Positions 1-64,000 of a DNA stretch of 64,000 nucleotides are shown in pieces. Source of the DNA: Escherichia phage DCP548. The position numbers were made by a program, and so were the translations under genes. The stretch lies in the sequence record PQ671645.1. The stretch is one strand, 5' to 3'. Positions within the stretch are counted from its first letter, which is position 1. Each line of letters starts with the position of its first letter. The notes under the pieces were generated by a model, which made no database searches, was not told the DNA's origin, and saw only the letters and a program-made list of their open reading frames with translations.

Positions 1-764
1 ACATCTAAATCTATTGAGCCGCCTGTAATAGCGATTGCATTGGGTATGAATAAACTATCAATAGGGCCTTCCATTACCCAGACGTCCCCTTCCTTAACAC
101 GTTCAACACCATAAATTTTTGTTGCAGACTCAAACGCTTTAATAGTGATATATTTCTGAGGAGCATCTTTACGAAGTGCACGTCCTTGGAATGACTCGGC
201 CTTCCCATCTTTATTAAAAATAGGAATCACTAAACGTGGTTCGGGAATCTCTTTCTTATACGTACCAGGTTGAATCTTGTTGACCAATTTAGGCCATTCT
301 AATGTGAACCATAATCTGTTCCATGATTCTTTAGGAATACATCGAGACTTAACATATTTCACAATAGGATGCTCTTCAGGCAGCTTGTCCAGACGAGAAC
401 AAGACGGCAAAGAATTTATAGTCTTTTTCTCCGGTTCTGGTTTATGTTCAGGAACCTTTTCAATCTTTGGTTCCATTCTAGCTTTTTCTTTACGAACTTC
501 CATTAGATATTCGCGATAAAGCTCTTCATCATACTCTTTTAAGTACCCGGAAATTGTATTATGATATTGACAGTTATAGCAATGCACATTACCTGGAGTA
601 CCGCCATAATACCATCCGCGAGCTTTCATTGCATCTGTCTGGGAGTCGCCACAAACTGGACAACGAAATGTTAATTTAAATGTGCTTGAATTATTGATTT
701 GTCTAAAACGAGGTAGGTGAGAAAACGCACGATAAGCAAATTCATTATCTATCCATTCAGCCAT
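1..764 (-). CDS. 61: DNA primase gp61, N-terminal ~254 codons; 3' end lies beyond the window start
   Basis: Hand translation from ATG at 764: MAEWIDNEFAYRAF...FRCPVCGDS...CYNC zinc ribbon, colinear with remembered T4 gp61; absent from ORF track because no stop in window. Confidence 0.85.
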   Translation of the reverse strand, partial: MAEWIDNEFAYRAFSHLPRFRQINNSSTFKLTFRCPVCGDSQTDAMKARGWYYGGTPGNVHCYNCQYHNTISGYLKEYDEELYREYLMEVRKEKARMEPKIEKVPEHKPEPEKKTINSLPSCSRLDKLPEEHPIVKYVKSRCIPKESWNRLWFTLEWPKLVNKIQPGTYKKEIPEPRLVIPIFNKDGKAESFQGRALRKDAPQKYITIKAFESATKIYGVERVKEGDVWVMEGPIDSLFIPNAIAITGGSIDLD

Positions 765-803
765 AGTATTCTCCAGAGGCCTTAAATTAATAAGGCCATC
801 ATA

Positions 804-1298
804 TCACAACTTATTAATATTTACTTTAATTCGCTTTCTTTTCTTGGAAGGAATTTGTTCTGGACCTTTATTTACGACTGCACCTGTAGTTGTTCCTGAT
901 GCAATAGCTTGAGGACTACCGCCTGAATCACCAGCAACCATATCCTCAAATAAAGGGAGTTCTTTAAATATTTCTTTCTGTTGTTCTTCAGTAATGTTAT
1001 AGCGTGAAGCTACAGCACTCCAGGCAGACATCATTGAGGCCATTCCATTAAGACCTGGAACGGTGCTCATCATTCGCTTCATTGAACGAACTGAAGCATG
1101 AAAAGGTGTATACGCAGCTTTCTCTTCGGGAGTAGAAGGACGTTTAAGAACACTTCCACGTTCATCGATGATTTTGGCTTCGTATGCTTTCCATTCGGTA
1201 AAAGGTTTTTGCATTAGTCGAATAAACTTATATGCATAAACAGAATCTATTGCAGTGTTAATAATACCCATAGGTACCTCCTGAGTATATTTAATCAA
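804..1298 (-). CDS. hypothetical protein (61.1-position ORF)
   Basis: 164-aa minus ORF in the 61-41 interval; start uncertain. Confidence 0.5.
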   Translation of the reverse strand: MIKYTQEVPMGIINTAIDSVYAYKFIRLMQKPFTEWKAYEAKIIDERGSVLKRPSTPEEKAAYTPFHASVRSMKRMMSTVPGLNGMASMMSAWSAVASRYNITEEQQKEIFKELPLFEDMVAGDSGGSPQAIASGTTTGAVVNKGPEQIPSKKRKRIKVNINKL

Positions 1299-1488
1299 TT
1301 ACAAAGATTGCTTTGTCACCATTTATATCTGTGACTTCATATGTAGTGCCTTCATACTGTGGAATATTCCAAATTACGCCATCATTAGCTTTTACGCTAA
1401 TATGGTATTGGTGTTTTGAAACAACTTCATAATCTTCAAAACTTGTAAAAACACTAATTTTAGAACCAGTGCAAATTGCAGTAGTCAT
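1291..1488 (-). CDS. hypothetical small protein
   Basis: 65-aa minus ORF packed between neighbours. Confidence 0.4.
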   Translation of the reverse strand: MTTAICTGSKISVFTSFEDYEVVSKHQYHISVKANDGVIWNIPQYEGTTYEVTDINGDKAIFVID

Positions 1489-1489
1489 T

Positions 1490-2149
1490 TTAACCTCGAT
1501 TCATAAATGCATTAAATATTTGGTCATCAACAGAAATTTCTAATTCGACTTCAATTGCTTCAGCCTTTTCTTCAGGTGGTAATTCGTATCCACATACTAC
1601 AATTTTTTCATCAATATCAAAATATACAGAAGCAATATGATTAATGTTATTTTCGGTTAAGTCTAAATCAACATCAACATCTTTTTGACCTACACTTAAA
1701 GGATAACTAATACGGGTTATTTTATTATCTTTAACAAAGAGTCCACCGACATACTCTGTACTACGTTTGAAGTTTACACGTTTCCGAAATGAAAGATATG
1801 ATGCATCTTTACCGTGAGCTCGGCTCATAGGACATAATGAATAGCTAGAATAAGAGATGTCAAATCCTACACCTTCAATATGAGCCAACGTGTCATGAGT
1901 AAACCAATTATAATCATATGCCAAATCCATTAAATTATAATATGTGAAAGGCACCGGATTAACATCATATGTTGTACCTTTAAAATCTGCCCAGGCAACG
2001 ATTTCGTTATCTTTAACAATTACAAAAATTACACCAATATGATATCCTTTATTATTTTCATTCGGCGTTATATTATAACATTGTGCATTAGGAAATTTAC
2101 CATATTTAAATGGCGCATTTTTGTGCATATAATAAATCATATTATTCAC
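1490..2149 (-). CDS. hypothetical protein
   Basis: 219-aa minus ORF; no motif recognised. Confidence 0.5.
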   Translation of the reverse strand: MNNMIYYMHKNAPFKYGKFPNAQCYNITPNENNKGYHIGVIFVIVKDNEIVAWADFKGTTYDVNPVPFTYYNLMDLAYDYNWFTHDTLAHIEGVGFDISYSSYSLCPMSRAHGKDASYLSFRKRVNFKRSTEYVGGLFVKDNKITRISYPLSVGQKDVDVDLDLTENNINHIASVYFDIDEKIVVCGYELPPEEKAEAIEVELEISVDDQIFNAFMNRG

Positions 2150-2435
2150 CTGTGATTTCGGTTACGATATCTTTGTTATCGAAATTAGGGTCACAATACA
2201 AAACATAATTGTACTGCATGATACCACCGGACTTAAGTTGTTCAACAACTTTATTAACCATATTAGGACGGTCTCGTTTAGTGATGTTCATGATATCAGA
2301 GAAGATTTGTTGTTCAACATCTTCTTGATTTGCAGTCATTGACCACTCACAGAGGTCTTTATCATAACCTGCCGTAACTGGAGCTGGTGCACATGATACT
2401 GCAAGTAAGATTGCTGCCAATGATAACTTTTTCAT
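2142..2435 (-). CDS. sp: Spackle-like periplasmic superinfection-exclusion protein
   Basis: 97 aa with signal peptide MKKLSLAAILLAVSCAPAPVTA then GYDKDLCEWSMTA, matching remembered T4 Sp (61.3); same position between 61 and 41. Confidence 0.7.
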   Translation of the reverse strand: MKKLSLAAILLAVSCAPAPVTAGYDKDLCEWSMTANQEDVEQQIFSDIMNITKRDRPNMVNKVVEQLKSGGIMQYNYVLYCDPNFDNKDIVTEITGE

Positions 2436-2459
2436 TTTAACTCCTTAGTTGATTTGATA

Positions 2460-2494
2460 GGACTACTATACTATAGTCCATCTATAATGTAAAC
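2460..2494 (-). promoter_or_regulatory. early promoter with flanking inverted repeat, upstream of sp
   Basis: Minus GTTTAC, about 18 nt, TATAGT; inverted repeat GGACTA/TAGTCC around the -10. Confidence 0.5.
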
Positions 2495-2498
2495 AAGT

Positions 2499-2747
2499 TT
2501 ATTCTTTTTCGCGAATAATAATTACTTGTTGAGGCTGCTGAGCAGATTTCTTTTCGGCAACGATAGACCAAATTAAAGTTCCAATCCAACCAATCATCGT
2601 CCAGTTAAAGAGTAAAGATACAAAGAAGATTGCTGTTGTGCTTTTTGTGCCACGAATAAGCGCGATTACCCAAGGCAGCATGTAAATGATGATTGAACCA
2701 ATACCTGCGATTAAAACCGCTACTGAACTAGCTACGAATAATTCCAT
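2499..2747 (-). CDS. Imm-family superinfection immunity membrane protein
   Basis: 82 aa, two TM segments, YMLPWVIALIRG...NWTMIGWIGTLIWS resembles the Imm_superinfect family consensus. Confidence 0.55.
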   Translation of the reverse strand: MELFVASSVAVLIAGIGSIIIYMLPWVIALIRGTKSTTAIFFVSLLFNWTMIGWIGTLIWSIVAEKKSAQQPQQVIIIREKE

Positions 2748-2808
2748 GTTAATTTCCTCTTGATTTGTTATGTTTATAGTATCTTATTTTAACTTTGGTG
2801 TAAACCAA

Positions 2809-3177
2809 TTAATTAAATTTGTTTAAACGTTCAATACACTGGACGTAGTTATTTGCGATTTGTTTCTGGGTAGGCTCTTTACCAGTTGTTTCAACATAGC
2901 GAATGAATGCGATTTCAGTAGCCTGTAGACAATGTTCTTTAACGCGTTGTTCTTTTGACAATGCTACAGTATCAGAATCACGATAACGTTGAGCATGAGC
3001 ATCAGCTTGAATCATTCGATTACCTACAGTAACCGGGTCTTCCACTTCAACTTTAGGTTGGTTGTACTGTTTAACATTCGGGTTATAAATCAATTGGCCA
3101 ACATTATTAGGGATAAAGCCATGGGCACCACATCCGGTTAATCCAAATACCATTGCTAAAGCGATTAATTTTTTCAT
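2809..3177 (-). CDS. putative lipoprotein
   Basis: 122 aa; N-terminal MKKLIALAMVFGLTGC lipobox. Confidence 0.5.
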   Translation of the reverse strand: MKKLIALAMVFGLTGCGAHGFIPNNVGQLIYNPNVKQYNQPKVEVEDPVTVGNRMIQADAHAQRYRDSDTVALSKEQRVKEHCLQATEIAFIRYVETTGKEPTQKQIANNYVQCIERLNKFN

Positions 3178-3198
3178 TTCAATTTCCTCTGTAGTTGA

Positions 3199-3235
3199 TA
3201 GAAAGATAGTAACACATTATGTAGTGCTTGTAAAC
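3199..3235 (-). promoter_or_regulatory. early promoter upstream of lipoprotein gene
   Basis: Minus GTTTAC, about 18 nt, TACTAT. Confidence 0.4.
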
Positions 3236-3237
3236 AG

Positions 3238-3450
3238 CTATTTTAAACTTTTGCGAAATTTGCGTTTTTCTTGACGAATCTGTCGTTTAGTCGGACGTAC
3301 AGCAAATTTAACGAAGTCCACTTTGCCGTGTGGAAACTTTTCAGATGCTTCACAGTCCATCATTAGTTCCCATCCTTCCAGAATAAGAGCTTTCCATTGC
3401 GTAGTTGATGCAAATTCGTATGTCGATGGTTTAAACACAGTTGAATACAT
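3238..3450 (-). CDS. small basic protein, member of a three-copy paralog family
   Basis: 70 aa ending ...FAVRPTKRQIRQEKRKFRKSLK; same C-terminal motif as ORFs at 31248..31427 and 31852..32049. Confidence 0.5.
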   Translation of the reverse strand: MYSTVFKPSTYEFASTTQWKALILEGWELMMDCEASEKFPHGKVDFVKFAVRPTKRQIRQEKRKFRKSLK

Positions 3451-3451
3451 A

Positions 3452-3643
3452 TTATCCTCTTAAATCGGCTTCAAAAACTTTCTCGTCATTAACAAATGCT
3501 TTAACTAATGCTTTGTTCACTTCAGCAAGTTGTACCGCAACCCACTCGATTTCTTCGCGATCACCTGATAACATGATATCTTTAGTGAACATCTCGCCGC
3601 TTTTAAACCAACCGATAAAAGTAACTTTAGTTAATTTGCTCAT
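3452..3643 (-). CDS. dmd: Dmd-like antitoxin (discriminator of mRNA degradation)
   Basis: 63 aa, VTFIGWFK...AEVNKALVKAF resembles remembered T4 Dmd (61.5); position upstream of 61. Confidence 0.6.
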   Translation of the reverse strand: MSKLTKVTFIGWFKSGEMFTKDIMLSGDREEIEWVAVQLAEVNKALVKAFVNDEKVFEADLRG

Positions 3644-3957
3644 ATTTCCTCACAGAATGCCCATTCAGCATGATAAACTGTAGCACCTTTAGTATCATTC
3701 ATTTGAACTACATCTACCGGAGAAATTACTCGATAGAGTCGTGGTTCACCTCCATAAGAGCGTGCTGCTCGTCCTGCATAAATCTTTGCTAAACCGATAT
3801 CTTCAGTAAAGAATACACGATCCAAGTTTTTCTTACGTCCAGTTTCGGACAGAACTCCTGTTTCTTCAGGAGGACAAAGCATGTTTTCGATGTTAGCTGA
3901 ACTACTTGAACCGTGATAAAAAATCTTAAATTCTGCTTTACAATCGATGGTTTTCAT
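3640..3957 (-). CDS. Arr-like ADP-ribosyltransferase-fold protein
   Basis: 105 aa; FYHGS...RVFFT...YAGRAARSYGGEPRLYRV parallels rifampin-ADP-ribosyltransferase motifs (FYHGT ... IYFS ... YIYIVEP); own early promoter upstream. Confidence 0.45.
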   Translation of the reverse strand: MKTIDCKAEFKIFYHGSSSSANIENMLCPPEETGVLSETGRKKNLDRVFFTEDIGLAKIYAGRAARSYGGEPRLYRVISPVDVVQMNDTKGATVYHAEWAFCEEI

Positions 3958-3963
3958 TTTGTT

Positions 3964-4012
3964 CTCCAGTAGTTGATAGGTCTATAATAACACAACTACT
4001 GGAGAAGTAAAC
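3964..4012 (-). promoter_or_regulatory. early promoter with 12-bp inverted repeat, upstream of Arr-like gene
   Basis: Minus GTTTAC, 17 nt, TATTAT; perfect inverted repeat CTCCAGTAGTTG / CAACTACTGGAG flanks the -10. Confidence 0.55.
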
Positions 4013-4387
4013 TTAAAAATGTAATTTAGATACATCTGCGTTGATTTCACTTTGGTTTGCGTCATATGCAATTAAACGAACCGCTTTAGATGGGTCATTC
4101 AATGCATAGAAATGATGGAACATTGCTCGAACGATATCACCATTTACGAGTTCTACCTGGATAGGAGAACCTTTTTCGAGTTGGAAATGTTCATAAGCTT
4201 TGATGGTTCGCAGATAATCAAGTTTTTGATTTCCGGCTCCAACGATTTGTACGATACGTTTGCCCATGTTTTCCATACGAGATACAATAGTTTTAGGAGC
4301 AAGAATAACGTAGGTTGCCAGCGGAGAAACTACTTCAACAGTTGTGTTTTCGGTGATTGCAGTAAAAATTGCTTGAGACATATTCAT
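4013..4387 (-). CDS. hypothetical protein
   Basis: 124-aa minus ORF, ATG at 4387 with GAGAGG RBS; early promoter upstream. Confidence 0.5.
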   Translation of the reverse strand: MNMSQAIFTAITENTTVEVVSPLATYVILAPKTIVSRMENMGKRIVQIVGAGNQKLDYLRTIKAYEHFQLEKGSPIQVELVNGDIVRAMFHHFYALNDPSKAVRLIAYDANQSEINADVSKLHF

Positions 4388-4416
4388 AATGTTTTCCTCT
4401 CGGTTAGTGTAAGTAC

Positions 4417-4446
4417 ATCATATCATGCCTAGAGGGAGATGTAAAC
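4417..4446 (-). promoter_or_regulatory. early promoter upstream of ORF 4013..4387
   Basis: Minus GTTTAC, spacer, TGaTATGAT extended -10. Confidence 0.5.
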
Positions 4447-4453
4447 CCCGAAA

Positions 4454-4469
4454 GGAGACCGAAGTCTCC
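4454..4469 (-). other. intercistronic RNA hairpin with UUCG tetraloop
   Basis: GGAGAC-UUCG-GUCUCC on minus-strand RNA just after the gene 41 stop, directly upstream of an early promoter. Confidence 0.5.
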
Positions 4470-4475
4470 TTTTTA

Positions 4476-5918
4476 TTAAAATTTTAACTCATTGGCTAAG
4501 CTATCTAGGTCAGCACGTGTTGCTTTGGCTTTACCTACGCGTTCCGTACGATTCACCTCTGCCTGACGCATCTGAGCACCTGCGTTTTCATTTACTGTGT
4601 TAGGTGTGTTCATGCCTTCTTGCTCAATCTCAACCCATTTCTGATTGCCTTTACGTACACCCATCAGGAATTTATTCCACTTATTCTTATCACCATATCG
4701 TGATTTGATTTGTTTGATAAGTTGTTGTTCAGCTTGTGCAAGTTCTTCGGTTTCAATTACGGCCAACATGAAATCTGCCGTTGCTGGTAAACCTGCTGAT
4801 TCTGCAATATCGCTCATGTTCATATCCGAAGCATCCCATGCTGCACGTCCTACTTGAGCTGCAGTCCATAGAACTGTTTCAGATTCTACTGCTAATGCAC
4901 GAAGTTCTTCTGCGATAGCTTTAACTAATGTGTAACTATTTTCAGTGTAAACTCTGATGCGACAAGACCCACAAATACCTAAGTAATCAACCATGATTAC
5001 AGATGGCACAAAGTTCTTCTTGAGTTTCAATTCATTAAGCAATGCACGGAATGTATTAGCATTAGCTCCGCCAGTAGGATACTGTTTAACTACTAAACGT
5101 CCTAATGTGGATTTTGAACGCCATTTTTCCATCTTGGCTTTATATTCAGCATAAGATACGTTACCATCATCGATATCATCGAGCGATACGTCAAGCATAT
5201 TTGCATCTATACGCTTAGCACAAACTTCTTCAGCCATTTCCATGGAAATATAAAGAACATTATGTCCTGTTTGAAGATAATCTGCAGCAAGTGAACAAAG
5301 GCCTAAAGATTTACCAACGTTAACACCGGCCATTAAAACATTCAGTGTACCGGTTTCAGCACCACCTTTAGTGATTTTATTCAGAATGTTTAATTTGAAC
5401 GGGACCTTACGTGCTTTGTTCAGATAAGAAAGCCAGCGTGCTTCGTAGTCTTCCATCCAGTCGTGTCCAACATAACTATCAAACGAAATTGAAAGTGCTT
5501 GACGCATAATATCAGGAATAGCTCCTACGTCAGGCATTTTCTTGTTACGTTGTTCTGGAGGTAGTTCAGCATTAGACTGAATCTCAATGATTTTGGATGT
5601 AGCATTATACATCGCTTTTTGCTGGACATATTTCTCAGTTTCTTTAACCAACCATTCGTGGTCTTCAGGAGTATCAGCCAATTTTTCAATTAGGTCTGAA
5701 GTTCCTTTATATTCGGCTTCAGTTAAAGAACTGTTATCTAAAGCCACCTTTAATGCATTTATAGATGGCATTGCATTATATTCGTTAACGTGGCTCTTTA
5801 TAATTTTAAATACATTTTTTGCCGGTCCACGCTCAAAATACTCAGAATCCATATAAGGCCAGACCTTAGAAAAATAAGCCTGGTCATATACTAGATGAGA
5901 CAAAATAATTTCTACCAC
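4476..5918 (-). CDS. 41: replicative DNA helicase (DnaB-like) gp41
   Basis: 480 aa; Walker A GVNVGKS; size and synteny match T4 gp41. Confidence 0.93.
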   Translation of the reverse strand: MVEIILSHLVYDQAYFSKVWPYMDSEYFERGPAKNVFKIIKSHVNEYNAMPSINALKVALDNSSLTEAEYKGTSDLIEKLADTPEDHEWLVKETEKYVQQKAMYNATSKIIEIQSNAELPPEQRNKKMPDVGAIPDIMRQALSISFDSYVGHDWMEDYEARWLSYLNKARKVPFKLNILNKITKGGAETGTLNVLMAGVNVGKSLGLCSLAADYLQTGHNVLYISMEMAEEVCAKRIDANMLDVSLDDIDDGNVSYAEYKAKMEKWRSKSTLGRLVVKQYPTGGANANTFRALLNELKLKKNFVPSVIMVDYLGICGSCRIRVYTENSYTLVKAIAEELRALAVESETVLWTAAQVGRAAWDASDMNMSDIAESAGLPATADFMLAVIETEELAQAEQQLIKQIKSRYGDKNKWNKFLMGVRKGNQKWVEIEQEGMNTPNTVNENAGAQMRQAEVNRTERVGKAKATRADLDSLANELKF

Positions 5919-5927
5919 GATAACTCC

Positions 5928-6269
5928 TTAAAAGAATTTAAATTTTTTCTTGGTCCGTTCATTAAAAGCTTGTTGTACTTGCATTGTAACACATTTTTCA
6001 ACATGTGGTGCAAGTTCTGCTTTTCTGTCCTGGTCAAGAACTGCAAAGTCCATTACGATTTTACCATCAACCCAGTCTAGTTTTGTAATATAGACTATAT
6101 GATGAGAACCATCTTCAAGTGTAATCAGAATCTCTTGAATGACATTTTCCATTGCTGAACGGATAATTTTAAGAGATTCATTAAACACTCGTTCTTTGCG
6201 AATGTCTTCCCCTTCCGAAGAAGGGGATTCATCAACGATTTCTAGATTTAAATCATCGAGATTATTCAT
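5928..6269 (-). CDS. 40: gp40-like head vertex assembly chaperone
   Basis: ORF-track frame 5928..6413 trimmed to the ATG at 6269 (MNNLDDLN...), overlapping the uvsX stop by 8 nt; call is by synteny between uvsX and 41. Confidence 0.55.
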   Translation of the reverse strand: MNNLDDLNLEIVDESPSSEGEDIRKERVFNESLKIIRSAMENVIQEILITLEDGSHHIVYITKLDWVDGKIVMDFAVLDQDRKAELAPHVEKCVTMQVQQAFNERTKKKFKFF

Positions 6270-7434
6270 CGAAATCTTCCATTTCGTCAAGGTCGTTTTC
6301 AATATCTGCTGCAGACGGAGCATCAGAAGCTTTAACAGGAACTTTAGTTGTTGCTTTGCAATTAATAAGGTCGTTAACAGCGTCATCAACTTCTTTAATA
6401 GAAGAGATAGCACCTAGTTTATATTTAGCTTCAATTGCATCTCGGAAAGGTTTGTGTTTAAACAACGGTCCCCAGAATTCTACACAATCAGTAGCTTTAG
6501 CACGCCATGATTTTTCTTCACGAATCATTTCACCTGTTTCTTCGTCAAGGAATTCACGAGCATACCAACCGGCTTTAGGCTTAACAACAAATCCAATTTC
6601 AGTTGCCATTTCTAACAAGCCACTGAATGGATCGATACCGCCGTCAAAATTAACCGTGATTGGGAAAGTAGATTTCTCTTTAACTGTACGAGATTTTTCT
6701 GCTTTCAACGTGAAGTCATAACCGGTCAATTCTGTACCTTCTTTAACCTGACGTTTAGAGATAAAGAATACAGTGTTAGCAGAGTAAAGAATACCTGTAC
6801 CACCACCCATAATCTCTTTAGGATATAGTCCGCCGATTTCCATTGCTGTATGGTTGATTGCAACACACGGAATATCTTTAATAGTCAGATAAGGAGTCAC
6901 AATACGGAACAGAGATTTAAGTGCCTTAGCACGAGACATATCACCTACGACTTTCTCGTTCAATGCATCTTCGGTTTCTTTCTTAGATGCAGTATTACCG
7001 ATTGAATCGATAAAGATAATAACTTTATCACCGCGTTCAATAGCGTCAAGCTGATTAGTCATATCAACTTTAAGTTGTTCGACAGACTGAATTGGTGTAT
7101 GAACTACGCGGTCCAAATCAACACCCATTGAACGGAAGTAAGATTCCGAAGCACCAAATTCCGAGTCATAAAACAAACAGATTGCATCTTTATATTTCTT
7201 CATATACGCTGCAACCATGGTCAGTCCAAACAACGTTTTAAAGTGTTTAGAAGGAGCAGCAAAAATAGTTAAGCCTGATTGCAACCCGGCATTCAGTGCA
7301 CCACCTAATGCAATATTCAACATCGGAATACGAGTAGGGACTTCATCACGATTATTAAACAGCTTAGACTTAGTCAAGTCTGCAGTCATTTTAGAAGTAG
7401 AAGCTTTAATCAGACGAGATTTTAAATCAGACAT
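6262..7434 (-). CDS. uvsX: UvsX RecA-like recombinase
   Basis: 390 aa, MSDLKSRLIKASTSK... near-identical in outline to remembered T4 UvsX. Confidence 0.93.
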   Translation of the reverse strand: MSDLKSRLIKASTSKMTADLTKSKLFNNRDEVPTRIPMLNIALGGALNAGLQSGLTIFAAPSKHFKTLFGLTMVAAYMKKYKDAICLFYDSEFGASESYFRSMGVDLDRVVHTPIQSVEQLKVDMTNQLDAIERGDKVIIFIDSIGNTASKKETEDALNEKVVGDMSRAKALKSLFRIVTPYLTIKDIPCVAINHTAMEIGGLYPKEIMGGGTGILYSANTVFFISKRQVKEGTELTGYDFTLKAEKSRTVKEKSTFPITVNFDGGIDPFSGLLEMATEIGFVVKPKAGWYAREFLDEETGEMIREEKSWRAKATDCVEFWGPLFKHKPFRDAIEAKYKLGAISSIKEVDDAVNDLINCKATTKVPVKASDAPSAADIENDLDEMEDFDE

Positions 7435-7487
7435 TGTATTTTTCCATAGGCATCATTATATTTTACTCATGTTTAAAAGATAAGACG

Positions 7488-7514
7488 ATTATATACTAAG
7501 GGTTATACAGCATT
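7488..7514 (-). promoter_or_regulatory. middle-type promoter candidate upstream of uvsX
   Basis: Minus strand aaTGCTgtA, 12 nt, TATAAT; MotA-box-like with one mismatch. Confidence 0.4.
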
Positions 7515-7533
7515 TAAAACTTTAAACAGGCTC

Positions 7534-8082
7534 TTAACGAGCCCATTTGATAATTTCTGTAATCAAATTATTACGTTCGCTTGCATTAAATCCTATAACT
7601 TTGTTAGCACCATCATGATTAAGTAATTGATACGTTTGGATTTCGTTATGAATTGCAAACTCTTCAAAATATGAAATGACTGTATTAAAACCGAACGAAG
7701 ACAAAGTAATAAGGTCGTCTTCAAAACTTTCAGTCATTTCGTTACGTGTTAAAATAATTGTGAACACATCATGGTTTTGGCAAAGACGAACATAATCCTG
7801 TTCATAAACGTCAAGAACCGAGTCCGCATCTTGTCGAATACGTCCATAAACCCAGTTACTAATATATCCACGGTCTAACAGATAAATCTTAGTAGGGTCT
7901 AAATAATTCAACATCGTTTCGAAACAGCCAACTTCATTTCGAGACTTAACATCGAAACGTCCATCAACTGTTCGTTTAGGGAAATCAATCTTTACATATC
8001 TTTCACTAATTTCCATTATGTCATTAATGAAAGTTGTTTTACCAGCATTATCCGGGCCATCTACTAAAATAATTTTAGCCAT
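7534..8082 (-). CDS. P-loop kinase-like protein (dNMP/thymidylate-kinase-like fold)
   Basis: 182 aa; Walker A ILVDGPDNAGKTT and LLDRGYIS (DRY-like) motif; sits where T4 has beta-gt. Confidence 0.55.
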   Translation of the reverse strand: MAKIILVDGPDNAGKTTFINDIMEISERYVKIDFPKRTVDGRFDVKSRNEVGCFETMLNYLDPTKIYLLDRGYISNWVYGRIRQDADSVLDVYEQDYVRLCQNHDVFTIILTRNEMTESFEDDLITLSSFGFNTVISYFEEFAIHNEIQTYQLLNHDGANKVIGFNASERNNLITEIIKWAR

Positions 8083-8083
8083 T

Positions 8084-8983
8084 TTATTCCTCGATTACGA
8101 CATCTTCGTATTTAGGTATATTATACGGTGAAGAAATTAAAGCATTAAAGTAGATGAACTCACCAAGACCTGGATGGAATACTTCTTCAGGATTTTCGAA
8201 ATATTGAATCTTCGGACGTCCTTTAAGAATTTGATAGTACTCAGTTTTAGTTGGATTAAAAATTCGAATCAGCGCTTCTTCAGGATACTTATTTCTGTCG
8301 AAACTATTATTTGGATCAGTTATATAAAGCGGTTGACCTAATTGAATTGCGCATTCAACCACTTGTTCAAAACGATAGCATGGGTCACTAATTCGAAATG
8401 GATGAAAAATACCATCTAGATGAATAGGAGCCAAATCACCTACAAGACGCTGCATGACGGAAGGACGTATAACTTTCTGTGTTACGATAATCTTATTACC
8501 ATCCGCACCAGCGTTAACCAGCACTTCTTTTTGACGTTCATTCAACACAGTTGTTTGAAGTGAACGATTAACCGACAACATATCGGTTTTTAAGAATTCG
8601 TCAATATAAAAACGTGGTTTATTAGGGTCTGCGGTGATATTGAAATTGAATTCTACGTCAAAAGTGCCGTCATATCCAGTGATATCTGTGATTAGAAAAT
8701 CACAATCATAATAAGCAATTAATGAATCAACCACAAATTCATTTTCAGACCAGAAATATTTACGAGTGTTATACGCGTTATCTTTATACCATAATGGAAC
8801 AAACTTAAATTCCGGAAAAAGACGTTCACATTCTTTAATATCAGATGCATTACGTGGATATGTAATCACATCACCTGGATTAGCACGGTGCAAATGAAGT
8901 TGGAAGTTGCCATCCTTAAGGATAGCATACTGTCCAGTTTCATAAGACCGCATACTCAAGATAGGTACGCGGAAAATAGCCAT
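8084..8983 (-). CDS. hypothetical protein, candidate DNA sugar transferase (unsupported by motif)
   Basis: 299-aa ORF tightly coupled to gene 42 stop; no motif recognised; candidate role only by position in the glucosyltransferase slot. Confidence 0.45.
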   Translation of the reverse strand: MAIFRVPILSMRSYETGQYAILKDGNFQLHLHRANPGDVITYPRNASDIKECERLFPEFKFVPLWYKDNAYNTRKYFWSENEFVVDSLIAYYDCDFLITDITGYDGTFDVEFNFNITADPNKPRFYIDEFLKTDMLSVNRSLQTTVLNERQKEVLVNAGADGNKIIVTQKVIRPSVMQRLVGDLAPIHLDGIFHPFRISDPCYRFEQVVECAIQLGQPLYITDPNNSFDRNKYPEEALIRIFNPTKTEYYQILKGRPKIQYFENPEEVFHPGLGEFIYFNALISSPYNIPKYEDVVIEE

Positions 8984-9699
8984 TAGTCAAGGAATCCTTT
9001 AACATAATCAAAATCACGTTCAAACACATGGGCACTTACCATGGTATGAGTATAATCACCAACTTCTACACCGCATTCGTTAGCGATATAATGAAGTAAT
9101 TTTCCTTGGAGATAAAAATCCAACTGCATAACAACAGCACAGTTCTGAGAACGCATATGACAGTGGGTATAAAGCTTACCATCACGAATATAATAAGTCA
9201 CTGAGTCAGTACATGGATATTCAAGCGTTTCATCCGAATCAAGCAAAGCCTGATCTGAACTTTCAAGAATTTGAAACACAACTCTTCGTGAATTAGGTTT
9301 CTCTTTAAGTTCTTTGAGAAGAGCTGGTAACTGGGCCGCAATTCGTGGACCATAGAAAGTGTTGAAGTTCGCCGGCAAAACATCTGATTTTGGTTTAGAA
9401 ATAAATTTAGCGACATTAGGATACGCCTTAAACGCTTCTTCTGCGTTGGTACCACCAGAAATCATAAACTTCCAGAAATCTTCAGCATATTCATAAGAGA
9501 TGCGATTAATACGTGGGTCGGTCATTTTGAATGATGAAGGGGTATCAACAACTACTGTCATAGACCCAATTTCATTACAACGTCCAATACGAGAATCAGT
9601 TACGAATTCCGGGTTTTCTAAAATTTCACGATTGACAGCTTTAAATGCGGATTGAAAATCTGCGGCTTTAATATATTTCATTGTGTTATGTTTTCCCAT
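8983..9699 (-). CDS. 42: deoxycytidylate 5-hydroxymethyltransferase gp42 (thymidylate-synthase family)
   Basis: 238 aa; TS-family core RRVVFQ and catalytic Cys context YPCTDSVTYY; synteny. Confidence 0.8.
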   Translation of the reverse strand: MGKHNTMKYIKAADFQSAFKAVNREILENPEFVTDSRIGRCNEIGSMTVVVDTPSSFKMTDPRINRISYEYAEDFWKFMISGGTNAEEAFKAYPNVAKFISKPKSDVLPANFNTFYGPRIAAQLPALLKELKEKPNSRRVVFQILESSDQALLDSDETLEYPCTDSVTYYIRDGKLYTHCHMRSQNCAVVMQLDFYLQGKLLHYIANECGVEVGDYTHTMVSAHVFERDFDYVKGFLD

Positions 9700-9717
9700 G
9701 TTTACCTCAATACAGTT

Positions 9718-9741
9718 ATTATATACTCAATTCATAAAGCT
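9718..9741 (-). promoter_or_regulatory. middle-type promoter candidate upstream of gene 42
   Basis: Minus strand aAGCTTTA, 11 nt, TATAAT. Confidence 0.4.
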
Positions 9742-9880
9742 TATTTGAATTTCTTAGCGATGTTGATATAACGTAAAGCTTCAGCATCGATACTTCCAAG
9801 AACACTATGAAGAAATGCATCAGCGTAGTATTCTAGTTGAACAGGTTTCTTTAATCACTTTAGCCGCTTTAGTTTCAAAC

Positions 9881-9900
9881 AGGCCCATAAGGGCCTTTTT
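9881..9900 (+). terminator. terminator-like hairpin in plus-strand orientation (possibly bidirectional)
   Basis: AGGCCC-ATAA-GGGCCT followed by TTTTT on the plus strand, inside a 278-bp gap without a convincing ORF. Confidence 0.4.
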
Positions 9901-9977
9901 AAGAATTTGTTCGTTGCTGTTAATTTTCGTAGTCAAAATCTCTTCGTTAAGTTGGTGGTTAAAAGTTTTTCTAGAAA

Positions 9978-11138
9978 TCATTCTGGGTACCTCAAAGCGT
10001 CGTCAGAGTTAGTTATATCAATAATAGATATAGAATTTTCTGATAACCCATTTTTAGATAACTGACGTTTATAATATCTTTCACAATATGTACACGTCGT
10101 CCCGCAGATTTCATTAGCACAATCGAAATCTGGATGTTTGAACCACCTTTTTTCTAAAAAGCCATCTAACAAAGAGGTTTCAATATTTACCGTATGTGAA
10201 AACTCGGTCTCATTTTCAAGAGTGAAAATGGTCTCTAAAGGCTTCCACAATTCCAACAAATTACCTTCAAATTTTTCAGAAGCATAAGCTTCAAGAACTT
10301 TCAAAATGTAGTCTGTGCTACCTGTACGTCCTGAAACTTTGAATTGAGTGATACCAATATCATTATAAAGTTTCAAATCTTGAGGACGAACAAAACGAGT
10401 TCTCAACCAGTTAAATGGGTCTGTATCACGAGCTTTAATACAGTGCTGCATAGGATATCCGTTTAAGGATTTAGCATCATCAGCTGTAACATCAGTACTA
10501 TGGAAAATATAGCAAGAGTCACGATAGCTACAATGTGTTGTATACCCTTTACCAGCATTAGAACAGAACTCATTTACAAGAACTTCAAATATTATATTGT
10601 TCTTATTACAAAACTCTGCTGCACGCTTCAGGAAAGAAACTGAACGGTTCTTATGAATTCCACAGCAGACCTTTTTGATATTATATTGGTCGTGCAAGTA
10701 TTTGATTTGAGTTACAGCATCGACATGTAGAATTGTTGAAACTTCAATCTCAATGTCTTTATTGACTTCACGAACAATTTCCATAACAACAGGGTTAGCG
10801 ATAGTAATACGCCATACGCCTATTGACCAAAGATACTGAACATAATCCTGAATAGCTTTCTTCTTCCACTCAACTAGTTCTCTTTTTGAACCAGGATTTA
10901 TCGTGTTGAGTGTATAGTTAAAGCAAATACCTAATTCGTTACAACGTTTAACGTAATCTTCTAACATCTTTTTGTCAACGTCAGGAAGCCTAAAATCAGG
11001 TCTGGCTGCTACAAAAGCCATTTCTCTTGTAGAGCCGTATACTTCATTTATCAAGCTATTAGGATAAGTTTTATTGAGCTCTACGATTTTATCAAGAAGA
11101 GCTAAATCAAAATTCGTTCCGATTTTAAAGGTATTCAT
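9978..11138 (-). CDS. Cys-rich enzyme of unknown function (possible Fe-S protein)
   Basis: 386 aa; C-terminal FDCANEICGTTCTYC (C-x4-C-x3-C-x2-C) plus EFCSNAGKGYTTHCSYRDSC; first gene downstream of the sugar-pathway genes. Confidence 0.5.
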   Translation of the reverse strand: MNTFKIGTNFDLALLDKIVELNKTYPNSLINEVYGSTREMAFVAARPDFRLPDVDKKMLEDYVKRCNELGICFNYTLNTINPGSKRELVEWKKKAIQDYVQYLWSIGVWRITIANPVVMEIVREVNKDIEIEVSTILHVDAVTQIKYLHDQYNIKKVCCGIHKNRSVSFLKRAAEFCNKNNIIFEVLVNEFCSNAGKGYTTHCSYRDSCYIFHSTDVTADDAKSLNGYPMQHCIKARDTDPFNWLRTRFVRPQDLKLYNDIGITQFKVSGRTGSTDYILKVLEAYASEKFEGNLLELWKPLETIFTLENETEFSHTVNIETSLLDGFLEKRWFKHPDFDCANEICGTTCTYCERYYKRQLSKNGLSENSISIIDITNSDDALRYPE

Positions 11139-11192
11139 TTTTGCATCTCGCGTTAATTGTTGCGATGGTTTTTGCAGGTCTTACTTAAATTA

Positions 11193-11594
11193 TTATAGAT
11201 TCGGTTTATATGATTTAAATGTTTCGAATTCGCCTTTATTCATAAGAGCTTTGAATTCGTCAGGACGCATAGCTTTGTCGTCGATAATCCAATCATATAC
11301 TGGTTTATGTGTTAGCAAATTATGGTACTTCAAGCCAATGTTTGCCAAGTTCTGAATCAGACTTGGGAGAATGTCAATTGCTATACGGCCAGGACCTACT
11401 GACTTCATACCGCGAGCAGTGTAAAGCGTTATTGTATGCCCTGCATCATACAGGGCATTAATGGCAGACACCATTTCGACGTCTGGTTTGAAGTTCACGT
11501 AATCACGATTGTTATTCCACTCTGTTATACAATCATCGACATCAAAACAAAGATTAAGCATGTTTTCTACACGGTGCATTAGATTCGTTCCCAT
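11193..11594 (-). CDS. HAD-superfamily phosphatase, KdsC-like
   Basis: 133 aa; motif I FDVDDCI, later TARG and K...DD motifs. Confidence 0.6.
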   Translation of the reverse strand: MGTNLMHRVENMLNLCFDVDDCITEWNNNRDYVNFKPDVEMVSAINALYDAGHTITLYTARGMKSVGPGRIAIDILPSLIQNLANIGLKYHNLLTHKPVYDWIIDDKAMRPDEFKALMNKGEFETFKSYKPNL

Positions 11595-13264
11595 TGATGA
11601 GTGATATCGCCACCGATTGGACGATAGGAAACACCAGTTTCTTTATCAGTTAGTACCCATTTACCAGGATTTTTTGTAATCAGAGTAGCCGTTACAGGTT
11701 CTGCTACGTCATAACTAATAGAGCCGTCCTGAAGTACACGGCCCATGTTACGTAATTGCTTAGTCAGAAGTTCCATACCTTTATAATATGCGGCTACCGC
11801 TTTAAGTGGATTATTCTTGAAATAACCACCTAATGCAATCCAGATAATTGCCACTGCCAAATGATGATACTCGTTAAACGAACTCATCTTTCCATATTTG
11901 TAAACTAATGGATTGATGTTAATAGTCACATTACAAGTTGTTTCATCAATAGTAAATTGCCCCCAGGTCGGATTAGCATTGAATTCATCATAACCTGAAA
12001 CAGCATAAAGCACTTTAGCTTCATCATACAATTTTGGCCCATAAATCTTGGTTTCGCCAAAATATCCACGAGGGTCGATAAACTTGACTTCACCATTATC
12101 AGTAATCATAGTATTACTAAAGTTCGGGTCACCATGAATAACAGAGTACTGTCCCTGAGAACGGTTATGATAACGAATAAGGTGTTCTAAAGCTTGTTTC
12201 AGCATTGGCTTCAGACGCCCAATCTTAGTGTAGTTCACATGTGTGATTTTACCAAATGAATCAATCAATGGTTGAATACTTTCACAACGATCAATAACTT
12301 TCGTATAGAACTCTTTAGTGAAATCACGACGAACAGTTTCAGGACTTACAAAATAAGTGTCTGTGCTGAATTTCAGTGCGTCTAAAATTGCATCAACAAT
12401 TTGTGGACGAGCAAGACTTGATTTGGATTTAATATATTCAAATGCCGGCTTACCTTTAATGCGTTCCATTTCAAAGTTATTTTCATTAACAGAAACTAAC
12501 TGAGGAACTGAATCTGATTTCACTTTAAGATACCATGAAATCTCATCTTTCTGAAGAGCTCGGCCCTGTTCGGTTAATGCGAATTTAGTTACAGTTTCTT
12601 CACCGATTTCAACTGCATTAAAACTACGATTAAGTTCACGAACTTCATGAGCCTTTTCAAGTTTAGGCATATCACCTAAATCAATTAGATTCATAAGCTC
12701 TGATTTATTGAATGCGCTGCCGTAAAGGAATTCTACGAAATCACGTCCTTTGCAGTATTCATGAATTTCCTCATCAGTAGAACCCATATAGAATTCCCAG
12801 TCTTTGAACTGATAAATTCCTACAACATTACCACCTGTTGAACCTACGTTAGTGATATTTTCACCGTCGAAATTATATCGACATTCGTCACCCTTAACAT
12901 AGATTGCGTTAACATTCCAAGACCATGAACCAAAATCGGGAATAATATCACACCAGTTAACAATTACATTATGGCCGTCTAAATCTTTGTGCAATTTAGC
13001 AAGAGCATAAGCAGAACCATATGCTTCATCAACTGTACGAATAGTCACATTGAACCCTTCTTGCTCACAATAAGCTCGAACAGTTTCAGCAAATTTTGAA
13101 TGAACTACTACAATAATTTCGTCTGCGCCAAGGTCAGAATAAATTGTATACAAATTGCTCAGAATAGTGTCTTGTTTATAGTTAACAAGCACCTTAGGAA
13201 TATGATGCGTTATTGGATACAAACGAGTTGCCAGTCCAGCACCAAGAATAACAGCTTTTTTCAT
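11579..13264 (-). CDS. bifunctional sugar-1-phosphate nucleotidyltransferase / kinase (LicC-LicA-like fusion)
   Basis: 561 aa; N-terminal ILGAGLATRLYPIT...PK (GxGxRL nucleotidyltransferase signature); C-terminal HGDPNFSN and FIDPRG (Brenner and DFG-like kinase motifs). Confidence 0.65.
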   Translation of the reverse strand: MKKAVILGAGLATRLYPITHHIPKVLVNYKQDTILSNLYTIYSDLGADEIIVVVHSKFAETVRAYCEQEGFNVTIRTVDEAYGSAYALAKLHKDLDGHNVIVNWCDIIPDFGSWSWNVNAIYVKGDECRYNFDGENITNVGSTGGNVVGIYQFKDWEFYMGSTDEEIHEYCKGRDFVEFLYGSAFNKSELMNLIDLGDMPKLEKAHEVRELNRSFNAVEIGEETVTKFALTEQGRALQKDEISWYLKVKSDSVPQLVSVNENNFEMERIKGKPAFEYIKSKSSLARPQIVDAILDALKFSTDTYFVSPETVRRDFTKEFYTKVIDRCESIQPLIDSFGKITHVNYTKIGRLKPMLKQALEHLIRYHNRSQGQYSVIHGDPNFSNTMITDNGEVKFIDPRGYFGETKIYGPKLYDEAKVLYAVSGYDEFNANPTWGQFTIDETTCNVTININPLVYKYGKMSSFNEYHHLAVAIIWIALGGYFKNNPLKAVAAYYKGMELLTKQLRNMGRVLQDGSISYDVAEPVTATLITKNPGKWVLTDKETGVSYRPIGGDITHQWERI

Positions 13265-13305
13265 GTTGTGGTCCTCATTGGTAAGTAGGAGTATTGTACA
13301 CTATT

Positions 13306-13449
13306 CTAGTTAAAGCATTCATACTTTGCTTGTAGTCCAATCATAATCCATCCAATTACAAGTGTTGGAATCATTACCGGAGCCGTTAAGCTCCAGTAGA
13401 TAGTCATGACAAGCATCAATAGTAAAAGTCCTATTGTTATTGCTTTCAT
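13306..13449 (-). CDS. small hydrophobic peptide (47 aa)
   Basis: Hand-found: ATG overlaps the isomerase stop (ATGA); MKAITIGLLLLMLVMTIYWSLTAPVMIPTLVIGWIMIGLQ...; below ORF-track size cut-off. Confidence 0.35.
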   Translation of the reverse strand: MKAITIGLLLLMLVMTIYWSLTAPVMIPTLVIGWIMIGLQAKYECFN

Positions 13450-14081
13450 TGTTCGCCTCGTAACATGGCACCTAGTGCACCGCCAGGGTGGAACTTAAGG
13501 AAATCATTAGAGGTAAATCCACGTTCAGACGAAAGGTTGATAGCAAACGTATCGATAAGCGCTAACAACAATGTAGTGGACATTGTCGGAGCTAAAGAGT
13601 TCTCGTCAACTTCTACAGCGATACCGGTACAGAACGTATAATCAAAAAGAGCTTCGTATTCTTGTGGAATGTCAGGGTTACAATGCAACAGAATCTGTTT
13701 GACGTTCGGACGAATCATTTTAAGATGCTTAGCCACGCCTATCATTTCTTCAGTTTTACCAGAACGACTAATATGAATCAACACATCATTAGGCGCAATG
13801 AATCCTGCATCACCGTGAGAATAATGCCCGGTGTTCAAGTACATACTCGGGATACCGAGTGAAGCAAATGTCTCAGAAGCTTTAGTTGCGATATTAGCGT
13901 TCTTACCAACACCTGTAATAATTACACGACTTTCATAATTACTAAGTCCAGGGCGTCGAAGAGTTTCTAGAATAGCATTATAACGAGCAGGGTTTTGACT
14001 AATTACTTTGGCCATAGCGGCCAAAGAAGAAGCTTGTTTTATGATTGCGTCAATAGCGATAGTAATAGGAGTAGTTTTCAT
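13446..14081 (-). CDS. SIS-domain sugar-phosphate isomerase, arabinose-5-phosphate isomerase-like (KdsD/GutQ)
   Basis: 211 aa; GVGKNANIATK SIS motif and C-terminal FHPGGALG characteristic of KdsD/GutQ. Confidence 0.7.
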   Translation of the reverse strand: MKTTPITIAIDAIIKQASSLAAMAKVISQNPARYNAILETLRRPGLSNYESRVIITGVGKNANIATKASETFASLGIPSMYLNTGHYSHGDAGFIAPNDVLIHISRSGKTEEMIGVAKHLKMIRPNVKQILLHCNPDIPQEYEALFDYTFCTGIAVEVDENSLAPTMSTTLLLALIDTFAINLSSERGFTSNDFLKFHPGGALGAMLRGEQ

Positions 14082-14121
14082 ATTTCTCTCATTTAATTAG
14101 TTTACCGTCCATGTCATTATA

Positions 14122-16833
14122 TCAAAAATCGAACATATCGAATAGAGATGCTTTCTTCTCGTAATCGAGTTTCGCTGCTGATGTGAATCCTTCAAGTGGT
14201 TTAATAAATGTCTTCTCAAGGAGAACAGTGTAGTCCATCCAATGAAGTACGTCGTCTTTAATTAAATCTGTGATTTCAGTACCAGAAGGCCATGCGATAC
14301 ATTTATCACCGAATGGGTTTCCTTCGCGTAAAGGCAGAACATATACTTTTTCACCTTCTACAACTTGCGGTGCATCGATATTACCTTTGATAGCCCGGTT
14401 ATACGTCAGAATTCCACGAATATGGAACGGGCATTTGGGACCAGGGAATCCACCTACATCATATTTAGCAATGTTATTCGCAGAAGATACCGACGCGATG
14501 CTAATATAATTCAATTGACGGAATTCTTTTTCAAACTCTTTAAAATATTCTTGTAATGATTCTTCACCTTCTTGAAGCATACGACGAATACATTCTTTAA
14601 GAGCTTTCTGTACTGCTTTAGGAGTCGAAGATTTCTGAGTCTCTAGACCCATGATTTTGAGTTTAGGCTCAGCGTAACGAGTACCTTCCATATCCCACAC
14701 GTTTAATGCATAACGTTTCTTACCAGTCCAGAATCCACCAATACCTTTAGAACCGAGTGGAGGACCAGCGATAGCTTCTCGGTCCATGAACATTAAGTGT
14801 TGTTTATTGTTCATGTATTCACACATTTCACGGAAACCTCTATCAATAGCTGGTTCCATACGTTCACGTGCAAACTTATCTAAGAAGTCTACCCAATGGT
14901 TGGTATCACGGAATTTAGATTCACCAACCTTATCGATAATTTTATCAGCAGATACGTAAATAGAGTCTGTATCACCATAAAGAACGAAAGCTTCACCTTC
15001 TGTGCCACAAACTTCATTCAGATATTCATTAACTTTACGTTCAATCCACTGTAAAGCCATTTGACCAAATGTTGTGATTGCAGTAGCATTACGCAAATCA
15101 TAATAACGAAACCAAACGTTGCCAAGTGCACCATAAAGTGAGTTGATAAGCAATTTACGGTTAATTTGGGCAGTCATACCTGCAACTTCAGTACGTTGAG
15201 CTCTAAACAACATTTCATTAAGAGATTTAGCAGACAACTTTTTAATCTTTTCTTTAATCTCATCGCTGAAGTCGAAACGATAATCAACATCTAATGGTTC
15301 GTCAACAGAAAGATTAGGATTATGCAATGCCTCTTTAATTATTTCACCATTACGTTGAGCTGCAAGCATGTAACCTTTATGTTCTTTACGTTGATTAAAG
15401 ACCTTAGTGATTTCAGTTGGAACTACACCATCACGGTCTTTATAATACATCATGCCGTTAGGAGAACAACTGTACACATCAGAAGGACGTTCAGCAACAG
15501 CGTTAATATAATCATGCAATGGAGCTACTTTAAACGTTCCTGCTATTGTTTCTGGGCTAATATTCACTTGGCGAATAATACTTGGATACAGAGATGTAAG
15601 GTCGAAACTCATTACATATTTGTATCGATTTGGAATAGGTTCCTTAACAAAAGCGCCGGGATAAGGTTGAACCGGGTGAGAACGACCTTGTGGAATCACC
15701 TTGTTCTGCTCTTTAAGGCTATTAAAAATAATAGCATCCCATGTTTTAATTGGGCTAAACACAGATTGAATCTGTATCTTAGCATAATAACCCATGTCCA
15801 AACTCAAGTTGATGAACTGACGCTTAGCATCAATTTGCAATACACGATACACATCGATAATGTTATAAGAAATATATCGTTGGTGATTGCTTTCACGAAG
15901 CTTAGAAATAGGGCCGTCATATTTCAGTTTACCAACGTTCAATTCAAATTCTGAAATGTAATCCAGAGAATATGACGGCTGATTGGTAAAAGAGAATTTT
16001 TTGTAAAGGTCAATGTAATCAAGAACAGAGATACCGAATAATGTAATGATTTCACGAGAACCATACATGTTTTCGATAACTTTAACACGAGTTTTACGAT
16101 GTGGTGATAAACGTTTCGCAGTAGATTCGCCAAAAATATTCTTGATTCGGTTATACACATATGGAATATCAAATGACTCAACGTTCCATCCAGTCAAAAT
16201 GACAGGAGTTTTCTGTTGCCAGAAGTTGAGATATTCCATCAACAATTCTTTTTCGTTATCGAACGGCATATAAATGATTTTATCGATAATTTCGGATGGA
16301 ACTTCATCACCGCCTTGTTCTTGAAGCTTAGCAGCGATTTCAATAGACCATTCTTCTACATTACCATATGGAGAATTCAATAGATCAAATACGTAGAACC
16401 TGTCGTCAATTGAGTCATAATGGGTGATAGCATCAATCGGATGTTTTGCTTGTGACGGCTCAGGGAACCCATCTGGAGATGTTACTTCGATGTCGAAGTT
16501 AGCCACACGAATTTTTGTATGGTCGTATTTGATTTCATAGTTATAAGTGTCAGACAAATACGCCAATTTGAAATCGTCCATGCCAAGTGCTTCAAGTCCG
16601 ATATCTTCCATGCGTTTAATCCATTGTGAGGCATCACGCATATTGGCGAACAACTTACGAGTACACGGCTTACCGTAGATATCGAAATATTTCGTAGCCT
16701 GACTTTCTGGACAATGAGCAAACAGTGATGGTTTATATTCTACTTCACGAGTACGTTCACGGCCGTTAGAATCGATGTAACGTTCAAAAATTGAATCACC
16801 AATCTGTTCAACCGTTAAGTAAAATTCTTTCAT
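14122..16833 (-). CDS. 43: DNA polymerase gp43 (family B)
   Basis: 903 aa; MKEFYLTVEQIGDSIFERYIDSNGRE..., exo motif FDIEV, pol motifs YGDTDS and SLYPS; matches remembered RB69 gp43. Confidence 0.97.
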   Translation of the reverse strand: MKEFYLTVEQIGDSIFERYIDSNGRERTREVEYKPSLFAHCPESQATKYFDIYGKPCTRKLFANMRDASQWIKRMEDIGLEALGMDDFKLAYLSDTYNYEIKYDHTKIRVANFDIEVTSPDGFPEPSQAKHPIDAITHYDSIDDRFYVFDLLNSPYGNVEEWSIEIAAKLQEQGGDEVPSEIIDKIIYMPFDNEKELLMEYLNFWQQKTPVILTGWNVESFDIPYVYNRIKNIFGESTAKRLSPHRKTRVKVIENMYGSREIITLFGISVLDYIDLYKKFSFTNQPSYSLDYISEFELNVGKLKYDGPISKLRESNHQRYISYNIIDVYRVLQIDAKRQFINLSLDMGYYAKIQIQSVFSPIKTWDAIIFNSLKEQNKVIPQGRSHPVQPYPGAFVKEPIPNRYKYVMSFDLTSLYPSIIRQVNISPETIAGTFKVAPLHDYINAVAERPSDVYSCSPNGMMYYKDRDGVVPTEITKVFNQRKEHKGYMLAAQRNGEIIKEALHNPNLSVDEPLDVDYRFDFSDEIKEKIKKLSAKSLNEMLFRAQRTEVAGMTAQINRKLLINSLYGALGNVWFRYYDLRNATAITTFGQMALQWIERKVNEYLNEVCGTEGEAFVLYGDTDSIYVSADKIIDKVGESKFRDTNHWVDFLDKFARERMEPAIDRGFREMCEYMNNKQHLMFMDREAIAGPPLGSKGIGGFWTGKKRYALNVWDMEGTRYAEPKLKIMGLETQKSSTPKAVQKALKECIRRMLQEGEESLQEYFKEFEKEFRQLNYISIASVSSANNIAKYDVGGFPGPKCPFHIRGILTYNRAIKGNIDAPQVVEGEKVYVLPLREGNPFGDKCIAWPSGTEITDLIKDDVLHWMDYTVLLEKTFIKPLEGFTSAAKLDYEKKASLFDMFDF

Positions 16834-16845
16834 TTAATTTCCTTT

Positions 16846-16861
16846 AGACGAGTTATTGTCT
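16846..16861 (-). promoter_or_regulatory. candidate gene 43 translational operator hairpin
   Basis: AGAC-AAUAACUC-GUCU (4-bp stem, 8-nt loop) directly 5' of the AGGAA RBS of gene 43; resembles the remembered T4 gp43 autoregulatory operator. Confidence 0.4.
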
Positions 16862-16892
16862 TTTGTTTGTTGATGAACTTATTATACTCCAA

Positions 16893-16910
16893 ATGGGACC
16901 GAAGTCCCAT
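16893..16910 (-). other. intercistronic RNA hairpin with UUCG tetraloop
   Basis: AUGGGAC-UUCG-GUCCCAU 5 nt after the regA stop, followed by a TATAAT. Confidence 0.5.
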
Positions 16911-16914
16911 TGCT

Positions 16915-17292
16915 TTAATTACCAATTGTATATTTTGCTTTCAAAGTCCAGTCATCTTTCTGTTTAAAAGAGATAACACGGAAGTTATTAGTCAGGCCAA
17001 ACAGATCTTCACGAGCAGAGTCTTCAATAACAATCAATCCCCAGTCTTCAAGCAACTGAGCAATCGAATCACGTCGCTGATAGTCTTCACCATCAATATC
17101 AACCTGACGTCCGTCCATACGCAGCATTTCTTTAAAGTGGACGATATAGTACTTACCTTGCTTTTGGAGGATATGACAAGACTGGTAAAGGACTTTATCC
17201 TTGTTATTAGCGATGCCCATACGGGTCAAAGTCTCTTTGACTTTTAGAAAATCTTCAGGGTTCTTCAATTTAATTTCAATCATTTTTACCAT
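16915..17292 (-). CDS. regA: RegA translational repressor
   Basis: 125 aa; [29 protein letters not shown] and [11 protein letters not shown] match remembered T4 RegA. Confidence 0.9.
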
Positions 17293-17849
17293 TCCAATGC
17301 TAATTTTTTAAATTGTTTTTGTTCTTTCACATTTTTTGTAACTTCTTTGAGAAACTCATCAGTGACCATGGCCTTCAGTTCTTTAAGGACTATTGGCAAC
17401 TTGTTATTTTTTTCAAGGAGCCGCTTATACTCGGTAGCATCATTCATGTTGATTGTGTAATGTTTCATCAACAGTTTGATAACTAGTAACTCTGAAGTGT
17501 CTTCGACTAGTTTAGCCCATTTAGAGAATCGACGACCACGCGGAATTGCCGCCATCATATAGTTGAAGTGCGCTTCATCACTTAATTCAGAACCGACTAA
17601 GTTCATCATGTAAACAGCTGGCATACATTCTGGGAACTGGGATAATGAGTTCTCAACCATAAATTTTGAGTAGTCAACCTGAGCAATTGACATAGATTTC
17701 TTTTCATTAATAGCATTAATGATTTTAAAGAATTCATTCTCAGGTTTTTCTTTAAACATATCAGCACATTTTTGAATCGCATCAGCGTCATTAGACTTCC
17801 ATGCAATTTGGTGCTCGTTAAGCTGGACGTCATCATCGAATAAGTTCAT
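17286..17849 (-). CDS. 62: clamp loader subunit gp62
   Basis: 187 aa; synteny between regA and 44. Confidence 0.85.
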
Positions 17850-17850
17850 A

Positions 17851-18813
17851 TTATTTCCAAGTCAGTTCGCAGGTCAGTTGAAGAAGCATATACATAACAT
17901 GTAATTCAATATTACTTGCTAATCCATGAAACTTATTGTTTTCGCCTGCAATTTCATAAAGCGAAATAATACTTTTACCAGGTGCAACTTGGTCATAACA
18001 TTCTGAAACTAATTTATCGATGAACCATGAATAATCTGCGGCATATTTTGGAGCTAATGCACGAAGCTGTTTGATATCTTTGTTCTTCATTGCTTCTATG
18101 ACATCAGAGACTGTGCCACGGTCATTAGTTACGATAGACAAAATACCCGCATCAAGAACACCTTTAGACGAGTACTGGTCTAATTGACCGATTGTGCGAC
18201 GAAAGTCCGGGAAGTTCTTTTTAACAAGAGCTGCAACAACTTTCATATCAACGATTTCGATATTTTCGTTCTTACAGATTTCAACCATACGATGAATCAT
18301 TTTCTTCATCATCGAGATTTTATCTTCTTCGGTTGGACGTCCGAATTCGATAACTCGACAACGACTACGTAATGGTTCAATAATTCCATCGATGTTGTTA
18401 GCAGTAATAACAATAGAGCAGTTACTAGAGAATTCTTCCATAAACGTACGAAGGTGACGTTGTGATTCGGCGAGGCCACTACGGTCAAATTCATCAATAA
18501 CAATAACTTTAGGCTTGCCTTCCATTGAGACTGAACGAGCGAATGCGGTTAACGGACCACGCACAAAATCAATCTTACAATCAGAACCGTTGACAAACAT
18601 CATTTCGGCATTGATATCATTACATAATGCTTTTGCTACTGTTGTTTTACCTGTGCCAGGAGAAGGAGAGTGCAAAATAATATGAGGAAGTTTTCCTTTA
18701 GATACTAAAGACTTGAATGTTTCATGGTCATACGCAGGCAGAATACATTCGTCAATGGAAGAAGGACGATATTTCTGTTCTAGAATGTGTTCTTTGGAAT
18801 TGATAGTAATCAT
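17851..18813 (-). CDS. 44: clamp loader AAA+ ATPase gp44
   Basis: 320 aa; Walker [11 protein letters not shown], Walker [12 protein letters not shown] motif. Confidence 0.93.
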
Positions 18814-18839
18814 GTAATTTTCCTCATTATCATTAAACT

Positions 18840-18855
18840 GGAGGATTTCTCCTCC
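18840..18855 (-). other. RNA hairpin in the 45-44 intercistronic region
   Basis: GGAGGA-GAAA-UCCUCC on minus RNA, upstream of the gene 44 RBS. Confidence 0.4.
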
Positions 18856-18888
18856 ATAATAGTACTACATTAAACGTAAAGCTTTGAC

Positions 18889-19575
18889 TTAGAAGTCGTG
18901 AGTAGAATCGGCTTCCATCGCAATAACATAACTTACTTGAGGGCTTTCAAACTTGGCTGCAACTTTATCACCAGCTCCCCACAACATTACTTTATAGTTA
19001 CCTGGCTGGATTTTCATATTAGCCATATTGATTACGAAGTTAAAATTGTTAGAACCGTCATAATCGGTAAGAGTCAAAGAATACTTAGGACGGGTTAGTC
19101 CAGAATCTTCAACTTTATTATAGCCATTGATAACAATTTTACCATCTTTATTTGTAATAGCAATTGTATCAATCTGAAGACCACGTGAAACTCGAAGCAA
19201 TTGTTGAAGGTCTTCGGCTTTAATTTCAGTAATCACAGAAGCCACTGGGAATTGAATTGGCTTATTAGGAAAAACAATGGTGCTCTTGTCAGCGGCAGGC
19301 CAATAAACCGTGGAACGTGTATCTGCAATTTTAATATTGCCATCGGTGTGCATTGAAATTTCGGCATCATCAGACACTAGACTCAAAATGCTTAAGAAGC
19401 TATTCAAATCATAAAGTGCTACGTCAAAATCAATTTCATCAGAGATATTTGCTTCCGCATAAGTGGTGCCATTAACTGCACGAGTCATAATAAATTTACC
19501 TTGACTCAGCAGAATGCCGGAGTTAATAGAGGCAAAGTTTTTCAGAATAGCGATAGTATCTTTAGACAGTTTCAT
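18889..19575 (-). CDS. 45: sliding clamp gp45
   Basis: Track ORF begins at a TTG; trimmed to ATG at 19575 (MKLSKDT...) with AGGAA RBS, giving 228 aa as in T4 gp45. Confidence 0.9.
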   Translation of the reverse strand: MKLSKDTIAILKNFASINSGILLSQGKFIMTRAVNGTTYAEANISDEIDFDVALYDLNSFLSILSLVSDDAEISMHTDGNIKIADTRSTVYWPAADKSTIVFPNKPIQFPVASVITEIKAEDLQQLLRVSRGLQIDTIAITNKDGKIVINGYNKVEDSGLTRPKYSLTLTDYDGSNNFNFVINMANMKIQPGNYKVMLWGAGDKVAAKFESPQVSYVIAMEADSTHDF

Positions 19576-19617
19576 TTTATTTCCTTTCAAGACAATTCAA
19601 AGTTTATAACAAATTTA

Positions 19618-20034
19618 TTATGCAGCAACCATTTGCTTTTTAATAGCTTCAGGCAGTGATTCAATATATTCTGGAATTTTAGAAGCAACAATTTCGCCAG
19701 CTGCAATTAGCTGTTCGTCGGCATCAACACAGTAGAAATCTTCCAGACGCTCAGAACCATCTTTATCAAGAACGATTTTTCCGCCGGCTTCAATAGAATC
19801 TTTATAGTGCTTACGCATCAGATGAATCCACATAACAGATACATCGTTATCAATAAAACCATAAATCATAAAACGAGTTTCTTGTGGCAAAGATTGGAGT
19901 TTTTTAGCACTTACGTCATCACAATGCAGGACCCATGCTTTACGAACACGATTATGGTTATGTGGGTTAGCGTCAGTACGGATAGAAGTAACTTTCAGAT
20001 CAGCAGCAGTGAAACCTTTAGCAGTAGTAAACAT
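19618..20034 (-). CDS. rpbA: RpbA-like RNA polymerase-binding protein (by position)
   Basis: 138-aa ORF immediately downstream of gene 45 as in T4; sequence not independently recognised. Confidence 0.45.
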   Translation of the reverse strand: MFTTAKGFTAADLKVTSIRTDANPHNHNRVRKAWVLHCDDVSAKKLQSLPQETRFMIYGFIDNDVSVMWIHLMRKHYKDSIEAGGKIVLDKDGSERLEDFYCVDADEQLIAAGEIVASKIPEYIESLPEAIKKQMVAA

Positions 20035-20046
20035 ATTATTTCTCTC

Positions 20047-20247
20047 TTATTCGTAGAAGTCGGTAACTGTCCATGCGGAATTGCGATTAGACATTATTTT
20101 ATTATACTCATCTTTAAAAGCAGATTTGAGCATTTGTTCAGTAACAATATGTTCTTCACCTGAAAACGTATTGGTCAAAACATATTTTTTAATTTCAGGG
20201 ACAACGAGAAGATGTTGGCCAGTTGAATACTCCATGTTGTTCTCCAT
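20047..20247 (-). CDS. hypothetical small protein
   Basis: 66-aa minus ORF. Confidence 0.4.
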   Translation of the reverse strand: MENNMEYSTGQHLLVVPEIKKYVLTNTFSGEEHIVTEQMLKSAFKDEYNKIMSNRNSAWTVTDFYE

Positions 20248-20289
20248 TTAATTTGATGTGGTCATTATAACCACATCGTGTTAAAGCGT

Positions 20290-21978
20290 TTATGAAACAG
20301 TCATTACCGTAAATCGTCCAACTTTGCTCATTTGAAGATGTTGTCCATAAGCTTGTGGGTCATGGTCTCTATGACTAATTATAAACACGTTTGCATCGGT
20401 TAGAGAGTTAAGAATTGTTGAAATAGCTTTAATACCTTCAGAATCAGTCGCGGAATCCATGACTTCGTCCATAATTAATGTATTGATTCTAACACCAGAG
20501 ACCTTTTCAGCAATATCTCGCCATGTAAACAACAATGCGATATCGATACGTGCCTTTTCACCTTGACTAAATGAAGCATAACTGAACTCTTCACGGCCAC
20601 GTGATTTTATAGATTCATTGAATTCTTCGTCAATAGAAAACACGTAATCAGCTTCCATGATTTTAAGATAATGGTTAATCTGCTTGTTGAACAGAGGCAC
20701 ATATTTTTTAATGATAGCACCTTTAATACCAGAATCTTTTAACATATCTGTGATAATACCACGATGGTATTTTTCAAGAACGATATCAGATTTTGTTTTA
20801 ATGATTTTATCAAGTTCTTTTTGAAGCAAAGCTATCTCATCAGCATGGTCGATAAATTCAGCTGAGGCTTGTTCTATTGCAGCTTTAACTTTCTTAGCTT
20901 TATCAATAGTGGCAATCATTGCTTGTTTCTTGGTACGAATATCAGATGCAAGGTCCTGTTTAGTCTTAACATTAGCTCTATATTCGTCCACTAGGACACT
21001 CAGATTATCTCTGTGACATGTAAGTTGCTCGAATGAGTGATTACATTCATGAAGCTTATCGGTAATCTTAGAGACAATAGGATCACCCTGGTGCAACTGC
21101 GATGCACAAGTAGGACATGTACCACCATCATGATACATCTTAATAACTTTGTTATACGAGTCGATTTTAGATTTAATCAAGAATGCTTCTTGTCCTATCT
21201 TGTTGAATGCCTCAGTAGGGTCTTCGTCAAGAACGATATTAAGTAGTCGCTCATTAGCTTCTTCGATTTCTGCTTTTAATGAACGAGCTTCTTTGGCTAG
21301 GTCGTCATACATATTCTGTAGACGCGCTACATTATCACCAGATAATTTCTTTTGACGTTCGATATTCTCGTTATAAATCTTAATTTGTTGGATAACACCA
21401 TCTTTCTTGGCATCGAGAACTTGTCCCTGTGAATTAAGTTCTCGAACTTGAGACTTATTGATTTTATCCATTTCAGCGAGTGTGCCAACTTCTAAAAGGT
21501 CTTCGACAAGTTTTCTGCGAGCAGGGGTGCTAAGAGCCATGAAAGGGGTATACCCTGCCGTCCCAAGCACAACGATTTGTTTAAAAGACGCGTATGACAT
21601 TCCGATGCTACGTTCAAATTCTTCTTGGAAGTCACGACTGCTGGCAGATTCATCAAGACGAACACCGTCAACGGAGATTTCGAAAATATTGGGCTTTTGG
21701 CCACGTTTAATGAAGTATTTTTTACCATCGAATTCCATCCAAAGCTCAACTAAGAGCTCTTTCTTGTTCGTGCTATTAATGATTTGCCCTTTCTTAACAT
21801 CACGAAATGGTTTACCGAAAAGTCCGAAAGTAATGGCTTCTAACATCGTAGATTTACCACCACCATTTTTACCAGTGATTAATGTCTTTTGGACTTTATC
21901 TAATTGGATGTCAATAGGATTCCCACCTACCGACATGATGTTTTGATAACGAACACGATTTAATTTAAATGATTTCAT
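20290..21978 (-). CDS. 46: recombination nuclease subunit gp46 (Rad50/SbcC-like ATPase)
   Basis: 562 aa; Walker A GKNGGGKST, central coiled coil with CPTC zinc hook, C-terminal ABC signature/Walker B. Confidence 0.93.
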   Translation of the reverse strand: MKSFKLNRVRYQNIMSVGGNPIDIQLDKVQKTLITGKNGGGKSTMLEAITFGLFGKPFRDVKKGQIINSTNKKELLVELWMEFDGKKYFIKRGQKPNIFEISVDGVRLDESASSRDFQEEFERSIGMSYASFKQIVVLGTAGYTPFMALSTPARRKLVEDLLEVGTLAEMDKINKSQVRELNSQGQVLDAKKDGVIQQIKIYNENIERQKKLSGDNVARLQNMYDDLAKEARSLKAEIEEANERLLNIVLDEDPTEAFNKIGQEAFLIKSKIDSYNKVIKMYHDGGTCPTCASQLHQGDPIVSKITDKLHECNHSFEQLTCHRDNLSVLVDEYRANVKTKQDLASDIRTKKQAMIATIDKAKKVKAAIEQASAEFIDHADEIALLQKELDKIIKTKSDIVLEKYHRGIITDMLKDSGIKGAIIKKYVPLFNKQINHYLKIMEADYVFSIDEEFNESIKSRGREEFSYASFSQGEKARIDIALLFTWRDIAEKVSGVRINTLIMDEVMDSATDSEGIKAISTILNSLTDANVFIISHRDHDPQAYGQHLQMSKVGRFTVMTVS

Positions 21979-22241
21979 ATGTATTCTCTTCGAATGAAGT
22001 CCTCTACATATTTTAACATGTCATCTCTATCAGCAAAATATTCATCTAGTTCTGCATACATAACAACACCTGGTGCGTACTCACAGGTAACATACATTGT
22101 TCCAAAGAAACGAGGAGTTGATTCCTCGTAATTCTCAGTCCATTCAACGACACCAATATAACCGTCACCAATACTAAATTCATGACGATGGATTTCATAA
22201 TCAGTTTTCGTCATTATACGCATCCTTGATACATGCTTCAA
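21975..22241 (-). CDS. hypothetical protein
   Basis: 88-aa minus ORF; start may be internal. Confidence 0.4.
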   Translation of the reverse strand: MKHVSRMRIMTKTDYEIHRHEFSIGDGYIGVVEWTENYEESTPRFFGTMYVTCEYAPGVVMYAELDEYFADRDDMLKYVEDFIRREYI

Positions 22242-22458
22242 CCATTTTAAGAATAGAGCCAGGAGTATCGTTGTCCATTATATTAAAGCTAAATTCAATA
22301 GCCCAGTCGGTGCAGACATGAACTGCTTTAACTTCATTGCCTTCAACGCGTAATGGCTCAATCCAATACTTGATAGTGTTCTCGAATCCATCATCATCTT
22401 TAACGTCCATTTCAACTTCAAGCCTGAGTCCAGCATTGTTAAATTCATCTAAAGTCAT
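22201..22458 (-). CDS. hypothetical protein
   Basis: 85-aa minus ORF. Confidence 0.4.
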   Translation of the reverse strand: MTLDEFNNAGLRLEVEMDVKDDDGFENTIKYWIEPLRVEGNEVKAVHVCTDWAIEFSFNIMDNDTPGSILKMVEACIKDAYNDEN

Positions 22459-23474
22459 TGTGTTGCCTCAATATAAAGTTCGTTGGAATATTTGACCAGC
22501 GCTTCTCTGTCTTCGTCTGAGATATCTGGAATCGCGTCAATATATTCTTTAATGATATCTTGAAGTGATTTAATCTCGATTTCCTGGTCGTCATCAGATT
22601 CAACACTGTTATCAACTTTAGAAACCATACGAAGAGAGTGAACTACTTTTTCAAGTTCAGATTCAAACTTAGTCAACTCTGAATCAATTTCTGATACTAT
22701 AACACGTACGGCTAGATTAGTATAATCAGAATAATTGATTTTGCCTTTAAACGGATAAGTGATTCGTCGATGCCATGTTGTTTCATTAGGAATAAATTCC
22801 ATACGTTCAACATCGGTGTCAAATACCCAGAATCCGCGCGGGTCGTTTTCATCACCTGCAGTAAGGGTCCATGGTGTCCCAATATATTTGACGTTAGCAG
22901 CTTCAGAGATTGTGTGGAAGTGGCCAGACCAGACTTGTTTATAGGTCTTTAAGAAATCAGGTTCAAGCCCATGAGACTTCATTCCTTTATAGAAATAAAA
23001 ACCATTCAGTTCCCAGTGCCCAACACAAAAAGAAGCAGATGAAGTTTTGATATGTTCAAGAATTTCACCAGTATTTTCTTCGCACATCCAAGGAATTAAA
23101 TCAATCAAACATCCGTCAAAATCTACTGTAGTAGGCTTATCGTATACTTTAACATTAGGATATTTAGCTAAAAGCTCAGTAGAAGCGTTTGGAGTTAAAG
23201 TATTTTTAAAGTGCATATCATGGTTTCCTACAACAGTATGTAGGGTAATACCAGCATCATCAAGCATTTGAACTATTTCACGTGCGAACTCCATAGTTTT
23301 ATGCGTGATTGCTTTTCGCACATCAAAAATATCGCCGTATTGAATCCATGTAGTAATTCCATTTTTCTTAGAATATTCTATCGCCTGCTTAATTCCATCC
23401 AACTGAATGGATTGAACCCACTCATCATCGGCTTTAACACCTAAATGCCAATCACCTAAATTTAAAATTTTCAT
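22455..23474 (-). CDS. 47: recombination nuclease subunit gp47 (Mre11/SbcD-like)
   Basis: 339 aa; phosphoesterase motifs LGDWHLG, GDIFD, GNHD. Confidence 0.92.
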   Translation of the reverse strand: MKILNLGDWHLGVKADDEWVQSIQLDGIKQAIEYSKKNGITTWIQYGDIFDVRKAITHKTMEFAREIVQMLDDAGITLHTVVGNHDMHFKNTLTPNASTELLAKYPNVKVYDKPTTVDFDGCLIDLIPWMCEENTGEILEHIKTSSASFCVGHWELNGFYFYKGMKSHGLEPDFLKTYKQVWSGHFHTISEAANVKYIGTPWTLTAGDENDPRGFWVFDTDVERMEFIPNETTWHRRITYPFKGKINYSDYTNLAVRVIVSEIDSELTKFESELEKVVHSLRMVSKVDNSVESDDDQEIEIKSLQDIIKEYIDAIPDISDEDREALVKYSNELYIEATQ

Positions 23475-23520
23475 ATTATTTCCTCATTAGTTAATTCATT
23501 CTATCATCCGTTTATAAAGC

Positions 23521-23546
23521 AAAAAAAGGAACTCCGAAGAGTTCCT
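23521..23546 (-). terminator. rho-independent terminator
   Basis: Minus-strand RNA: AGGAACUC-UUCG-GAGUUCCU followed by UUUUUUU. Confidence 0.7.
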
Positions 23547-23718
23547 ATCCACATAGTACACCGTACAGAGGCTCATTTGAACTTTTAAATCGAATGGGCT
23601 TGTATGTAATAGTTCCTTCGGCTTTAGCTTTATCATAAGACTCTTTAAAACGTCTCATTCTTTCTGCTTTGCCTTTACGGATTTTATCGAAATTTTCAGA
23701 AGTCGGGATGTTCGTCAT
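23545..23718 (-). CDS. small basic ORF (57 aa)
   Basis: Hand-found; MTNIPTSENFDKIRKGKAERMRRF...; stop overlaps terminator stem. Confidence 0.3.
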   Translation of the reverse strand: MTNIPTSENFDKIRKGKAERMRRFKESYDKAKAEGTITYKPIRFKSSNEPLYGVLCG

Positions 23719-23757
23719 GCATAAGCACCTCTCAGAAAATGCCTAAATCGATTTCTC

Positions 23758-23979
23758 TCATCGTTTCCACCATTTCTTAACTTGAAATGAATCGACCCAC
23801 ACGAGTTGTTTTGGGTCTGCCTTTACAATAGGCGGACAAATTTCTGTAATAGAACCGTCGTGATATTCCTTTTCGGAAATTTTAACACAAAGAGGACCTC
23901 CCAATTTAAGGGTGAATCCTGCGTTCAGATTAAGACGTTTAAACTTTGTTTGAACTAGCGCCATTAATGATGTCCTCAA
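23758..23979 (-). CDS. hypothetical protein
   Basis: 73-aa minus ORF. Confidence 0.4.
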   Translation of the reverse strand: MRTSLMALVQTKFKRLNLNAGFTLKLGGPLCVKISEKEYHDGSITEICPPIVKADPKQLVWVDSFQVKKWWKR

Positions 23980-24262
23980 TAGCCTGACGAGTAGTAACCC
24001 ACTGGATTTTAATTAACTTGTCATTATATGGTTGTCGTAGAATATCCCGAGATTTCTTAATAGCATATTCGTAAGCTTCGAAGTTGTTTTGAATTGCTGC
24101 TTCTTGAGCATGAGCATAAAGACGGTTTAGCTCAAAACGATTCTTTTTAAGAATCTTTTCGGATTTTTTACGTGCTTCAGCTTCATTTTTCTTTTGGATT
24201 TCTTGTAGCATTTTAGCTACTGCATCTTCTGCTTCTTTATTTTCAATAATCTCGGTAGTCAT
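23939..24262 (-). CDS. hypothetical protein
   Basis: 107-aa minus ORF, charged/helical. Confidence 0.45.
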   Translation of the reverse strand: MTTEIIENKEAEDAVAKMLQEIQKKNEAEARKKSEKILKKNRFELNRLYAHAQEAAIQNNFEAYEYAIKKSRDILRQPYNDKLIKIQWVTTRQAIEDIINGASSNKV

Positions 24263-24263
24263 A

Positions 24264-24557
24264 TTATCTCATTAAATTAAAATAAAAACGTCCATCCTCT
24301 TCAATACAGAACTCATACTCAACCGGAGTCCCATTTATCGAAAATGACACGTCATGTGGGTTCAAAGGGTCGATGTCAAAATTAATTTTAAATTCACGAC
24401 CCAACAGTTTTACCAAATAAGGGATTGCTTCGTCAAAAGGTTCTTCTAAGTAGTTAGAGATGTCAATTGTCATCCTCATATAAAAAATCCAAACTAGGCG
24501 AATCGCTAACAACTTCCTTCTTTTCAGCCCCAGGAGCTTTATAAGCGGATTCTTCAT
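24264..24557 (-). CDS. hypothetical protein (start uncertain, probably internal near 24473)
   Basis: 97-aa track ORF overlaps the 3' end of gene 55. Confidence 0.4.
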
Positions 24558-25020
24558 AATGCGTCATTTTATCGTAGATGTCTTGAATAAACGTTTCATC
24601 TACCAACGCTACCATATCATCGTCATGACTGTCGTAGACGTTATGAACGAAGTAACTATATTTCTTTGCAACTTCCTTACGCTCTTTTTTGATACGTTGG
24701 ACAAAAGCATTAAAACAAGCTCGAGTTATGTATGCATGTGGGTTATTGTACTTAGTTTCGTCGAAATTATGAAGTCCCTTAATAGAGGCTTCAATCCCAT
24801 CTGCAATCATCTCCTGCTTCCAAGACTGGGTATATCCTGAAAAGTTGAAACGTTTGGACAGGCCTTCGGCGATAAGCATAATTGCTAAACCGATGGTATC
24901 ATTCTGACGAATAATTTTGTTTGGGTCTTTATTATTTAAGAGCTCCTTTTTCCACTCGATTATAGCGGCGAGAAGCTCTTTATTATTCACATAGTTATTT
25001 TTAGGTTTTTGTTCAGTCAT
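24463..25020 (-). CDS. 55: late sigma factor gp55
   Basis: 185 aa; [16 protein letters not shown] matches remembered T4 gp55. Confidence 0.9.
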
Positions 25021-25092
25021 AAGTACCTCTTAGCTCAATTCATAGGTCTATTATATCATAATATTTAGAGACCTATCTTAAAGCACGAGATA

Positions 25093-25362
25093 CTATCGGA
25101 GCAAACAATAAGCCTGAAACACTTTTTCCATTAAACGTTTGAACTCATGGATATCGATATAAAGCTCAGTAAGACCGGCATTATAAAGAAAATCTAAAAA
25201 GTTCTCATGTGTTTCGTTATAGTCGCCTTCGTTTAATTGAGATACATGAGTTTCCCAAAAACCAACACCTTTAACGAATGGAAAATACGTGACTTTCATA
25301 TATTCGTCAACATAAAATTCGCCCAGCTTTTCTTCAGTTATACTGATTCGAGTTAATTTCAT
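25093..25362 (-). CDS. hypothetical protein
   Basis: 89-aa minus ORF. Confidence 0.45.
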   Translation of the reverse strand: MKLTRISITEEKLGEFYVDEYMKVTYFPFVKGVGFWETHVSQLNEGDYNETHENFLDFLYNAGLTELYIDIHEFKRLMEKVFQAYCLLR

Positions 25363-25586
25363 TCTAGTTCCTTTGCTGCTTCAAGAGCATCATCCAACGA
25401 ATCAAATTGGTCAACGAAATCGATATTCAACGCATCGTCAGCCGTAGCATATAGCCACCATTGTTTGAATTCATATTCTAGGATAAATCCAAGCCCTTCA
25501 ATCTGAGAAAGACCTAGACTATTTGTACCAACTTCATAACCAGCTAGACGCAGGTCATTAATCAAAGTTTCTGTTAATACGCTCAT
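25359..25586 (-). CDS. hypothetical protein
   Basis: 75-aa acidic minus ORF. Confidence 0.45.
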   Translation of the reverse strand: MSVLTETLINDLRLAGYEVGTNSLGLSQIEGLGFILEYEFKQWWLYATADDALNIDFVDQFDSLDDALEAAKELE

Positions 25587-25915
25587 TTTACCGCCTTAAC
25601 AATTTTCAGGTCAACGAATTTTTTCTTACGTTGATTTTTCATACGACGGATAGTCTTTTCAGAGATTTCATGTTTCTGATAAGCTTTAGATTCAACACCA
25701 AATGCAGCAACGTCAAATTCAGAAAGAATATATTGTACTAGAATTTCACGAATAGAATTACGTCCAATTTTCTGGTCGTGTTTTTGCATAATTTCATAAA
25801 GACGGAATTCCCACGCGTCAAGGACTTGAGGAGTAACAATATTGCCGGATTCCAGAAGAGCAACAACTTTATCGAAAGCGAAAGAATTAACTACGTTTTT
25901 GATTTTAGTAGACAT
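25583..25915 (-). CDS. hypothetical protein
   Basis: Track ORF trimmed to ATG at 25915 (MSTKIKN...) with GAGGA RBS; upstream part overlaps the promoter cassette. Confidence 0.45.
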   Translation of the reverse strand: MSTKIKNVVNSFAFDKVVALLESGNIVTPQVLDAWEFRLYEIMQKHDQKIGRNSIREILVQYILSEFDVAAFGVESKAYQKHEISEKTIRRMKNQRKKKFVDLKIVKAVK

Positions 25916-25930
25916 ATTATTTTCCTCGGT

Positions 25931-25980
25931 TATTTTATTATCCAATGAGAGAATTATACTCTGCTCTCAAGAGTTTATAT
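25931..25980 (-). repeat. promoter cassette copy A (about 46 bp, near-identical to 56637..56684)
   Basis: ttattatccaatgagagaattatactctgctctcaagagttt; contains minus-strand TATAAT. Confidence 0.6.
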
Positions 25981-25981
25981 A

Positions 25982-26221
25982 CTATTTTTTAAGCATGAAA
26001 AGTAAGTAATTTGTATCACGTGGAGTAATATCAACACCCATATCAAAGATGCCTTTATAGATTGGGTATTTATTTTCGGTTGTATCGAAGCTGAAACTAT
26101 TTCCATCACAACTAACAGTAATAGCATCTGTTAAAATGTCATACTCAATCCTAACAATTGAATCCCCAATTTTAACGTCGAGGTGTTTTTTGAATTTGAT
26201 AAAATCTAATTCTTGGGCCAT
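25982..26221 (-). CDS. hypothetical protein
   Basis: 79-aa minus ORF. Confidence 0.45.
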   Translation of the reverse strand: MAQELDFIKFKKHLDVKIGDSIVRIEYDILTDAITVSCDGNSFSFDTTENKYPIYKGIFDMGVDITPRDTNYLLFMLKK

Positions 26222-26286
26222 GATATTTTCCTCATTTTAAGACGATAGGAAGATAATAACATTCGTCTTCCTATCGTTGTATATTA

Positions 26287-26499
26287 TTAACCGAACTTTT
26301 TAGCGCCTTTCCAGCCTTCGTACATAGTTGCGCAAGTCAATAGCACAGCATGTTGACATTCTTTGTATTTGTAAATCCAGAACCAACGTAAAAAGTCTTC
26401 ATCCTCAACGCCGTTGAGTTTCATATTGGCAAAGAATTCGGCACGTTCTTCACGAAGTTGCCATGACACAATATTTTCAGGATTCATTTTGTGTTCCAC
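26287..26499 (-). CDS. hypothetical protein
   Basis: 70-aa minus ORF. Confidence 0.4.
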   Translation of the reverse strand: MEHKMNPENIVSWQLREERAEFFANMKLNGVEDEDFLRWFWIYKYKECQHAVLLTCATMYEGWKGAKKFG

Positions 26500-26711
26500 G
26501 TCCCATTTTCATCGATGAACTTAATCCAGTCATTTACAGACCATTTAGTTGTATCACCCTTTGGATTAACATTTAAAGTATATAATCCCTGCTTAAAAAG
26601 CATTCGTTTGATATTCATAATTTCCTCAACTGTAACGATAACATTCGTTAGCTTTACGTTTGGCTTCAGTATGAGAAGTATTATAATCATAATCTTCTTT
26701 ACTGTAAACAT
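26484..26711 (-). CDS. hypothetical protein
   Basis: 75-aa minus ORF. Confidence 0.4.
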   Translation of the reverse strand: MFTVKKIMIIILLILKPNVKLTNVIVTVEEIMNIKRMLFKQGLYTLNVNPKGDTTKWSVNDWIKFIDENGTWNTK

Positions 26712-26946
26712 CTTTTTTCAACTTACGAACTTCTTTGCGAAGTTGTCGATTCATTTCGTTCTTGACTTCGGAATCAACGCCTTTCATACGTTTCCATTTA
26801 TCTGAGCGGAAAATGTTTTCAACCATGTCTTTGTGGCTAACACCGTCAGGAGCTTTACGTTTACCAAAATAGTCGTAATCACGAACTTTCAAATCTTTAC
26901 GACGATACGTTTTACCCATAAGTACCTCAGAGGTTGATTGATACAA
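26626..26946 (-). CDS. hypothetical basic protein
   Basis: 106-aa Lys/Arg-rich minus ORF; start uncertain. Confidence 0.4.
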   Translation of the reverse strand: MYQSTSEVLMGKTYRRKDLKVRDYDYFGKRKAPDGVSHKDMVENIFRSDKWKRMKGVDSEVKNEMNRQLRKEVRKLKKDVYSKEDYDYNTSHTEAKRKANECYRYS

Positions 26947-27175
26947 TGCGTTTGATAAAATTCACTTCACTTACTGAAAGGTCTTTAAGACCGATTGATT
27001 CTAAACGCTGAGTAAGCGTCAACATTGGGATATAGTCCCAATGTGTTTTAGACGTTTGATAAGTATGGACGCCATTAGCAATTTCAACATGCAAATCGGA
27101 AATGGTAACGAATACTGGACGCTCATCATTAACTTTAAGGGTTAGAACAACTTTCTTTGAATCTAAACTAATCAT
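26927..27175 (-). CDS. hypothetical protein
   Basis: 82-aa minus ORF. Confidence 0.4.
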   Translation of the reverse strand: MISLDSKKVVLTLKVNDERPVFVTISDLHVEIANGVHTYQTSKTHWDYIPMLTLTQRLESIGLKDLSVSEVNFIKRIVSINL

Positions 27176-27474
27176 GGCTTAATTTCCTTCGCAATTGAAC
27201 AGAAGATACCACGGTCACAAAGCATTTCACCAATTTCTGGATATTTGATCGAACGGTACCAAACATCCAGGCTTGAAACTCTGGTTATCTGTACTGCATT
27301 ACCATTGACAGAATAGTACTGGTCAACCTTAATTTCTTTATCTTCAATTGTCATTTTATTTTCCTCTATAGTGGATGGTTTAATCTTAACACATCTATTG
27401 AGGATGTAAACTGTTTTATGAAAATATTTTCGATTTGAGAGGGGCACAAGGAGATAGTGAAGTGAAGATTCCAA
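27172..27474 (-). CDS. hypothetical protein
   Basis: 100-aa minus ORF. Confidence 0.4.
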   Translation of the reverse strand: MESSLHYLLVPLSNRKYFHKTVYILNRCVKIKPSTIEENKMTIEDKEIKVDQYYSVNGNAVQITRVSSLDVWYRSIKYPEIGEMLCDRGIFCSIAKEIKP

Positions 27475-27519
27475 TGGATTATATTAGAAATGAGATAAAG
27501 AAGACCAGGCGGCACCTGG

Positions 27520-27972
27520 TCAATCTTCTATGATATCGGAGTCATATCCTAATGAAATCAAGGACTTTTTAAACTCTGCAATATTCTTTTGTTTCTTATC
27601 ATTTAAAAATATGACAGGATAACGAATATTAAGTGAAGTGAATCCTGCACGTTTAGCAAGAGATACGATTAAAGGACGGTCATATTCAATCTTACCATTA
27701 TTAGTGAGGACTTTATAAAATGTATAAGGAGCATTGAGCTCCTTTAAAAGTTTTGTAACAGTATAACATCCCGGACAACGTCCTACTTCTTCAGGGATGC
27801 CATAAATTTCAATCTTGTTCTTTAAGTTCGAGTTTTGTTCCACGAGAAATAATTCCTTGGTAAGCCCAATAAGGAGGATTAACAGAATCCTCGCCAGAGT
27901 TTTCTTCAGGAAAATAAACCTGGATAACAAATCCAGATTCATCAAAGGTAAAATAAACTGTAGGCAGTTCAC
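27520..27972 (-). CDS. nrdH: NrdH-like glutaredoxin; true start unresolved
   Basis: Glutaredoxin core IEIYGIPEEVGRCPGCY is in the 3' two-thirds; N-terminal 50 codons of the track ORF overlap the upstream gene and no ATG/GTG/TTG lies just before the redoxin core. Confidence 0.5.
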   Translation of the reverse strand: MNCLQFILPLMNLDLLSRFIFLKKTLARILLILLIGLTKELFLVEQNSNLKNKIEIYGIPEEVGRCPGCYTVTKLLKELNAPYTFYKVLTNNGKIEYDRPLIVSLAKRAGFTSLNIRYPVIFLNDKKQKNIAEFKKSLISLGYDSDIIED

Positions 27973-28126
27973 CTAACAATTCGGCACGAGCATTAATTTC
28001 TTCGAGATCTCGTTCACGTCCAGCCCAAAAACTAGGATTTAGATTACATTCGTAAAAATAATAGTCATTACCGAACATATCAAAACCTTTCCAACTCTCT
28101 ACCACATACCGCTCAAAACTAATCAT
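27809..28126 (-). CDS. hypothetical protein
   Basis: 105-aa minus ORF overlapping the nrdH-like frame. Confidence 0.45.
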   Translation of the reverse strand: MISFERYVVESWKGFDMFGNDYYFYECNLNPSFWAGRERDLEEINARAELLGELPTVYFTFDESGFVIQVYFPEENSGEDSVNPPYWAYQGIISRGTKLELKEQD

Positions 28127-28128
28127 AA

Positions 28129-28344
28129 TTAAGCCTTTTTATCAAGAACAGAATTCAGTTTATTAGTAATTTTGTCCAAACGTTCATTGAATTCGCTGGA
28201 GGATAAACCCTTTTCCGGAGAAATTAAACTAATCAAGAAAAATACAACAGTAAAAGGAATAAGAAAAATAGCTCCAACTGCCATAAACAAAAAGAACGTT
28301 ACAGTTGTAAGAAAATCAGCTAAACCTTTACGAAATTTATACAT
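28129..28344 (-). CDS. small membrane protein
   Basis: 71 aa with a long hydrophobic segment. Confidence 0.45.
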   Translation of the reverse strand: MYKFRKGLADFLTTVTFFLFMAVGAIFLIPFTVVFFLISLISPEKGLSSSEFNERLDKITNKLNSVLDKKA

Positions 28345-28454
28345 ATTTACCCTTAATTAACTAAGCATTGATAAACACCAAACTATACTGCGAATAAAAT
28401 TCTGGACCAAAACGAAAAATCATATCATTTATAGTATCCATAATGTAATTCAAT

Positions 28455-28925
28455 TTAATCATGTTTCCACACCCCATCGGTATTTGACCAAAGTCGCTGA
28501 TTATCTGATCCTCGCCACAGTTTTTTGGTCGGAAGATTTTTCTCATACTTCCCATCAATAATAACATCAACATATTTAAGCATTTCTAGTTGTTTAATAT
28601 CTTCAAACTTATATCCTGTCCACAACCAAATGCTTTTATTGGGATAAAGATTTTTTACTGTTTGAGCAATGCAATGAACAACATCTCTGTTATCGGGATA
28701 GAGAGGGTCTCCTCCAGTTATAGTTAATCCTTCTATATAATCATTATTCAAACATTCAATTAATTGCTCTAGTGTTTCACCCGTGAATGGAATACCATTT
28801 CTAGCGTTCCATGTTGATTTATTATAACACCCTTCGCATTTATGCAAACAACCTGTAACGAAAAGAACGACCCTGCAACCAGGGCCATTCACAAAATCGC
28901 AAGGATAAAATCTATCATAATTCAT
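28455..28925 (-). CDS. nrdG: anaerobic ribonucleotide reductase activating protein NrdG (radical SAM)
   Basis: 156 aa; CDFVNGPGCR...GCLHKCEGCYN cysteine motifs. Confidence 0.9.
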   Translation of the reverse strand: MNYDRFYPCDFVNGPGCRVVLFVTGCLHKCEGCYNKSTWNARNGIPFTGETLEQLIECLNNDYIEGLTITGGDPLYPDNRDVVHCIAQTVKNLYPNKSIWLWTGYKFEDIKQLEMLKYVDVIIDGKYEKNLPTKKLWRGSDNQRLWSNTDGVWKHD

Positions 28926-30739
28926 TGGTGTTTAACCCTATGCATGATTTCTTTATTTTTGCCGAGATTAAATCCGCGTTCGTTAGGATTTCCAAGATAA
29001 CCGCATGTTCTTCTTATGGTGTTCATCTTTTTAGGGTCAGTTTCTCCACAAATAGAACAAACAAATCCGGTTTCAGTAGGAGTCATTTCATGAGTACTTC
29101 CACATGTAAAACATTTATCTACTGGCATATTAACACCAAAATAATCTAAATGTTGTGCAGCATAATCCCATACAGCCTCAAGACCTTTTAGGTTATTTTT
29201 CATATCAGGAAGTTCAACATAAGAAATATGTCCGCCAGTCGCAATGAAATGATATGGGGCTTCGCGAGAAATCTTTTCAAACGGAGTGATATTTTCTTCT
29301 ACTGAAACATGGAAACTATTAGTGTACCAGCCTTTATCAGTAACATCTTTTACACTTCCATATTTCTCGGTATCAAGTTTACAGAAGCGATAGCACAGGT
29401 TTTCAGCAGGAGTAGAATACAAGCTAAAAGCAAAACCGGTTCTTTCAGTCCACTGCTTAAGACGAGCATTCATTTTGGTCAAAATTTCCTGTCCAATATC
29501 ACGTCCGACAAGAATATTCAATTCGTGAATACCAATGTATCCTAAAGACACTGAACTTCTACCGTTTTTAAATAACTCAATTATATCGTCATCAGGTTTA
29601 AGACGAACCCCAAATGCACCTTCTTGGTAAAGAATAGGAGCAACTGTTGCTTTAACACCTTTTAAAGAACTAATTCTACACATCAAGGCTTCAAAACACA
29701 GATCCATTCGTTCATTAAATAGCTCATCAAATTTCTGTTCATTGAATTGTGTTCCAATATAAGAATCTAACGCAATACGAGGAAGATTCAGTGTTACAAC
29801 ACCAAGATTATTACGTCCATCAAGAATTTCATTTCCAGTCGAATCTTTCCATACACTCAAGAAACTACGACAACCCATTGGAGAAACAGGAATAGATGAA
29901 CCAGTGATAGCTTTATTGTTCTTAACTGAAATAATATCAGGATACATTCTTTTGCTTGCACACTCTAGAGCAAGCTGCTTAATATCATAGTTCGGGTCGT
30001 CTTTATAAAGATTGACACCCTCTTCAATGAACATAACAAGTTTAGGGAAAATAGGAGTTATTCCATCACGACCAAGGCCTTTAATGCGGTTTTTAAGAAT
30101 TGCTTTCTGAATAATTCGTTCAGTCCAGTCAGTTCCAGTACCAAATGTAATTGTTACAAAAGGCGTTTGACCGTTTGAGCTAAAAAGAGTATTTACTTCA
30201 TACTCATAAGCTTGAAATGCATCGTATACGTCTTTTTCTGTTTTAGATTGGGCGTAATTCAACGCATCAGCGATTTGCCATTTTTCTGCATCCTCAATAT
30301 GTTTTGCATAGGTGCGTTTAACATAAGGAGAAAGTACTTTATCTACATTAGCAAAAGTCGTTCCGCCGTACTGATGTGAAGCAACCTGTGCGGTAATTTG
30401 TGCCATAATTGCAGTAGCAACACCAATCGATTTAGGCGTTTCAATTTGAGCATTGCCTAATTTAAATCCATTCTCAAGCATCCCCTTTAAATCGACTAAA
30501 CAGCAATTAGTAAATGGAAGAGCAGGGGAATAATCAATATCATGGAAATGGATAATTCCGCTTTCATGTGCTTTCATAATAAAAGACGGGACCATATTTT
30601 TGGCAATGTGCTTAGACACAATACCAGCCATAAGGTCCCGTTGAGTTGGAAAAACACGAGAATCTTTATTAGCATTCTCGTTCAAAAGATCTTTATTAGT
30701 TTTATGAATTAATCCTTCAATTTCTTTTTCAATTTTCAT
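28922..30739 (-). CDS. nrdD: anaerobic ribonucleoside-triphosphate reductase NrdD
   Basis: 605 aa; C-terminal zinc site CFTCGS...CSICG and glycyl-radical motif RRTCGYLG; uninterrupted. Confidence 0.93.
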   Translation of the reverse strand: MKIEKEIEGLIHKTNKDLLNENANKDSRVFPTQRDLMAGIVSKHIAKNMVPSFIMKAHESGIIHFHDIDYSPALPFTNCCLVDLKGMLENGFKLGNAQIETPKSIGVATAIMAQITAQVASHQYGGTTFANVDKVLSPYVKRTYAKHIEDAEKWQIADALNYAQSKTEKDVYDAFQAYEYEVNTLFSSNGQTPFVTITFGTGTDWTERIIQKAILKNRIKGLGRDGITPIFPKLVMFIEEGVNLYKDDPNYDIKQLALECASKRMYPDIISVKNNKAITGSSIPVSPMGCRSFLSVWKDSTGNEILDGRNNLGVVTLNLPRIALDSYIGTQFNEQKFDELFNERMDLCFEALMCRISSLKGVKATVAPILYQEGAFGVRLKPDDDIIELFKNGRSSVSLGYIGIHELNILVGRDIGQEILTKMNARLKQWTERTGFAFSLYSTPAENLCYRFCKLDTEKYGSVKDVTDKGWYTNSFHVSVEENITPFEKISREAPYHFIATGGHISYVELPDMKNNLKGLEAVWDYAAQHLDYFGVNMPVDKCFTCGSTHEMTPTETGFVCSICGETDPKKMNTIRRTCGYLGNPNERGFNLGKNKEIMHRVKHQ

Positions 30740-31209
30740 TTTAAACTCTTTCTAAGCTGCTTTTTGAATGAAGCTATTAATTGTGTTTTGGTATCAGATT
30801 CATTATATTCAAATCCTCTTTGAAGCATCTCAGCCATCATTTCCTCTTTACCTAGTCTTGAGAACTCTTTAGTTTTGTCTGGAACAAAATTAGGATGGAT
30901 ATTATTATCAGAATAATCTTGTTTCAAATAAGCAAGAAGAGCTTCAAGCCATTCGAGGTAGTCGACATCACGTCCTTTAAGACCGGAACGGTTGAACTTA
31001 TGCTTCATTTGGCCTTCTGCTGCGTTGCACAGATTACAGAGTAATCCACGAACTCTACCGGCTTTTGGCCCGTTTAATTCATGGTCGTGGTCAAGATGGT
31101 TACCTTGAACATCAGGGTCTAATTCACGGTGGCAAATAGGACACTTACCATTCTGTGCATCATAAAATTTTTGTTTTTCTTCTTTGTATAATTTGCCAGA
31201 TAATAACAT
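30736..31209 (-). CDS. 49: endonuclease VII (Holliday-junction resolvase) gp49
   Basis: 157 aa; MLLSGKLYKEEKQKFYDAQNGKCPIC...HLDHDHELNGPKAG matches remembered T4 endo VII. Confidence 0.93.
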   Translation of the reverse strand: MLLSGKLYKEEKQKFYDAQNGKCPICHRELDPDVQGNHLDHDHELNGPKAGRVRGLLCNLCNAAEGQMKHKFNRSGLKGRDVDYLEWLEALLAYLKQDYSDNNIHPNFVPDKTKEFSRLGKEEMMAEMLQRGFEYNESDTKTQLIASFKKQLRKSLK

Positions 31210-31215
31210 AATAAA

Positions 31216-31245
31216 CCCTTACCATATTAGATAAGGGTATTTATA
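31216..31245 (-). promoter_or_regulatory. gene 49 leader hairpin overlapping a late-promoter-like TATAAATA
   Basis: Stem CCCTTA...TAAGGG at 31216..31237 next to the RBS; minus-strand TATAAATA at 31245..31238. Confidence 0.5.
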
Positions 31246-31247
31246 AT

Positions 31248-31427
31248 TTAATAAATGTTATAAAAGTCACGATGGAAACGTTTGTATTGGCGAATCATTC
31301 TTTTAGTAGGACGTGTTACCGAAATGATTGAAGTCCTCATGTTCGGATTGTTTGGAGCACCAATTATAACAAATTTCCAAGATTTTTGACCGTTTGTTCT
31401 TTCGCCAAAAAATAATGCAGTTTTCAT
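31248..31427 (-). CDS. small basic protein, paralog-family member (59 aa)
   Basis: Hand-found; ...VTRPTKRMIRQYKRFHRDFYNIY; below track cut-off. Confidence 0.4.
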   Translation of the reverse strand: MKTALFFGERTNGQKSWKFVIIGAPNNPNMRTSIISVTRPTKRMIRQYKRFHRDFYNIY

Positions 31428-31436
31428 AATAAGCCC

Positions 31437-31850
31437 TTAACTTAAACGTCTTTCTAAATATTCAATGTATTCCGCTGCGGCTTGCATCAGATTACCTTCA
31501 TAACCGTCATTATTTTCTTGGGCGGCTAATTTAGCTAAAGCATAAGAAATACGTTCACCTTCGAATTCGCCAAGTCCACCATCACAAACTACTTGGTCAA
31601 TTTCTTCGAGTTCATCTATTGAATGGGATTCCCAGAAGCACCAAAGAGAAGTATCACGGTCATAGATGCAAAGTTTCTCACCTGTGTTCAACATCACTTC
31701 GATAATGCCATGGTCGCCATAACCATCTTCGGTAGTAGTACCAATTACCTTGATGATCGTATCTTTCTTTAATTCAGGAAACTTATCTTGGAGTTCTTCG
31801 TCTTCTTTAACAATCTTGAACCATTTACCGCGAGTTTCAGAAATATTCAT
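31437..31850 (-). CDS. hypothetical acidic protein
   Basis: Track ORF trimmed to ATG at 31850 (MNISETRGKW...) because the upstream part overlaps ORF 31852..32049. Confidence 0.45.
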   Translation of the reverse strand: MNISETRGKWFKIVKEDEELQDKFPELKKDTIIKVIGTTTEDGYGDHGIIEVMLNTGEKLCIYDRDTSLWCFWESHSIDELEEIDQVVCDGGLGEFEGERISYALAKLAAQENNDGYEGNLMQAAAEYIEYLERRLS

Positions 31851-31851
31851 A

Positions 31852-32049
31852 TCAATATTCTCTATAAAAGTTACGATGGGAACGTTTAGCTTTGCGAAGC
31901 TGACGTTTAGTAGGACGAACTGTAAATGGTTGTCCAGAGAAAAAATTCGGATCGGTTTTAATAAGCAAATACCAATCATGCTTGCCATTTTTTAATAAAC
32001 GGTACAATAATTTAACTTGCATAATAATCTCTTCCCATTTCCATATCAA
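31852..32049 (-). CDS. small basic protein, paralog-family member
   Basis: 65 aa ending ...FTVRPTKRQLRKAKRSHRNFYREY. Confidence 0.45.
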   Translation of the reverse strand: MIWKWEEIIMQVKLLYRLLKNGKHDWYLLIKTDPNFFSGQPFTVRPTKRQLRKAKRSHRNFYREY

Positions 32050-32150
32050 TTAATTCATTTATTGAAGGTTCATCATAACACGTTTCTTCGTCATTGTAAA
32101 CTGTTTCGACGTCTGGCTCGACTGTCTCCCATCGAGCCGAATACCACGGT

Positions 32151-32507
32151 TTAACCCCGGAGTTTATTGAGCTCTTCATAATCAATCCAGGATTCTAGTC
32201 CGGATGGCAGGTCACATTCAATGTTCCACAGAAGCTCTTCAATGGCTTGCAGGCGATTATATTCTTCAACGGTAATGGTAACCATTGGTGCAACCGGTTC
32301 TGCCTTTTTAACCATCATATCGTTCATCAGGACGTAAAGGTCATCACGAACGACAGTGTCGTTCCAACCCCATGATTTGGCTTCGTAAGCTAATGATGAA
32401 GGGAGCACATTTAAAACTTCAATAATAGTTGGAGCATCAGGACCAAGTTCATTGGCACAAACTTCGTATACATCTTGGAAATCTTTAAGATTTAATGAAT
32501 ATGTCAT
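32151..32507 (-). CDS. hypothetical acidic protein
   Basis: 118-aa minus ORF. Confidence 0.45.
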   Translation of the reverse strand: MTYSLNLKDFQDVYEVCANELGPDAPTIIEVLNVLPSSLAYEAKSWGWNDTVVRDDLYVLMNDMMVKKAEPVAPMVTITVEEYNRLQAIEELLWNIECDLPSGLESWIDYEELNKLRG

Positions 32508-32782
32508 TTAAAATATTCTCGTAGTTGGTCAAATCCACCAATGTGACTTCCGTCAGGAGCAAACACTTGAGGCATAGTCAATCCGACTTGTGATTCACGT
32601 CCAAGCTTAACCAGAAGCTCAGCAATTTTCTCATCGTCAAACACACCTTTTTCTGGCATAACATTAATGAATTCAAATGGCTGTTTCTTAACAGTCAGCA
32701 ATCGTTTCGCATTATCACAATAAATGCATTTATGAATAGTAGAGTCATACCCGTACACTTTAAACATTATTTTTCCTTTCAT
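32504..32782 (-). CDS. nrdC: thioredoxin/glutaredoxin NrdC
   Basis: FKVYGYDSTIHKCIYCDNAKRLL...GGFDQLREYFK matches remembered T4 NrdC; track start likely a few codons too long. Confidence 0.88.
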   Translation of the reverse strand: MKGKIMFKVYGYDSTIHKCIYCDNAKRLLTVKKQPFEFINVMPEKGVFDDEKIAELLVKLGRESQVGLTMPQVFAPDGSHIGGFDQLREYFK

Positions 32783-33173
32783 CGATTAAATATGCAACGC
32801 CAAATACAATACATGTAATAAAACCTGTGATACAGATAGAAACCAACAACACTGTACCAAAGAACCAAATCAAGTTATCTTTAGTAGTTTGTTTGATATC
32901 CATCTCACGAATTTCTATAGCTATCGTATCACCTTTATTCAGAAGCGTATAAAACGATGGCGATACACGCCTGTCAAAAACTCGTCCTTGCTCATCTTTA
33001 TAGACTGCAATAAATTCTAATTTAGAATATTTTCCTGTAGATTGGCCTGAGATTAATTCCACTACCTCCACAGGAATTACTTTAGTTTCCATGTAAGTAT
33101 TCTGGCTGTTCCAAATGAATGGAATAATAGTAAAAACTAAAGCTGCGATAAAACAACGAAGGCTATATCTCAT
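32760..33173 (-). CDS. membrane protein
   Basis: 137 aa with N- and C-terminal TM segments. Confidence 0.45.
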   Translation of the reverse strand: MRYSLRCFIAALVFTIIPFIWNSQNTYMETKVIPVEVVELISGQSTGKYSKLEFIAVYKDEQGRVFDRRVSPSFYTLLNKGDTIAIEIREMDIKQTTKDNLIWFFGTVLLVSICITGFITCIVFGVAYLIDERKNNV

Positions 33174-33478
33174 TATAATGTTCTCTCAAATTTGTGGAAG
33201 CATTTACGGCATTTCAATTTCAAGTTATCAGTGGTCCAGTTAACCAGTTGGACTTGGATAGTTCCACATTCCGGGCACGGATGTTTTGCTGCCGATTTGG
33301 CAGCATTTTCACGTCGTTCAACCATTTTCATTATTTCGTTCCATGCCGGAGGAACGAACTCTTCTTCAACGTGGATTTTATCTCGCTGAACAAATTCAAT
33401 CTTTGAACTATCGTCAATAAACTTAACCAAACCGTGATTAGTGTTCATATCAATATCCTCTAAAAGACGTAGTTTCAT
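33173..33478 (-). CDS. putative zinc-ribbon protein
   Basis: 101 aa; CPECG...CRKC pair. Confidence 0.45.
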   Translation of the reverse strand: MKLRLLEDIDMNTNHGLVKFIDDSSKIEFVQRDKIHVEEEFVPPAWNEIMKMVERRENAAKSAAKHPCPECGTIQVQLVNWTTDNLKLKCRKCFHKFERTL

Positions 33479-34422
33479 TATAAAACCTCAATGGCATTTC
33501 GTAAACCATCAGCTTTTGCATTCAGAGCTTTTAATGATTTAGTTTGTTCTGCAATCTGGGCTTCGACTTCTTTCAGGCGAGATTTGAGATATTCGCGTTC
33601 TTCTCTTAAGTTATCAACTTTTTCTGCTTTAGGCTCTTTAATAGGCTTATACTCGTTAGGGTTCTTCAACTTAATTTGAATGCGAGAACTGTATAACATT
33701 GAACCATTATCTTCGGTTTCATCATACATTTCTACCACGTCCATGATTCTTAACATCATGCGAAGTTTATAAGACAGCGAACGAATGGTTTTGTTGTGCT
33801 TATTAATTTCTTCGGCTTTCATGGTACCGAGATTACGTGAGTAGTAATAAGGAACCTGGATATCAATTGATAACGATGCGGTACCATTACCTGTTGGTTT
33901 GAACACTGCAGTAACCCAATCTTTAGCATGAACTGTATTTGTACGATCATCGCCACCTGTGAATAATTTACGTGAATGTTTAAAAAGCATATTCACTTGG
34001 TTATTGAATTCACAAGCAAATTTATCAGCAAATTTAGTTTCAGGAATGGTAGATAACCAATCAGCCAAATGAGTCTTTTTAACATCATTAACAATAGTGA
34101 ATTCAACCAAATCGGTTTTAGATGTCACAGATTTAATAAAGCTCGGCTTCATAAAGTTTTTAATGTTATCGCGAGCTACAGTAGAAGATAATAAACGAGA
34201 ACGTTTGAACCATTGAAGCAGTGTCCCTAATGAATGAGAATATGCATTCTGAGTATCTTTACAGATATGATTTTCTTGGCCTGTGTATGTACCAAAATCG
34301 CGAAGAATACCACTTACTACAACTCGGTGTGGAACATCAAATCCTAATGAACCAGAAGCACGTTGGGCATGAACGTTAGCGATAAGACCTGCAAAATAAT
34401 CAATGTAATGTGAACGTGTCAT
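33478..34422 (-). CDS. hypothetical protein with C-terminal coiled coil
   Basis: 314 aa; heptad-rich C-terminus; own promoter upstream. Confidence 0.5.
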   Translation of the reverse strand: MTRSHYIDYFAGLIANVHAQRASGSLGFDVPHRVVVSGILRDFGTYTGQENHICKDTQNAYSHSLGTLLQWFKRSRLLSSTVARDNIKNFMKPSFIKSVTSKTDLVEFTIVNDVKKTHLADWLSTIPETKFADKFACEFNNQVNMLFKHSRKLFTGGDDRTNTVHAKDWVTAVFKPTGNGTASLSIDIQVPYYYSRNLGTMKAEEINKHNKTIRSLSYKLRMMLRIMDVVEMYDETEDNGSMLYSSRIQIKLKNPNEYKPIKEPKAEKVDNLREEREYLKSRLKEVEAQIAEQTKSLKALNAKADGLRNAIEVL

Positions 34423-34450
34423 AATATTTTCCTCTCGTTAAGATAGAAAG

Positions 34451-34480
34451 ATTATACTCCAACCATCCTTGGTTGTAAAC
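34451..34480 (-). promoter_or_regulatory. early promoter with palindromic spacer
   Basis: Minus GTTTAC, aaCCAAGGATGGTTGGag, TATAAT. Confidence 0.55.
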
Positions 34481-34484
34481 TGAT

Positions 34485-35420
34485 TTATGATTTTAATGCA
34501 TTCATTGCGTTAAAAAGTTTAGAGTACTGCAACTGGAGCTTGGTAACTACTTGTTGAGCATCACGAAGCTTAGCTTGTGCTTTGTCAAGTTCAACAGACA
34601 GTTGGTCCACAGTGGCTTTGATTTGATTATAATAGTAATCTTCGGCAGGAAGAAGACCGTTAGAGATTTCCAGTTTAGTCGACGGTGAAGTGTATATAGA
34701 TGGAGCAGTAAAATATGCACCTTGAACTTCAGCATTGCCAATTGGGGTTGTAGTAATTGACGCTTCGAACGTTGCATTTTCCTTTTTAAGATTTTGATAG
34801 TATTCAGAGTCTTTGTGCCACCATGGCGCAGGAACCTTTTTACCAATAGATACACGAGCCTGGATAGCGATATGACCCTTATTCTTGATAGGGTTGATAA
34901 TATTAAGCTCACGAGAATAAATTGCTTTAATCTGGTGGATATTATCACCTAACACTTCCAACGCTTGGTGGAATACACGAGCAACGTTATCATTCTTAGG
35001 TTTATACGTAAGAGTGAACTCGTTCTCACTGATAACCATGATTTCTAACTTATCGTAAGTATATTTCAAATGTTTCATGTTAATTGCTTGAGGACGAATA
35101 CGAGAAGCAATGGCCATCAGATTGTTAAGGTTATTCCTGAACTGCTTAGCGAAATATTGTCCTTCACCGCCAATACAAAAATTACGAAGTTTCTGTTTGG
35201 CTAATAAACGGCTGAACTCACCATTTTTAATGAACTCTTTAACGGGTGTGTTAGTAACGCATTCAAATTGAGTAAACTTACGAGAATTAATCCCATAATA
35301 TGAACAGATTTCCTCAATCTCTTCAGGAGTCTTTACAGGCATACGGATAGGATTAGGTCCTGGGGTATATGCGTTCGAGGTAAATTCTTTGATAAGTTCT
35401 CTACGTGTAATAGAAGCCAT
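34485..35420 (-). CDS. hypothetical protein with C-terminal coiled coil
   Basis: 311 aa; own promoter upstream. Confidence 0.5.
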   Translation of the reverse strand: MASITRRELIKEFTSNAYTPGPNPIRMPVKTPEEIEEICSYYGINSRKFTQFECVTNTPVKEFIKNGEFSRLLAKQKLRNFCIGGEGQYFAKQFRNNLNNLMAIASRIRPQAINMKHLKYTYDKLEIMVISENEFTLTYKPKNDNVARVFHQALEVLGDNIHQIKAIYSRELNIINPIKNKGHIAIQARVSIGKKVPAPWWHKDSEYYQNLKKENATFEASITTTPIGNAEVQGAYFTAPSIYTSPSTKLEISNGLLPAEDYYYNQIKATVDQLSVELDKAQAKLRDAQQVVTKLQLQYSKLFNAMNALKS

Positions 35421-35446
35421 TTTATATTCCTCATGTTGAAAAATTT

Positions 35447-35476
35447 ATTATACTCCAACCATCCTTGGTTGTACAT
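35447..35476 (-). promoter_or_regulatory. early promoter with palindromic spacer
   Basis: Minus ATGTAC, aaCCAAGGATGGTTGGag, TATAAT; near-copy of the 34451..34480 element. Confidence 0.5.
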
Positions 35477-36471
35477 CATTCCTTAAGAAGTTTTACTACC
35501 TGAATAAGATTAGCTCGTTCTGTTTTATTTTTACTGTTTAAGCCTGCTAATCGTGAGATTTCATCGTCAGTCTGTTGAATAGTTACATTAAGTTCGTTAA
35601 TCAAAGCTTCAAAGTATTTGATTTGCTCAGCATGTTTTGATTCGAATTTCTGAACCGGAATAACGTCTTGGTTTAGTTCATCAATAAGGTCTTTAAGAGC
35701 ATCTTCTTGGTTGATATCATATTCAACTTCTTTTATTTCTTCAACGAGCTCGTCTTTATATCTAACGTCTTTTAGTCCTGGTGCTGGTCCTGAAATCTCT
35801 TCTTTAAGAGTACAAACATATCCAATACGGTATCCAATGCTGTCTCGCTTGATATCAACTTCGTCAATAAATCCACAATGTTTAAGACCAGAGCCGATTA
35901 GGTCAAAATATCCTTGACGTCGTCCTTCAAACGTTACACGAACTACTAAGACAGTTTTACCTGCGACCTTTTGAAGCTCACATTTATAAAAGTCTGTTGA
36001 ACCTGAATAACGTGGATGAGTTTTAAAGTTCATCTGACGATCTAGGCCCATTTGTAAGCGTGCTGATACGGCCATAAAACGTGTTTGATTCTCGTTAAGA
36101 TGAGCAACAATCCATTTCAAAGGCATTTTACACTGTTCACGACCGAACAAATCAGTACGTCCTAGATTACGCAGGATGTTGTTAGAGTTAATCATCGACA
36201 GAACGTTAAGTTTATTCAGCGCGCTGAAGATTCCATCGGCCATTGATTTTCCGTAACCTTTACACGCTTTAATAAGCGCTCGTGGTAGGTTAGTATAGAT
36301 TTCAGACGGCATATGAAAATCAAATTTACTAGTCAGTAATTGATGAACTTGGATAGCAATTTGCTCATAATTAAGTGCTCTGCGATCATTATGGTCTTTA
36401 AACCACACTTTAATCTGTGAAGCACATAAACCGTTAATTTCATGTTTTACCGCATCAGATGTAATGCTCAT
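35476..36471 (-). CDS. hypothetical protein with C-terminal coiled coil
   Basis: 331 aa; own promoter-like element upstream. Confidence 0.5.
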   Translation of the reverse strand: MSITSDAVKHEINGLCASQIKVWFKDHNDRRALNYEQIAIQVHQLLTSKFDFHMPSEIYTNLPRALIKACKGYGKSMADGIFSALNKLNVLSMINSNNILRNLGRTDLFGREQCKMPLKWIVAHLNENQTRFMAVSARLQMGLDRQMNFKTHPRYSGSTDFYKCELQKVAGKTVLVVRVTFEGRRQGYFDLIGSGLKHCGFIDEVDIKRDSIGYRIGYVCTLKEEISGPAPGLKDVRYKDELVEEIKEVEYDINQEDALKDLIDELNQDVIPVQKFESKHAEQIKYFEALINELNVTIQQTDDEISRLAGLNSKNKTERANLIQVVKLLKE

Positions 36472-36533
36472 AACTATTTCCTCAGATTGAATTGGAACTC
36501 AAAACCATTATAACCCGTCCTTGGGTAAAGCGT

Positions 36534-37061
36534 TTATGCGTGAACCGTCTTTAAACGTTCTTCAAATTTCCGAAGAGTACTAATACGTTCTGCTTTCTGT
36601 TTTGTATAGTTTGCAATACGTTCTGAAGTGAGAGCGTATCGTTCATTTACTGTTTCTTTCATGAAGTCAGGGATTTCACGAGAAGCTTTAATTTCGTCAA
36701 ACTTGTCGAGTACTGCCTGGTCTTCAGCGATTAAATTTTCGTACATCTCGATATCTTTCTTGATAAACTCGATATCTTCCTGGGTTACTTTGGATAAACG
36801 AGATGCTTTATCCTTTTTGTACTGCTCGTTAGTTTCACGAGACCAGAATAATGTACGTTTTTTGTTAGTGTTTTTGTAGACTTCCACAATTCCAACTGAA
36901 TCGATGATAGCAATCCAATTCCAGCGAGATTTGAAAATCTGACCTCCGTCCACGGTAATCTCGTTACCATAAGCAACGTCATTAAAGAACTTGCTTTGTG
37001 CTTCAGATTTAAATTTACCGTCGTTATAATTTACCAGGTTGAAAATATCTTTAGCGTTCAT
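36534..37061 (-). CDS. hypothetical protein
   Basis: 175-aa minus ORF; early promoter upstream. Confidence 0.5.
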   Translation of the reverse strand: MNAKDIFNLVNYNDGKFKSEAQSKFFNDVAYGNEITVDGGQIFKSRWNWIAIIDSVGIVEVYKNTNKKRTLFWSRETNEQYKKDKASRLSKVTQEDIEFIKKDIEMYENLIAEDQAVLDKFDEIKASREIPDFMKETVNERYALTSERIANYTKQKAERISTLRKFEERLKTVHA

Positions 37062-37084
37062 GTTTTACCTCCAGTAGTTGATAG

Positions 37085-37117
37085 GTCTATAATAACATAA
37101 CTATAGACCTTGTAAAC
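37085..37117 (-). promoter_or_regulatory. early promoter with inverted repeat
   Basis: Minus GTTTAC, spacer, TATTAT; inverted repeat GGTCTATA/TATAGACC. Confidence 0.5.
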
Positions 37118-37119
37118 AA

Positions 37120-37407
37120 CTAAAAGAAACTTTTTTCGGTATTTTTTCCACTGAACCAAACAGACTTCGGGATTTTTTGTAATTTTTCAGATTTAAGTTT
37201 CTCTTCCTGTTCTTTCTTATATACACCCTTGTCGTACTGGAGCATCTCTATGGCATTCTTTTGCAAATGATCTAAGGTAATTAAGGCTTTAGTTTTTCCT
37301 TTCAAGGAAGAGTCCTGGCGAACCTCCTCGCTATATTGCATCGTAGAACTAATCATACGATGAGCATAGAGTTCAACTGCGGCTTTAATTTTTTGCATAA
37401 AATCCAT
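37120..37407 (-). CDS. hypothetical protein
   Basis: 95-aa Lys/Glu-rich minus ORF. Confidence 0.4.
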   Translation of the reverse strand: MDFMQKIKAAVELYAHRMISSTMQYSEEVRQDSSLKGKTKALITLDHLQKNAIEMLQYDKGVYKKEQEEKLKSEKLQKIPKSVWFSGKNTEKSFF

Positions 37408-37545
37408 AACATATCCTCTTTGATTTGTACATCATTATTTTTAAATATTTCTATGCCCTCAGTAGGTTCCTAGTGTCCTTCTTTGAGGTAAGCCATATGA
37501 TTATTCATCTTTATGGCTTTTGTTACCTCAGAACTTCCTATAAGC

Positions 37546-38547
37546 TTATTTCAGTAAAGTTACTTCAGAGATTTCCTCCCAACCATCTTTATCAGTTGAA
37601 ATAAAATCTGCTACATAAAGAGCCGTACGTAATGATACATTGCGAAGACGAGATACGTTAGCCTTCATCCAGGACAATGCTTTATACGTTTCTGCATCCG
37701 TCAGACCACGTTTCTGCATCATGTCAGTAGATAATATTACGTCTTCAACTCGAACCATAATCTCTTCATTAGAGTGTACTCCAAGATCGAGATACACTGA
37801 ACGAGATACTAAAGCTTGAAGGTGTGGGGCAAGTTTCGAACCGCGTTCTAACTCTTTATCGATATCAACGTTTGTAATGAAAACGATAGTACCTTCAAAC
37901 TCAAATTCTTTATCAATACCCTTATCATCGAGATAAGATGACGCAGTGCTCCAACAAACTTTGCGTTTATCTCCAGTATCTAATGCTGCTTTAAGAAGGT
38001 TCAAGATGTCCATATCTGAGAATACGTCAACGTCGTCGATTAAGAGAACGCTGTCTGCATCACGGTTGAGCCAAAGTTGTTCGTAAAGGCCAATACCAGA
38101 GATTTTACCATTAATGCTTTTGTATTTGATGAAACCATTATCATTAGCATTATTAAGTGCTTTATCCAGAGAATACGTCTTACCAATACCAGCTGCACCT
38201 GAAATAATGAGTGAACGAATTTTGCCATCGATAATGCCATTCGTCATCATGTTCATTACTTTAAAGCGTTTGTTGATACGAGTTTTCATATCTTCAGTGC
38301 TTTCAACAACTGCAACTGGTGACGTCTCAACTCCTTCCATTACGATGTCTGATTTGAAGACCCATACTCCACGTTCAGAACCATCAATCATAACGAAAAT
38401 TTTACCATCACCTAAGTGGGAACATTCAGGATTAAGCTTTGCCGGGAACCAGGTCTTTGTGGCAACATAAGAACCAGAGATTTCGTTATTACGATAGATA
38501 CCTTTTTTGATTTGAACGTTGAACATTTTATTCTCCAATTTACTCAT
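37546..38547 (-). CDS. P-loop ATPase (AAA-like)
   Basis: 333 aa; Walker A GAAGIGKT, Walker B LLIDDVD. Confidence 0.6.
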   Translation of the reverse strand: MSKLENKMFNVQIKKGIYRNNEISGSYVATKTWFPAKLNPECSHLGDGKIFVMIDGSERGVWVFKSDIVMEGVETSPVAVVESTEDMKTRINKRFKVMNMMTNGIIDGKIRSLIISGAAGIGKTYSLDKALNNANDNGFIKYKSINGKISGIGLYEQLWLNRDADSVLLIDDVDVFSDMDILNLLKAALDTGDKRKVCWSTASSYLDDKGIDKEFEFEGTIVFITNVDIDKELERGSKLAPHLQALVSRSVYLDLGVHSNEEIMVRVEDVILSTDMMQKRGLTDAETYKALSWMKANVSRLRNVSLRTALYVADFISTDKDGWEEISEVTLLK

Positions 38548-38564
38548 TTCGTTTCGATAGGTCT

Positions 38565-38593
38565 ATAATAACATATCCTAAAAGCATGTACAC
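38565..38593 (-). promoter_or_regulatory. early promoter upstream of ATPase gene
   Basis: Minus GTGTAC, 17 nt, TATTAT. Confidence 0.45.
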
Positions 38594-38623
38594 CACTTTT
38601 TTAAATATTTTAACCCCCTAAAG

Positions 38624-38639
38624 GGACCCGAAGGTCCCC
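38624..38639 (-). other. intercistronic RNA hairpin with UUCG tetraloop
   Basis: GGGACC-UUCG-GGUCCC 4 nt after the stop of ORF 38644..38910, upstream of an early promoter. Confidence 0.5.
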
Positions 38640-38643
38640 ACAT

Positions 38644-38910
38644 TTACTTATCGCACTTAGCAACATAATTAGGCATATCACAGAATACGGAGCGAGTAAC
38701 TACTCGGCCCTTTGACCATGCTTCAGTTGCTTGTCCGGCGGTGCTATTAATATAGCTTGATCTAATGTTCTCAATACCCTGAGAATGTGATGCATTTACC
38801 GAACCATTAGAAGGCCCAGAAGACTGGTTACCACCAGCTCCTGCACCCGTGGTAGCACCAACAGAGAATGCCATCATTACTGCGAATAAACCAATTACTA
38901 ATTTTTTCAT
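38644..38910 (-). CDS. secreted small protein
   Basis: 88 aa; signal peptide then Gly/Ser/Asn-rich region, two C-terminal Cys. Confidence 0.45.
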   Translation of the reverse strand: MKKLVIGLFAVMMAFSVGATTGAGAGGNQSSGPSNGSVNASHSQGIENIRSSYINSTAGQATEAWSKGRVVTRSVFCDMPNYVAKCDK

Positions 38911-38941
38911 ATTTACCTCAAGTTAATGGTTATTTATCTAC

Positions 38942-39931
38942 TTATTTATAGTAAGAATTATGATTTTCGAGATAGACTTGTTCAAGGAAATCATCCCAGA
39001 AACTCATATCTACTTTTTGTTGCATACCGTTCTTGGCAGCTTGTTCTGACGCATGTTCAACTTGGTCGACGATATCTTCTAGGAATTCTTGTACAGTTTT
39101 AAACGTATGTTTACCGAGCTTAACATCGAGAATAAATGGAGCATCCTGAAGTGGGTAAACCAGGTCGCCGGTTTTATAAATTTCTAATAGTTGAAGTCCA
39201 CCACGACATGCATGACTCAATGCTTTCCAATCAATACCTTCGTTAGCTTCTGCCTTACGAGCACGTTCGCCATAGTTCTCTTCTAGTTTAACCAGGATGG
39301 CATTGAACTCTTTATTGGTTAATGTGTCTTGGAATTTACGGTCTAACAGATTATAGAATGTTTGCTTACCTGTTTTCTCGTTTTCGGTTTCAACCCATGA
39401 AGCAAATTCACCTACAGGCAGAACATTCTTCATATGTGATAAACGAATTACTGCACCATTATCAAAGTATTGTCCCCATTCATTAGAACGTTTAAGGGCT
39501 TGACGAAGAACAGCCAGTCGAGAACCCTTGACACCGTATTTAGAAGCTTGCTTACGGACATACCCTAAATAAGATTTCATGTTAGTGGTATAGAAACGAG
39601 ACCTGTTATCTTGAATATACTTCCATACATCAGGCAAATCAGATTTAACTACTAAACTTGGTGGAGTGTGAAGCATATCTAATGCGACGGTTTCACCATC
39701 TGCAGCTAATTTAAAGAAATATTTGAGACTATACAACTCGTGGTCCACGTCGTCTTTTGTATTCTTAGAAGATGTGTTATTCGTGTTCTTGCTCATATGT
39801 TCTTTAACGTTACCGGTCAAAATATCACGAGCATGAGGGACATAAATTTCTTTAAAATCGACGTCAGATTCAGGAGTAGACGTTCCATAAAGGTGGCTAC
39901 CAAAGTAGCCTTTCATAATTGTTTTCATCAT
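38942..39931 (-). CDS. pol-beta-superfamily nucleotidyltransferase-fold protein
   Basis: 329 aa; N-terminal GYFGSHLYGTSTPESDVDF (GS ... DxD signature). Confidence 0.5.
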   Translation of the reverse strand: MMKTIMKGYFGSHLYGTSTPESDVDFKEIYVPHARDILTGNVKEHMSKNTNNTSSKNTKDDVDHELYSLKYFFKLAADGETVALDMLHTPPSLVVKSDLPDVWKYIQDNRSRFYTTNMKSYLGYVRKQASKYGVKGSRLAVLRQALKRSNEWGQYFDNGAVIRLSHMKNVLPVGEFASWVETENEKTGKQTFYNLLDRKFQDTLTNKEFNAILVKLEENYGERARKAEANEGIDWKALSHACRGGLQLLEIYKTGDLVYPLQDAPFILDVKLGKHTFKTVQEFLEDIVDQVEHASEQAAKNGMQQKVDMSFWDDFLEQVYLENHNSYYK

Positions 39932-40401
39932 TTAGCCTTATATTCAAGAGTAGGACAGACTTTTTCTTTACGAGCTTTAAGGTATTCGCCTATTAATGAT
40001 TTCTTACGTTCAATAGGTTCAAGTCCATTTTTAATTCGTTCTTGGTTTTGTGCAATGAGCTCAATTTCTTTATAATATTTTCTGTCGTTATATTTGTCTA
40101 ACAACCAAGACGGACCAATTACCAACCCGGTAGCAATAAAAGCCATGACTGCTACCATTAAAATGCCTACGCCAATTGAGGCCGGAACTAATGTCCATAG
40201 ACTACTAAAAACAAAGAATTTAGTTAAAATTTCCTGGCCAATGATTGTGACTGCTGCTAAAATCGCAAATCCAATAATTGAAACAGCCAATACCGGGATT
40301 AGCGTTTTCCAAAAATAAGCACACAACGTTTTCGGACGATTCCATGTACTATTGAACGCGGCATAAATTTTAAAGTGCCAAGAGTTTTCATTGATAATCA
40401 T
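39928..40401 (-). CDS. membrane protein
   Basis: 157 aa with three to four TM segments. Confidence 0.45.
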   Translation of the reverse strand: MIINENSWHFKIYAAFNSTWNRPKTLCAYFWKTLIPVLAVSIIGFAILAAVTIIGQEILTKFFVFSSLWTLVPASIGVGILMVAVMAFIATGLVIGPSWLLDKYNDRKYYKEIELIAQNQERIKNGLEPIERKKSLIGEYLKARKEKVCPTLEYKAK

Positions 40402-40410
40402 AATAATTCC

Positions 40411-40941
40411 TTATTTCAAAGTCGGGATAATAGAATCAAGATAAGCTTTAAGAGCAACTGCTTCATCTTTGTCTAATGTAACGATATGTTGACGAAGGTC
40501 ATCAATTTGACGAATAACTACGACATCACCATCTTCATAAGAAGGATTAACGCCTAGGACTGTTGTATAGTTAGGGCGGTCCTGATTTGTAATAAAAGCA
40601 TTACGGCATTTAGCCCATTGAAGTTTGGCCTTTTTGGCTGTTTCAGATTCCATTAATTCTTTCACCTTAGTGACGAATGTTTTCCAATTATTAATAGAAA
40701 AACATTCGTCTTCAGTTTCGATATTAACCCCACTATAAAGTCCATGATAAAAACGAACTTGAAGGTCTTCGTTAATGTTAATTACAGATGCATGACCCGG
40801 TGGATTGAGTTTCAAAATCTTGTCCAGTTCCATAGGAAGAATAGTAGCAGCATCATCTTCTTGTGTCAGAACATACACATAACCACGTTTTTCAATACAT
40901 AAATCACCAAACAACTCGGTTGTTTCAATTACAGTTTTCAT
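40411..40941 (-). CDS. hypothetical protein
   Basis: Track ORF starts at TTG; trimmed to ATG at 40941 (MKTVIETTEL...). Confidence 0.45.
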   Translation of the reverse strand: MKTVIETTELFGDLCIEKRGYVYVLTQEDDAATILPMELDKILKLNPPGHASVININEDLQVRFYHGLYSGVNIETEDECFSINNWKTFVTKVKELMESETAKKAKLQWAKCRNAFITNQDRPNYTTVLGVNPSYEDGDVVVIRQIDDLRQHIVTLDKDEAVALKAYLDSIIPTLK

Positions 40942-40942
40942 A

Positions 40943-41122
40943 TTATTCACCAATTAAAGTTTCAACAAAATTCACCAAAGCATTCTGGCAAGCATCAACC
41001 TGATTTTCATAAAAGTCTTCGTTATCATTTACCGCATGATAAGCTACATCATTCAAATCTGAATCGGCTTCACGTAAGTCACGGATAAGGTCCATCAATT
41101 TATTAGCTTGTTCACGGGTCAT
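40943..41122 (-). CDS. small acidic ORF (59 aa)
   Basis: Hand-found; start overlaps the stop of the upstream peptide (ATGA). Confidence 0.3.
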   Translation of the reverse strand: MTREQANKLMDLIRDLREADSDLNDVAYHAVNDNEDFYENQVDACQNALVNFVETLIGE

Positions 41123-41229
41123 TTTACCATACTCGTTTCAATAAGATTCACTATGCCGTTTACCATGTTATAAGTAAACATCGGATAATTGTATTGTACT
41201 ACAACATAAGCGATAAGCAAAAGTTTCAT
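41119..41229 (-). CDS. small hydrophobic peptide (36 aa)
   Basis: Hand-found; GGAGAA RBS before ATG at 41229; early promoter upstream. Confidence 0.3.
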   Translation of the reverse strand: MKLLLIAYVVVQYNYPMFTYNMVNGIVNLIETSMVK

Positions 41230-41248
41230 TTTGTTCTCCATTTGTTTT

Positions 41249-41287
41249 GGTAGGATTACTATATCATAGTCCTACCAAGACGTAAAC
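41249..41287 (-). promoter_or_regulatory. early promoter with inverted repeat
   Basis: Minus GTTTAC, 18 nt, TATAGT; inverted repeat GGTAGGA/TCCTACC. Confidence 0.5.
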
Positions 41288-41577
41288 TACCGATTATGTT
41301 TTAAAATACTATAAAGAGCTTCTACTTGGCTTGCATCCAGGTAAATAACATCATCATCTTGCTCAATGGAAATTCCGCCAGTATTACCTTCAACGAAATT
41401 ACATTCGCATACTTCAACGGTGCGATATACATCACCAACTGGATGCTCAGGCTCCAGAACAATCACACCATCTTCAGAACAACCGCTTGGGTCATATAAC
41501 ATTACAGTTTCCTCGCCAACCATGAAAAGAATAAACCAATTAAAACAGGTCCTACAGCCATTGTTAACCAAGCCCAA
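41287..41577 (-). CDS. small Cys-containing protein, paralog of 41594..41812
   Basis: Shared MLYD..G.SEDGV..L.PE motif and CxxC pairs. Confidence 0.4.
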   Translation of the reverse strand: MGLVNNGCRTCFNWFILFMVGEETVMLYDPSGCSEDGVIVLEPEHPVGDVYRTVEVCECNFVEGNTGGISIEQDDDVIYLDASQVEALYSILKHNR

Positions 41578-41593
41578 GGTTCAAGATAATAAA

Positions 41594-41812
41594 TCATCTC
41601 ATGCTCCTGTGCCAACAGTTTCTTGGTTCACGTTTAAAAATTTCATCATGCATTGATTGACAACCAACACAATATATCACCACCATATCATCATCTTCAG
41701 CGCTTTCAGGTAAAAGTTCAAGTACACCGTCTTCAGATTTTCCAGTATAATCGTAAAGCATAATATCCTCACATAATCTCGTTAACATACATTTGCAATT
41801 CGGTGTGGGCAT
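41594..41812 (-). CDS. small Cys-containing protein, paralog of 41287..41577
   Basis: 72 aa; MLYDYTGKSEDGVLELLPE..., CVGC. Confidence 0.4.
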   Translation of the reverse strand: MPTPNCKCMLTRLCEDIMLYDYTGKSEDGVLELLPESAEDDDMVVIYCVGCQSMHDEIFKREPRNCWHRSMR

Positions 41813-41948
41813 CTGCCATCTTTTTCATAGCTCTGTTAATGTCGATGTCTCCATCTTCGCAACCATGAGCATTTTCCCAATCAGATACCGCATTAGCGTA
41901 CTCTTCAATCAAAAACATTAACTTAGAAATTTTTTCTTTACGTGACAT
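41769..41948 (-). CDS. hypothetical small protein
   Basis: Trimmed to ATG at 41948 (MSRKEKISKL...) with GAGGAG RBS; the longer track frame runs into the terminator. Confidence 0.4.
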   Translation of the reverse strand: MSRKEKISKLMFLIEEYANAVSDWENAHGCEDGDIDINRAMKKMADAHTELQMYVNEIM

Positions 41949-42015
41949 AACGTTCTCCTCTAGTAAGTAAGGACTACTATAACACAACCTAAGGAAAAGT
42001 AAACTGATAGATGCC

Positions 42016-42043
42016 AAAAAGCCCCAACCTTTCGGAAGGGGCT
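42016..42043 (-). terminator. rho-independent terminator
   Basis: Minus-strand GC-rich stem (GCCCC...GGGGC) with GAAA loop then UUUUU; downstream of ORF 42050..42352. Confidence 0.6.
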
Positions 42044-42049
42044 AGTAAA

Positions 42050-42352
42050 TTAGATAGATGTAGGCTCTAATTTTATTTTCATGAACTCGGCAAATTGTCT
42101 GGCAGTTTTTATGCCTTGTTCATGACATTCAAATGCATCATCACAGGGGCTATTTTTGTAATGCTTTGCCATATACTTATAGAATTTTTCAGAATTCTCT
42201 ACATTTTGAATTTCAAACAAAGTATATACGTTTTTAATCCCTGATTCCATAAAGTTATCAAAATATGGGTCGGTGTACGCAGTACCAACGATAGGAGTTG
42301 TTGCTGCAAAAAACCCCAGCATCGCCATGACAGCTATCGCTCTTAAGGCCAT
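42050..42352 (-). CDS. secreted protein
   Basis: 100 aa with N-terminal signal peptide. Confidence 0.45.
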   Translation of the reverse strand: MALRAIAVMAMLGFFAATTPIVGTAYTDPYFDNFMESGIKNVYTLFEIQNVENSEKFYKYMAKHYKNSPCDDAFECHEQGIKTARQFAEFMKIKLEPTSI

Positions 42353-42364
42353 ATAGGCCTCCTG

Positions 42365-42577
42365 TTAATTTTGGCCAGTATTTATTTTTCGCCTTTGGAC
42401 GGCCTTAACATCTGTGAGGTATTTTTCCAGCTTGCGCTTGCGTGTATAATCAGCTTTAGAACCAGTTTGACGGATATCCTCGTTTAAATGAGAAATAGAA
42501 TGTCCTAATTCTCTTCGGATTTCATCCAATTGGGCTACAGTAAGATTACGAAGTTGTCTTTCGTTTAATTGCTGCAT
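42365..42577 (-). CDS. hypothetical basic protein
   Basis: 70-aa minus ORF. Confidence 0.4.
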
Positions 42578-42604
42578 ATATACCTCTTGGTTAGATATTA
42601 GTAT

Positions 42605-43186
42605 TTATAACAACCCTGTCAAATCATTCCAATGCTTCCGGCATAATGACACATATCTATCAGTATCACCAATTTCAATTTGACTGCCATCTGTAATTGG
42701 AAGTCCGTCTTCCGTGACTCTAGCTACCATTGTGGCCTTTTTACCACAATGACAGACACCTTTAAGTTCAACAAGCTTATCGGCAATAGCCATTAATGCT
42801 TGAGAACCTTCAAATAGATTACCTTTAAAATCTGTTCGTAGTCCATATGCCATTACCGGCACATTGTATACGTCAACAATACGACTAAGTTGATACACCT
42901 TTTCAGTAGTTAAGAATTGAGCTTCGTCAACAAATACACAATGAATATCCTTTTGTGCTGCAGCCCATTTATAGAATTCAAAGATATCCATGTCTTTTGT
43001 AATTATATTGGCGTCCTGACGAATACCAATACGAGAGACTATTTCACCTTTTGAATCGCGAGTATCAATAGCCGGTTTAAGAACTAATACACCCATGCCA
43101 CGTTCTTTATAGTTATGTGCGGCAGTAAGTAATGAAGCAGACTTACCAGCGTTCATAGCGGCATATGTAAAAATTAAACTAGCCAT
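42605..43186 (-). CDS. tk: thymidine kinase
   Basis: 193 aa; MASLIFTYAAMNAGKSASLL..., VFVDEAQF, CHCGKKA zinc motif; matches remembered T4 Tk. Confidence 0.93.
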   Translation of the reverse strand: MASLIFTYAAMNAGKSASLLTAAHNYKERGMGVLVLKPAIDTRDSKGEIVSRIGIRQDANIITKDMDIFEFYKWAAAQKDIHCVFVDEAQFLTTEKVYQLSRIVDVYNVPVMAYGLRTDFKGNLFEGSQALMAIADKLVELKGVCHCGKKATMVARVTEDGLPITDGSQIEIGDTDRYVSLCRKHWNDLTGLL

Positions 43187-43195
43187 AAGAGTCCC

Positions 43196-43378
43196 TTATA
43201 GTGAATTCACGTAGTCAATGAGTTCTTGTTCTTTCCTGTCAAATGATTCCAACAATGTTTGATATTCTTCATCCGTCAAAGGAGCATATTCATCGTACGC
43301 ATTGGTGGCTGCTTGCTCATCCAATAGGTCATGGATAAGTTCGAACAGTTTAGCTTTCTCTTCTTTAGTTAATTTCAT
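43196..43378 (-). CDS. hypothetical small acidic protein
   Basis: 60-aa minus ORF. Confidence 0.4.
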   Translation of the reverse strand: MKLTKEEKAKLFELIHDLLDEQAATNAYDEYAPLTDEEYQTLLESFDRKEQELIDYVNSL

Positions 43379-43587
43379 TTAGGTTCACCTTCTTTAACGA
43401 AATCCGGGTAAGGGTAAAATCCTGAGTAAAACCCTTCACCTTTATGATTGCTACAACCTTTGTTCGAACAGTAACACCAATAATCAAAATCACAAGCCAT
43501 TTCGTCATTGCATAAAGCAAAAACTACAGGCCATTCGCATTTTTCGCATTTAGCACCTGTAAGAATTTTTGTTTGACTCATAACCAT
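43375..43587 (-). CDS. small Cys-rich protein
   Basis: 70 aa with 8 Cys. Confidence 0.4.
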   Translation of the reverse strand: MVMSQTKILTGAKCEKCEWPVVFALCNDEMACDFDYWCYCSNKGCSNHKGEGFYSGFYPYPDFVKEGEPK

Positions 43588-43805
43588 GTCACCTTTAAGC
43601 AGTATTCTTCTACATGCTGTTTACGACCTTTCTTATCAATAAAGGTATATTCAACGAATGTTCCGATGTAGTCTTTATCTACATCATGTGGACTATTAAT
43701 TGGACATTTGGTACGACAAATGCGTTCCCATTGACGAATAATTACTACCTTATTCTTTGGGTCATATGGATGTGGATAATGTATATTCATAATAACGGTT
43801 CCCAA
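43578..43805 (-). CDS. hypothetical protein
   Basis: 75-aa minus ORF. Confidence 0.4.
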   Translation of the reverse strand: MGTVIMNIHYPHPYDPKNKVVIIRQWERICRTKCPINSPHDVDKDYIGTFVEYTFIDKKGRKQHVEEYCLKVTWL

Positions 43806-44284
43806 TCAACAATCACAATTTCTAGTTTAGTGGAATACGTATCTAAAATCTCTTCGATGACATCCCAGTTTCCACCACCGATACCTGCACCAATTCTTGG
43901 CATATAAATTACAGGCTTTGTTATCTTATTCTTTCCGAATTCATTTAATTCTATTATACAATTCATTAAAGCAGAGTACTCAAAATTAGGTCCCGGCTCA
44001 AACTGCGTATAAAGATTAAAGCAATAAGCTTTATGGGTCTTAAAATATTTTTCATAAACCGAATAAGTCCCGAGTTTAGACTTGTCTCCGAATTCGGTTT
44101 GAAGTTTATCGGCTTCTAAAATTTTTGGATAAGCCTTTGCTAATTGTCCTGCCACACCAGCGCCCATTGTATGAAAACAATTACACCCATGAGCAATATT
44201 ATTACCTTTAGAAAACAGGGCGACAATATCGCCCTTGATATAGTTTTTAATCACTTGCTGCAAGTCCTCTATTATAAGAGTCAA
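43787..44284 (-). CDS. macro-domain protein (ADP-ribose binding/processing fold)
   Basis: 165 aa; NIAHGCNCFHTMGAGVAGQLAKAY and IGAGIGGGNW glycine-rich loops. Confidence 0.6.
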   Translation of the reverse strand: MTLIIEDLQQVIKNYIKGDIVALFSKGNNIAHGCNCFHTMGAGVAGQLAKAYPKILEADKLQTEFGDKSKLGTYSVYEKYFKTHKAYCFNLYTQFEPGPNFEYSALMNCIIELNEFGKNKITKPVIYMPRIGAGIGGGNWDVIEEILDTYSTKLEIVIVDWEPLL

Positions 44285-44594
44285 CTAGACGGTCCACCAT
44301 AGAATTGCATGCTGCCTTATCTTTAGGTTCCGCCACCGAGCATTCTAATATTTGCCATTTTTTATAGTATCTTTTAATTAAGGTAGACGCCTTGAACCTA
44401 CTAGACGCCCCATCTTTTTCTCCGTCTTTATACGCATATAACAATTTTTGTGAAAAATCTACTTTACACTCTTGACTTTTACCACAATAATCAGACGCCG
44501 TTCTGTTTGTATACTCCGTTACATCAGTATATGTAGTATTAGCAAGAGCGTTAAATGAAACCAAGCTAACTATTAAAGCCAACATTTTGGTCAT
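44247..44594 (-). CDS. secreted protein
   Basis: 115 aa with signal peptide MTKMLALIVSLVSFNALA. Confidence 0.45.
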   Translation of the reverse strand: MTKMLALIVSLVSFNALANTTYTDVTEYTNRTASDYCGKSQECKVDFSQKLLYAYKDGEKDGASSRFKASTLIKRYYKKWQILECSVAEPKDKAACNSMVDRLVDSYNRGLAASD

Positions 44595-45133
44595 TCTTTT
44601 ATTTCCAGTAGTTTATTTGATTTAAGGTAATTAGCCTTTTCTAGGACTTCAGAAGCATATTTACTTCCAGCACTTGTCTTCCATCCCGCATTATATGAGG
44701 ATATAGCTTTTCTTATATCCCCGTTATGTATATTTAACCAATAAGAAAATTCGATATAAGCCCATCTGGCTGAATTAGACCGCTTAGATAGCATTTTCTT
44801 AATTTGGGCATCAGTCATATTGTAACCAAGCTGGTTAATTCTTGCCCTCATTGTTGGTAGATAATTTTGGAACATTCCATACGCATGGTGACCTTTCTTA
44901 TCTTTAAGATTAATACCGGCAGATGATTCTTGCCATAGTATTGCGGCCATTATGTATCCAAGTCCTTTCTTATGCATATTTTCATGCGTTTTAAATTTTC
45001 CATCCTTAGAAAACTGTTCCCCAAACTGATAAGCATAATTCAAGTTATCGAGTTGGACATTACTAAAAGTATGCTCGGAGCTATGTGCTGATAATGAAAG
45101 AGCAAATAGACCAGCGAGTAGTGCTTTTCTCAT
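44591..45133 (-). CDS. secreted lysozyme-like / lytic transglycosylase-like protein
   Basis: 180 aa; signal peptide then ...ILWQESSAG... (SLT-type E-S motif). Confidence 0.45.
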   Translation of the reverse strand: MRKALLAGLFALSLSAHSSEHTFSNVQLDNLNYAYQFGEQFSKDGKFKTHENMHKKGLGYIMAAILWQESSAGINLKDKKGHHAYGMFQNYLPTMRARINQLGYNMTDAQIKKMLSKRSNSARWAYIEFSYWLNIHNGDIRKAISSYNAGWKTSAGSKYASEVLEKANYLKSNKLLEIKE

Positions 45134-45141
45134 GTTTACCT

Positions 45142-45600
45142 CTAGATTTTAATCACTGCTTTAGAAGCTTTTCCGGGTAGTCGTTTACTGTTAATAATAG
45201 CCATTCTGCATTGAAGAGTCTTCATTTTGAATGCTGGATTTTCGCGACAAACTGTAAGTCCTAACCAAAGATTTCCATCAGTTATTTCTAAACGGCCTGG
45301 GCGATATTCGACACCTTCGACAAAATCTTCATCAACATCTGGACGTGCTGGCATTGATAAAAATTCTGCAACTTCTTTAACATGATTTTTTACTTTACGA
45401 AATAATTCAAAAACGTAATTCTCATCTATTTCTCTCTGGATGGCACGATCTAAGAGATGTTGAGAATACTTGATATGAAAGCCTGGTAGTCCAAGAGACT
45501 TTGCAGCATCTTTTATACTGGCATTTATTTTGCGGAACTCCGTTTCAAAGATTCGACGGAGTTTATTACGGCGGATAAAAACGTCTGAATTGATAGTCAT
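45142..45600 (-). CDS. regB: RegB endoribonuclease
   Basis: 152 aa; MTINSDVFIRRNKLRR...GVEYRPGRLEITDGNLWLG...QCRMAIINSKRLPGKASKAVIK matches remembered T4 RegB. Confidence 0.85.
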   Translation of the reverse strand: MTINSDVFIRRNKLRRIFETEFRKINASIKDAAKSLGLPGFHIKYSQHLLDRAIQREIDENYVFELFRKVKNHVKEVAEFLSMPARPDVDEDFVEGVEYRPGRLEITDGNLWLGLTVCRENPAFKMKTLQCRMAIINSKRLPGKASKAVIKI

Positions 45601-45608
45601 TTTGATTT

Positions 45609-45657
45609 CTCCTCTAGTTGACAGGTCTATAGTAACACAACTAGAGGAGAAGTAAAC
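45609..45657 (-). promoter_or_regulatory. early promoter with 12-bp inverted repeat, upstream of regB
   Basis: Minus GTTTAC then -10 region; perfect inverted repeat CTCCTCTAGTTG / CAACTAGAGGAG. Confidence 0.55.
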
Positions 45658-45956
45658 TACTCTTTGAAAGGAATTAACTTTTTAACTGCTTTAGATACTT
45701 CGTCACGAACCTGATGGAAGTTCTTGAGCTGTTCAAGGCGTTGTTCGTAATACGCAATCTCATCTTCTTCAAGACAATCGTCAGCGTCTTCTTTCAGATA
45801 TGCCTTGTACTCATTAAAGAGGGCCCATAGGCGGTTCTCAAAGTCATCAAGGCTTTGAATTTTCTTGTGCTTCGGAACAAGGCCAAAAGGATTGCTTTCA
45901 GTTATGCGTCTAGATGATTCATAATGAGTTCCAAAGCCTGATAGGATTTGAGCCAT
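45657..45956 (-). CDS. hypothetical protein
   Basis: 99-aa minus ORF. Confidence 0.45.
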
Positions 45957-46222
45957 TAGTATTTTTCCTCAGGTCGAAATACTGCACGACAGGCCCACAT
46001 GCTGGCTTCTTTTAGATGTTGCTTAGCATACTTAAGAGCCTGCACTGCATCCATATCTTCTTTGGTTTGTTGCTCTGATTCATTTTCTTTCAAGATATAT
46101 GCTTCTTCAATCAGAGCATCAAACATCAATCCAAGACGGACTTCTGCGTCTTTAATAGCGTTCACTTTACTGATTTTATCATCGGTATGTGGCTTGTAGC
46201 CTTTGATGTCTTCAATCGACAT
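45956..46222 (-). CDS. hypothetical protein
   Basis: Track ORF trimmed to ATG at 46222 ([10 protein letters not shown]...) with GAGGAA RBS. Confidence 0.4.
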
Positions 46223-46436
46223 AAGGAATTTCCTCATAGGTGGCAAGGTCATATTCGACCAATTGGATAGGCTCATTAATACCATATCCGCGTACAGTGA
46301 TATCGGTTGACGGATATTTTCCAGTAATATCACCCGTTCTAAATGCTTCAATGAATGATTGCTCGCCTGAGCAACCAAACCAGGCGGCAAAACATTTTAA
46401 AACATCTTCAGACCCTTCTATAATCAATTTAGCCAT
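46212..46436 (-). CDS. hypothetical protein
   Basis: 74-aa minus ORF. Confidence 0.4.
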   Translation of the reverse strand: MAKLIIEGSEDVLKCFAAWFGCSGEQSFIEAFRTGDITGKYPSTDITVRGYGINEPIQLVEYDLATYEEIPYVD

Positions 46437-46798
46437 TATAGACTCTCAGTAAAGGTACGAGCGATAACGTCGCGCTGCTGTTCCGGAGTCAGAGAGTTAA
46501 AGCGAACTGCATAACCGGATACACGGATGGTCAGCTGCGGATATTTTTCCGGATGCTTAACTGCATCTTCCAGAGTTTCGCGACGCAGAACGTTAACGTT
46601 CAGGTGTTGACCACCTTCAATTTTAACTTTAGGTTGATGTTCAATTTCAATTTCACGAGCATGCAAACCGTAGAAAATTTCCGGGTCTACAATAGCATCT
46701 TCTTTAAAAGTCTTAGAGACAATAATCCGGGCTTGAGTACCGTCTTCAAAATAAATAGTGCCTTTATGTGCACCTTCAAGAATTTGATATGCTTTCAT
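46436..46798 (-). CDS. autonomous glycyl-radical cofactor (GrcA/YfiD-like)
   Basis: 120 aa; C-terminal RVSGYAVRF glycyl-radical motif. Confidence 0.8.
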
Positions 46799-46804
46799 AT
46801 AACC

Positions 46805-47176
46805 TCAATTAGAAAATAAATTTATCCAAGATTTTTCTTTAATCAAAAATGGGTCGGAATTAAACGCCATTAAACTTTGAGTGATTAATCCCTTAAATGG
46901 CCCATCAATAAATTCCATTTTGAAATGCGGAATACTAGTCATCAACTGTGCATTAGGAGCGGTACAAAGAACCTGCTGCCCTGCGAACGGACCTTTAGTC
47001 AAACGATATCGTTTAGGTTTAAAATGGTAAATCTCATAATTTTCTACAAGAGCCCTTTTATTGCATACTGGGCTGCTATAACAATACTCAAAAACTTCAA
47101 TAGTTGTCATCATTGCATTCCAATCACAAAAAATTGAGGACGAGCAATACCACCGATGCAATATTTGCTTTTGCAA
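46805..47176 (-). CDS. hypothetical protein (start probably internal near 47113)
   Basis: 123-aa track ORF overlaps the upstream gene by 67 nt. Confidence 0.4.
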   Translation of the reverse strand: MQKQILHRWYCSSSIFCDWNAMMTTIEVFEYCYSSPVCNKRALVENYEIYHFKPKRYRLTKGPFAGQQVLCTAPNAQLMTSIPHFKMEFIDGPFKGLITQSLMAFNSDPFLIKEKSWINLFSN

Positions 47177-47685
47177 CAGTGTTGGACTGTTTTAATATGG
47201 ATGTCGTAAATCTTATCCATATCAGGAGCTTTAATAGGCTCGTCAATTATGTACAGAATACGAGAAAGTGTTAATCCACGGAATTTATGTCCTTCATTAC
47301 CAATAAAACTACGGACAGAATCAGTAAATAAACGGAATCGAATATCATCGCTAGAATATCGAGAAAATTCTTTTTCAATGTTGCCAGCAGAAATTTTAGC
47401 ATAAGCTGAAGTATTAGAAAGAACAATAACCGTTCCGCCATCATACAACCAATTAGCAGCAAAATTAGTCACAGCAATTGATTTACCGGATTGTCTGCCA
47501 CCGTCTAAACGAAGTGTACAGTACTGCTTGAGTACGTCTTCAAATGGTGGGGCATAACCGTTCTTACAAATTTCTTCTACTCTAGCATCAGAATGGTGTG
47601 TAAAAGCATTCATCAGGGATAGATAAGGTCCAGTTAAAAATGTTCTCATATTATTTCTCTTAAGGTTTGGGCCATTCCGTGGCAC
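47110..47685 (-). CDS. P-loop NTPase-like protein
   Basis: 191 aa; Walker A LDGGRQSGKS, Walker B-like YIIDEP. Confidence 0.5.
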   Translation of the reverse strand: MPRNGPNLKRNNMRTFLTGPYLSLMNAFTHHSDARVEEICKNGYAPPFEDVLKQYCTLRLDGGRQSGKSIAVTNFAANWLYDGGTVIVLSNTSAYAKISAGNIEKEFSRYSSDDIRFRLFTDSVRSFIGNEGHKFRGLTLSRILYIIDEPIKAPDMDKIYDIHIKTVQHCCKSKYCIGGIARPQFFVIGMQ

Positions 47686-47821
47686 ATGTTAGGTCCTTCG
47701 ACTCGCTATGTAAACCCATTACCGCATTGCGCTCGACCTTATTACAGGTTGGAAAAGGTACATCACTCAGAGGACTCGACGTTCATAAGGAGAGGTTGCG
47801 TTTCCCTTTATTAGGCAAGAA

Positions 47822-48151
47822 TTATACTCTAGGCTTTTGAGCTTGTTTGGTATTGGATTCCCATGCGGCTTTGGTAATTTTGTTAGCGGCATAACCAAAG
47901 GCATTAGATAGAACACCTTTAGAGTTGAATACATCCAATCCAATAAGTACACCGGCCGCGTTAAATTTAGGAGCAAAGTATGCATTAGTTTTAGAAAGAG
48001 CTTTTTTCAATTCAGGGTCTTGAACCAAACCATCAAAAACGCCTTTACTATTTACTTTATATGTTACTTTGGGATTTTTACCTTCTTCGATAGCAGCTTT
48101 CTGTTCCGCAGATAATGTAACTTCAGTGATAAACTCTTGATACGTTTTCAT
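47822..48151 (-). CDS. internal head protein (capsid-targeted)
   Basis: N-terminal MKTYQEFITE capsid-targeting leader. Confidence 0.7.
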   Translation of the reverse strand: MKTYQEFITEVTLSAEQKAAIEEGKNPKVTYKVNSKGVFDGLVQDPELKKALSKTNAYFAPKFNAAGVLIGLDVFNSKGVLSNAFGYAANKITKAAWESNTKQAQKPRV

Positions 48152-48176
48152 TTTGTTCCTATTGTTTTAATTTATG

Positions 48177-48491
48177 TTATTCTTTAGGGAAGTTTTTAGA
48201 GTATGCATCATAAAGTTTATTACCAATACGGCGGAAGACTTTAGCTGCAAAACGGTTTTCAGGGTTTTTAATCATGATTTGCATCATGTAAGTTCCTGCA
48301 TCCGAAAGAGCTTCTTCATAGTACCCATTAATTTCTTTAAGAGTCCTACGTTTACCACCAGGACCATCAACAGTAATTTTCCATTTACCTGTAGAAGTGC
48401 GGCTCGGTGGCTCAACTTGTTCAATCCAAATATAACCACCTTCAACGCGTTGGTTGGCGGATTCTGCAATAAATTCTTTATACGTTTTCAT
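48177..48491 (-). CDS. internal head protein (capsid-targeted)
   Basis: N-terminal MKTYKEFIAE leader. Confidence 0.7.
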   Translation of the reverse strand: MKTYKEFIAESANQRVEGGYIWIEQVEPPSRTSTGKWKITVDGPGGKRRTLKEINGYYEEALSDAGTYMMQIMIKNPENRFAAKVFRRIGNKLYDAYSKNFPKE

Positions 48492-48555
48492 TTTTTGTTT
48501 CCTTGTTTGTTTTGATAGAGTAATTATACCATATTAATACTTAAGCGTAAACAAT

Positions 48556-48816
48556 TTAAGCTTTACCGCCAGAAATAATTCCGAAGTTGTTAAAATCGTA
48601 TCCAATATCGTCAACATCTACTTTAGGACTTACTACAACATAAGCAATTTCACTACGTTTTGCATAGGTGTTGATTTCTTTACCATCGCCACCTAAGAAA
48701 GAATACCCATTACGTTTTAATGAGCCAAAGTCTTCCGCATCACCAATGAAAGCTTTAACTTTAAATTTGGGGTCTTTGGCATCTGCTTCAGTGATAAATT
48801 CTTGATACATTTTCAT
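48556..48816 (-). CDS. internal head protein (capsid-targeted)
   Basis: N-terminal MKMYQEFITE leader. Confidence 0.65.
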   Translation of the reverse strand: MKMYQEFITEADAKDPKFKVKAFIGDAEDFGSLKRNGYSFLGGDGKEINTYAKRSEIAYVVVSPKVDVDDIGYDFNNFGIISGGKA

Positions 48817-48822
48817 TTTTCC

Positions 48823-49236
48823 TTAGTAAATTGATTTACCATAGTATTTGTACCAAGTCGGACGTTGAGCAATTTTTTCGTCTAAGCGTGCTTGACTTAT
48901 CGCAATGGACGCTTCGGACGGGACATAATTATTACGAAATTCGGCAGGGATGTCGGAAATATCCTGGACAGTCGTGTCCTTGATTTTGAAACCACGTTTC
49001 AAGCATTCGGCGATTAGCTCGATTTGACGTAAACGTAAAAATTCGAGTTTGTCGTAAAAGAATGTTACGTGACCTGTGCCTAAGATAAATGTTGGAGAGA
49101 TTTTAAAATCCTTGACACGTTTACCATTTTGAACATGTTTACGGACTGCACCAAATACGCGTGGTAATTCACGATACTCGGCCATAAGATGTTGGTCAGT
49201 CAGTTCAGAAACAAGTGTTAAATTGATACGAGTCAT
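48823..49236 (-). CDS. denV: endonuclease V (pyrimidine-dimer DNA glycosylase) DenV
   Basis: Trimmed to ATG at 49236 ([12 protein letters not shown]...[19 protein letters not shown]) with GGAGGA RBS; matches remembered T4 DenV. Confidence 0.92.
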
Positions 49237-49242
49237 AATTTC

Positions 49243-49293
49243 CTCCAAGTAGTTGATGAATGTATAGTATCAAAACCCTTGGAGGAAGTAAAC
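49243..49293 (-). promoter_or_regulatory. early promoter with inverted repeat, upstream of denV
   Basis: Minus GTTTAC at 49293..49288; inverted repeat CTCCAAG/CTTGGAG. Confidence 0.5.
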
Positions 49294-49294
49294 A

Positions 49295-49576
49295 CTATTT
49301 TTCTGAAGCGCCTGAAATATATTTTTCAAGACGTTGTTTCATCAGCGAGCCGTTCTTAGCGATTTCTTCCGGTTTATCGCACATACGTAACAAGGCTTCA
49401 AGCTTAGCGATATCGCTGGTACGTTCAAATTTGCGAGTATCTATCTTACTAGCAAGTTCAGAAATACGTGCTAATAGACTTTCGGCTTCAACCAAAGCTG
49501 CACCTAACTTAGTTGCAAATGTGTCAGTAGCTTCGTTAAGAATAGATTCTGATAAAAATTCACTATATGTTTTCAT
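49295..49576 (-). CDS. internal head protein (capsid-targeted)
   Basis: Trimmed to ATG at 49576 giving [10 protein letters not shown] leader; start overlaps the lysozyme stop. Confidence 0.6.
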
Positions 49577-50061
49577 ATATACGCTTTCCAAGTTCCTGTT
49601 TTAAATGTTGAGATTACGCGTTTCGCGCGATTAGGTGTCTGACGATACCATTTAGATTGTGCTAGATTTACTGCCGCTTCATCCCAACGTTTCTGTTGAA
49701 GCATACGAAGAGAATTAGTAAAACCAGCGACGCCTGCTACACCCATTTGGAAGACCATATTGACCAATGCACATCGACGAACCGCATCTAAAGAATCATA
49801 TACCGGTTTAAGTTTAACATTACCCAAGATTCCGCGAACAGCTTTATCAACGTCTTCGTTAAATAACTTTTCAGCCTCATCAAGGGTAATTGTACCGTTG
49901 CATTTACGCCCGATCATTCTGTCAAGTTCAGCTTTAGCTACAGCTAAAGACGGGTTCTTTGTTACTAAATGACCTATGCCAATTGTCCAAAAGCCTTCAG
50001 TGTCTTTGTATAAAGTCAGTCTAAGACCTTCGTCATTACGAAGCATTTCAAATATATTCAT
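49573..50061 (-). CDS. e: lysozyme (endolysin), T4 e-type
   Basis: Trimmed to ATG at 50061 ([31 protein letters not shown]...) with GGGAGG RBS; matches remembered T4 lysozyme. Confidence 0.95.
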
Positions 50062-50095
50062 AATACCTCCCACGTTTATAGGAGGTATTTATTAC

Positions 50096-50554
50096 TTATA
50101 GGATGGTAGTGAGCACCTTATATAATGATTTGCCCATTACATATTCCCACTGAGAAGGTTTAATTAAAGCGAATGCATCAAATTCAGGAATCTGTCGTCC
50201 GTCTGGGAACGTATGATAGGAATTACAAACACTGTTTCTGAATTGCTCGTGCTCTACAGGGATGGTATATAGGAACAGATGAATATTCTTATTGTCTGAG
50301 TAATGATGTTCACCTAGGTCTTTCAGGAAGGCGGGGTCATATTGTGTAAACCCAGTTTCTTCTTCGCATTCACGAATAGCGGCTTCGATAGGAGATTCAC
50401 CGGGCTCGACACGACCTTTAGGAATATCCCAGCGATGAGCTAATGCACCTTTAGGACGAGAACCAGTTACACGCCCCATGAATAATTCTTTATCTTCGGT
50501 AAGGAAAATAATACCAGCTGATAATTCTTTCACTTTATTTTTCTTACTCATCAT
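50096..50554 (-). CDS. nudE: Nudix hydrolase
   Basis: 152 aa; Nudix box GRVEPGESPIEAAIRECEEETGF. Confidence 0.85.
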   Translation of the reverse strand: MMSKKNKVKELSAGIIFLTEDKELFMGRVTGSRPKGALAHRWDIPKGRVEPGESPIEAAIRECEEETGFTQYDPAFLKDLGEHHYSDNKNIHLFLYTIPVEHEQFRNSVCNSYHTFPDGRQIPEFDAFALIKPSQWEYVMGKSLYKVLTTIL

Positions 50555-50795
50555 CTCGGTCCCATGATTTGGCCATTAATTCGGACATAAATTCTTCAAT
50601 GCGCGTTTCTTTAGATGGACTTTCACTATTAGAGACCGCAAGTTTGTAATCTGCAATAGGACAGAACATATCAAGGTCCATATTAAGGTCGTCTTTGATT
50701 TTTTCTTCTGACACATCTTTATCGTATGTGTACAGATAACTATCACATGATTCTGATTTAATGTAAATTGCTATACTCATCTCAAATTCCTGCAT
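50544..50795 (-). CDS. hypothetical acidic protein
   Basis: 83-aa minus ORF. Confidence 0.4.
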   Translation of the reverse strand: MQEFEMSIAIYIKSESCDSYLYTYDKDVSEEKIKDDLNMDLDMFCPIADYKLAVSNSESPSKETRIEEFMSELMAKSWDRDDE

Positions 50796-51268
50796 TCGGT
50801 AATAAAACGTTCAACTTCATTATTCTTGGCTTTTATCTTGTCTTTATGTTCTTGTAAACTACTTTTAATAAGATTAATAATGATGCCTACAGTACCTCCA
50901 CCAATTATACCGCCAATTATACTTACGATAGTAGATGCTAATAAGATAGCAATAATATCAACAAAACCGAAAGAACTCACCTTAGTACTAAAAAACCACA
51001 CTGATGGTACAAATATAATCCATCCTGTTATCCATTGACACTTATTGAAAAACTTTTCAAGCTCAGCTTGAGTTGTTCGTATTACTTCATCGATAGGTTG
51101 ATAACCATTAATATGTCTGTTCACGATAATACCTGCTGGCTGGTCGATTTTAAATTCTTGGCAAATACGTTTCACTAAGTAGGATGGACATCCTGTCCAA
51201 TCCACTGAATAGTACGAAATACCTTCATTGCCGTCGTCAATATTAGACCAATATGTTTTGTTAATCAT
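50777..51268 (-). CDS. membrane protein
   Basis: 163 aa; Gly/Ile-rich TM segments near C-terminus. Confidence 0.45.
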   Translation of the reverse strand: MINKTYWSNIDDGNEGISYYSVDWTGCPSYLVKRICQEFKIDQPAGIIVNRHINGYQPIDEVIRTTQAELEKFFNKCQWITGWIIFVPSVWFFSTKVSSFGFVDIIAILLASTIVSIIGGIIGGGTVGIIINLIKSSLQEHKDKIKAKNNEVERFITECRNLR

Positions 51269-51981
51269 TACCAGCCTTCCATAGGGAATTCCAGATAAAC
51301 TTGAGCGTTGACACGAATTTCGTTGGTAATCTTTTTAACTCGGTCTGTATTACGAGATACACGTCCGAACCAACGCCATCCATTACTAATTGCACGAGAA
51401 CCAGTGTGCCATGTTTGCCAATCAAACTGAAGAAGAGTACGGTCTGGAGCTTCCCATTTCTCTAGTTCGCCTTTTTCGATTTTTTCGAGGACTTCTTTGT
51501 GCCACTGGCGATAGATAAGTTCGCCATCAGGAATCTGACTGAACTCTGCAGTTCCTGTTGCAAAATGAGTAGGACACACATCAGCGTTAACAAGACCAAG
51601 AATATGTTCAGAATGGTAACGAGGGTTGTCATAATCAGGTTGTCCTGCAGTAATAAAGTGTTGACCAACCGGAATATCCGGGCGTGGTACATCATCATGG
51701 TGATAACCTGGGATAGCAGGGTACCAACCGGGCATCAGCATGTGGACTCGTGAATCAAATACAACCTGGTCGGTGTTCCAATCATCAGGCAAGTTCATGA
51801 TGAAGCTGCGAGTAATAGGACCACCGTTATTATAAGCAAATTCTAAACTACAGTTGAAGAACATAGGCTCGTTTTTAATCTGGTCATTTTTAATCGCATG
51901 AGCAAAACCACCTACTGCACGAGCTTGACTATTAAACACTTTAGAACTATTCATATTATTTTCCTCGACATTCTTTAACAA
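51268..51981 (-). CDS. hypothetical protein
   Basis: 237-aa minus ORF; His/Asp-rich stretch GYHHDDVP. Confidence 0.45.
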   Translation of the reverse strand: MLKNVEENNMNSSKVFNSQARAVGGFAHAIKNDQIKNEPMFFNCSLEFAYNNGGPITRSFIMNLPDDWNTDQVVFDSRVHMLMPGWYPAIPGYHHDDVPRPDIPVGQHFITAGQPDYDNPRYHSEHILGLVNADVCPTHFATGTAEFSQIPDGELIYRQWHKEVLEKIEKGELEKWEAPDRTLLQFDWQTWHTGSRAISNGWRWFGRVSRNTDRVKKITNEIRVNAQVYLEFPMEGW

Positions 51982-52261
51982 AATTTTCTAAATCTGTTGA
52001 TTCAATAGCTTTTTTACGAGCTTCAGCGTGTTCTTCTTCAGTTAATCTACGTTTAAACTTGACCCAAACATTATGGTCGAAACCTGTTGTCGCGTATAAT
52101 AACAGAGCACCAACGAATAACAAAAACGGTGATAAAAATACACAACCAGGAACACCGTCCATGCCATAGGCCTTTTGTAATACTGCAACAGAAAGCACAG
52201 CATAAAAAGGTGATGTAAGTATCGTTAAAAGGCCAATTCGGTTGGTTTCGGATAATTTCAT
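51956..52261 (-). CDS. membrane protein
   Basis: Track ORF starts at GTG inside the promoter; trimmed to ATG at 52261 (MKLSETNRIG...) with GGAG RBS. Confidence 0.45.
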   Translation of the reverse strand: MKLSETNRIGLLTILTSPFYAVLSVAVLQKAYGMDGVPGCVFLSPFLLFVGALLLYATTGFDHNVWVKFKRRLTEEEHAEARKKAIESTDLENFVKECRGK

Positions 52262-52280
52262 AATATTCTCCTCATGTTTA

Positions 52281-52318
52281 ATAGGACTACTATAACATAG
52301 TCCTATCAGTTTGTACAC
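52281..52318 (-). promoter_or_regulatory. early promoter with inverted repeat
   Basis: Minus GTGTAC, spacer, TATAGT; inverted repeat ATAGGACTA/TAGTCCTAT. Confidence 0.5.
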
Positions 52319-52519
52319 TTATTTTGACATTTCTTCGATGTCACGACGATACCCATCACGAACTTCACGAAGAGCTTCAAGGCCACACATAGGCTCGATA
52401 CCAGTAATGTGAACTTGATTAATCTGATACTCTACATCTTCTAACTGAGCGAAAACATAACGACGTTCTGCTTCACAACCAGGTTTAGCTTTACCGAAAC
52501 GTTTATTCAAAGTAGTCAT
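52319..52519 (-). CDS. hypothetical small protein
   Basis: Track ORF starts at GTG; trimmed to ATG at 52519 (MTTLNKRF...) with GGAG RBS. Confidence 0.4.
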   Translation of the reverse strand: MTTLNKRFGKAKPGCEAERRYVFAQLEDVEYQINQVHITGIEPMCGLEALREVRDGYRRDIEEMSK

Positions 52520-52547
52520 TTTTATATCTCCATTCACTCATTTGTTT

Positions 52548-52587
52548 TGATAGGTCTATAGTATCAACAACTACAGACCTTGTAAAC
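52548..52587 (-). promoter_or_regulatory. early promoter with inverted repeat
   Basis: Minus GTTTAC at 52587..52582; inverted repeat GGTCTATAGT/ACTACAGACC. Confidence 0.5.
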
Positions 52588-52599
52588 TGTTTTGTGAAA

Positions 52600-53556
52600 T
52601 TATTTGAAAGGTTTTACCATATGAAAGTTTTGTTTGAAACGCTTGACGTAATCGTCGTGTCCTAAGCTTTGGTACATACTTACTACTTTGCTATAATTTT
52701 CCCAAGCGAACTCACGGAACCATCCTGATGTGATTGATGTACAGACCTTTTCAAGGGCCATCATAAAACTATCACGTGGATGGATTTTAAAGTCGTTAGG
52801 AATCTGTGAACGTTCAAGAGCTAATACACAAGCTTCTTCATATACACCGGCTAATTTGACCATTTCTGGTAACGATTCGAACTTCTCGCGTGAGGTCATG
52901 ACTTCAGAACCGTCTTTCATATAAAATGTATACGCTGGACGGTCTGTTAGTGCAATGGCTTCATGAATAGTATCATGGTCATACGTATAGATGTCATCTT
53001 TAAAGAACGCACTTTTAGAAGTGTCAAGAACTGGGTGAGCATAGTTCAAGGTTTCTTTCTGGCGTTTTAGCATAATTTCAGTAAGTTCATCGTTCAGTGT
53101 AACACCTTTACCACGAAGATACTGAATATGGTTCATAGTCTTTAAAAAGAATGGATTATTTTTCTTGAAACGATGAGACATCTTAATTGCAAGACATATC
53201 TCAGGAGTTGCCCAATAAAACCCGTTCAAACGGTCTTTAGACAAATTTTTCTTGGCGTATTTTAAAAGGTCATAAGAAGACGTGAAATCTTCAGGAGTGA
53301 GTTCACCGACTAATTCACGGACATTAGTGATTGCCGGAACAATATATGCTTCAAAATGAGTTTCGCGTCCATTATGGAAGCATTTGAAAACTTGGACATC
53401 AGGGTTATCTTGATGAACATATACACCCATCATTTGATTTTTGAATGCATTCCAAGAACCTTGGTCCGCAATAAAGTCCCAATCGCTATTTTTGATAGCG
53501 CTAGAATCAATAAGACCATGATAGTGAAGTGCACGAGAACCAATAACTAACATCAT
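52600..53556 (-). CDS. hypothetical protein, possible nucleotidyltransferase fold
   Basis: 318 aa; N-terminal LVIGSRALHYHG...SDWDF resembles GS ... DxD. Confidence 0.4.
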   Translation of the reverse strand: MMLVIGSRALHYHGLIDSSAIKNSDWDFIADQGSWNAFKNQMMGVYVHQDNPDVQVFKCFHNGRETHFEAYIVPAITNVRELVGELTPEDFTSSYDLLKYAKKNLSKDRLNGFYWATPEICLAIKMSHRFKKNNPFFLKTMNHIQYLRGKGVTLNDELTEIMLKRQKETLNYAHPVLDTSKSAFFKDDIYTYDHDTIHEAIALTDRPAYTFYMKDGSEVMTSREKFESLPEMVKLAGVYEEACVLALERSQIPNDFKIHPRDSFMMALEKVCTSITSGWFREFAWENYSKVVSMYQSLGHDDYVKRFKQNFHMVKPFK

Positions 53557-53580
53557 AATATTTTCCTCGGATTAATTAAC

Positions 53581-53832
53581 TTAAATTTCACGACATGCGA
53601 TATTATATTCATCCCAGAGGTCGTCATGTGAAGCCTCTACCAATGGAACGATTGTACCGTTTATGTCTTCATTATAAGGGCAAATTGTACAGTGCGCATC
53701 TTCGAATCGGATGCCTTTGTGTTCAGATTTTTTATAACGCATATCAAATATCTTTGCAAACTTTTCACGAGTAATAGTTTTAGCAACTACTTCGGTTCCG
53801 ATACTTTCGTAATAAATCATTGTAGACTCCAT
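53581..53832 (-). CDS. hypothetical protein
   Basis: 83-aa minus ORF; early promoter upstream. Confidence 0.45.
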   Translation of the reverse strand: MESTMIYYESIGTEVVAKTITREKFAKIFDMRYKKSEHKGIRFEDAHCTICPYNEDINGTIVPLVEASHDDLWDEYNIACREI

Positions 53833-53842
53833 TTAATTTGAT

Positions 53843-53878
53843 AGGGCTACTATAACATAGCCCTATCTTGTTGTAAAC
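53843..53878 (-). promoter_or_regulatory. early promoter with inverted repeat
   Basis: Minus GTTTAC at 53878..53873; inverted repeat ATAGGGCT/AGCCCTAT. Confidence 0.5.
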
Positions 53879-53882
53879 TGTT

Positions 53883-54080
53883 TTAGCAAGAATAACTAGA
53901 TGATACCCAGCCTTGAACAGTAATACTATTATTTGATAACGAGATTGCGTCCTGGAGATTCAGACCCGCATTATCTTCAATCCACAATGTAACTTCTTCA
54001 CGCTCTTCGGTTGCAATCTGGAACAGGTTTTCCAGGGCAGCTACTGCCGTACGTACAGCACAATCTAATTCACGAGACAT
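53883..54080 (-). CDS. small protein, WVSSSxxC-terminus family
   Basis: 65 aa ending ...QGWVSSSYSC. Confidence 0.45.
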   Translation of the reverse strand: MSRELDCAVRTAVAALENLFQIATEEREEVTLWIEDNAGLNLQDAISLSNNSITVQGWVSSSYSC

Positions 54081-54089
54081 ATGATTTCC

Positions 54090-54362
54090 TTAACAAGTGT
54101 GAGAAGATGCAACCCAACCACCATCTTCAAGGCTCAAGTTGTAGTCGTATTGGTAAACGTCAGCCCATTCAGCATAACCGTTTTTTGTACAACGTTCAAG
54201 ATCGGCTTTAAGATGTCCTGGTGAATGATAGGTTCCACCCATGCCATAAGCTGGATACAAGTCGAATGTTGTGTTTTGTTTATCAGCAATTTCTTTGGCA
54301 GCCTCAATAGCTGCATAGATTTTTGCTACGGCTTCAGCCAGTTCGGTTTGTTCTTTAGACAT
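54090..54362 (-). CDS. small protein, WVSSSxxC-terminus family
   Basis: 90 aa ending ...DGGWVASSHTC. Confidence 0.45.
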   Translation of the reverse strand: MSKEQTELAEAVAKIYAAIEAAKEIADKQNTTFDLYPAYGMGGTYHSPGHLKADLERCTKNGYAEWADVYQYDYNLSLEDGGWVASSHTC

Positions 54363-54371
54363 AATGATTCC

Positions 54372-54677
54372 TTAGCACAACGCAGAAGACGAAACCCAAG
54401 CACCTTCAGTAATAATGTAACCATTACCTTCACGCTTAACATCGCCACCATTATTTTCAATTTCATCTTTCATCCACTGGGATACGATTTCACCCTTAGG
54501 ATAATAAGTACGACCACTACCATAATCACCTACAGAAAATGATACGGCATATTGGTCTGCGATCTTTGTTGCTTCTTCTTCGATACGTTCAGCTTGATTC
54601 AGAAGTTTATAAATTGCATCTGAAGCGGATTTGGCATCATTAAACTCTGGTACTTTAATTTCAATAATCTTACTCAT
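54372..54677 (-). CDS. small protein, WVSSSxxC-terminus family
   Basis: Ends ...EGAWVSSSALC; trimmed to ATG at 54677 (MSKIIEIK...), matching the MS(K/R) starts of its two paralogs. Confidence 0.45.
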   Translation of the reverse strand: MSKIIEIKVPEFNDAKSASDAIYKLLNQAERIEEEATKIADQYAVSFSVGDYGSGRTYYPKGEIVSQWMKDEIENNGGDVKREGNGYIITEGAWVSSSALC

Positions 54678-55032
54678 TTCTACATTCCTTAATAAAGTTT
54701 TCGATTGTTTCATTTTCACGTCTAGCTAGGAGTTCATTATAACTAATCATTTGAGAAGCGTAAACCTTTTTATTTTTCTTGTTATGGTTTATAAAATCGT
54801 AGTAAAAATAGACTACAGTACAAAAGGATGCGATGGATGCAAAGGCTTGGGTATACCTTAAGTCCTGCCATTGGTCTGTGAATCCACCAGTGTTCCCTAT
54901 AAATCCTAACACAACGCCGTCAATAAGAAATCCAACTAATCCAAAGGCAAATCCCATGCCAATACTCATAATAAAAATTAGAATGTTCTCACCAAGAGAA
55001 GGCCATACGGTTAAGAGTTGAGGCTTTTGCAT
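54670..55032 (-). CDS. membrane protein
   Basis: 120 aa; two TM segments; C-terminal ...FIKECRNE. Confidence 0.45.
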   Translation of the reverse strand: MQKPQLLTVWPSLGENILIFIMSIGMGFAFGLVGFLIDGVVLGFIGNTGGFTDQWQDLRYTQAFASIASFCTVVYFYYDFINHNKKNKKVYASQMISYNELLARRENETIENFIKECRNE

Positions 55033-55436
55033 CTTATTTCCTTAACAAATTCCATAGCTTCTTCATATTCATACTTTTTAACAGCTTCATCATACTGAGC
55101 TTGGGCTTTTGCGCACTGAACTTTCCATTCTCTTAATCGGGCTCTGTGATGACGTCCTTGGTACCAATATCCCACCCAGTTAATAGGCATTAATAAAAAC
55201 GGTACAATAAGTGGTGCGACGAACATTAATGAAAATGCTGCATCAGACGATATAACTTTATTGGAATCTAAAATAGCTCCTATAATCATAAAGATTAAAA
55301 ATGCTAAAGCTAAAATAGGACCAAACAACACTTCATTAGGAATTAATTTACGTTTGTATTCGTATGCCCAGGGCTTAATTGGCATGTATAGGGTTGGCTT
55401 TGACATATTCTCTACATTCCATAATAAATTGCTCAA
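55011..55436 (-). CDS. membrane protein (start uncertain)
   Basis: 141-aa track ORF; N-terminus overlaps upstream gene; C-terminal ...FVKEIRCKS resembles neighbours ending FIKECRNE and FVKECRGK. Confidence 0.4.
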   Translation of the reverse strand: MSNLLWNVENMSKPTLYMPIKPWAYEYKRKLIPNEVLFGPILALAFLIFMIIGAILDSNKVISSDAAFSLMFVAPLIVPFLLMPINWVGYWYQGRHHRARLREWKVQCAKAQAQYDEAVKKYEYEEAMEFVKEIRCKSLNS

Positions 55437-55992
55437 GGATTAAATTGTTAGTGAAATTAGGACTAACAACCATGGTTTCATAAAGCGCATCAATAGCACT
55501 TAAAGCATCAACTCTCTTAAGCAAAGGCTTGCCTTCATACATAGTTTCAGAATCGACGATTAAAGTGAAGTAGTATTTTTTATTATTGACCAGAACTTCT
55601 GTATCAATATAAAACATGTTAGACCTTAAAAGCTTGTCTCTAAAGCCTACGTAATCATCTGAACGTTCACTGATATAGTCCCATTCAGTGTTTAAACAAC
55701 AAACAGACCATGTAGGAGCAACGAAATCAGTGAATCTAATATCATGGTCTGCAACTAGTTTAGCAATAGCTCCGATATCATGAATCATAATACCTGGGGC
55801 TAATAAAGATTTTCGGTTATTTGCATATTCAGTTGTCTCATAAGAAGACGACCAGTACCATTTACGTCCAGTTGCAACATATCGTAATGAATCAACTAAA
55901 GACGTAGGTGGATTTACCTTATCTCGGAACTCTTCGAACATTGAGTCAATATCATTATTTTGGTTTCGCATGTTAACTCCTTTATTATCCAA
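55375..55992 (-). CDS. hypothetical protein
   Basis: 205-aa minus ORF ending ...FIMECREY. Confidence 0.45.
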   Translation of the reverse strand: MDNKGVNMRNQNNDIDSMFEEFRDKVNPPTSLVDSLRYVATGRKWYWSSSYETTEYANNRKSLLAPGIMIHDIGAIAKLVADHDIRFTDFVAPTWSVCCLNTEWDYISERSDDYVGFRDKLLRSNMFYIDTEVLVNNKKYYFTLIVDSETMYEGKPLLKRVDALSAIDALYETMVVSPNFTNNLILEQFIMECREYVKANPIHAN

Positions 55993-56020
55993 AAGGAGGA
56001 CCGGAGTCCTCCGTATTATT

Positions 56021-56614
56021 TTATTTCAAAGAGTTAATATATTCTTGTACATCAGCAGAAGTGGTTTCGACACCAGCCGGAGTGCCATTGAACGTTTCAA
56101 CACGAGTCAGAGTGTCTTCGATATCAACCTTAGTCAGTGCAGCGATTTCAATTACATCATCAGCCGTAGAGATACCAAGGGCATTGGCTGCTCGAGTTTC
56201 ACGAATGTATTCGAGTTTGATTGCCAGATTCTGACGAGCATCATCAAGTTCAACCACCTTACGAGCAATTTCAATTCGCATAGCGGCATACCCGTCAGCT
56301 TTTGTATTAAGTTGTTCGGCAGTTCGACGATACAGAAGACCAAGCTTAGCATGCATGGTAACATCTTGTCCTTCAGCCAGGAGCTTACGAATTTCACGTT
56401 CCTTAGAAGCGGCTTGCTTGTTCTTTTCATTAACAAGTTCGCGAATACGTTTTTCTTCATTAATAGATTTAACAGAAGCCGTTTTTAGTTCTTTGATTTG
56501 GGTAATCAACTTATCTGCAGCTGCGTTATACTGTTCTTCGACAGTCAGATTTTTAGCCATAGCAGTACCCAGTTTAGTGCGGATGAATTCAACAAGTTTT
56601 TTCAGTGTGTTCAT
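56021..56614 (-). CDS. hypothetical coiled-coil protein
   Basis: Track ORF trimmed to ATG at 56614 ([10 protein letters not shown]...); promoter cassette copy B upstream. Confidence 0.45.
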
Positions 56615-56636
56615 ATTATTACCTTTCAATTGGTGG

Positions 56637-56684
56637 TTTATTATCCAATGAGAGCATTATACTCTGCTCTCAAGAGTTTGTAAA
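56637..56684 (-). repeat. promoter cassette copy B (about 46 bp, near-identical to 25931..25980)
   Basis: ttattatccaatgagagcattatactctgctctcaagagttt; minus ATTTAC, 18 nt, TATAAT. Confidence 0.6.
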
Positions 56685-56912
56685 TTATTTTTTAATCAAA
56701 TTGACATAAAACTCGGCGTCTTCCGGGTGCATGCCTTCACAGTATTCTTCAACCATGAACTTCTTAACAGCTTCATAAGGACCACTCAGATTAAGCTCAG
56801 TTGTCCAGAACTTGGAATCTTGGACTGAATCGATACGAACTTCAGGGTGTCGGTTGCGAATAACTTCTTCGGTGTATTCATAATCAACGACATCAATACT
56901 AACTTTAGCCAT
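56685..56912 (-). CDS. hypothetical protein
   Basis: 75-aa minus ORF. Confidence 0.45.
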   Translation of the reverse strand: MAKVSIDVVDYEYTEEVIRNRHPEVRIDSVQDSKFWTTELNLSGPYEAVKKFMVEEYCEGMHPEDAEFYVNLIKK

Positions 56913-56924
56913 TTTGTTTTCCTC

Positions 56925-56970
56925 TTGATTTGATAGGACTACTATAACATAAACTTACTTAGATGTAAAT
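56925..56970 (-). promoter_or_regulatory. early promoter
   Basis: Minus ATTTAC, 18 nt, TATAGT. Confidence 0.4.
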
Positions 56971-57123
56971 TATTTCAACGTCACCTTTAGCTGCTTTATA
57001 ACCTTCAGCCCAAGATACAACAGAGTTTTTATCTGAGGATTCAAATTCAGGCATTGGACTTTCACCAATATTCACACAGTATGTTTCTTCATTTTCATCG
57101 AACCAAATAATTAAAGTAGTCAT
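56959..57123 (-). CDS. hypothetical small protein
   Basis: Track ORF trimmed to ATG at 57123 (MTTLIIWFDENEE...) with GGAG RBS; upstream part of the track frame covers the promoter. Confidence 0.4.
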   Translation of the reverse strand: MTTLIIWFDENEETYCVNIGESPMPEFESSDKNSVVSWAEGYKAAKGDVEIIYI

Positions 57124-57140
57124 TTTGTTTACTCCTCTGT

Positions 57141-57180
57141 AGTTGATAAGTCTATAGTAACACCGTCCTTGGCGTTTGTA
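57141..57180 (-). promoter_or_regulatory. early promoter variant
   Basis: Minus ATGTAC, spacer, TACTAT; shares CCTTGG core with the 34451 and 35447 elements. Confidence 0.4.
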
Positions 57181-57182
57181 CA

Positions 57183-57686
57183 TCATTTATTTTTAATTTT
57201 GCAAATTTTTTCTGCTTCAGCAATTGCAGCGTCAATGATGCTTTGTGCAATTTTATTACTAGTTGACCTGGCAATCACACTAAGAACAATTTCTTTTTCT
57301 TCACCACCCCAACCCCAAGTCCTTTGTTCGTGGGTACCTTTAACTACAGCTGAAACTTCAACAGAACGTCCACCATCAGAAGTTTTAACATCTACAACCC
57401 AATCACCATCTTTCTCTTCTACCCTTGATTTATCCCAAGAAATACTAATATATGATTCACTGTCAATAGAAGTCGCCGGGTTTTTCTCTACCGTAAGACC
57501 TTCACTTTCCAGCCATTCAATAGTATTTGCGCATAAATCAGAAGAACACCTCATCGGAAACCGGCAAGATTTTTCACCTTTAGATGCTGCATCGTACATC
57601 TTTTCTAAAATACGCTTTTGCACGTTTTTAAAAATAGTTTCAGCGGATTCTTCGGATTTTTTATTCAGTTCAGTATAAAGACTCAT
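57183..57686 (-). CDS. hypothetical protein
   Basis: 167-aa minus ORF; early promoter upstream. Confidence 0.45.
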   Translation of the reverse strand: MSLYTELNKKSEESAETIFKNVQKRILEKMYDAASKGEKSCRFPMRCSSDLCANTIEWLESEGLTVEKNPATSIDSESYISISWDKSRVEEKDGDWVVDVKTSDGGRSVEVSAVVKGTHEQRTWGWGGEEKEIVLSVIARSTSNKIAQSIIDAAIAEAEKICKIKNK

Positions 57687-57700
57687 AACATTTTCCTCTG

Positions 57701-57743
57701 TGGTTGATAAGTCTATAGTATCATGTTCTTAGAAGAAGTAAAC
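57701..57743 (-). promoter_or_regulatory. early promoter
   Basis: Minus GTTTAC at 57743..57738 with TATAGA/TACTAT -10 region. Confidence 0.45.
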
Positions 57744-57776
57744 ATCTTTATGAAATATTTTTATGCCCTAGATACC

Positions 57777-57803
57777 AAAAAGCCCCAACCGTAAGGAAGG
57801 GGC
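57777..57803 (-). terminator. rho-independent terminator
   Basis: Minus-strand GCCCCUUCC-UUAC-GGUUGGGGC then UUUUU; downstream of internal-protein gene 57810..58274. Confidence 0.6.
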
Positions 57804-57809
57804 ATTCTA

Positions 57810-58274
57810 TTATTTAATTTGTTTAGCAGACCAGATACGGTCTTTAATAAGTTTTTGGATATCTTCAACATACTCAAGGCTATGAGCGTGAGGATTATCT
57901 TTGAAGCTATGTGCTCGGGCCAGTTTCTGGCCTTCTGTTTTGATTACTAAAAGCTCTTTAAGAATTGCTTCATACTTAGAAATAATTCCTTTGGCGATAT
58001 TTTTTTCTTGAGCGGCTTTAGGGTCCGCTTTTGGCGCAGGTGCTTTACCTGTAGCTTTCTGGAACAATTCACCTGATGCAGCTAGGCTTTTAAAAACTCG
58101 GCTAACAGTATTAGCATTAGTAAAACCTTCGGCTTTAAAATCTCTAATAAAACGGAAACGTTCTTCATCAGAGGCGTCTTTGTAAGAATATTTACCTGCT
58201 TGAATTGCTGCAATCGCAGCGGCTTTTACATCTGAACTAGATTGTTCAGTCAAAAATTCAGCGTATGATTTCAT
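57810..58274 (-). CDS. internal head protein (capsid-targeted)
   Basis: N-terminal MKSYAEFLTE leader; terminator just downstream. Confidence 0.6.
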   Translation of the reverse strand: MKSYAEFLTEQSSSDVKAAAIAAIQAGKYSYKDASDEERFRFIRDFKAEGFTNANTVSRVFKSLAASGELFQKATGKAPAPKADPKAAQEKNIAKGIISKYEAILKELLVIKTEGQKLARAHSFKDNPHAHSLEYVEDIQKLIKDRIWSAKQIK

Positions 58275-58320
58275 GTTGCTTTTCCTAAGTTAATTAACTT
58301 ATCTATTTATTATTATGCAA

Positions 58321-58348
58321 AAAAAGCCCCAACCTTTCGGAAGGGGCT
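58321..58348 (-). terminator. rho-independent terminator
   Basis: Minus-strand AGCCCCUUCC-GAAA-GGUUGGGGCU then UUUUU; closes the 58349..58659 non-coding region. Confidence 0.65.
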
Positions 58349-58659
58349 ATGCCTTGCGGCAACCTTGTCGGGGTTCCACCTGCTAAGGCAAGTGTTTGTA
58401 CGAAACGCCGGGATTCGAACCCGGTTATTAAGCAGTTGACGCTACTCAATATTTTTAAAAGGCCATATCTCGACCATATCCGAACGTTCCGTCAAAAACG
58501 CTACTCGGCTTACGGCAAAGATATTTCCTCGAATCGATAATTCTGTGCGCCGTTTCTGCTGTGATGTAAGGGGATATTAACAAATCGTAAAGATTTATTA
58601 AGACCAGTCCTTACGCAGGGAACATCAGTCCGACGACTTACCGGTAGCGACCCGGCTTC
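58349..58659 (-). ncRNA. candidate structured RNA region with a tRNA-like T-arm and acceptor
   Basis: 310 bp with no ORF, bracketed by a CDS stop and a terminator; minus strand contains CCGGG-TTCGAAT-CCCGG plus a 7-bp acceptor pairing (plus-strand 58400..58491), but I could not fold a canonical D arm or anticodon arm. Confidence 0.3.
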
Positions 58660-59052
58660 TTATTTTGGCATATCATCAATTTGCTCTCGACGCCGACGCC
58701 ATAGATTAATCGCTTCATAAACACATTCTGCGTTTGGTATATGACGGCAATAATATAATGATTCGCGTTTCTGGAACCGATGTTGTAATGGAATTTCGTT
58801 TAAAAGGTCTTTACGATCAAAGTATTCAAAACTAGTTAACCCAGAACGATTTTTAAGGAACTTCCAATGGCCAAATTCATTTTGGAAATAAACGTAATCA
58901 GCGTGTTGATATAACGAATTAATCAACCGGTCGGAAATAACTGTATCCTGTTCATTAAAATAAAACGTTAAATCATGAACTACCAGATAAATATTACCTT
59001 TCATATTTTCCTCACTTAAAGTTGGTCGAGACAGAAGGATTCTAACCTTCAC
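58660..59052 (-). CDS. hypothetical protein
   Basis: 130-aa minus ORF next to the homing-endonuclease-like gene. Confidence 0.4.
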   Translation of the reverse strand: MKVRILLSRPTLSEENMKGNIYLVVHDLTFYFNEQDTVISDRLINSLYQHADYVYFQNEFGHWKFLKNRSGLTSFEYFDRKDLLNEIPLQHRFQKRESLYYCRHIPNAECVYEAINLWRRRREQIDDMPK

Positions 59053-59083
59053 CTTTAACCTTAGAATGATTATATGCTATCCA

Positions 59084-59752
59084 TTACACTATAGAAGCAA
59101 TTAAATTGTTTACTTTATCATCTTTATAAACTTCAGAATAGTGGAGTTCATAAATTTCCCAGCCCAGGGATTTTATAATATCATGTCTTTCCTGATAATA
59201 TGGGGCCAGAATTTTCTTGTTATGATCGGAGTAATGTTGGTTACCGTTAACTTCAATAATTATTTTCTTATCCATCAAAGCAATGTCACAGGAATATGCT
59301 CTATTTTTAACAGGTTGATATTCCTCAACAAATTGTATATTTGCTTCTATTAATTTATTTTTCAAAAATTCGCACGGAACAGATTTGAATTTTGAATTCT
59401 TTTTCCAAGGGTGTTTATCTGGATTTTCCTTTAACCAGGTCTTCCGGGCTGCTGATATCTTTTGTTTGGATTCAGACGAATGCTTTCGTCCTGTGCCTGC
59501 AGCAGACAATTTTTCTCTTGTTTCTTCAGAAACAACTAAAGAAATGCCCTTCTTTTTGGCAACCATGAATTGATTTAAATTACCAGATTCTTTGCGTGCT
59601 TTATTCATAGCAGCGACTGCATTTTTAGAACCCTCTTTATAAGAGGCGAGTTTTGGATTTTCAGAACACCATCTGGTATGACTTGCCATCCATCCCTTTG
59701 GTTTATCAGAAATATCAAATTCTTTATTGCAGTGTTTGCAGATGCTCATCAA
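59084..59752 (-). CDS. homing-endonuclease-like protein (zinc finger + NUMOD3-like repeats + DUF559/PD-(D/E)xK-like C-terminus)
   Basis: 222 aa; N-terminal CKHC...HTRWC; SEETREKLSAAGTGRK and SESKQKISAARK NUMOD3-like repeats; C-terminal YSCDIALMDKKIIIEVNGNQHY. Confidence 0.5.
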   Translation of the reverse strand: MMSICKHCNKEFDISDKPKGWMASHTRWCSENPKLASYKEGSKNAVAAMNKARKESGNLNQFMVAKKKGISLVVSEETREKLSAAGTGRKHSSESKQKISAARKTWLKENPDKHPWKKNSKFKSVPCEFLKNKLIEANIQFVEEYQPVKNRAYSCDIALMDKKIIIEVNGNQHYSDHNKKILAPYYQERHDIIKSLGWEIYELHYSEVYKDDKVNNLIASIV

Positions 59753-59776
59753 AATACTCCTATTATATTATAAGAG

Positions 59777-59784
59777 TATTTATA
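59777..59784 (-). promoter_or_regulatory. late-promoter-like TATAAATA
   Basis: Exact TATAAATA on minus strand about 25 nt upstream of the homing-endonuclease-like ORF. Confidence 0.35.
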
Positions 59785-59808
59785 ATTGAATAGAGCACCG
59801 TTCTAAGT

Positions 59809-59883
59809 TGGTGACCCTGGCTGGTTTCGATCCAGCTACCTATCAGTTATGAGCTGACAGCTCTCCCATTGAGCTACAGGGCC
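59809..59883 (-). tRNA. tRNA, anticodon CAU (Met or Ile2), with encoded CCA
   Basis: Hand-folded cloverleaf on minus strand: acceptor GGCCCTG/CAGGGTC, D-arm GCTC-AATGGGA-GAGC, anticodon loop CTCATAA, T-arm GCTGG-ATCGAAA-CCAGC, 3' ACCA. Confidence 0.7.
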
Positions 59884-59962
59884 TAAATAACTTTCTATTA
59901 TGAAAGGCACTTTAGAGCACCTTTGGTAATAGAGGGTATGAATTAATAATAACACATAATTC

Positions 59963-60478
59963 TTAAAGCAAATCAATCATTTTAACAGTTGGCAAAACGA
60001 TTTCTTCTTCAATATAAGCAAATTCAACACGTTCAACTACACGCAAGAAATCATAATCATAATATTCAGAAGCATGGCCGAGAATATCAATAAGGCCTTG
60101 GGATACCTCATCACCTTTCACAAAGAACAGGTCGAATACGCGGGCTTCGTCTTCTTCGGATTTATTACCGAGGTCGACTTCAATATCAAAGACCTTTTTA
60201 ATGAATTCTGGATAAAGCTGGTCTGAGAACAGCCCTTCAACCAAGTATTCATAGATTAAAAGCGAGCAATCACTGAATGGTGTATTACCACAATAACGTT
60301 CGGCTTTGGTGCTAGAATGACGGCTCTTAAATTTCTTCAAGAGATATTTAAACTGTTGGAGCTCATGCTCTTCCACTTCAAACAATGTTTTGGTTTTATA
60401 GTTGTCACCATCATTTTCATAGGTAGTGACATCAATTACGTAGCCCTTAGGAATTGTACTGCCTAAACGAATATTCAT
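59963..60478 (-). CDS. hypothetical acidic protein
   Basis: 171-aa minus ORF. Confidence 0.45.
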   Translation of the reverse strand: MNIRLGSTIPKGYVIDVTTYENDGDNYKTKTLFEVEEHELQQFKYLLKKFKSRHSSTKAERYCGNTPFSDCSLLIYEYLVEGLFSDQLYPEFIKKVFDIEVDLGNKSEEDEARVFDLFFVKGDEVSQGLIDILGHASEYYDYDFLRVVERVEFAYIEEEIVLPTVKMIDLL

Positions 60479-60482
60479 TTAC

Positions 60483-60773
60483 TCACCGTACCATATTAAT
60501 GTAGTTATATTCAATGCAACGTAATTTCAAAGGGTTCTTGAAAATATCATATTCAAGAGGACCTTTTTCTGTTTCAATAAAGAAATCAAAGTTCACACTA
60601 TTAAATTTGCGGTCTTCCCAAAGTAATTTAACCTGTGAAGATGAACGGTCGACGTAAACCTTTTCAACTTCAAAGTGGGTCAAAATACCATAGTAATCGA
60701 CTAGTGCTTTAGCTGCAGCTCGGTCGCTTTCATATCCATTCTCAACGGATTTTACCTTAGCATAAAGAATCAT
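60483..60773 (-). CDS. hypothetical protein
   Basis: 96-aa minus ORF. Confidence 0.45.
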   Translation of the reverse strand: MILYAKVKSVENGYESDRAAAKALVDYYGILTHFEVEKVYVDRSSSQVKLLWEDRKFNSVNFDFFIETEKGPLEYDIFKNPLKLRCIEYNYINMVR

Positions 60774-61150
60774 GAATGTTCCACCATTTCAAAGGTATGA
60801 GCATCAACAATATGATACCAGTCAAAATTTTCTTCTGCGTTTTTATAAATTTCGCGAAGAGCCTCAACAGTTTTTCCTGTAGCAACAAGGTCGTCAATAC
60901 CACCAAGAGGATAACAGTCATAACCAGCAAACAGAAGGAAATTAATAGTTTCTGTAGGTTCTGGATGCAGAACTCCGTTATCGTCTACCACTTCAAAGAA
61001 AGTGTAAGAAGGAGTACAAGTTTTAATCCAGGCCCATGCTTGAGCTGCTGAATCAAATGGCCTGCGTATCAAACGACAATCAGGGTCTTTAGAAGGATTT
61101 GCTTCAAAATCAGCATATACGTGATATTTCATTTTACTCACCTTTTGCAA
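60770..61150 (-). CDS. hypothetical protein
   Basis: 126-aa minus ORF. Confidence 0.45.
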   Translation of the reverse strand: MQKVSKMKYHVYADFEANPSKDPDCRLIRRPFDSAAQAWAWIKTCTPSYTFFEVVDDNGVLHPEPTETINFLLFAGYDCYPLGGIDDLVATGKTVEALREIYKNAEENFDWYHIVDAHTFEMVEHS

Positions 61151-61319
61151 TTTTATCCATAACGATAGCGATTAAGCCGATTAGAAATGCTACTACCAAT
61201 GAGATAGAGTTTTCAGTTGTTGTCAGTAGTCCACAAATGAATCCTACAAACATCGAAAAACTAAAAGCCATTGAAGCAATTACTACAGCAACATTACGAA
61301 TCAGTTCAGCGCGTTTCAT
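61134..61319 (-). CDS. small membrane protein
   Basis: Track ORF trimmed to ATG at 61319 (MKRAEL...) with GGAG RBS; two TM segments. Confidence 0.4.
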   Translation of the reverse strand: MKRAELIRNVAVVIASMAFSFSMFVGFICGLLTTTENSISLVVAFLIGLIAIVMDKIAKGE

Positions 61320-61339
61320 TTTATTCTCCATTTACTCAT

Positions 61340-61385
61340 TTGTTTTGATAGGACTACTATAACATAGTCCTATCATCATGTAAAC
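61340..61385 (-). promoter_or_regulatory. early promoter with inverted repeat
   Basis: Minus GTTTAC at 61385..61380; inverted repeat GATAGGACTA/TAGTCCTATC. Confidence 0.5.
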
Positions 61386-61387
61386 TA

Positions 61388-61651
61388 TTAAATACCAGCT
61401 TCGCGTTTAACATAATCGACGTAAGCTTGGATAGCTTTCTTGCTGGTAATTTTTACCTGACCACGACCATTGCCTTCTTTAGAGTTTTTCTTAACAACTA
61501 CATTACCATCTTTAACACCCCATACATGGACGTAAGTACCGATGTTTCGGTCGTAGAACATTGCATGGTCGTTGTTGTAAGAGAATGATTCGTAGTTCTC
61601 TGTCAGAGTAGAAGATTGAGATTCGGCGATAAATTCTTTATAGGTTTTCAT
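61388..61651 (-). CDS. internal head protein (capsid-targeted), ipI-position
   Basis: N-terminal MKTYKEFIAE leader; sits next to 57B where T4 has ipI. Confidence 0.65.
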   Translation of the reverse strand: MKTYKEFIAESQSSTLTENYESFSYNNDHAMFYDRNIGTYVHVWGVKDGNVVVKKNSKEGNGRGQVKITSKKAIQAYVDYVKREAGI

Positions 61652-61676
61652 TTTATTTCCTTGAGGCTGTTTATTT

Positions 61677-61715
61677 GATAGGATGATAGTAACACACCAT
61701 CATCCTTATGTAAAC
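61677..61715 (-). promoter_or_regulatory. early promoter with inverted repeat, upstream of ipI-position gene
   Basis: Minus GTTTAC at 61715..61710; inverted repeat AGGATGAT/ATCATCCT. Confidence 0.5.
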
Positions 61716-61728
61716 TGTTTTGTGAAAA

Positions 61729-62414
<686 letters not shown>

Positions 62415-62418
62415 TTTA

Positions 62419-63153
62419 TTACCTTAAGATTGTTTCAATTTTAGAATAAAGCTCTTCTAAAGAGCCGTCGTTTGTAATAACTAAATCGCCTTCTTCAATA
62501 GGCAACCCAGCTTCTGTAATATGTTTATCAACGGATTCCGTACCAGAGCGAACCACATGAATAACTGTAGCACCCATCGCTCTAGCGGTTTCCATTTCAT
62601 GGACTTGGCGTGTATCGGTTACAACATAGTAATCGAAATCACTTCCAATATAATCCATATAGTTTAATGCAAAAAGTTTAACCCAATACATACGGTCAAA
62701 TAAATTAACGACAACATCCGTACCGAGGGCTTGCATAAGACGGCGGATTGACCATGTGTCGTTGATATTATTTATAGCTTCACGCAGGGCTTCGTATGGT
62801 TTAATATCTAGATATGAATATCCACCTTCTAACGATGATAATACTTTAACATTATTAATTGGTAAATATTGACTTTGTAAATAAATTAGCGCTTCTTCCA
62901 ATAATTCAATAACATCCAACTTATTGAGATTTAATGGCGTTTCACGGTCGTATCCAATGCCTTCAAAGTATTCGTATTTCAACTCTGTGAATACATCAGG
63001 ATTTTCAGCATGCCTACGTCCCCAGGCTATTGCTAGAGCGTCTTTAATTGGATATGCTAATTGGTATTTTACGGATTTAAAGTTTGAATTGATGTAATCA
63101 GCAGTAGTGTCTTTACCACTACGTTTGATGCCACTTAAAAAGATTAGCTCCAT
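62419..63153 (-). CDS. 1: deoxynucleoside monophosphate kinase gp1
   Basis: 244 aa; MELIFLSGIKRSGKDTTADY..., RRLMQALGTD, VIHVVR, LVITNDGSLEEL match remembered T4 gp1. Confidence 0.93.
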   Translation of the reverse strand: MELIFLSGIKRSGKDTTADYINSNFKSVKYQLAYPIKDALAIAWGRRHAENPDVFTELKYEYFEGIGYDRETPLNLNKLDVIELLEEALIYLQSQYLPINNVKVLSSLEGGYSYLDIKPYEALREAINNINDTWSIRRLMQALGTDVVVNLFDRMYWVKLFALNYMDYIGSDFDYYVVTDTRQVHEMETARAMGATVIHVVRSGTESVDKHITEAGLPIEEGDLVITNDGSLEELYSKIETILR

Positions 63154-63206
63154 AGGTTTTCCTCATATAATTTATGAGTGATTATAACATACGGAGCTAG
63201 AAGCGA

Positions 63207-63791
63207 TTAACGCAAGGAAGGGTGTCTAGAAATGGATTTAGATTCGACCGCTTGACGTGGTTGTTGAGATACAATGACTTCACCATCCTTTTCTATCGTC
63301 ATATACGCGTAGTGAATAGTTGCTACGCACGTAACGGCAGGGTCAGAGTCTTCGGTGTAACTAAATTCGATTTCACTCAAATCAGAAATCCATGGTTTAT
63401 AGAAATTCGCCGTCAAAACTACTTCTGTCTTATTGTTGTTTAAAATGTGCAAAGTAACAAACTCAGGACCATCGGAGTGGGCCGTATTATGTCCGGTTAT
63501 ATAGTTATTAGTGCTGAGCATCCATTTATACATGTTCATCCAGGACGTCATGTCTTCATCAACTATAAATCGTACAACAAAAGGGTCGTATTCAAATGTG
63601 GTGCCTGCACGCATTGCACGTCCTAACCCCATTGTGCCTGTCACAGTTTCAACAACAGGAATTCTCACACCTGGCAATGGAGCCGTTTGGGCATTGAGCA
63701 CAAAACCTGACGTTCGTGTACTATCCGGGATATCCACAACAAAGTTTGTTATATTTGTTTGGTTAAAAATCTGTCTCGCTGGACGAGTCAT
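63207..63791 (-). CDS. 3: gp3-like tail completion / sheath stabiliser protein (by synteny)
   Basis: Track ORF trimmed to ATG at 63791 (MTRPARQ...) with GAGGT RBS; position upstream of gene 1 as in T4. Confidence 0.6.
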   Translation of the reverse strand: MTRPARQIFNQTNITNFVVDIPDSTRTSGFVLNAQTAPLPGVRIPVVETVTGTMGLGRAMRAGTTFEYDPFVVRFIVDEDMTSWMNMYKWMLSTNNYITGHNTAHSDGPEFVTLHILNNNKTEVVLTANFYKPWISDLSEIEFSYTEDSDPAVTCVATIHYAYMTIEKDGEVIVSQQPRQAVESKSISRHPSLR

Positions 63792-63893
63792 AAGCACCTC
63801 AAAAACGCTTTAATAAAAATGCAGTATAATGGTTTTAGGTCTCTTCCATTAATCTGGTTCAACAGAATATCAGAAGAACGGAAGAGAATAGAA

Positions 63894-64000
63894 TTAAGAT
63901 TTCCAAACAGTATTCGCAGAGAAACGTTTTCCTTTTGACATAAACTGCTGAGTAGGTAACATGATTATGTTAGCCCAGTCTTTAGGAGCTATTTCTGTTA
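63894..64000 (-). CDS. 3' end of an upstream late gene (gp2-position), truncated by window end
   Basis: Open minus frame running into the window end and stopping at 63894; gp2 assignment is by synteny only. Confidence 0.3.

What the first reader, a model, noticed from the sequence alone, without database searches (positions are those of the whole stretch)
54670..55992. Neighbouring genes share a C-terminal (F)(I/V)KECR tail
Three consecutive minus ORFs here end in ...FIKECRNE, ...FVKEIRCKS and ...FIMECREY, and ORF 51956..52261 ends in ...FVKECRGK, although their bodies differ (two are membrane proteins). It looks like another small module family in this accessory block.
Basis: seen in the sequence. 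Interest (0 to 1): 0.4.

Follow-up and report, generated by a model that had tools for sequence, protein, structure and literature searches.

The report
Shared C-terminal peptide, T4-like early proteins
Five neighbouring early genes of this T4-like (RB69-type) phage, most of them small membrane proteins, end in the same short peptide (..F-I/V-x-E-C-R..), which selection on the protein has kept across many T4-like genera, so these uncharacterised genes probably share a partner or work together.

Summary
F[IV]xECR occurs 4 times in all six frames of the 64 kb window (0.05 expected).

The window is a Mosigvirus. The tail generalises to hydrophobic-x-x-[F/W]-[I/V/L]-x-x-C-[R/K]. It is kept in the same gene families in T4, VR26, Klebsiella phages Marfa and KPV15, and Pectobacterium phage PM2. 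In the whole T4 genome it occurs only in e.2-e.5.

In the e.2 and e.5 families (18-30% identity) F/I, C and R are among the few invariant residues. Their codons vary freely: Cys TGT 26/TGC 25, and six Arg codons. The next gene's Shine-Dalgarno and ATG sit in different registers. Selection is therefore on the peptide, not on a DNA repeat or a ribosome-binding site.

Profile comparison shows e.3 and e.4 are full-length paralogues. e.2, e.5 and 133c share only the tail with them.

One T4-like contig lost e.2 by a crossover inside two tails.

Function is unknown. My best inference is a common docking or assembly helix at the cytoplasmic face of the inner membrane.

The parts
55375..55971 (-). e.5 homologue: soluble protein of 198 aa (an alternative TTG start lies at 55992). 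The tail motif FIMECR lies in its last predicted helix, and the e.4 start overlaps its last 11 codons.
   Evidence: phrog_2607; AF2 helix 177-192; invariant F182, C186, R187 in a family at 18-48% identity
55411..55428 (-). 18 nt encoding F-I-M-E-C-R of e.5
   Evidence: repeat family D3
55011..55406 (-). e.4 homologue: two-TM membrane protein of 131 aa counted from ATG 55406 (MSKPT..). Public Mosigvirus records start it 7 codons later. Its tail is the variant FVKEIR-C.
   Evidence: (phrog_2604)
55029..55049 (-). 21 nt encoding F-V-K-E-I-R-C of e.4. The AAGGAA of the K-E codons is the Shine-Dalgarno of e.3, and the ATG of e.3 spans the R-C codons (AGA TGC).
54670..55032 (-). e.3 homologue: two-TM membrane protein of 120 aa, paralogue of e.4, ending in tail FIKECRNE*.
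   Evidence: (phrog_2330)
54679..54696 (-). 18 nt encoding F-I-K-E-C-R of e.3. AAGGA is the Shine-Dalgarno, and the ATG of the next gene (MSKIIEIK, 54677) overlaps the N-E-stop codons.
51956..52261 (-). RB69ORF133c-like two-TM membrane protein of 101 aa, found only in Mosigvirus-type phages, ending in tail FVKECRGK*.
   Evidence: (phrog_9798)
51965..51982 (-). 18 nt encoding F-V-K-E-C-R of 133c. Here the next gene's Shine-Dalgarno (GAGGA) comes from the R-G codons after the motif, and its ATG is at 51954.
50777..51268 (-). e.2 homologue of 163 aa: an N-terminal soluble domain, two TM segments, and tail FITECRNLR*.
   Evidence: (phrog_2203)
50789..50806 (-). 18 nt encoding F-I-T-E-C-R of e.2. 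The next gene's Shine-Dalgarno (AGGA) comes from the C-R-N codons, and its ATG (MSIAIY) is at 50780.

Best explanation
Shown. The window is an RB69-type T4-like phage (Mosigvirus). Five early genes of its e.6-to-nudE block (e.5, e.4, e.3, a 133c-like gene and e.2) end in one short peptide: hydrophobic-x-x-[F/W]-[I/V/L]-x-x-C-[R/K]. In this phage it reads F-I/V-x-E-C-R. In the e.4 family the Cys is replaced by I/S/V/M.

In the four membrane proteins the peptide closes a long, charged cytoplasmic helix that follows a two-TM hairpin. In the soluble e.5 it lies in the last helix. Selection on the amino acids preserves the peptide. It is neither a DNA repeat nor a by-product of the next gene's ribosome-binding site. 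It is confined to this one gene block in T4-like phages.

e.3 and e.4 are tandem paralogues. e.2, e.5 and 133c share only the tail with them.

Inferred. The tail is a common docking or assembly helix. The hydrophobic stripe (positions -3, 0, +1, +4) with the flanking Arg sits at the tip of a membrane-anchored stalk. Through it these co-transcribed, translationally coupled proteins bind one shared partner, or bundle with each other, at the inner face of the cytoplasmic membrane early in infection.

Two secondary consequences are shown. (a) The Shine-Dalgarno and start codon of the following gene are written into or just after the tail, using the free positions and synonymous choices. (b) As the only DNA similarity between neighbours, the tails occasionally act as crossover points that delete or swap genes.
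For: Non-randomness and locality. 4 exact hits against 0.05 expected. 5 of 58 tight junctions carry the tail, all in one block. In the whole T4 genome only e.5, e.3, the e.2 remnant and the e.4 variant have it near an ORF end. An exact DNA-pattern scan of IMG/VR for FIKxCRK-stop found real genes only in ~120-171 kb T4-like contigs (plus one 3.6-kb Mosigvirus-like fragment); the other hits lay in ORFs of 35 codons or fewer.

Protein-level selection.
- e.2 family, 12 sequences at 26-29% identity: the invariant columns are I2, W7, D11, G16, W24, I156, C159, R160.
- e.5 family, 7 sequences at 18-48% identity: invariant M1, N94, F182, C186, R187.
- e.4 family: invariant F120, K122, R125.
- Codons at the conserved residues vary freely over 51 unique instances: Cys TGT 26/TGC 25; Arg AGA 14, CGT 14, AGG 11, CGC 5, CGA 4, CGG 1; Phe TTT 40/TTC 8.

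Independence from the translation start. The Shine-Dalgarno is in the K-E codons (e.3, e.4), the C-R-N codons (e.2, T4 e.3), the R-G codons (133c), or 15-20 nt after the motif (VR26 e.5). The distance from motif to next ATG is broadly distributed. The tail is present where the next gene has its own intergenic Shine-Dalgarno or is 30 nt away (PM2 88-aa gene, KPV15 102-aa gene).

Module on different bodies. The five proteins fall in five different PHROGs and have no Pfam match. hhalign gives: e.3 vs e.4 full length, 96.7%; e.3 vs e.2 only 22 columns; e.5 vs e.2 15 columns; 133c vs e.3 19 columns.

Helical context. AF2 of e.2 gives one helix, 103-161, running from TM2 through the tail at pLDDT about 70-76. 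In e.5 the motif is in helix 177-192. The helical hydrophobic moment is 0.42-0.63.

Co-expression. e.5, e.4 and e.3 overlap each other by 22-32 nt with no terminator between them.

Recombination. Contig L012 lacks e.2 through a crossover inside TGCAGGAAA, which the e.3 and e.2 tails share.
Against: No partner or complex has been shown, so the docking or assembly role is inference from conservation pattern, position and predicted helix only. The AF2 models are mediocre: e.5 has pLDDT 59 and e.2 has pTM 0.30.

The near-invariance of a Cys-Arg pair is more specific than a simple amphipathic docking helix needs, and could point to chemistry (a reactive thiol, metal binding or a modification site). 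Against that, the e.4 family does without the Cys.

Part of the motif in this phage, the K-E dipeptide, is what an AAGGAA Shine-Dalgarno reads as. The e.4 Cys in RCKS is forced by the overlapping ATG of e.3. Nucleic-acid constraints therefore contribute to the exact local wording.
Confidence: 0.5

Rival explanations
1. By-product of the embedded translation-initiation region. The tails look alike because each one contains the Shine-Dalgarno, spacer and ATG of the tightly packed downstream gene, read in the upstream frame.
For: In every copy in the window the next gene's Shine-Dalgarno lies inside or right after the motif, and its ATG follows within about 1-10 nt. AAG GAA (K-E) is the Shine-Dalgarno for e.3 and e.4. 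The Cys of e.4 (AGA TGC) is forced by the e.3 start codon.
Against: The Shine-Dalgarno sits in at least four different registers relative to the motif. F, C and R are kept with free synonymous variation, including AGR-to-CGN Arg switches. 53 other tight junctions in the window, and the rest of the T4 genome, lack the tail. The tail persists where the next gene has a separate intergenic Shine-Dalgarno or is 30 nt away.
Confidence: 0.07
2. Recombination linker. The tail-coding DNA is a boundary sequence whose main role is to give homology for shuffling, inserting and deleting gene cassettes in this hyperplastic region. It would be a coding analogue of the PeSL cassettes.
For: An 18-nt direct repeat is present in 3 copies at 83-94% identity. 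L012 lost e.2 by a crossover within the two tails. Gene content between e.3 and e.2 differs greatly between T4, Mosigvirus, VR26, Marfa, PM2 and KPV15.
Against: The homology is only 9-18 nt. Nucleotide identity is no higher than the shared amino acids and AT-rich codon bias would give. Between genera the DNA diverges (TGT/TGC, AGA/CGT) while the residues stay the same. Other rearrangements (L006, L021) do not use the tails. Genuine PeSL-like hairpin-promoter repeats exist elsewhere in the block, at 52277-52324 and 53837-53884.
Confidence: 0.1
3. Pure ancestry. All tail-bearing genes descend from one tandemly duplicated small membrane-protein gene, and e.5 captured the 3' end of a lost copy. 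The tail is simply the slowest-diverging remnant, with no role common to the proteins.
For: e.3 and e.4 are full-length paralogues. PM2 has three such genes in tandem. 133c aligns with e.2 over TM2, stalk and tail. e.3 and e.4 also share the N-terminal M-x-K-P.
Against: Drift cannot explain why F, C and R are the invariant residues of families at 18-30% identity with unrelated bodies. Nor can it explain soluble proteins with other folds carrying the tail: e.5, the 95-aa Marfa gene and the 102-aa KPV15 gene.
Confidence: 0.1
4. Chemistry rather than docking. The Cys-Arg pair is a reactive or ligand-binding site: a thiolate stabilised by Arg, a joint metal or cofactor site formed by several tails, or a target for modification such as ADP-ribosylation by the phage Alt/Mod enzymes.
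For: Cys and Arg are invariant in the e.2 and e.5 families and nearly so in e.3. The genes sit next to nudE, whose annotation in the T4 record names ADP-ribose among its substrates.
Against: The e.4 family replaces Cys by I/S/V/M, and one PM2 e.3-like copy has Ala. That fits a hydrophobic helix position better than an essential thiol. No catalytic fold or second ligand residue is apparent.
Confidence: 0.1
5. Cis-acting nascent peptide. The last residues act inside the ribosome exit tunnel at termination to tune termination-reinitiation on the overlapping downstream start.
For: The motif always lies within about 1-22 codons of the stop (21 in the PM2 e.5). Most copies abut an overlapping or adjacent start.
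Against: The distance to the stop varies from 1 to about 22 codons. Some copies have no coupled downstream gene. There is no resemblance to known arrest peptides beyond an aromatic residue and an Arg (my own knowledge).
Confidence: 0.05
6. Chance similarity of short tails.
For: None beyond the shortness of the motif.
Against: 4 observed against 0.05 expected, with a maximum of 1 in 100 shuffles. All copies sit at C-termini within one block. The tail is conserved in orthologues of six or more phage clades.
Confidence: 0.01

Closest known systems
Capsid targeting sequence (CTS, MKTYQEFIAE) of the T4 internal proteins IPI, IPII and IPIII (recalled from my own knowledge of the T4 literature, not tested here)
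   Same: A short conserved terminal peptide carried by otherwise unrelated, polymorphic proteins, encoded right next to this block in T-even phages (ipII and ipIII lie beside e in T4). There is local resemblance: E-F-I-x-E in the CTS against E-F-V-K-E in Mosigvirus e.4.
   Different: The CTS is N-terminal, sits on soluble packaged proteins and is removed by the gp21 protease. The tail here is C-terminal, mostly on two-TM membrane proteins. Its conserved residues are F, C and R, not the I-x-E cleavage site, which is absent in Marfa, PM2 and KPV15.
PeSL promoter-terminator cassettes that mediate modular shuffling in T4-type genomes (PMC2839356, PMC4122927)
   Same: A short repeated sequence at gene boundaries in a hyperplastic region. 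Recombination between copies removes genes, as in the L012 e.2 deletion.
   Different: PeSLs are intergenic stem-loop plus early-promoter DNA elements. The tail is coding, has no hairpin or promoter, and is conserved as amino acids with free synonymous change. PeSL-like repeats occur separately in the block at 52277-52324 and 53837-53884.
C-terminal docking peptides or short linear motifs such as the SSB C-terminal tail, the FtsZ C-terminal peptide and ESCRT-III MIM helices (my own knowledge; a functional analogy only)
   Same: A motif of about 10 residues at the extreme C-terminus, more conserved than the rest of the protein, helical and amphipathic, presented at the end of a linker or stalk.
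   Different: There is no sequence similarity to any of them. No partner is known. Here one motif is shared by several different proteins of one operon-like block, rather than one protein using it to recruit many partners.
Shine-Dalgarno or start signals embedded in the 3' end of the upstream gene (translational coupling in tightly packed phage operons)
   Same: Every tail in the window contains or abuts the next gene's Shine-Dalgarno and ATG. The K-E dipeptide is AAGGAA read in frame.
   Different: The register is not fixed. The conserved positions are not the Shine-Dalgarno-coded ones. 53 other coupled junctions in the window lack the tail.
Small two-TM phage membrane proteins with charged cytoplasmic C-termini, such as class II holins and T4 Imm (my own knowledge)
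   Same: Size of 100-130 aa, a two-TM hairpin, a basic stretch after TM2, a charged C-terminal domain, and location a few genes upstream of the endolysin gene e.
   Different: No sequence or profile match to any holin or Imm family. These are early-block genes. T4's holin is the unrelated gene t. No lysis role has been tested.

Membership tests
Tandem paralogue family (whole-gene common descent) | Profile-profile similarity over the full length of the proteins | tested here: met
   Met for e.3 vs e.4 only: hhalign probability 96.7%, E 4.5e-10, 112 aligned columns including the N-terminal M-x-K-P, both TMs, the basic stretch and the tail.
Tandem paralogue family (whole-gene common descent) | The same full-length similarity for e.2, e.5 and 133c against e.3/e.4 | tested here: not met
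   e.3 vs e.2: 22 columns, tail only. e.4 vs e.2: 19 columns at 56%. e.5 vs e.2: 15 columns. e.5 vs e.3: 43 columns at 56%. 133c vs e.3: 19 columns. 133c vs e.2: 50 columns covering TM2 to the tail, 91.5%.
DNA repeat or PeSL-type mobile regulatory cassette | Intergenic stem-loop followed by an early promoter, with tens of nt of DNA identity between copies | tested here: not met
   The tail repeat is 18 nt, coding, and has no hairpin or promoter at the copies. Synonymous sites vary.
Embedded translation-initiation region as sole cause | Fixed register between the motif and the downstream Shine-Dalgarno/ATG; conservation of nucleotides rather than residues; recurrence at other coupled junctions | tested here: not met
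   At least four registers. Cys TGT/TGC 26/25 and six Arg codons. 5 of 58 junctions in the window, and only e.2-e.5 in all of T4.
T4 capsid targeting sequence | N-terminal position on a soluble packaged protein, followed by a gp21 (L/I)-x-E cleavage site | tested here: not met
   The tail is C-terminal and mostly on two-TM proteins. I-x-E is present in T4, Mosigvirus and VR26 but replaced by I-K-G, I-K-N, I-K-Y and others in Marfa, PM2 and KPV15. Packaging itself is not testable here.
Short linear docking motif / C-terminal interaction helix | A short terminal stretch conserved well above the rest of otherwise divergent or unrelated proteins | tested here: met
   Invariant columns of the e.2, e.4 and e.5 families concentrate in the tail. 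The five proteins fall in five different PHROGs.
Short linear docking motif / C-terminal interaction helix | An accessible helical or disordered context | tested here: inconclusive
   AF2 models the e.2 tail as the end of one long helix, 103-161, at pLDDT about 70-76 but pTM 0.30. In e.5 the tail is helix 177-192 in a model of pLDDT 59. Exposure was not assessed.
Short linear docking motif / C-terminal interaction helix | A defined binding partner | not testable with these tools
   No multimer prediction or interaction data were available.
Known protein families (Pfam, NCBIfam, PDB) | A significant profile match | tested here: not met

The most novel reading that the evidence does not exclude
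The tail marks a previously unrecognised hetero-oligomeric inner-membrane assembly that is conserved across the enterobacterial Tevenvirinae clades sampled here. It would consist of the e.2, e.3 and e.4-type stalks plus soluble e.5. The C-terminal helices would bundle, and their Cys-Arg tips would jointly form a reactive, metal-binding or cofactor-binding centre, or a common site for a phage or host modifying enzyme. This would give a first functional handle on four T4 early genes that have had no assigned role since the genome was sequenced.
Probability: 0.15. Interest if true: 0.7.

Novelty: new member of a known kind. Interest (0 to 1): 0.45.

Why it matters
e.2, e.3, e.4 and e.5 are conserved early genes of T4 and its relatives with no known function. 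They share one selected C-terminal peptide that occurs nowhere else in the T4 genome, which links them functionally. It also gives a small, precise target for experiments: three residues to mutate and a 10-residue peptide to use as bait. That could reveal what this early membrane-associated gene set does during host takeover.

The case is also a clean worked example for annotation. It separates three layers that coincide at phage gene junctions: a protein motif, the embedded ribosome-binding site of the next gene, and microhomology used for gene loss.

Tried and rejected
Chance was rejected by shuffles.

A general translation-initiation artefact was rejected by the junction census, the whole-T4 scan and the codon table.

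A DNA repeat was rejected: only 18 nt are repeated.

A profile of the tails alone could not be searched. The 44-aa version collected only 13 candidates, because the word index needs several shared 5-mers. That search was effectively wasted, apart from revealing the Pfam accessions PF26876 and PF26873, which are absent from the local Pfam copy.

I guessed that the conserved neighbour e.6 is PspA-like and might be the partner. This found no support at sequence level, with no Pfam or PDB profile hits, and was not tested at fold level.

The 'sulfurtransferase' label on e.4 in some GenBank records has no support in Pfam or NCBIfam.

Literature searches by gene name returned only noise. The PeSL paper does not mention coding-end homology.

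The loose-regex hit in thymidine kinase (..YVSLCRKHW.., 42605..43186) is unrelated.

The ..EYNIACREI* tail of ORF 53581..53832 is not conserved in its homologues, so I count it as chance.
Full report
1. What is there.

The window is an RB69-type T4-like phage. The region 50500-56700 is 97% identical to Escherichia phage HY126 and 95-97% identical to many Mosigvirus records. Annotated relatives name the minus-strand genes of the finding e.5 (55375..55971), e.4 (55011..55406) and e.3 (54670..55032). They name ORF 51956..52261 RB69ORF133c-like.

Read from the sequence, the tails are ..LEQFIMECREYVKANPIHAN*..MEFVKEIRCKSLNS*..IENFIKECRNE* and ..LENFVKECRGK*. A fifth gene in the same block, e.2 (50777..51268), ends ..VERFITECRNLR*.

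2. Is it more than chance?

F[IV].ECR matches four times in the six-frame translation of the whole 64 kb. All four are 2-11 residues from the stop of these genes. 100 dinucleotide-preserving shuffles gave a mean of 0.05 matches and never more than 1.

I counted 58 minus-strand junctions where the next ORF starts within 15 nt of, or overlaps, the stop. Only these five carry the tail.

I assembled the whole T4 genome from five fetched pieces. The looser pattern [FW][IVL]..C[RK] lies within 20 residues of the end of an ORF of at least 45 codons only in e.5, e.3 and a remnant of e.2, plus one antisense non-gene hit. The e.4 variant is found with a second pattern. The feature is real and specific to this gene block.

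3. Breadth.

Loci fetched around NudE and e.6 homologues from IMG/VR include several identified phages:
- T4-type contigs.
- Escherichia phage VR26 (L007).
- Klebsiella phage Marfa (L028).
- Pectobacterium phage PM2 (L033).
- Klebsiella phage KPV15 (L034).

In each of them the genes after e.6 end in the same kind of tail:
- e.5-like: FVKECREY, FITECREY, FIKHCREA, FVDQCRAN, FVESCRKS, FIKYCRKR.
- e.4-like: FVKESRC, FIKEVRN, FLKEIRK, FIKNVRRK, FIKNMRGK.
- e.3-like: FVIDCRKIK, FIKECKS, FIDDCRRN.
- e.2-like: FITECRKLK, FIEECRK, WIKGCRK, WVKGCRK, FIKNCRR, FIKSCRK, WIRSCRK.
- Some extra small soluble proteins: FIKYCRGKHVS, FIKQCRRNQNVS, FIAKCRAK.

The general form is hydrophobic-x-x-[F/W]-[I/V/L]-x-x-C-[R/K]. 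The e.4 family puts I/S/V/M at the Cys position.

I scanned IMG/VR for the exact DNA pattern of F-I-K-x-C-R-K-stop overlapping an ATG. It gave 28 hits. Only the five in T4-like contigs lie in or derive from real genes (four in ~120-171-kb contigs and one 3.6-kb fragment; one of the four is a deletion-truncated e.3 remnant). The rest lie in ORFs of 35 codons or fewer, about the number expected by chance.

4. Protein or nucleic acid?

Three lines of evidence point to the peptide.

(a) Invariant residues in distant family members. A HMMER search of 1.84 billion representatives with e.2 returned homologues at 26-35% identity, and every full-length one ends in [FW]-I-[KE]-x-C-R. In a 12-sequence alignment the invariant columns are I2, W7, D11, G16, W24, I156, C159 and R160. 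In seven e.5-family proteins at 18-48% identity the invariant columns are M1, N94, F182, C186 and R187. In e.4 they include F120, K122 and R125.

(b) Free synonymous variation. Over 51 unique instances the codons at the conserved residues vary freely: Cys TGT 26/TGC 25; Arg AGA 14, CGT 14, AGG 11, CGC 5, CGA 4, CGG 1; Phe TTT 40/TTC 8.

(c) No fixed register to the next gene's start. The Shine-Dalgarno and ATG always lie nearby, as expected in these packed operons. But the Shine-Dalgarno is AAGGA in the K-E codons for e.3 and e.4, AGGA in the C-R-N codons for e.2 and T4 e.3, and GAGGA in the R-G codons after the motif for 133c. It is a separate AAGAGG 15 nt downstream in VR26 e.5. It lies in the intergenic spacer, or is absent, for a PM2 88-aa gene and a KPV15 102-aa gene.

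Nucleic-acid constraints do shape the local wording. K-E is AAGGAA read in frame. The Cys in e.4's ..IRCKS is forced by the overlapping ATG of e.3. These constraints do not explain F, C and R.

The DNA repeat that the repeat finder reports is just the 18 coding nucleotides: three copies at 83-94% identity.

5. One family or a shared module?

The five proteins fall into five different PHROGs (2607, 2604, 2330, 9798, 2203). None has a Pfam, NCBIfam or PDB sequence match.

Hydropathy shows two hydrophobic stretches in e.4, e.3, 133c and the C-terminal half of e.2. e.5 has only one marginal stretch, just at the threshold.

Profile-profile comparison gives:
- e.3 and e.4 are full-length paralogues: probability 96.7%, E 4.5e-10, 112 columns. 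TM-rich profiles can inflate such scores, but the alignment also includes the shared N-terminal M-x-K-P and the tail.
- e.2 matches e.3 only over the last 22 columns.
- e.5 matches e.2 over 15 columns.
- 133c matches e.3 over 19 columns, and e.2 over 50 columns covering TM2, stalk and tail.

The picture is a small family of two-TM proteins plus unrelated bodies (e.5, the e.2 N-domain, small soluble proteins), all carrying the same terminal peptide.

133c itself is confined to Mosigvirus-type phages. Its most divergent homologue has the variant FIKECKNVK.

6. Structural context.

AF2 on an 11-sequence e.2 alignment gives mean pLDDT 70.6 and pTM 0.30. It shows a small N-terminal domain, a helix 59-96, and a single helix 103-161 that runs from TM2 through a K/E-rich stalk to the motif.

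On a helix, positions -3, 0, +1 and +4 (L/I, F, I/V, C) fall on one face with the Arg beside it. The helical hydrophobic moments are 0.42-0.63. Replacement of Cys by I/V/M in e.4 fits a hydrophobic contact position.

7. Operon context.

A terminator-like hairpin separates e.6 from e.5 (55995-56012). e.5, e.4 and e.3 then overlap one another by 22-32 nt with no terminator between them.

PeSL-like repeats (a hairpin followed by an early-promoter-like site) lie at 53837-53884 and 52277-52324. The second stands in front of the run of genes 133c, 132c, e.2, 130c, nudE and e. None of the tail copies coincides with a hairpin or promoter.

8. Recombination side-effect.

In the T4-type contig L012 the e.3 tail is joined directly to the e.2-tail/nudE junction. 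The left flank matches e.3 and the right flank matches e.2-nudE. The switch falls within TGCAGGAAA, which both tails share. The tails can therefore serve as microhomology for gene loss.

Other rearrangements do not use them: a 250-bp deletion in e.3 of L006, and loss of e.4 in L021.

9. Explanation.

Shown: a peptide-level, block-specific, widely conserved C-terminal module on co-located early proteins, most of them membrane-anchored with the tail in the cytoplasm. The cytoplasmic location is inferred from the basic residues after TM2, by the positive-inside rule.

Inferred: the tail is a common docking or assembly helix. Through it these proteins bind one partner, or each other, at the inner face of the membrane.

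I put about 0.85 on 'selected protein motif' and about 0.5 on the full statement including the docking or assembly role.

The rivals are scored in the report sections: embedded initiation region, recombination linker, pure ancestry, Cys-Arg chemistry and nascent-peptide control. The first is contradicted by several tests. The others are not excluded, but they explain less.

10. Comparison with known things.

The closest analogue in kind is the N-terminal capsid targeting sequence shared by the polymorphic internal proteins encoded next door. Position, protein type and conserved residues all differ.

PeSL cassettes (PMC2839356, PMC4122927) are the known shuffling elements of these regions. They are intergenic DNA elements and are present separately in this block.

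I found no description of this tail in the searchable literature. Those searches were weak, so I cannot prove it is unreported. I file it as a new member of a known kind: a short terminal motif shared by different proteins.

Noticed in passing
window 53883..54677 (- strand): ORFs 54372..54677, 54090..54362 and 53883..54080: A second tail family. Three tandem small ORFs end in GAWVSSSALC*, GGWVASSHTC* and QGWVSSSYSC*. In VR26, Marfa, PM2 and related loci, 3-6 tandem copies end in W[VI]SSSxxC*, WYPSSC* or WFNSSMSC*. The 54372..54677 ORF hits phrog_899, which has no known function.
   Followed up: no
window 52277-52324 and 53837-53884; a weaker copy near 52539-52586: PeSL-like cassettes: a 10-bp-stem hairpin followed by a T4 early-promoter-like TTTACA/TGTACA-17-TATAGT on the minus strand. 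The two main copies are 81% identical over 48 nt. They lie upstream of the 133c-like gene and of ORF 53581..53832.
   Followed up: partly
L003 (T4 NC_000866) 1992-2152, which is T4 67491-67651: The T4 reference e.2 (102 aa) is truncated relative to the 162-aa e.2 of other Tequatrovirus contigs (L010, L011). The lost C-terminal part, including the tail ..NNFITECRKLK*, survives as a 53-codon ORF in the annotated 'intergenic' gap and overlaps the nudE start. This is either a frameshift pseudogene or a sequence error.
   Followed up: partly
window 55386..55406: Public Mosigvirus records start e.4 at MPIKPW (375 nt). The upstream ATG at 55406 gives MSKPTLYMPIKPW, which matches T4 e.4 (MSKPSLYLPSKPL) and the M-x-K-P N-terminus shared with e.3. 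The annotated start is probably 7 codons too late.
   Followed up: partly
L012 9955-10025; L006 6041-6053; L021 10995-11525: Natural rearrangements in the block. L012 lost e.2 by a crossover within the e.3 and e.2 tails. L006 has a 250-bp deletion that removes the N-terminal half of e.3. L021 lacks e.4, and its e.3-like gene begins MYKPSK, an e.4-like N-terminus.
   Followed up: partly
window 56021..56614 (- strand), e.6: e.6 is 61-88% identical across all clades sampled, far more conserved than its neighbours, and has no Pfam or PDB sequence match. Its sequence looks all-helical and coiled-coil-like to me, but no structure was predicted. My guess that it is PspA-like, and a candidate partner of the tails, was not tested at fold level.
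   Followed up: partly
L014 2093-2467 (Shigella phage JK36) and several other records: e.4 is labelled 'sulfurtransferase' in some GenBank records. Pfam and NCBIfam give no support for this label.
   Followed up: yes
window 52600..53556 (- strand): The 318-aa RB69ORF134c-like protein carries two Pfam domains of unknown function, DUF7277 and DUF7275 (E 1e-27 and 1e-79). It is conserved in all clades sampled.
   Followed up: no

Follow-up and report, generated by a model that had tools for sequence, protein, structure and literature searches.

The rnaD/rnaC end of a T4-like tRNA operon in Escherichia phage DCP548 and a covariation-supported structure for rnaC

What does a phage encode in 310 bp of DNA that hold no convincing gene, carry a tRNA-like T arm, and lie next to a strong terminator? 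The question was raised by a first-pass annotation of Escherichia phage DCP548 (PQ671645.1) for positions 58349 to 58659 of the window, that is, of the whole 64,000-nt stretch of DNA that was analyzed. Of the three options left standing, the first two were a degenerate and an unusual tRNA, and the third was a small stable RNA such as T4 makes from its tRNA region. The description of the region was correct overall, but its strand needed to be fixed because everything lies on the minus strand. The third option was borne out by a base-for-base alignment with T4 rnaD and rnaC, and it also agrees with the record of ATK47, a close relative, in which the same stretch is annotated as "rnaC, small stable RNA; species 1 RNA." Judged by its sequence, the segment from 58319 to 58663 on the minus strand is orthologous to the last part of the tRNA operon in phage T4 and therefore a feature that is already known. 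The species 1 and species 2 RNAs of T4 have been known since the 1970s.

The 310 bp do not form one element but two RNA genes plus a trailer. The boundaries of the parts were transferred from the T4 annotation through the alignment, so the ends of rnaD and rnaC listed here are putative.

58544-58663, minus strand: rnaD ortholog (T4 species 2 RNA), about 120 nt, 86% identical to T4
58538-58543, minus strand: spacer GAAUUA between rnaD and rnaC, 6 nt, 5 of 6 bases as in T4
58399-58537, minus strand: rnaC ortholog (T4 species 1 RNA), 139 nt, 137 of 139 positions identical to T4 (98.6%)
58349-58398, minus strand: 3' trailer with small hairpins, 50 nt, 92% identical to T4
58319-58348, minus strand: intrinsic terminator, hairpin plus U7, 86.7% identical to T4

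The minus strand of the window and the T4 segment stayed colinear in the alignment, beginning at base 1 of rnaD and reaching the terminator. rnaC aligned without gaps to T4 rnaC (NC_000866, 70908-71046), and rnaD, located immediately upstream of it, was 96.7% identical to its ATK47 counterpart. Over the whole RNA block, identity to T4 was 92.5%, whereas that of the adjacent coding DNA was 68 to 83%; thus, the block is an island of strong conservation. The best BLAST matches were 98.6% identical, 584 of the 807 matching records spanned at least 80% of the query, and the block was present in more than 800 T4-like phage records. This spread, together with the conservation relative to neighboring coding DNA, places the feature far above chance.

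The surroundings agree with this identity. In the T4 reference record, tRNA-Arg is directly followed by rnaD (119 nt) and rnaC (139 nt), with which the tRNA cluster ends. Here, the minus strand carries, in order, tRNA-Met (59809-59883), a tRNA-Arg remnant, rnaD, rnaC, and the terminator. The genome is T4-like and of the Mosigvirus type, and the block is the 3' end of its tRNA operon. The succession of rnaD, spacer, rnaC, trailer, and terminator at the end of the tRNA cluster is shared with T4, as is the strand logic. However, rnaD starts 1 nt after tRNA-Arg in T4, whereas a 114-amino-acid open reading frame (ORF) lies between the two here, and the 3' end of rnaD reads CACAG instead of the CACCA of T4. 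Taken jointly, the identity, anatomy, and biogenesis of the rnaD/rnaC block are claims that we hold with high confidence; this confidence does not extend to our guess at function.

The block was not recognized by existing RNA models. ARAGORN reported neither a tRNA nor a tmRNA in the region, and Rfam 15 returned nothing at gathering thresholds or at E values up to 10, with the tRNA model tested on 58349-58663. The sole weak Rfam match, isrK at 16.5 bits, lay on the wrong strand and was regarded as chance. The first-pass annotation had named the lack of a covariance-model hit as part of what would refute its proposal. This test does not apply, because Rfam 15 holds no family for rnaC or rnaD. 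Instead, a covariance model built from the homologs matched the window copy at 58397-58537 with 163.8 bits. With this custom model, no second copy or paralog was detected in any locus, which also ruled out rnaD as a diverged rnaC. The rnaC 3' motif was phage-specific in that it had no match among one genome each of 185,579 bacterial species, and a scan of metagenomes yielded no new clade. When IMG/VR was scanned with a loose 5'/3' motif, 109 loci were obtained, of which about 20 were real and the others were chance matches on unrelated contigs.

For the structural analysis, 30 distinct rnaC sequences were assembled from annotated records, IMG/VR, and metagenomes. Their sources are T4-like phages of enterobacteria that span some ten genera: Tequatrovirus, Mosigvirus, the VR25 group, Kanagawavirus, Moonvirus, Winklervirus, Karamvirus, Marfavirus, Gelderlandvirus, and unclassified relatives. 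A hand-derived structure was tested on a MAFFT alignment (A3), on the subset of sequences with the T4-type arm (A6), and on a covariance-model alignment (A7). In A7, 92.1% of the cells were in standard pairs, compared with 34 to 47% when the partners were slid by 1 to 3 columns, and 16 pairs changed on both sides. None of 500 shuffles of A7 reached the observed values of paired cells, both-side changes, or covariation score. In addition, the minimum free energy of rnaC was -50.2 kcal/mol, with a z score of -4.55. The secondary structure of rnaC is shared and supported by covariation across the homologs. As modeled, it combines an acceptor and T arm with two elements that take the place of the D and anticodon arms, namely a long irregular arm and a hairpin of 10 bp; an A-rich linker is also present.

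58530-58536, minus strand: 5' strand of the acceptor, CGAUUCG, pairing with 58401-58407 (rnaC nt 2-8 with 131-137)
58527-58529 with 58460-58462, minus strand: predicted 3-bp helix AGG/CCU, invariant, at the entry to the long arm
58465-58524, minus strand: long irregular arm (P2a/P2b/P2c/P3), terminal loop UUUGACGG at 58489-58496
58490-58495, minus strand: long-arm loop sequence UUGACG, proposed to kiss 58436-58441
58426-58451, minus strand: second hairpin P4, 10-bp stem, loop CGUCAA at 58436-58441
58408-58424, minus strand: T arm CCGGG-UUCGAAU-CCCGG, 5-bp stem and 7-nt loop, abutting the acceptor
58401-58407, minus strand: 3' strand of the acceptor, CGUUUCG, followed by U-ACA at 58397-58400

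A 7-bp acceptor had been proposed for this RNA. The acceptor indeed spans seven positions, but these comprise five Watson-Crick pairs and two central U.U mismatches. The five paired positions were always paired, with position 3 changing from A-U to G-C in 19 of the 30 sequences, and the tandem U.U was invariant in all 30. The 3' tail was U-ACA in most members and U-CCA in Marfavirus. The T-loop motif GGTTCGAATCC, which had drawn attention to the region, had a single occurrence in the window (minus strand, 58411-58421), inside a 5-bp stem with a 7-nt loop as described. The T stem covaried (G-C to U-A). The loop itself was canonical in most members but not in CIP9 (UGCAUGC) and Virsaitis27 (UGCAUC), and its only invariant positions were U54 and C56. 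Thus, the classical T-loop contacts cannot be essential. The failure to fold a D arm or an anticodon arm was also well founded, because neither is present in rnaC.

The body of the molecule was equally constrained. In the A6 alignment, 97% of the long-arm cells were paired, with three compensatory pairs and three pairs showing a wobble-compatible change on one side. Among the T4-type members, the outer part of the arm covaried and the inner 46 nt were almost invariant. A second type of long arm had an unrelated sequence and the same terminal hairpin. It was found in KLB31, PEi20, fGh-Ecl01, Melville, Kosakonia 305, NM4.3, Ursula, and the Marfavirus group. All four pairs of the P3 stem were compensatory between the two arm types, and nine of the ten P4 pairs showed compensatory changes. 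Since both arm types occur inside single genera (Kanagawavirus and Moonvirus), a modular exchange of the arm is suggested.

The loops of the long arm and P4 appear to be linked to each other. UUGACG and the CGUCAA of the P4 loop are exact complements, and all 180 cells were complementary across the 30 sequences. In the six Marfavirus-type sequences, the loops read UUGGCG and CGCCAA, an A-U pair having become G-C on both sides. The two loops therefore probably form an intramolecular kissing contact, for which the double change counts as a single evolutionary event in the Marfavirus clade. P4, the kiss, and P3 add up to about 21 bp, and the rest of the long arm amounts to about 17 to 20 bp. On geometric grounds, these lengths would be compatible with two side-by-side stacks closed by the kiss.

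With this fold, rnaC can be compared with known tRNA-like molecules. It shares with canonical tRNA (RF00005) a seven-position acceptor that abuts a 5-bp T stem in the manner of the coaxial acceptor/T helix, a UUCGAAU loop, a location in a tRNA array, and a likely processing by RNase P. Unlike a tRNA, it lacks the D and anticodon arms, is 139 nt long, and has the tandem U.U in its acceptor and an ACA tail at its 3' end. The ends of tmRNA likewise form an acceptor beside a T arm, with a long irregular helix in place of the D and anticodon arms, and in both RNAs the body would be held by non-nested loop-loop pairing, through pseudoknots in tmRNA and through the proposed kiss in rnaC. However, rnaC has no G3.U70, no tag reading frame, and no encoded CCA, and it is less than half the size. 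A tmRNA identity was rejected because position 3:70 was A-U or G-C in 30 of 30 sequences and because ARAGORN reported none. YrlA and viral 3' tRNA-like structures are also non-decoding, partial tRNA mimics that can be handled by tRNA enzymes. In contrast to YrlA, rnaC lacks the Ro-binding stem, and its acceptor is formed by its own termini. The YrlA model (RF02553) gave no match on rnaC, either for the window copy (E ≤ 10) or in four homologous loci (E ≤ 0.1). By sequence, synteny, and structure, rnaC and rnaD belong to the T4 families and are not a tRNA, a tmRNA, or a YrlA-type RNA.

A narrower sample was available for rnaD, consisting of 12 distinct sequences from Tequatrovirus, Mosigvirus, Dhakavirus, and the VR25 group. 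RNAalifold placed 31 pairs on this set, nine of which had compensatory changes, and the minimum free energy was -34.9 kcal/mol (z score, -2.4). The predicted rnaD fold is conserved and consists of a 5' hairpin, GCCGG-GUCGCUA-CCGGU (58640-58656, minus strand), and a long imperfect hairpin that is closed by GUCGUCG and CGGCG-C-AC and has a variable apex. The closing pair of the shared hairpin CCGG-GUCGCUA-CCGG covaried. The 5' 50 nt and the 3' 30 nt, the latter ending in GGCGCAC(C/A), were invariant in the 12 sequences. A pairing between rnaD and rnaC was also considered, since CGCUA/UAGCG and GAAACG/CGUUUC are complementary. It is unsupported because the complementarity extends over merely 5 to 6 nt and because the rnaC motifs are kept in genera without rnaD.

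The strong terminator reported at the end of the region is real, but it lies just outside the start given for the region. The hairpin GCCCCUUCC-GAAA-GGUUGGGGC, followed by U7, occupies 58319-58348 on the minus strand, about 50 nt past rnaC. It was missed by a simple consensus scanner because of two internal U.U mismatches in its stem. Folding of the trailer with the hairpin (58312-58400) gave -32.9 kcal/mol and a z score of -3.2. A terminator is annotated at the equivalent site in the PhAPEC2 record, and the trailer was conserved in T4, Mosigvirus, and Dhakavirus.

The two RNAs do not always occur together. In the Dhakavirus IME540, the trailer and terminator directly follow rnaD and rnaC is absent; thus, rnaC is dispensable in some lineages. 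Conversely, rnaC was found without a recognizable rnaD in Kanagawavirus, Moonvirus, Karamvirus, Winklervirus, Gelderlandvirus, and Marfavirus. These two patterns demonstrate that the RNAs are separable. The IME540 locus (L007:1436-1620) also contains two tandem rnaD-like copies, a short one ending in GGCGCACCA and a full-length one ending in GGCGCACCG.

The position of rnaC in the tRNA operon bears on its processing. In all genera, rnaC lies inside a tRNA array, about 5 nt after the CCA end of a tRNA or after rnaD, and the junction spacers before it read AAUUA, AAUAA, or AACAA. Another tRNA begins about 5 nt downstream of rnaC in several genera, and in Karamvirus, Moonvirus, Winklervirus, and Gelderlandvirus, rnaC sits mid-array instead of at the 3' end. 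In T4, the tRNA cluster is transcribed into a single primary RNA of about 1.75 kb, from which eight tRNAs as well as species I and II are derived and which terminates past species I (PMC2330249). RNAC and RNAD of T4 are late RNAs, as validated by northern blotting (PMC9697503). In the phage studied here, the host tRNA-maturation machinery would cut rnaD and rnaC from a polycistronic transcript, and the products would accumulate as stable late RNAs, as they do in T4. RNase P would generate the 5' end of rnaC by cutting on the 5' side of its minihelix, as suggested by the constant spacing of about 5 nt from a CCA end within a tRNA array and by the acceptor/T minihelix itself, and 3' exonucleases would trim the RNA to about 2 nt beyond the stem. 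Older work reportedly described a dimeric rnaD-rnaC precursor that is cut by RNase P, and species I is said to be cleaved by RNase III in vitro. The ACA tail that most members carry in place of CCA makes aminoacylation unlikely and RNase P recognition less than ideal.

Several other features of this part of the operon were observed. An exact T4 late-promoter motif, TATAAATA, is present at 59777-59784 on the minus strand, immediately past tRNA-Met and ahead of the endonuclease ORF. Late transcripts that extend to rnaD and rnaC could start from it, and the five occurrences of the motif in the window are no more than expected by chance. A 222-amino-acid ORF (59084-59752, minus strand) lies between tRNA-Met and the tRNA-Arg remnant. 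Its NUMOD3 motif and DUF559/Vsr-like nuclease domain make it homing-endonuclease-like. It occupies the same slot as T4 segB and belongs to a different nuclease family, and its closest database versions (10 records) are only about 80% identical. The tRNA-Arg(UCU) at 59023-59098 on the minus strand looks defective, with an Rfam match to model positions 6-65 only and no call by ARAGORN. Its 3' acceptor strand, UGUCUCG-ACCA, is Mosigvirus-like and its D arm is T4-like. Only two of seven positions of its 5' acceptor, GCUUCUA, pair (one Watson-Crick pair and one G.U wobble), and the endonuclease-like ORF upstream extends into this 5' part with its last codons. The 114-amino-acid ORF (58660-59004, minus strand) between this remnant and rnaD resembles RB69 ORF150c and has no Pfam match. 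Its stop codon (58660-58662) runs into the start of rnaD, and its final codons, AUG CCA AAA UAA, keep a CCA-AAA junction like that of T4 tRNA-Arg/rnaD.

Unannotated structured elements were also seen directly upstream of rnaC in other phages. In the Erwinia phage Virsaitis27 (L025:647-718), the slot of rnaD in T4 holds a degenerate tRNA that was missed by both ARAGORN and the record and that scores 36 bits with Rfam. In the Marfavirus Klebsiella phage MY02 (L023, about 736-799), the corresponding element is about 60 nt long and has the form GGGGUGG...CCCACCC.

What, then, do these RNAs do? The biological roles of rnaC and rnaD "are unknown" according to PMC3014915 (2010), the products are "RNAs of yet unknown functions" in PMC9697503 (2022), and the function is likewise called unknown in PMC12685909 (2025); only statements of this kind were found in the literature on rnaC/rnaD function. 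However, when a T4-like phage was evolved on ECOR34, a semi-permissive host, all of its lines acquired a single rnaD SNP (PMC12685909).

The strong constraint on rnaC, its loss in IME540, its location in an accessory region, and the lack of any bacterial match to its motif suggest an accessory, host-dependent role. As a tentative reading, held at well below even odds, rnaC may imitate a tRNA without decoding and thereby occupy or divert a factor, of the host or of the phage, that recognizes the acceptor/T-arm shape. Its function would then be accessory and host dependent, possibly in counter-defense, and rnaD would be either a co-expressed partner or a separate accessory RNA. It is also conceivable, although doubtful, that rnaC is a dedicated tRNA-shape decoy, a compact four-way-junction RNA that shows an acceptor/T face with a tandem U.U to a host factor. 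The kissing-loop body would lock such a decoy in a form that cannot be decoded, and the target could be a processing or repair enzyme or a tRNA-directed defense nuclease.

Alternatively, rnaC and rnaD could be cis-acting modules of the tRNA operon with no function in trans, serving as processing punctuation and as 3' protection of the upstream tRNAs and accumulating only through their compactness. This would explain why they always occur in or at the end of tRNA arrays with tRNA-type junctions on both sides, and why the trailer and terminator are conserved with them. On laboratory hosts, T4 remains viable when its tRNA region is deleted, which also fits. However, both loops and the 46 nt that form the inner long arm hardly vary across genera with diverged proteins, which exceeds the need of a spacer; the mid-array position of rnaC in the four genera named above does not suit a 3' end module; and the convergent adaptive rnaD SNP during host adaptation (PMC12685909) points elsewhere. 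On balance, we consider the cis-acting explanation unlikely.

It is still less probable that the RNAs are base-pairing regulators whose loops, UUUGACGG, CGUCAA, and GUCGCUA, would pair with mRNAs of the host or the phage. The loop sequences do not vary, and the RNAs have been called "small regulatory RNAs," without support, in PMC9697503. Nevertheless, each of the two rnaC loops is the complement of the other and they vary in concert, which argues for an intramolecular contact rather than for mRNA targeting.

The two remaining explanations can be dismissed with near certainty. A degenerate or unusual tRNA that still decodes would account for the acceptor-like stem, the canonical T arm, and the position in a tRNA cluster, but ARAGORN was silent, the Rfam tRNA model gave no match at E values up to 10, and the 139-nt RNA, with its tandem U.U and its ACA instead of CCA, has a covariation-supported fold with no cloverleaf, anticodon stem-loop, or anticodon; both tRNA options of the first-pass annotation are hence abandoned. 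Protein coding, as implied by many GenBank "hypothetical protein" annotations beneath the match, finds only mechanical ORFs of 42 to 63 amino acids to point to, in line with the earlier remark that no convincing ORF is present, and it is contradicted by 1- to 2-nt, non-triplet indels and whole-arm swaps between homologs, by substitutions that track base pairing, and by T4 biochemistry that defines rnaC and rnaD as RNAs (T4 annotation; PMC9697503).

The same annotations were observed in many T4-like genome records, in which two to four "hypothetical protein" genes lie over rnaC and rnaD. The RNAs are labeled in only a few records, namely T4, RB68, RB10, RB59, ATK47, and ATK48. Most phage records are blank or carry hypothetical ORFs at this region because no Rfam family exists.

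The block described here is not a discovery; it encodes the classic species 1 and species 2 RNAs of T4. What is added is a covariation-backed structure of rnaC with a probable kissing contact, an invariant tandem U.U, and two arm types, as well as the absence of any Rfam family for rnaC or rnaD. The function of these RNAs has been an open question for about 50 years, and the fold offers concrete mutants with which to address it: the kissing loops, for which a natural compensatory variant exists, the invariant tandem U.U of the acceptor, and the two interchangeable types of long arm. The block is the most conserved DNA in a fast-evolving accessory region, which is consistent with a function under selection in natural hosts. 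If rnaC is indeed a tRNA-shape decoy, the two RNAs would represent an undescribed family of structured RNAs with no Rfam entry, and they would be RNA-based determinants of host range or counter-defense in most enterobacterial T4-like phages.

Follow-up and report, generated by a model that had tools for sequence, protein, structure and literature searches.

A probable Vsr-like homing endonuclease gene in the tRNA cluster of an RB69-like phage and a chimeric tRNA-Arg gene at its border

The DNA analysed here, referred to below as the window, comprises 64,000 nucleotides of Escherichia phage DCP548 (PQ671645.1), and was assigned to the genus Mosigvirus (RB69 group). Its minus strand carries, in order, a tRNA(CAU) gene, a 59-nt spacer, a 221-aa ORF, and a 114-aa ORF (58660..59004); the features of the locus are collected in Table 1. 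The 221-aa ORF was listed as 59084..59752 from a TTG codon, and its real start is the ATG at 59749, with the product reading MSICKHC...NLIASIV. The 3′ end of the ORF overlaps a tRNA-Arg(UCU) gene by 15 nt, placing the TAA stop codon in the D arm of this tRNA. An earlier, sequence-only reading had described a homing-endonuclease-like gene beside a tRNA at 59084-59883. The ORF and the adjoining tRNA(CAU) gene are both present, the latter recovered by ARAGORN and Rfam, but two separate genes had been joined in one range. The peptides quoted in that reading, SEETREKLSAA (aa 74-84), SESKQKISAARK (aa 92-103), and YSCDIALMDKKIIIEVNGNQHY (aa 152-173), all occur in the ORF. The second, damaged tRNA gene was overlooked.

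Table 1. Coordinates of the genes and features at the locus, with the basis of each assignment
Feature	Position	Strand	Basis or detail
tRNA, anticodon CAU, intact, upstream of endonuclease gene	59809..59883	-	ARAGORN; Rfam 59.4 bits
Inserted cassette relative to gene-less Mosigviruses	59049..59808	-	Three-way alignments
Predicted two-tier 5′-UTR RNA hairpin	59741..59799	-	Folding energy
T4-type late promoter box TATAAATA	59777..59784	-	Exact match; function putative
Probable homing endonuclease gene, 221 aa	59084..59749	-	ATG at 59749; stop TAA 59084-59086
N-terminal CCHC zinc finger (C4, C7, H24, C28), predicted beta-beta-alpha	59666..59740	-	Alignment, AF2 model
Two NUMOD3 DNA-binding repeats (aa 74-84, 92-103)	59441..59530	-	Pfam
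Family-specific motif NPDKHPWK (aa 109-116), between DNA-binding part and nuclease	59402..59425	-	Alignment
Vsr/DUF559-type PD-(D/E)xK nuclease domain (aa 123-221)	59087..59383	-	
tRNA-Arg(UCU), chimeric, probably dead	59023..59098	-	Alignments; Rfam partial match; ARAGORN no call

Three Pfam models match the protein: NUMOD3 (E 7.4e-6, 26.2 bits against a curated cut-off of 20.4), RAP (E 1.1e-5, above the curated cut-off), and DUF559 (PF04480; E 1.8e-4, 21.7 bits, barely above the cut-off of 20.6). Among 40 family members, RAP is the commonest match (39/40), with DUF559 matched in 21/40 (E ≤ 0.01) and NUMOD3 in 15/40. RAP, Vsr, and DUF559 represent one common fold, and the RAP match is therefore uninformative on substrate. 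PHROGs returned families of unknown function together with ‘homing endonuclease’ families, and an NCBIfam search of the protein gave no meaningful match. No GIY-YIG or HNH catalytic motif was detected in the 221-aa protein by Pfam. Relatives in two phage records are labelled ‘HNH endonuclease’, a label that is unsupported by any HNH Pfam match.

Conservation across a 40-sequence alignment defines the functional core more closely. The window protein departs from the family at none of its 22 invariant or 22 nearly invariant positions; the former include N109, H113, W115, E143, D155, E166, N168, G169, Q171, Y173, Y184, Y185, and R188, and the latter C4, C7, H24, C28, E127, H172, and H189, together with P110 and K116 of the NPDKHPWK motif. 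The conserved set E127, D155, E166-x-N168, and H172 forms the predicted active site of the nuclease domain. E187 and D190, near Y184, are variable among homologues. In the AF2 model (pLDDT 87), the zinc-finger region is built of two strands (aa 2-3 and aa 10-11) followed by a helix (aa 20-26), with pLDDT ~90. Some relatives possess a second CCHC-type finger; in general, the conserved module is confined to aa 86-221, and the N-termini differ, with a single C2HC finger, a pair of them, or helix-turn-helix domains. Among 5.8 billion proteins searched, 285 relatives were identified, and an exhaustive search of 1.84 billion cluster representatives gave 1,494 at E ≤ 1e-3, or 666 at E ≤ 1e-10.

Structural comparison places the C-terminal domain in the Vsr-type PD-(D/E)xK fold, and the best fold match is a DNA homing endonuclease, with Foldseek in agreement. 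Using the I-Bth0305I sequence from Bacillus phage 0305phi8-36 (gp29), hhalign paired aa 116-217 with I-Bth0305I aa 151-254 (E 1e-4, 28% identity, at a probability of only 57%). Specifically, E170, D196, E206, and N208 of I-Bth0305I correspond to E127, D155, E166, and N168 in the window protein. H213 falls one residue away from H172, the histidine occurring at G+3 as in DUF559, versus G+4, and D222 aligns with the invariant Y184 in place of an Asp. The EDxHD motif (E170, D196, N208, H213, D222) is thus matched at four of five positions, with the His offset by one and the fifth not Asp, in an alignment of 57% probability. In the NPDKHPWK region, hhalign pairs KKNSKFK with KRHGKFK of I-Bth0305I. 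Searches of the PDB by phmmer and with a 40-sequence HMMER profile returned nothing relevant even at E ≤ 10, and the link to I-Bth0305I therefore derives from fold comparison and hhalign alone. Pfam, fold, and conserved catalytic residues together bear out the initial proposal of a homing-endonuclease-type gene with a C-terminal Vsr/DUF559-type PD-(D/E)xK nuclease.

The family to which the protein belongs is that of the Vsr-like or ‘EDxHD’ homing endonucleases, which has already been described, having been defined by Dassa et al. 2009 (PMC2677866). NUMOD motifs in N-terminal position followed by a Vsr-like nuclease constitute the family architecture (PMC2677866, PMC3239194), such that the domain mix initially judged unusual is the defining arrangement of the family. 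Tandem NUMOD-3 motifs in N-terminal position, free-standing members, and 5′-UTR hairpins have also been reported (PMC2677866), and NUMOD3 and zinc-finger modules are known DNA-binding modules of homing endonucleases (PMC3239194, PMC2677866). I-Bth0305I, characterised by Taylor et al. 2011, is a dimer with N-terminal NUMODs and a C-terminal Vsr-like nuclease, and cuts with 2-nt 5′ overhangs at a pseudopalindrome beside its insertion site (PMC3239194). The window protein resembles it in domain order and in the alignment of the active-site E, D, E-x-N, and His. However, the two share only 22-28% identity, HMMER alone finds no connection, and in the alignment the final Asp of EDxHD gives way to a Tyr that is invariant in the family of the window protein. 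In addition, I-Bth0305I carries NUMOD2/HTH repeats and sits in a recA intron, whereas the window protein has NUMOD3 and a CCHC zinc finger and is encoded by a free-standing gene between tRNA genes. Cellular DUF559 and Vsr proteins are not mobile and have neither the zinc finger, the NUMOD3 module, nor the NPDKHPWK motif; conversely, the window protein lacks the structural zinc site of Vsr and its mismatch-reading residues.

Two further homing endonucleases offer partial parallels. I-Ssp6803I, from a cyanobacterial tRNA-fMet intron, is likewise a PD-(D/E)xK-superfamily enzyme tied to a tRNA gene (PMC2677866); unlike that system, the window locus has no intron and its tRNA(CAU) gene is untouched. 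Taylor et al. placed the Hef-type endonucleases of T-even phages in the Vsr-like family (PMC3239194). Like the window gene, Hef of phage U5, along with the Hef-like endonucleases of T4-related phages, is free-standing. Hef differs in locus and target, lying between nrdA and nrdB and cutting nrdB (Sandegren et al. 2005, as cited in PMC2988022 and PMC3239194). Copies detected by tblastn with the window protein occur solely in tRNA clusters, among the T4-like phages with loci examined.

Comparison with gene-less relatives delimits the insertion. In such phages, e.g. AV117, the ORF is absent and only 3-6 nt separate tRNA(CAU) from tRNA-Arg(UCU). The upstream boundary falls directly after the CCA of tRNA(CAU). 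This tRNA gene is the same in all genomes compared, being base-for-base identical in WFL6982, which carries the endonuclease gene, and AV117, which does not. Since its sequence is unchanged with or without the insert, tRNA(CAU), at first taken for the homing site, was rejected as the target; the gene that is replaced is tRNA-Arg(UCU), on the opposite side. The boundary after the CCA and a junction within tRNA-Arg together define the cassette in Table 1, which contains the 5′ UTR, the endonuclease gene, and the 5′ two-thirds of the linked tRNA-Arg. A tRNA-Asn gene that is missing from the window lies between tRNA(CAU) and the endonuclease gene in WFL6982 and ELT1, indicating that the boundaries differ between invasions.

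The tRNA-Arg(UCU) gene of the window is a hybrid of two alleles. Alignments show that nt 1-50 (59049-59098; GCTTCTATAGTGTAATGGATAGCATATAATCATTCTAAGGTTAAAGGTGA) correspond to the allele that accompanies the endonuclease gene, and that nt 48-76 (59023-59051; TGAAGGTTAGAATCCTTCTGTCTCGACCA) match exactly the allele resident in Mosigviruses without the gene. The junction is a common TGA at 59049-59051, located at the 5′ edge of the T arm, the sole stretch that both alleles have in common. Each parental allele folds as a cloverleaf; the hybrid does not, and has no acceptor stem, its 5′ strand GCTTCTA facing TGTCTCG with 5/7 pairs broken. Hybrid origin also accounts for the failure of ARAGORN to call this tRNA in the window and for the partial match to the Rfam tRNA model, which covers positions 6-65 only (37.6 bits). 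From its sequence, the hybrid tRNA-Arg(UCU) is probably non-functional. The same hybrid occurs in five other contigs with the gene allele of the window (L008, L084-L087); in one of these the D loop has lost one more nucleotide, as would be expected of a dead tRNA gene. tRNA-Arg is intact beside more distant gene alleles (81-85% identity), and in the gene-bearing phages WFL6982, PSD2001, ELT1, and LilPanda, where the last four codons and stop of the ORF are the first 15 nt of the intact tRNA-Arg(UCU). Gene and linked tRNA-Arg allele thus move together, and the hybrid junction falls within tRNA-Arg.

The distribution of the gene is sporadic. A 1.9-kb interval around it matches 726 phage records, mostly from T4-type phages of Escherichia and Shigella; only nine of these contain 80% or more of the interval, and elsewhere 1,195 bp replace 1,901 bp. 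The closest flanks, 95-96% identical, come from gene-less phages of the genus Mosigvirus. A tblastn search of 50,697 phage records recovered relatives in 36, including 11 E. coli phages; the closest is 80.5% identical in protein and 78.5% in DNA, and more generally the gene is 76-78% identical in DNA to its nearest alleles. Relatives of 54-80% identity are found in Mosigvirus, Gaprivervirus, Tequatrovirus, Jiaodavirus, Gualtarvirus, and Lazarusvirus, all in tRNA clusters, and one of 30% identity lies within a tRNA cluster of a Karamvirus, giving seven genera of T4-type phages. Identical copies of the protein are encoded on 14 contigs assembled from a number of public sequencing runs. Bacterial and archaeal genomes were considered as hosts and rejected, given that a survey of 185,579 species genomes yielded only 11 loci, all on viral-looking MAG contigs; nine of these have tRNAs nearby, and one contig is identical to an IMG/VR viral contig.

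Sequence divergence within and around the cassette provides further evidence of mobility and selection. The cassette is 65-87% identical to WFL6982 and corresponds to a gap in AV117, to which the immediate flanks are mostly 92-100% identical. No clean co-conversion gradient was seen in the flanks, where the 100-nt identity profile chiefly reflects how mosaic the region is in general; this mosaicism could mean that ordinary phage recombination, and not break repair, was the source of the junctions. Values of dN/dS are 0.05-0.15 against all more distant alleles and 0.30 between the two closest, which differ by very few changes, and these substitution rates show the gene to be under purifying selection. 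In phage PTE-Eco05, the copy is split by a frameshift. Rarity, divergent alleles, a frameshifted copy, and low dN/dS together mark the gene as selfish and mobile yet functional. The check in relatives that had been proposed at the outset revealed an empty site in AV117 and sharp boundaries; against the prospect, raised beforehand, of a universal gene devoid of catalytic residues, the gene is patchily distributed and keeps the catalytic residues of its family.

Regulatory features in the 5′ UTR were also evaluated. The exact TATAAATA noted before the gene from sequence alone is present 27 nt upstream of the ATG and is conserved in position, occurring at the same place in six of eight alleles (from six phage genera), the other two having AATAAATA. 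Within the window, TATAAATA is found five times versus 7.5 expected, which is not above chance, and all five lie on the coding strand. A Shine-Dalgarno sequence, GGAG, occurs at 59757-59760, 7 nt before the ATG. The predicted hairpin (MFE -21.9 kcal/mol, z -5.4) has equivalents in three other alleles from three other genera (z -3.5 to -4.3). Its inner stem is predicted to pair GGAG, and its outer stem to pair AUGAGCAU, which includes the AUG and first codons, with an upstream GGUGCUC. The late promoter is situated between the 5′ arm of the outer stem and that of the inner stem. The inner stem is kept in eight alleles with G-U changes only, and no double compensatory changes were found among these alleles, so the hairpin rests on thermodynamics and conservation. 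Scans for sigma-70 promoters and terminators around the gene were at chance level. T4 late transcripts start a few nucleotides past the late promoter; here, such transcripts would lack both 5′ arms and hence be translatable. The late promoter and hairpin scheme has been described for I-TevI, segB, and mobE (PMC2988022).

The position of the gene within the tRNA cluster coincides with that of T4 segB. Among closely related Tequatroviruses, the slot before tRNA-Arg is occupied by segB, by a window-type gene, or by tRNAs only, as seen in the orders Thr-CAU-segB-Arg (235Ecol030PP), Thr-CAU-Asn-[window-type gene]-Arg (ELT1), and Thr-CAU-Tyr-Asn-His-Arg (NR1, tRNAs only). The two endonuclease genes thus use one genomic slot, directly ahead of tRNA-Arg within the tRNA cluster of T-even phages (PMC2330249, PMC2988022). 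They also correspond in the 221-aa length of the product, in a NUMOD3-type region, and in a late promoter and a hairpin that sequesters the ribosome-binding site, both of which are predictions for the window gene (PMC2988022). Nevertheless, the nucleases are unrelated, GIY-YIG in SegB versus Vsr-like here, and the proteins show no significant similarity (BLASTP E 1.6). SegB has its recognition site in the T-psi-C motif of tRNA genes and causes the tRNA region to be inherited preferentially (PMC2330249, PMC2988022); tRNA amplification and defence evasion have been shown, and a family-wide association with tRNA genes published (PMC13096335). Both genes spread with neighbouring tRNA genes and have a family-wide tRNA association, whereas target and homing are experimentally established for SegB and predicted for the window gene. 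Hef, which replaces the unrelated endonuclease mobE at one locus much as the window gene replaces segB, is a known precedent for such an exchange (PMC2988022).

Proximity to tRNA genes extends to distant relatives. Relatives in IMG/VR comprised 64 loci of 30-59% identity, reduced to 56 at 90% identity, and a tRNA gene lies within 100 bp of the ORF in 35/56, within 300 bp in 44/56, and within 1 kb in 51/56, as uncontrolled raw counts; by way of comparison, two tRNA loci occur in the 64 kb of the window. The direct neighbour is tRNA-Arg(UCU) in 24/56 loci, 40-70 bp upstream or 0-14 bp downstream. The tRNA-Arg genes beside distant metagenomic relatives are heterogeneous, and a fixed ‘cargo’ allele is therefore limited to the enterobacterial subclade. 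A single tRNA-Arg allele that travels with the gene everywhere was accordingly rejected, being true in the enterobacterial T4-like subclade and failing in the metagenomic relatives.

Overall, the best explanation is that a Vsr-like homing endonuclease gene invaded the tRNA cluster of an RB69-like (Mosigvirus) phage, a reading to which we assign a probability of roughly 0.78, and the window gene is probably a genuine, free-standing, and active member of that family. In the proposed mechanism, transcripts reading through from the tRNA operon would fold such that the hairpin hides the ribosome-binding site and AUG, and late transcripts, beginning just past TATAAATA and devoid of the 5′ arms, would be translated late in infection. 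The zinc finger and NUMOD3 helices would then bind DNA, and the Vsr-like domain, which probably dimerises in the way of I-Bth0305I, would cut the gene-less allele of a co-infecting relative at or beside the resident tRNA-Arg. The target may accordingly be sought in the resident tRNA-Arg itself or at its 5′ border, upstream of the T arm. Repair would copy in the cassette along with the divergent tRNA-Arg allele, presumably resistant to cleavage, in place of the destroyed one. In the window lineage, the copied tract may have ended at the short T-arm homology inside tRNA-Arg, which would leave acceptor strands from different alleles and hence a dead tRNA gene.

Three other explanations are less likely. 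The nuclease could be domesticated, with the homing architecture kept for the benefit of the phage and not for self-spread. Possible benefits are the exclusion of co-infecting competitors, or the amplification or exchange of tRNA genes against tRNA-targeting defences, as for SegB. Strong purifying selection, the recovery of the exact protein from several samples on 14 contigs, and the family-wide tRNA link that parallels SegB (PMC13096335) would all fit this explanation. We nevertheless consider it unlikely, as the gene is rare among close relatives, one copy is decaying, and arrival cost the window lineage its tRNA-Arg; moreover, homing is compatible with benefit, and SegB does both. Alternatively, the ORF could persist as a relic of past arrival by homing or recombination, encoding a protein that no longer cuts DNA. 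The non-Asp fifth EDxHD residue and the dN/dS of 0.30 between the two closest alleles, albeit from very few changes, point this way, as does the replaced target allele in the window lineage, owing to which selection for activity may be weak. An inactive protein is quite improbable, however, given the full-length ORF, the intact invariant and nearly invariant family positions, the conserved promoter, hairpin, and Shine-Dalgarno sequence, and the low dN/dS against every more distant allele.

It is also conceivable that the protein is an RNA-directed, RAP-like PD-(D/E)xK enzyme with tRNA precursors or other RNAs as substrates; its constant position among tRNA genes would then be accounted for. 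RAP is the commonest Pfam match in the family, and the gene lies inside a tRNA operon with its stop codon inside a tRNA. Against this, the best match is a DNA homing endonuclease, NUMOD3 and the zinc finger are DNA-binding modules of such enzymes, and occurrence in some genomes but not others, with sharp DNA boundaries, is characteristic of mobile DNA; an RNA substrate is thus highly improbable.

Invasion by a Vsr-like homing endonuclease gene carries several implications. Two unrelated nuclease families, the GIY-YIG SegB and the Vsr-like enzymes, compete for one slot before tRNA-Arg in T-even phages. The broken hybrid tRNA-Arg illustrates cleanly, in a natural setting, the collateral damage that a mobile gene can do on arrival; several sampled phages have inherited it, and in one of them its decay has already gone further. 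Should the target turn out to be a tRNA-Arg gene, the protein would also represent a small, dimeric nuclease whose natural target is conserved. The tRNA proximity of distant metagenomic relatives suggests a clade specialised for tRNA clusters, of relevance in that phage tRNA genes and SegB are tied to escape from tRNA-cleaving defences; a literature search found no paper on a tRNA-cluster-associated Vsr-like clade. More tentatively, the clade (~1,500 clusters at 50% identity, nearly all from phage metagenomes) might represent the second independent homing lineage specialised for tRNA clusters after SegB, using the resident tRNA-Arg(UCU) or its border as landing site and carrying as cargo a cleavage-resistant tRNA-Arg, in some cases with additional tRNAs such as the tRNA-Asn of WFL6982 and ELT1. 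We regard this wider reading as doubtful at present; if true, the clade would be a general driver of tRNA gene turnover in phages, occasional gene death included, and could also serve tRNA-based counter-defence in the manner of SegB. In public records, the gene is mostly labelled ‘hypothetical protein’ or left uncalled.

The endonuclease ORF and the tRNA-Arg(UCU) gene run into one another: the first 15 nt of the tRNA are also the last 15 nt of the ORF, TAA stop codon included. In relatives with an intact tRNA-Arg, RNase P cleavage at the tRNA 5′ end would yield an endonuclease mRNA lacking its stop codon and could conceivably impose a further brake on endonuclease expression. Because the tRNA-Arg of the window is broken, this putative brake would be lost there. 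The tRNA(CAU) gene, which ARAGORN calls tRNA-Met, occupies the position of tRNA-Ile in the T4 literature, just before segB and tRNA-Arg (PMC2330249). L088, a phage with segB, has a gene at the equivalent position whose anticodon is likewise CAT and whose acceptor stem, GGCCCTG, is that of its counterpart in the window. The tRNA(CAU) of the window may thus not be tRNA-Met but a tRNA-Ile2 that reads AUA.

Bacillus phage 0305phi8-36, the source of I-Bth0305I, carries a second gene annotated as a homing nuclease, gp194, whose core (LDRYYPDLNLGFEMNGRQHY) displays the D...E-x-N-G-x-Q-H-Y motif of the window endonuclease's family; the family profile matched gp194 with E 9e-6 in a search confined to this phage locus, and a Pfam search of gp194 found nothing. 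In the Mosigvirus PTE-Eco05 (PQ306573.1; H41), the endonuclease match is split into two pieces and the copy is annotated as two hypothetical proteins; it is therefore frameshifted and decaying. In the relative from Citrobacter phage CkP1 (Karamvirus) the N-terminus is NUMOD3-like, and a Pfam match, weak and just below cut-off, is to phage endonuclease I and not to DUF559 or RAP; this may represent a swap of the nuclease domain on a common DNA-binding scaffold.

Features of the window and of two other phages (L010, Bacillus phage 0305phi8-36; L009, phage CkP1)
Feature	Location	Strand	Remark
ORF/tRNA-Arg overlap	59084..59098	-	15 nt
tRNA(CAU)	59809..59883	-	ARAGORN: tRNA-Met(CAU)
Small-ORF slot 1	61388..61651	-	low identity to AV117 and WFL6982
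Small-ORF slot 2	57700..58300		low identity to AV117 and WFL6982
Acb1 anti-CBASS gene	61729..62184	-	Pfam PF23474, E 1.3e-58, clear match
gp194	L010:14861-15373		I-Bth0305I in same phage
CkP1 relative	L009:2504-3139		30% identical; inside tRNA cluster

Exact TATAAATA boxes occur five times in the 64-kb window (31238, 38943, 42602, 59777 and 62769), a total that shows no excess over chance; all five are on the minus strand, and in the examined part of the window this is the strand that carries the genes. At both small-ORF slots, identity to AV117 (a Mosigvirus without the endonuclease gene) and to WFL6982 (a relative with it) is at most 60%, within surroundings mostly 92–100% identical. In L084 and L085, contigs with an identical endonuclease allele, slot 1 encodes IPI_T4 (internal protein I) of 95 aa; the window and the contig L008 have instead an 87-aa ORF, for which a Pfam search returned no match. 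The Acb1 gene shares the strand of the endonuclease gene and lies some 2 kb upstream of it.
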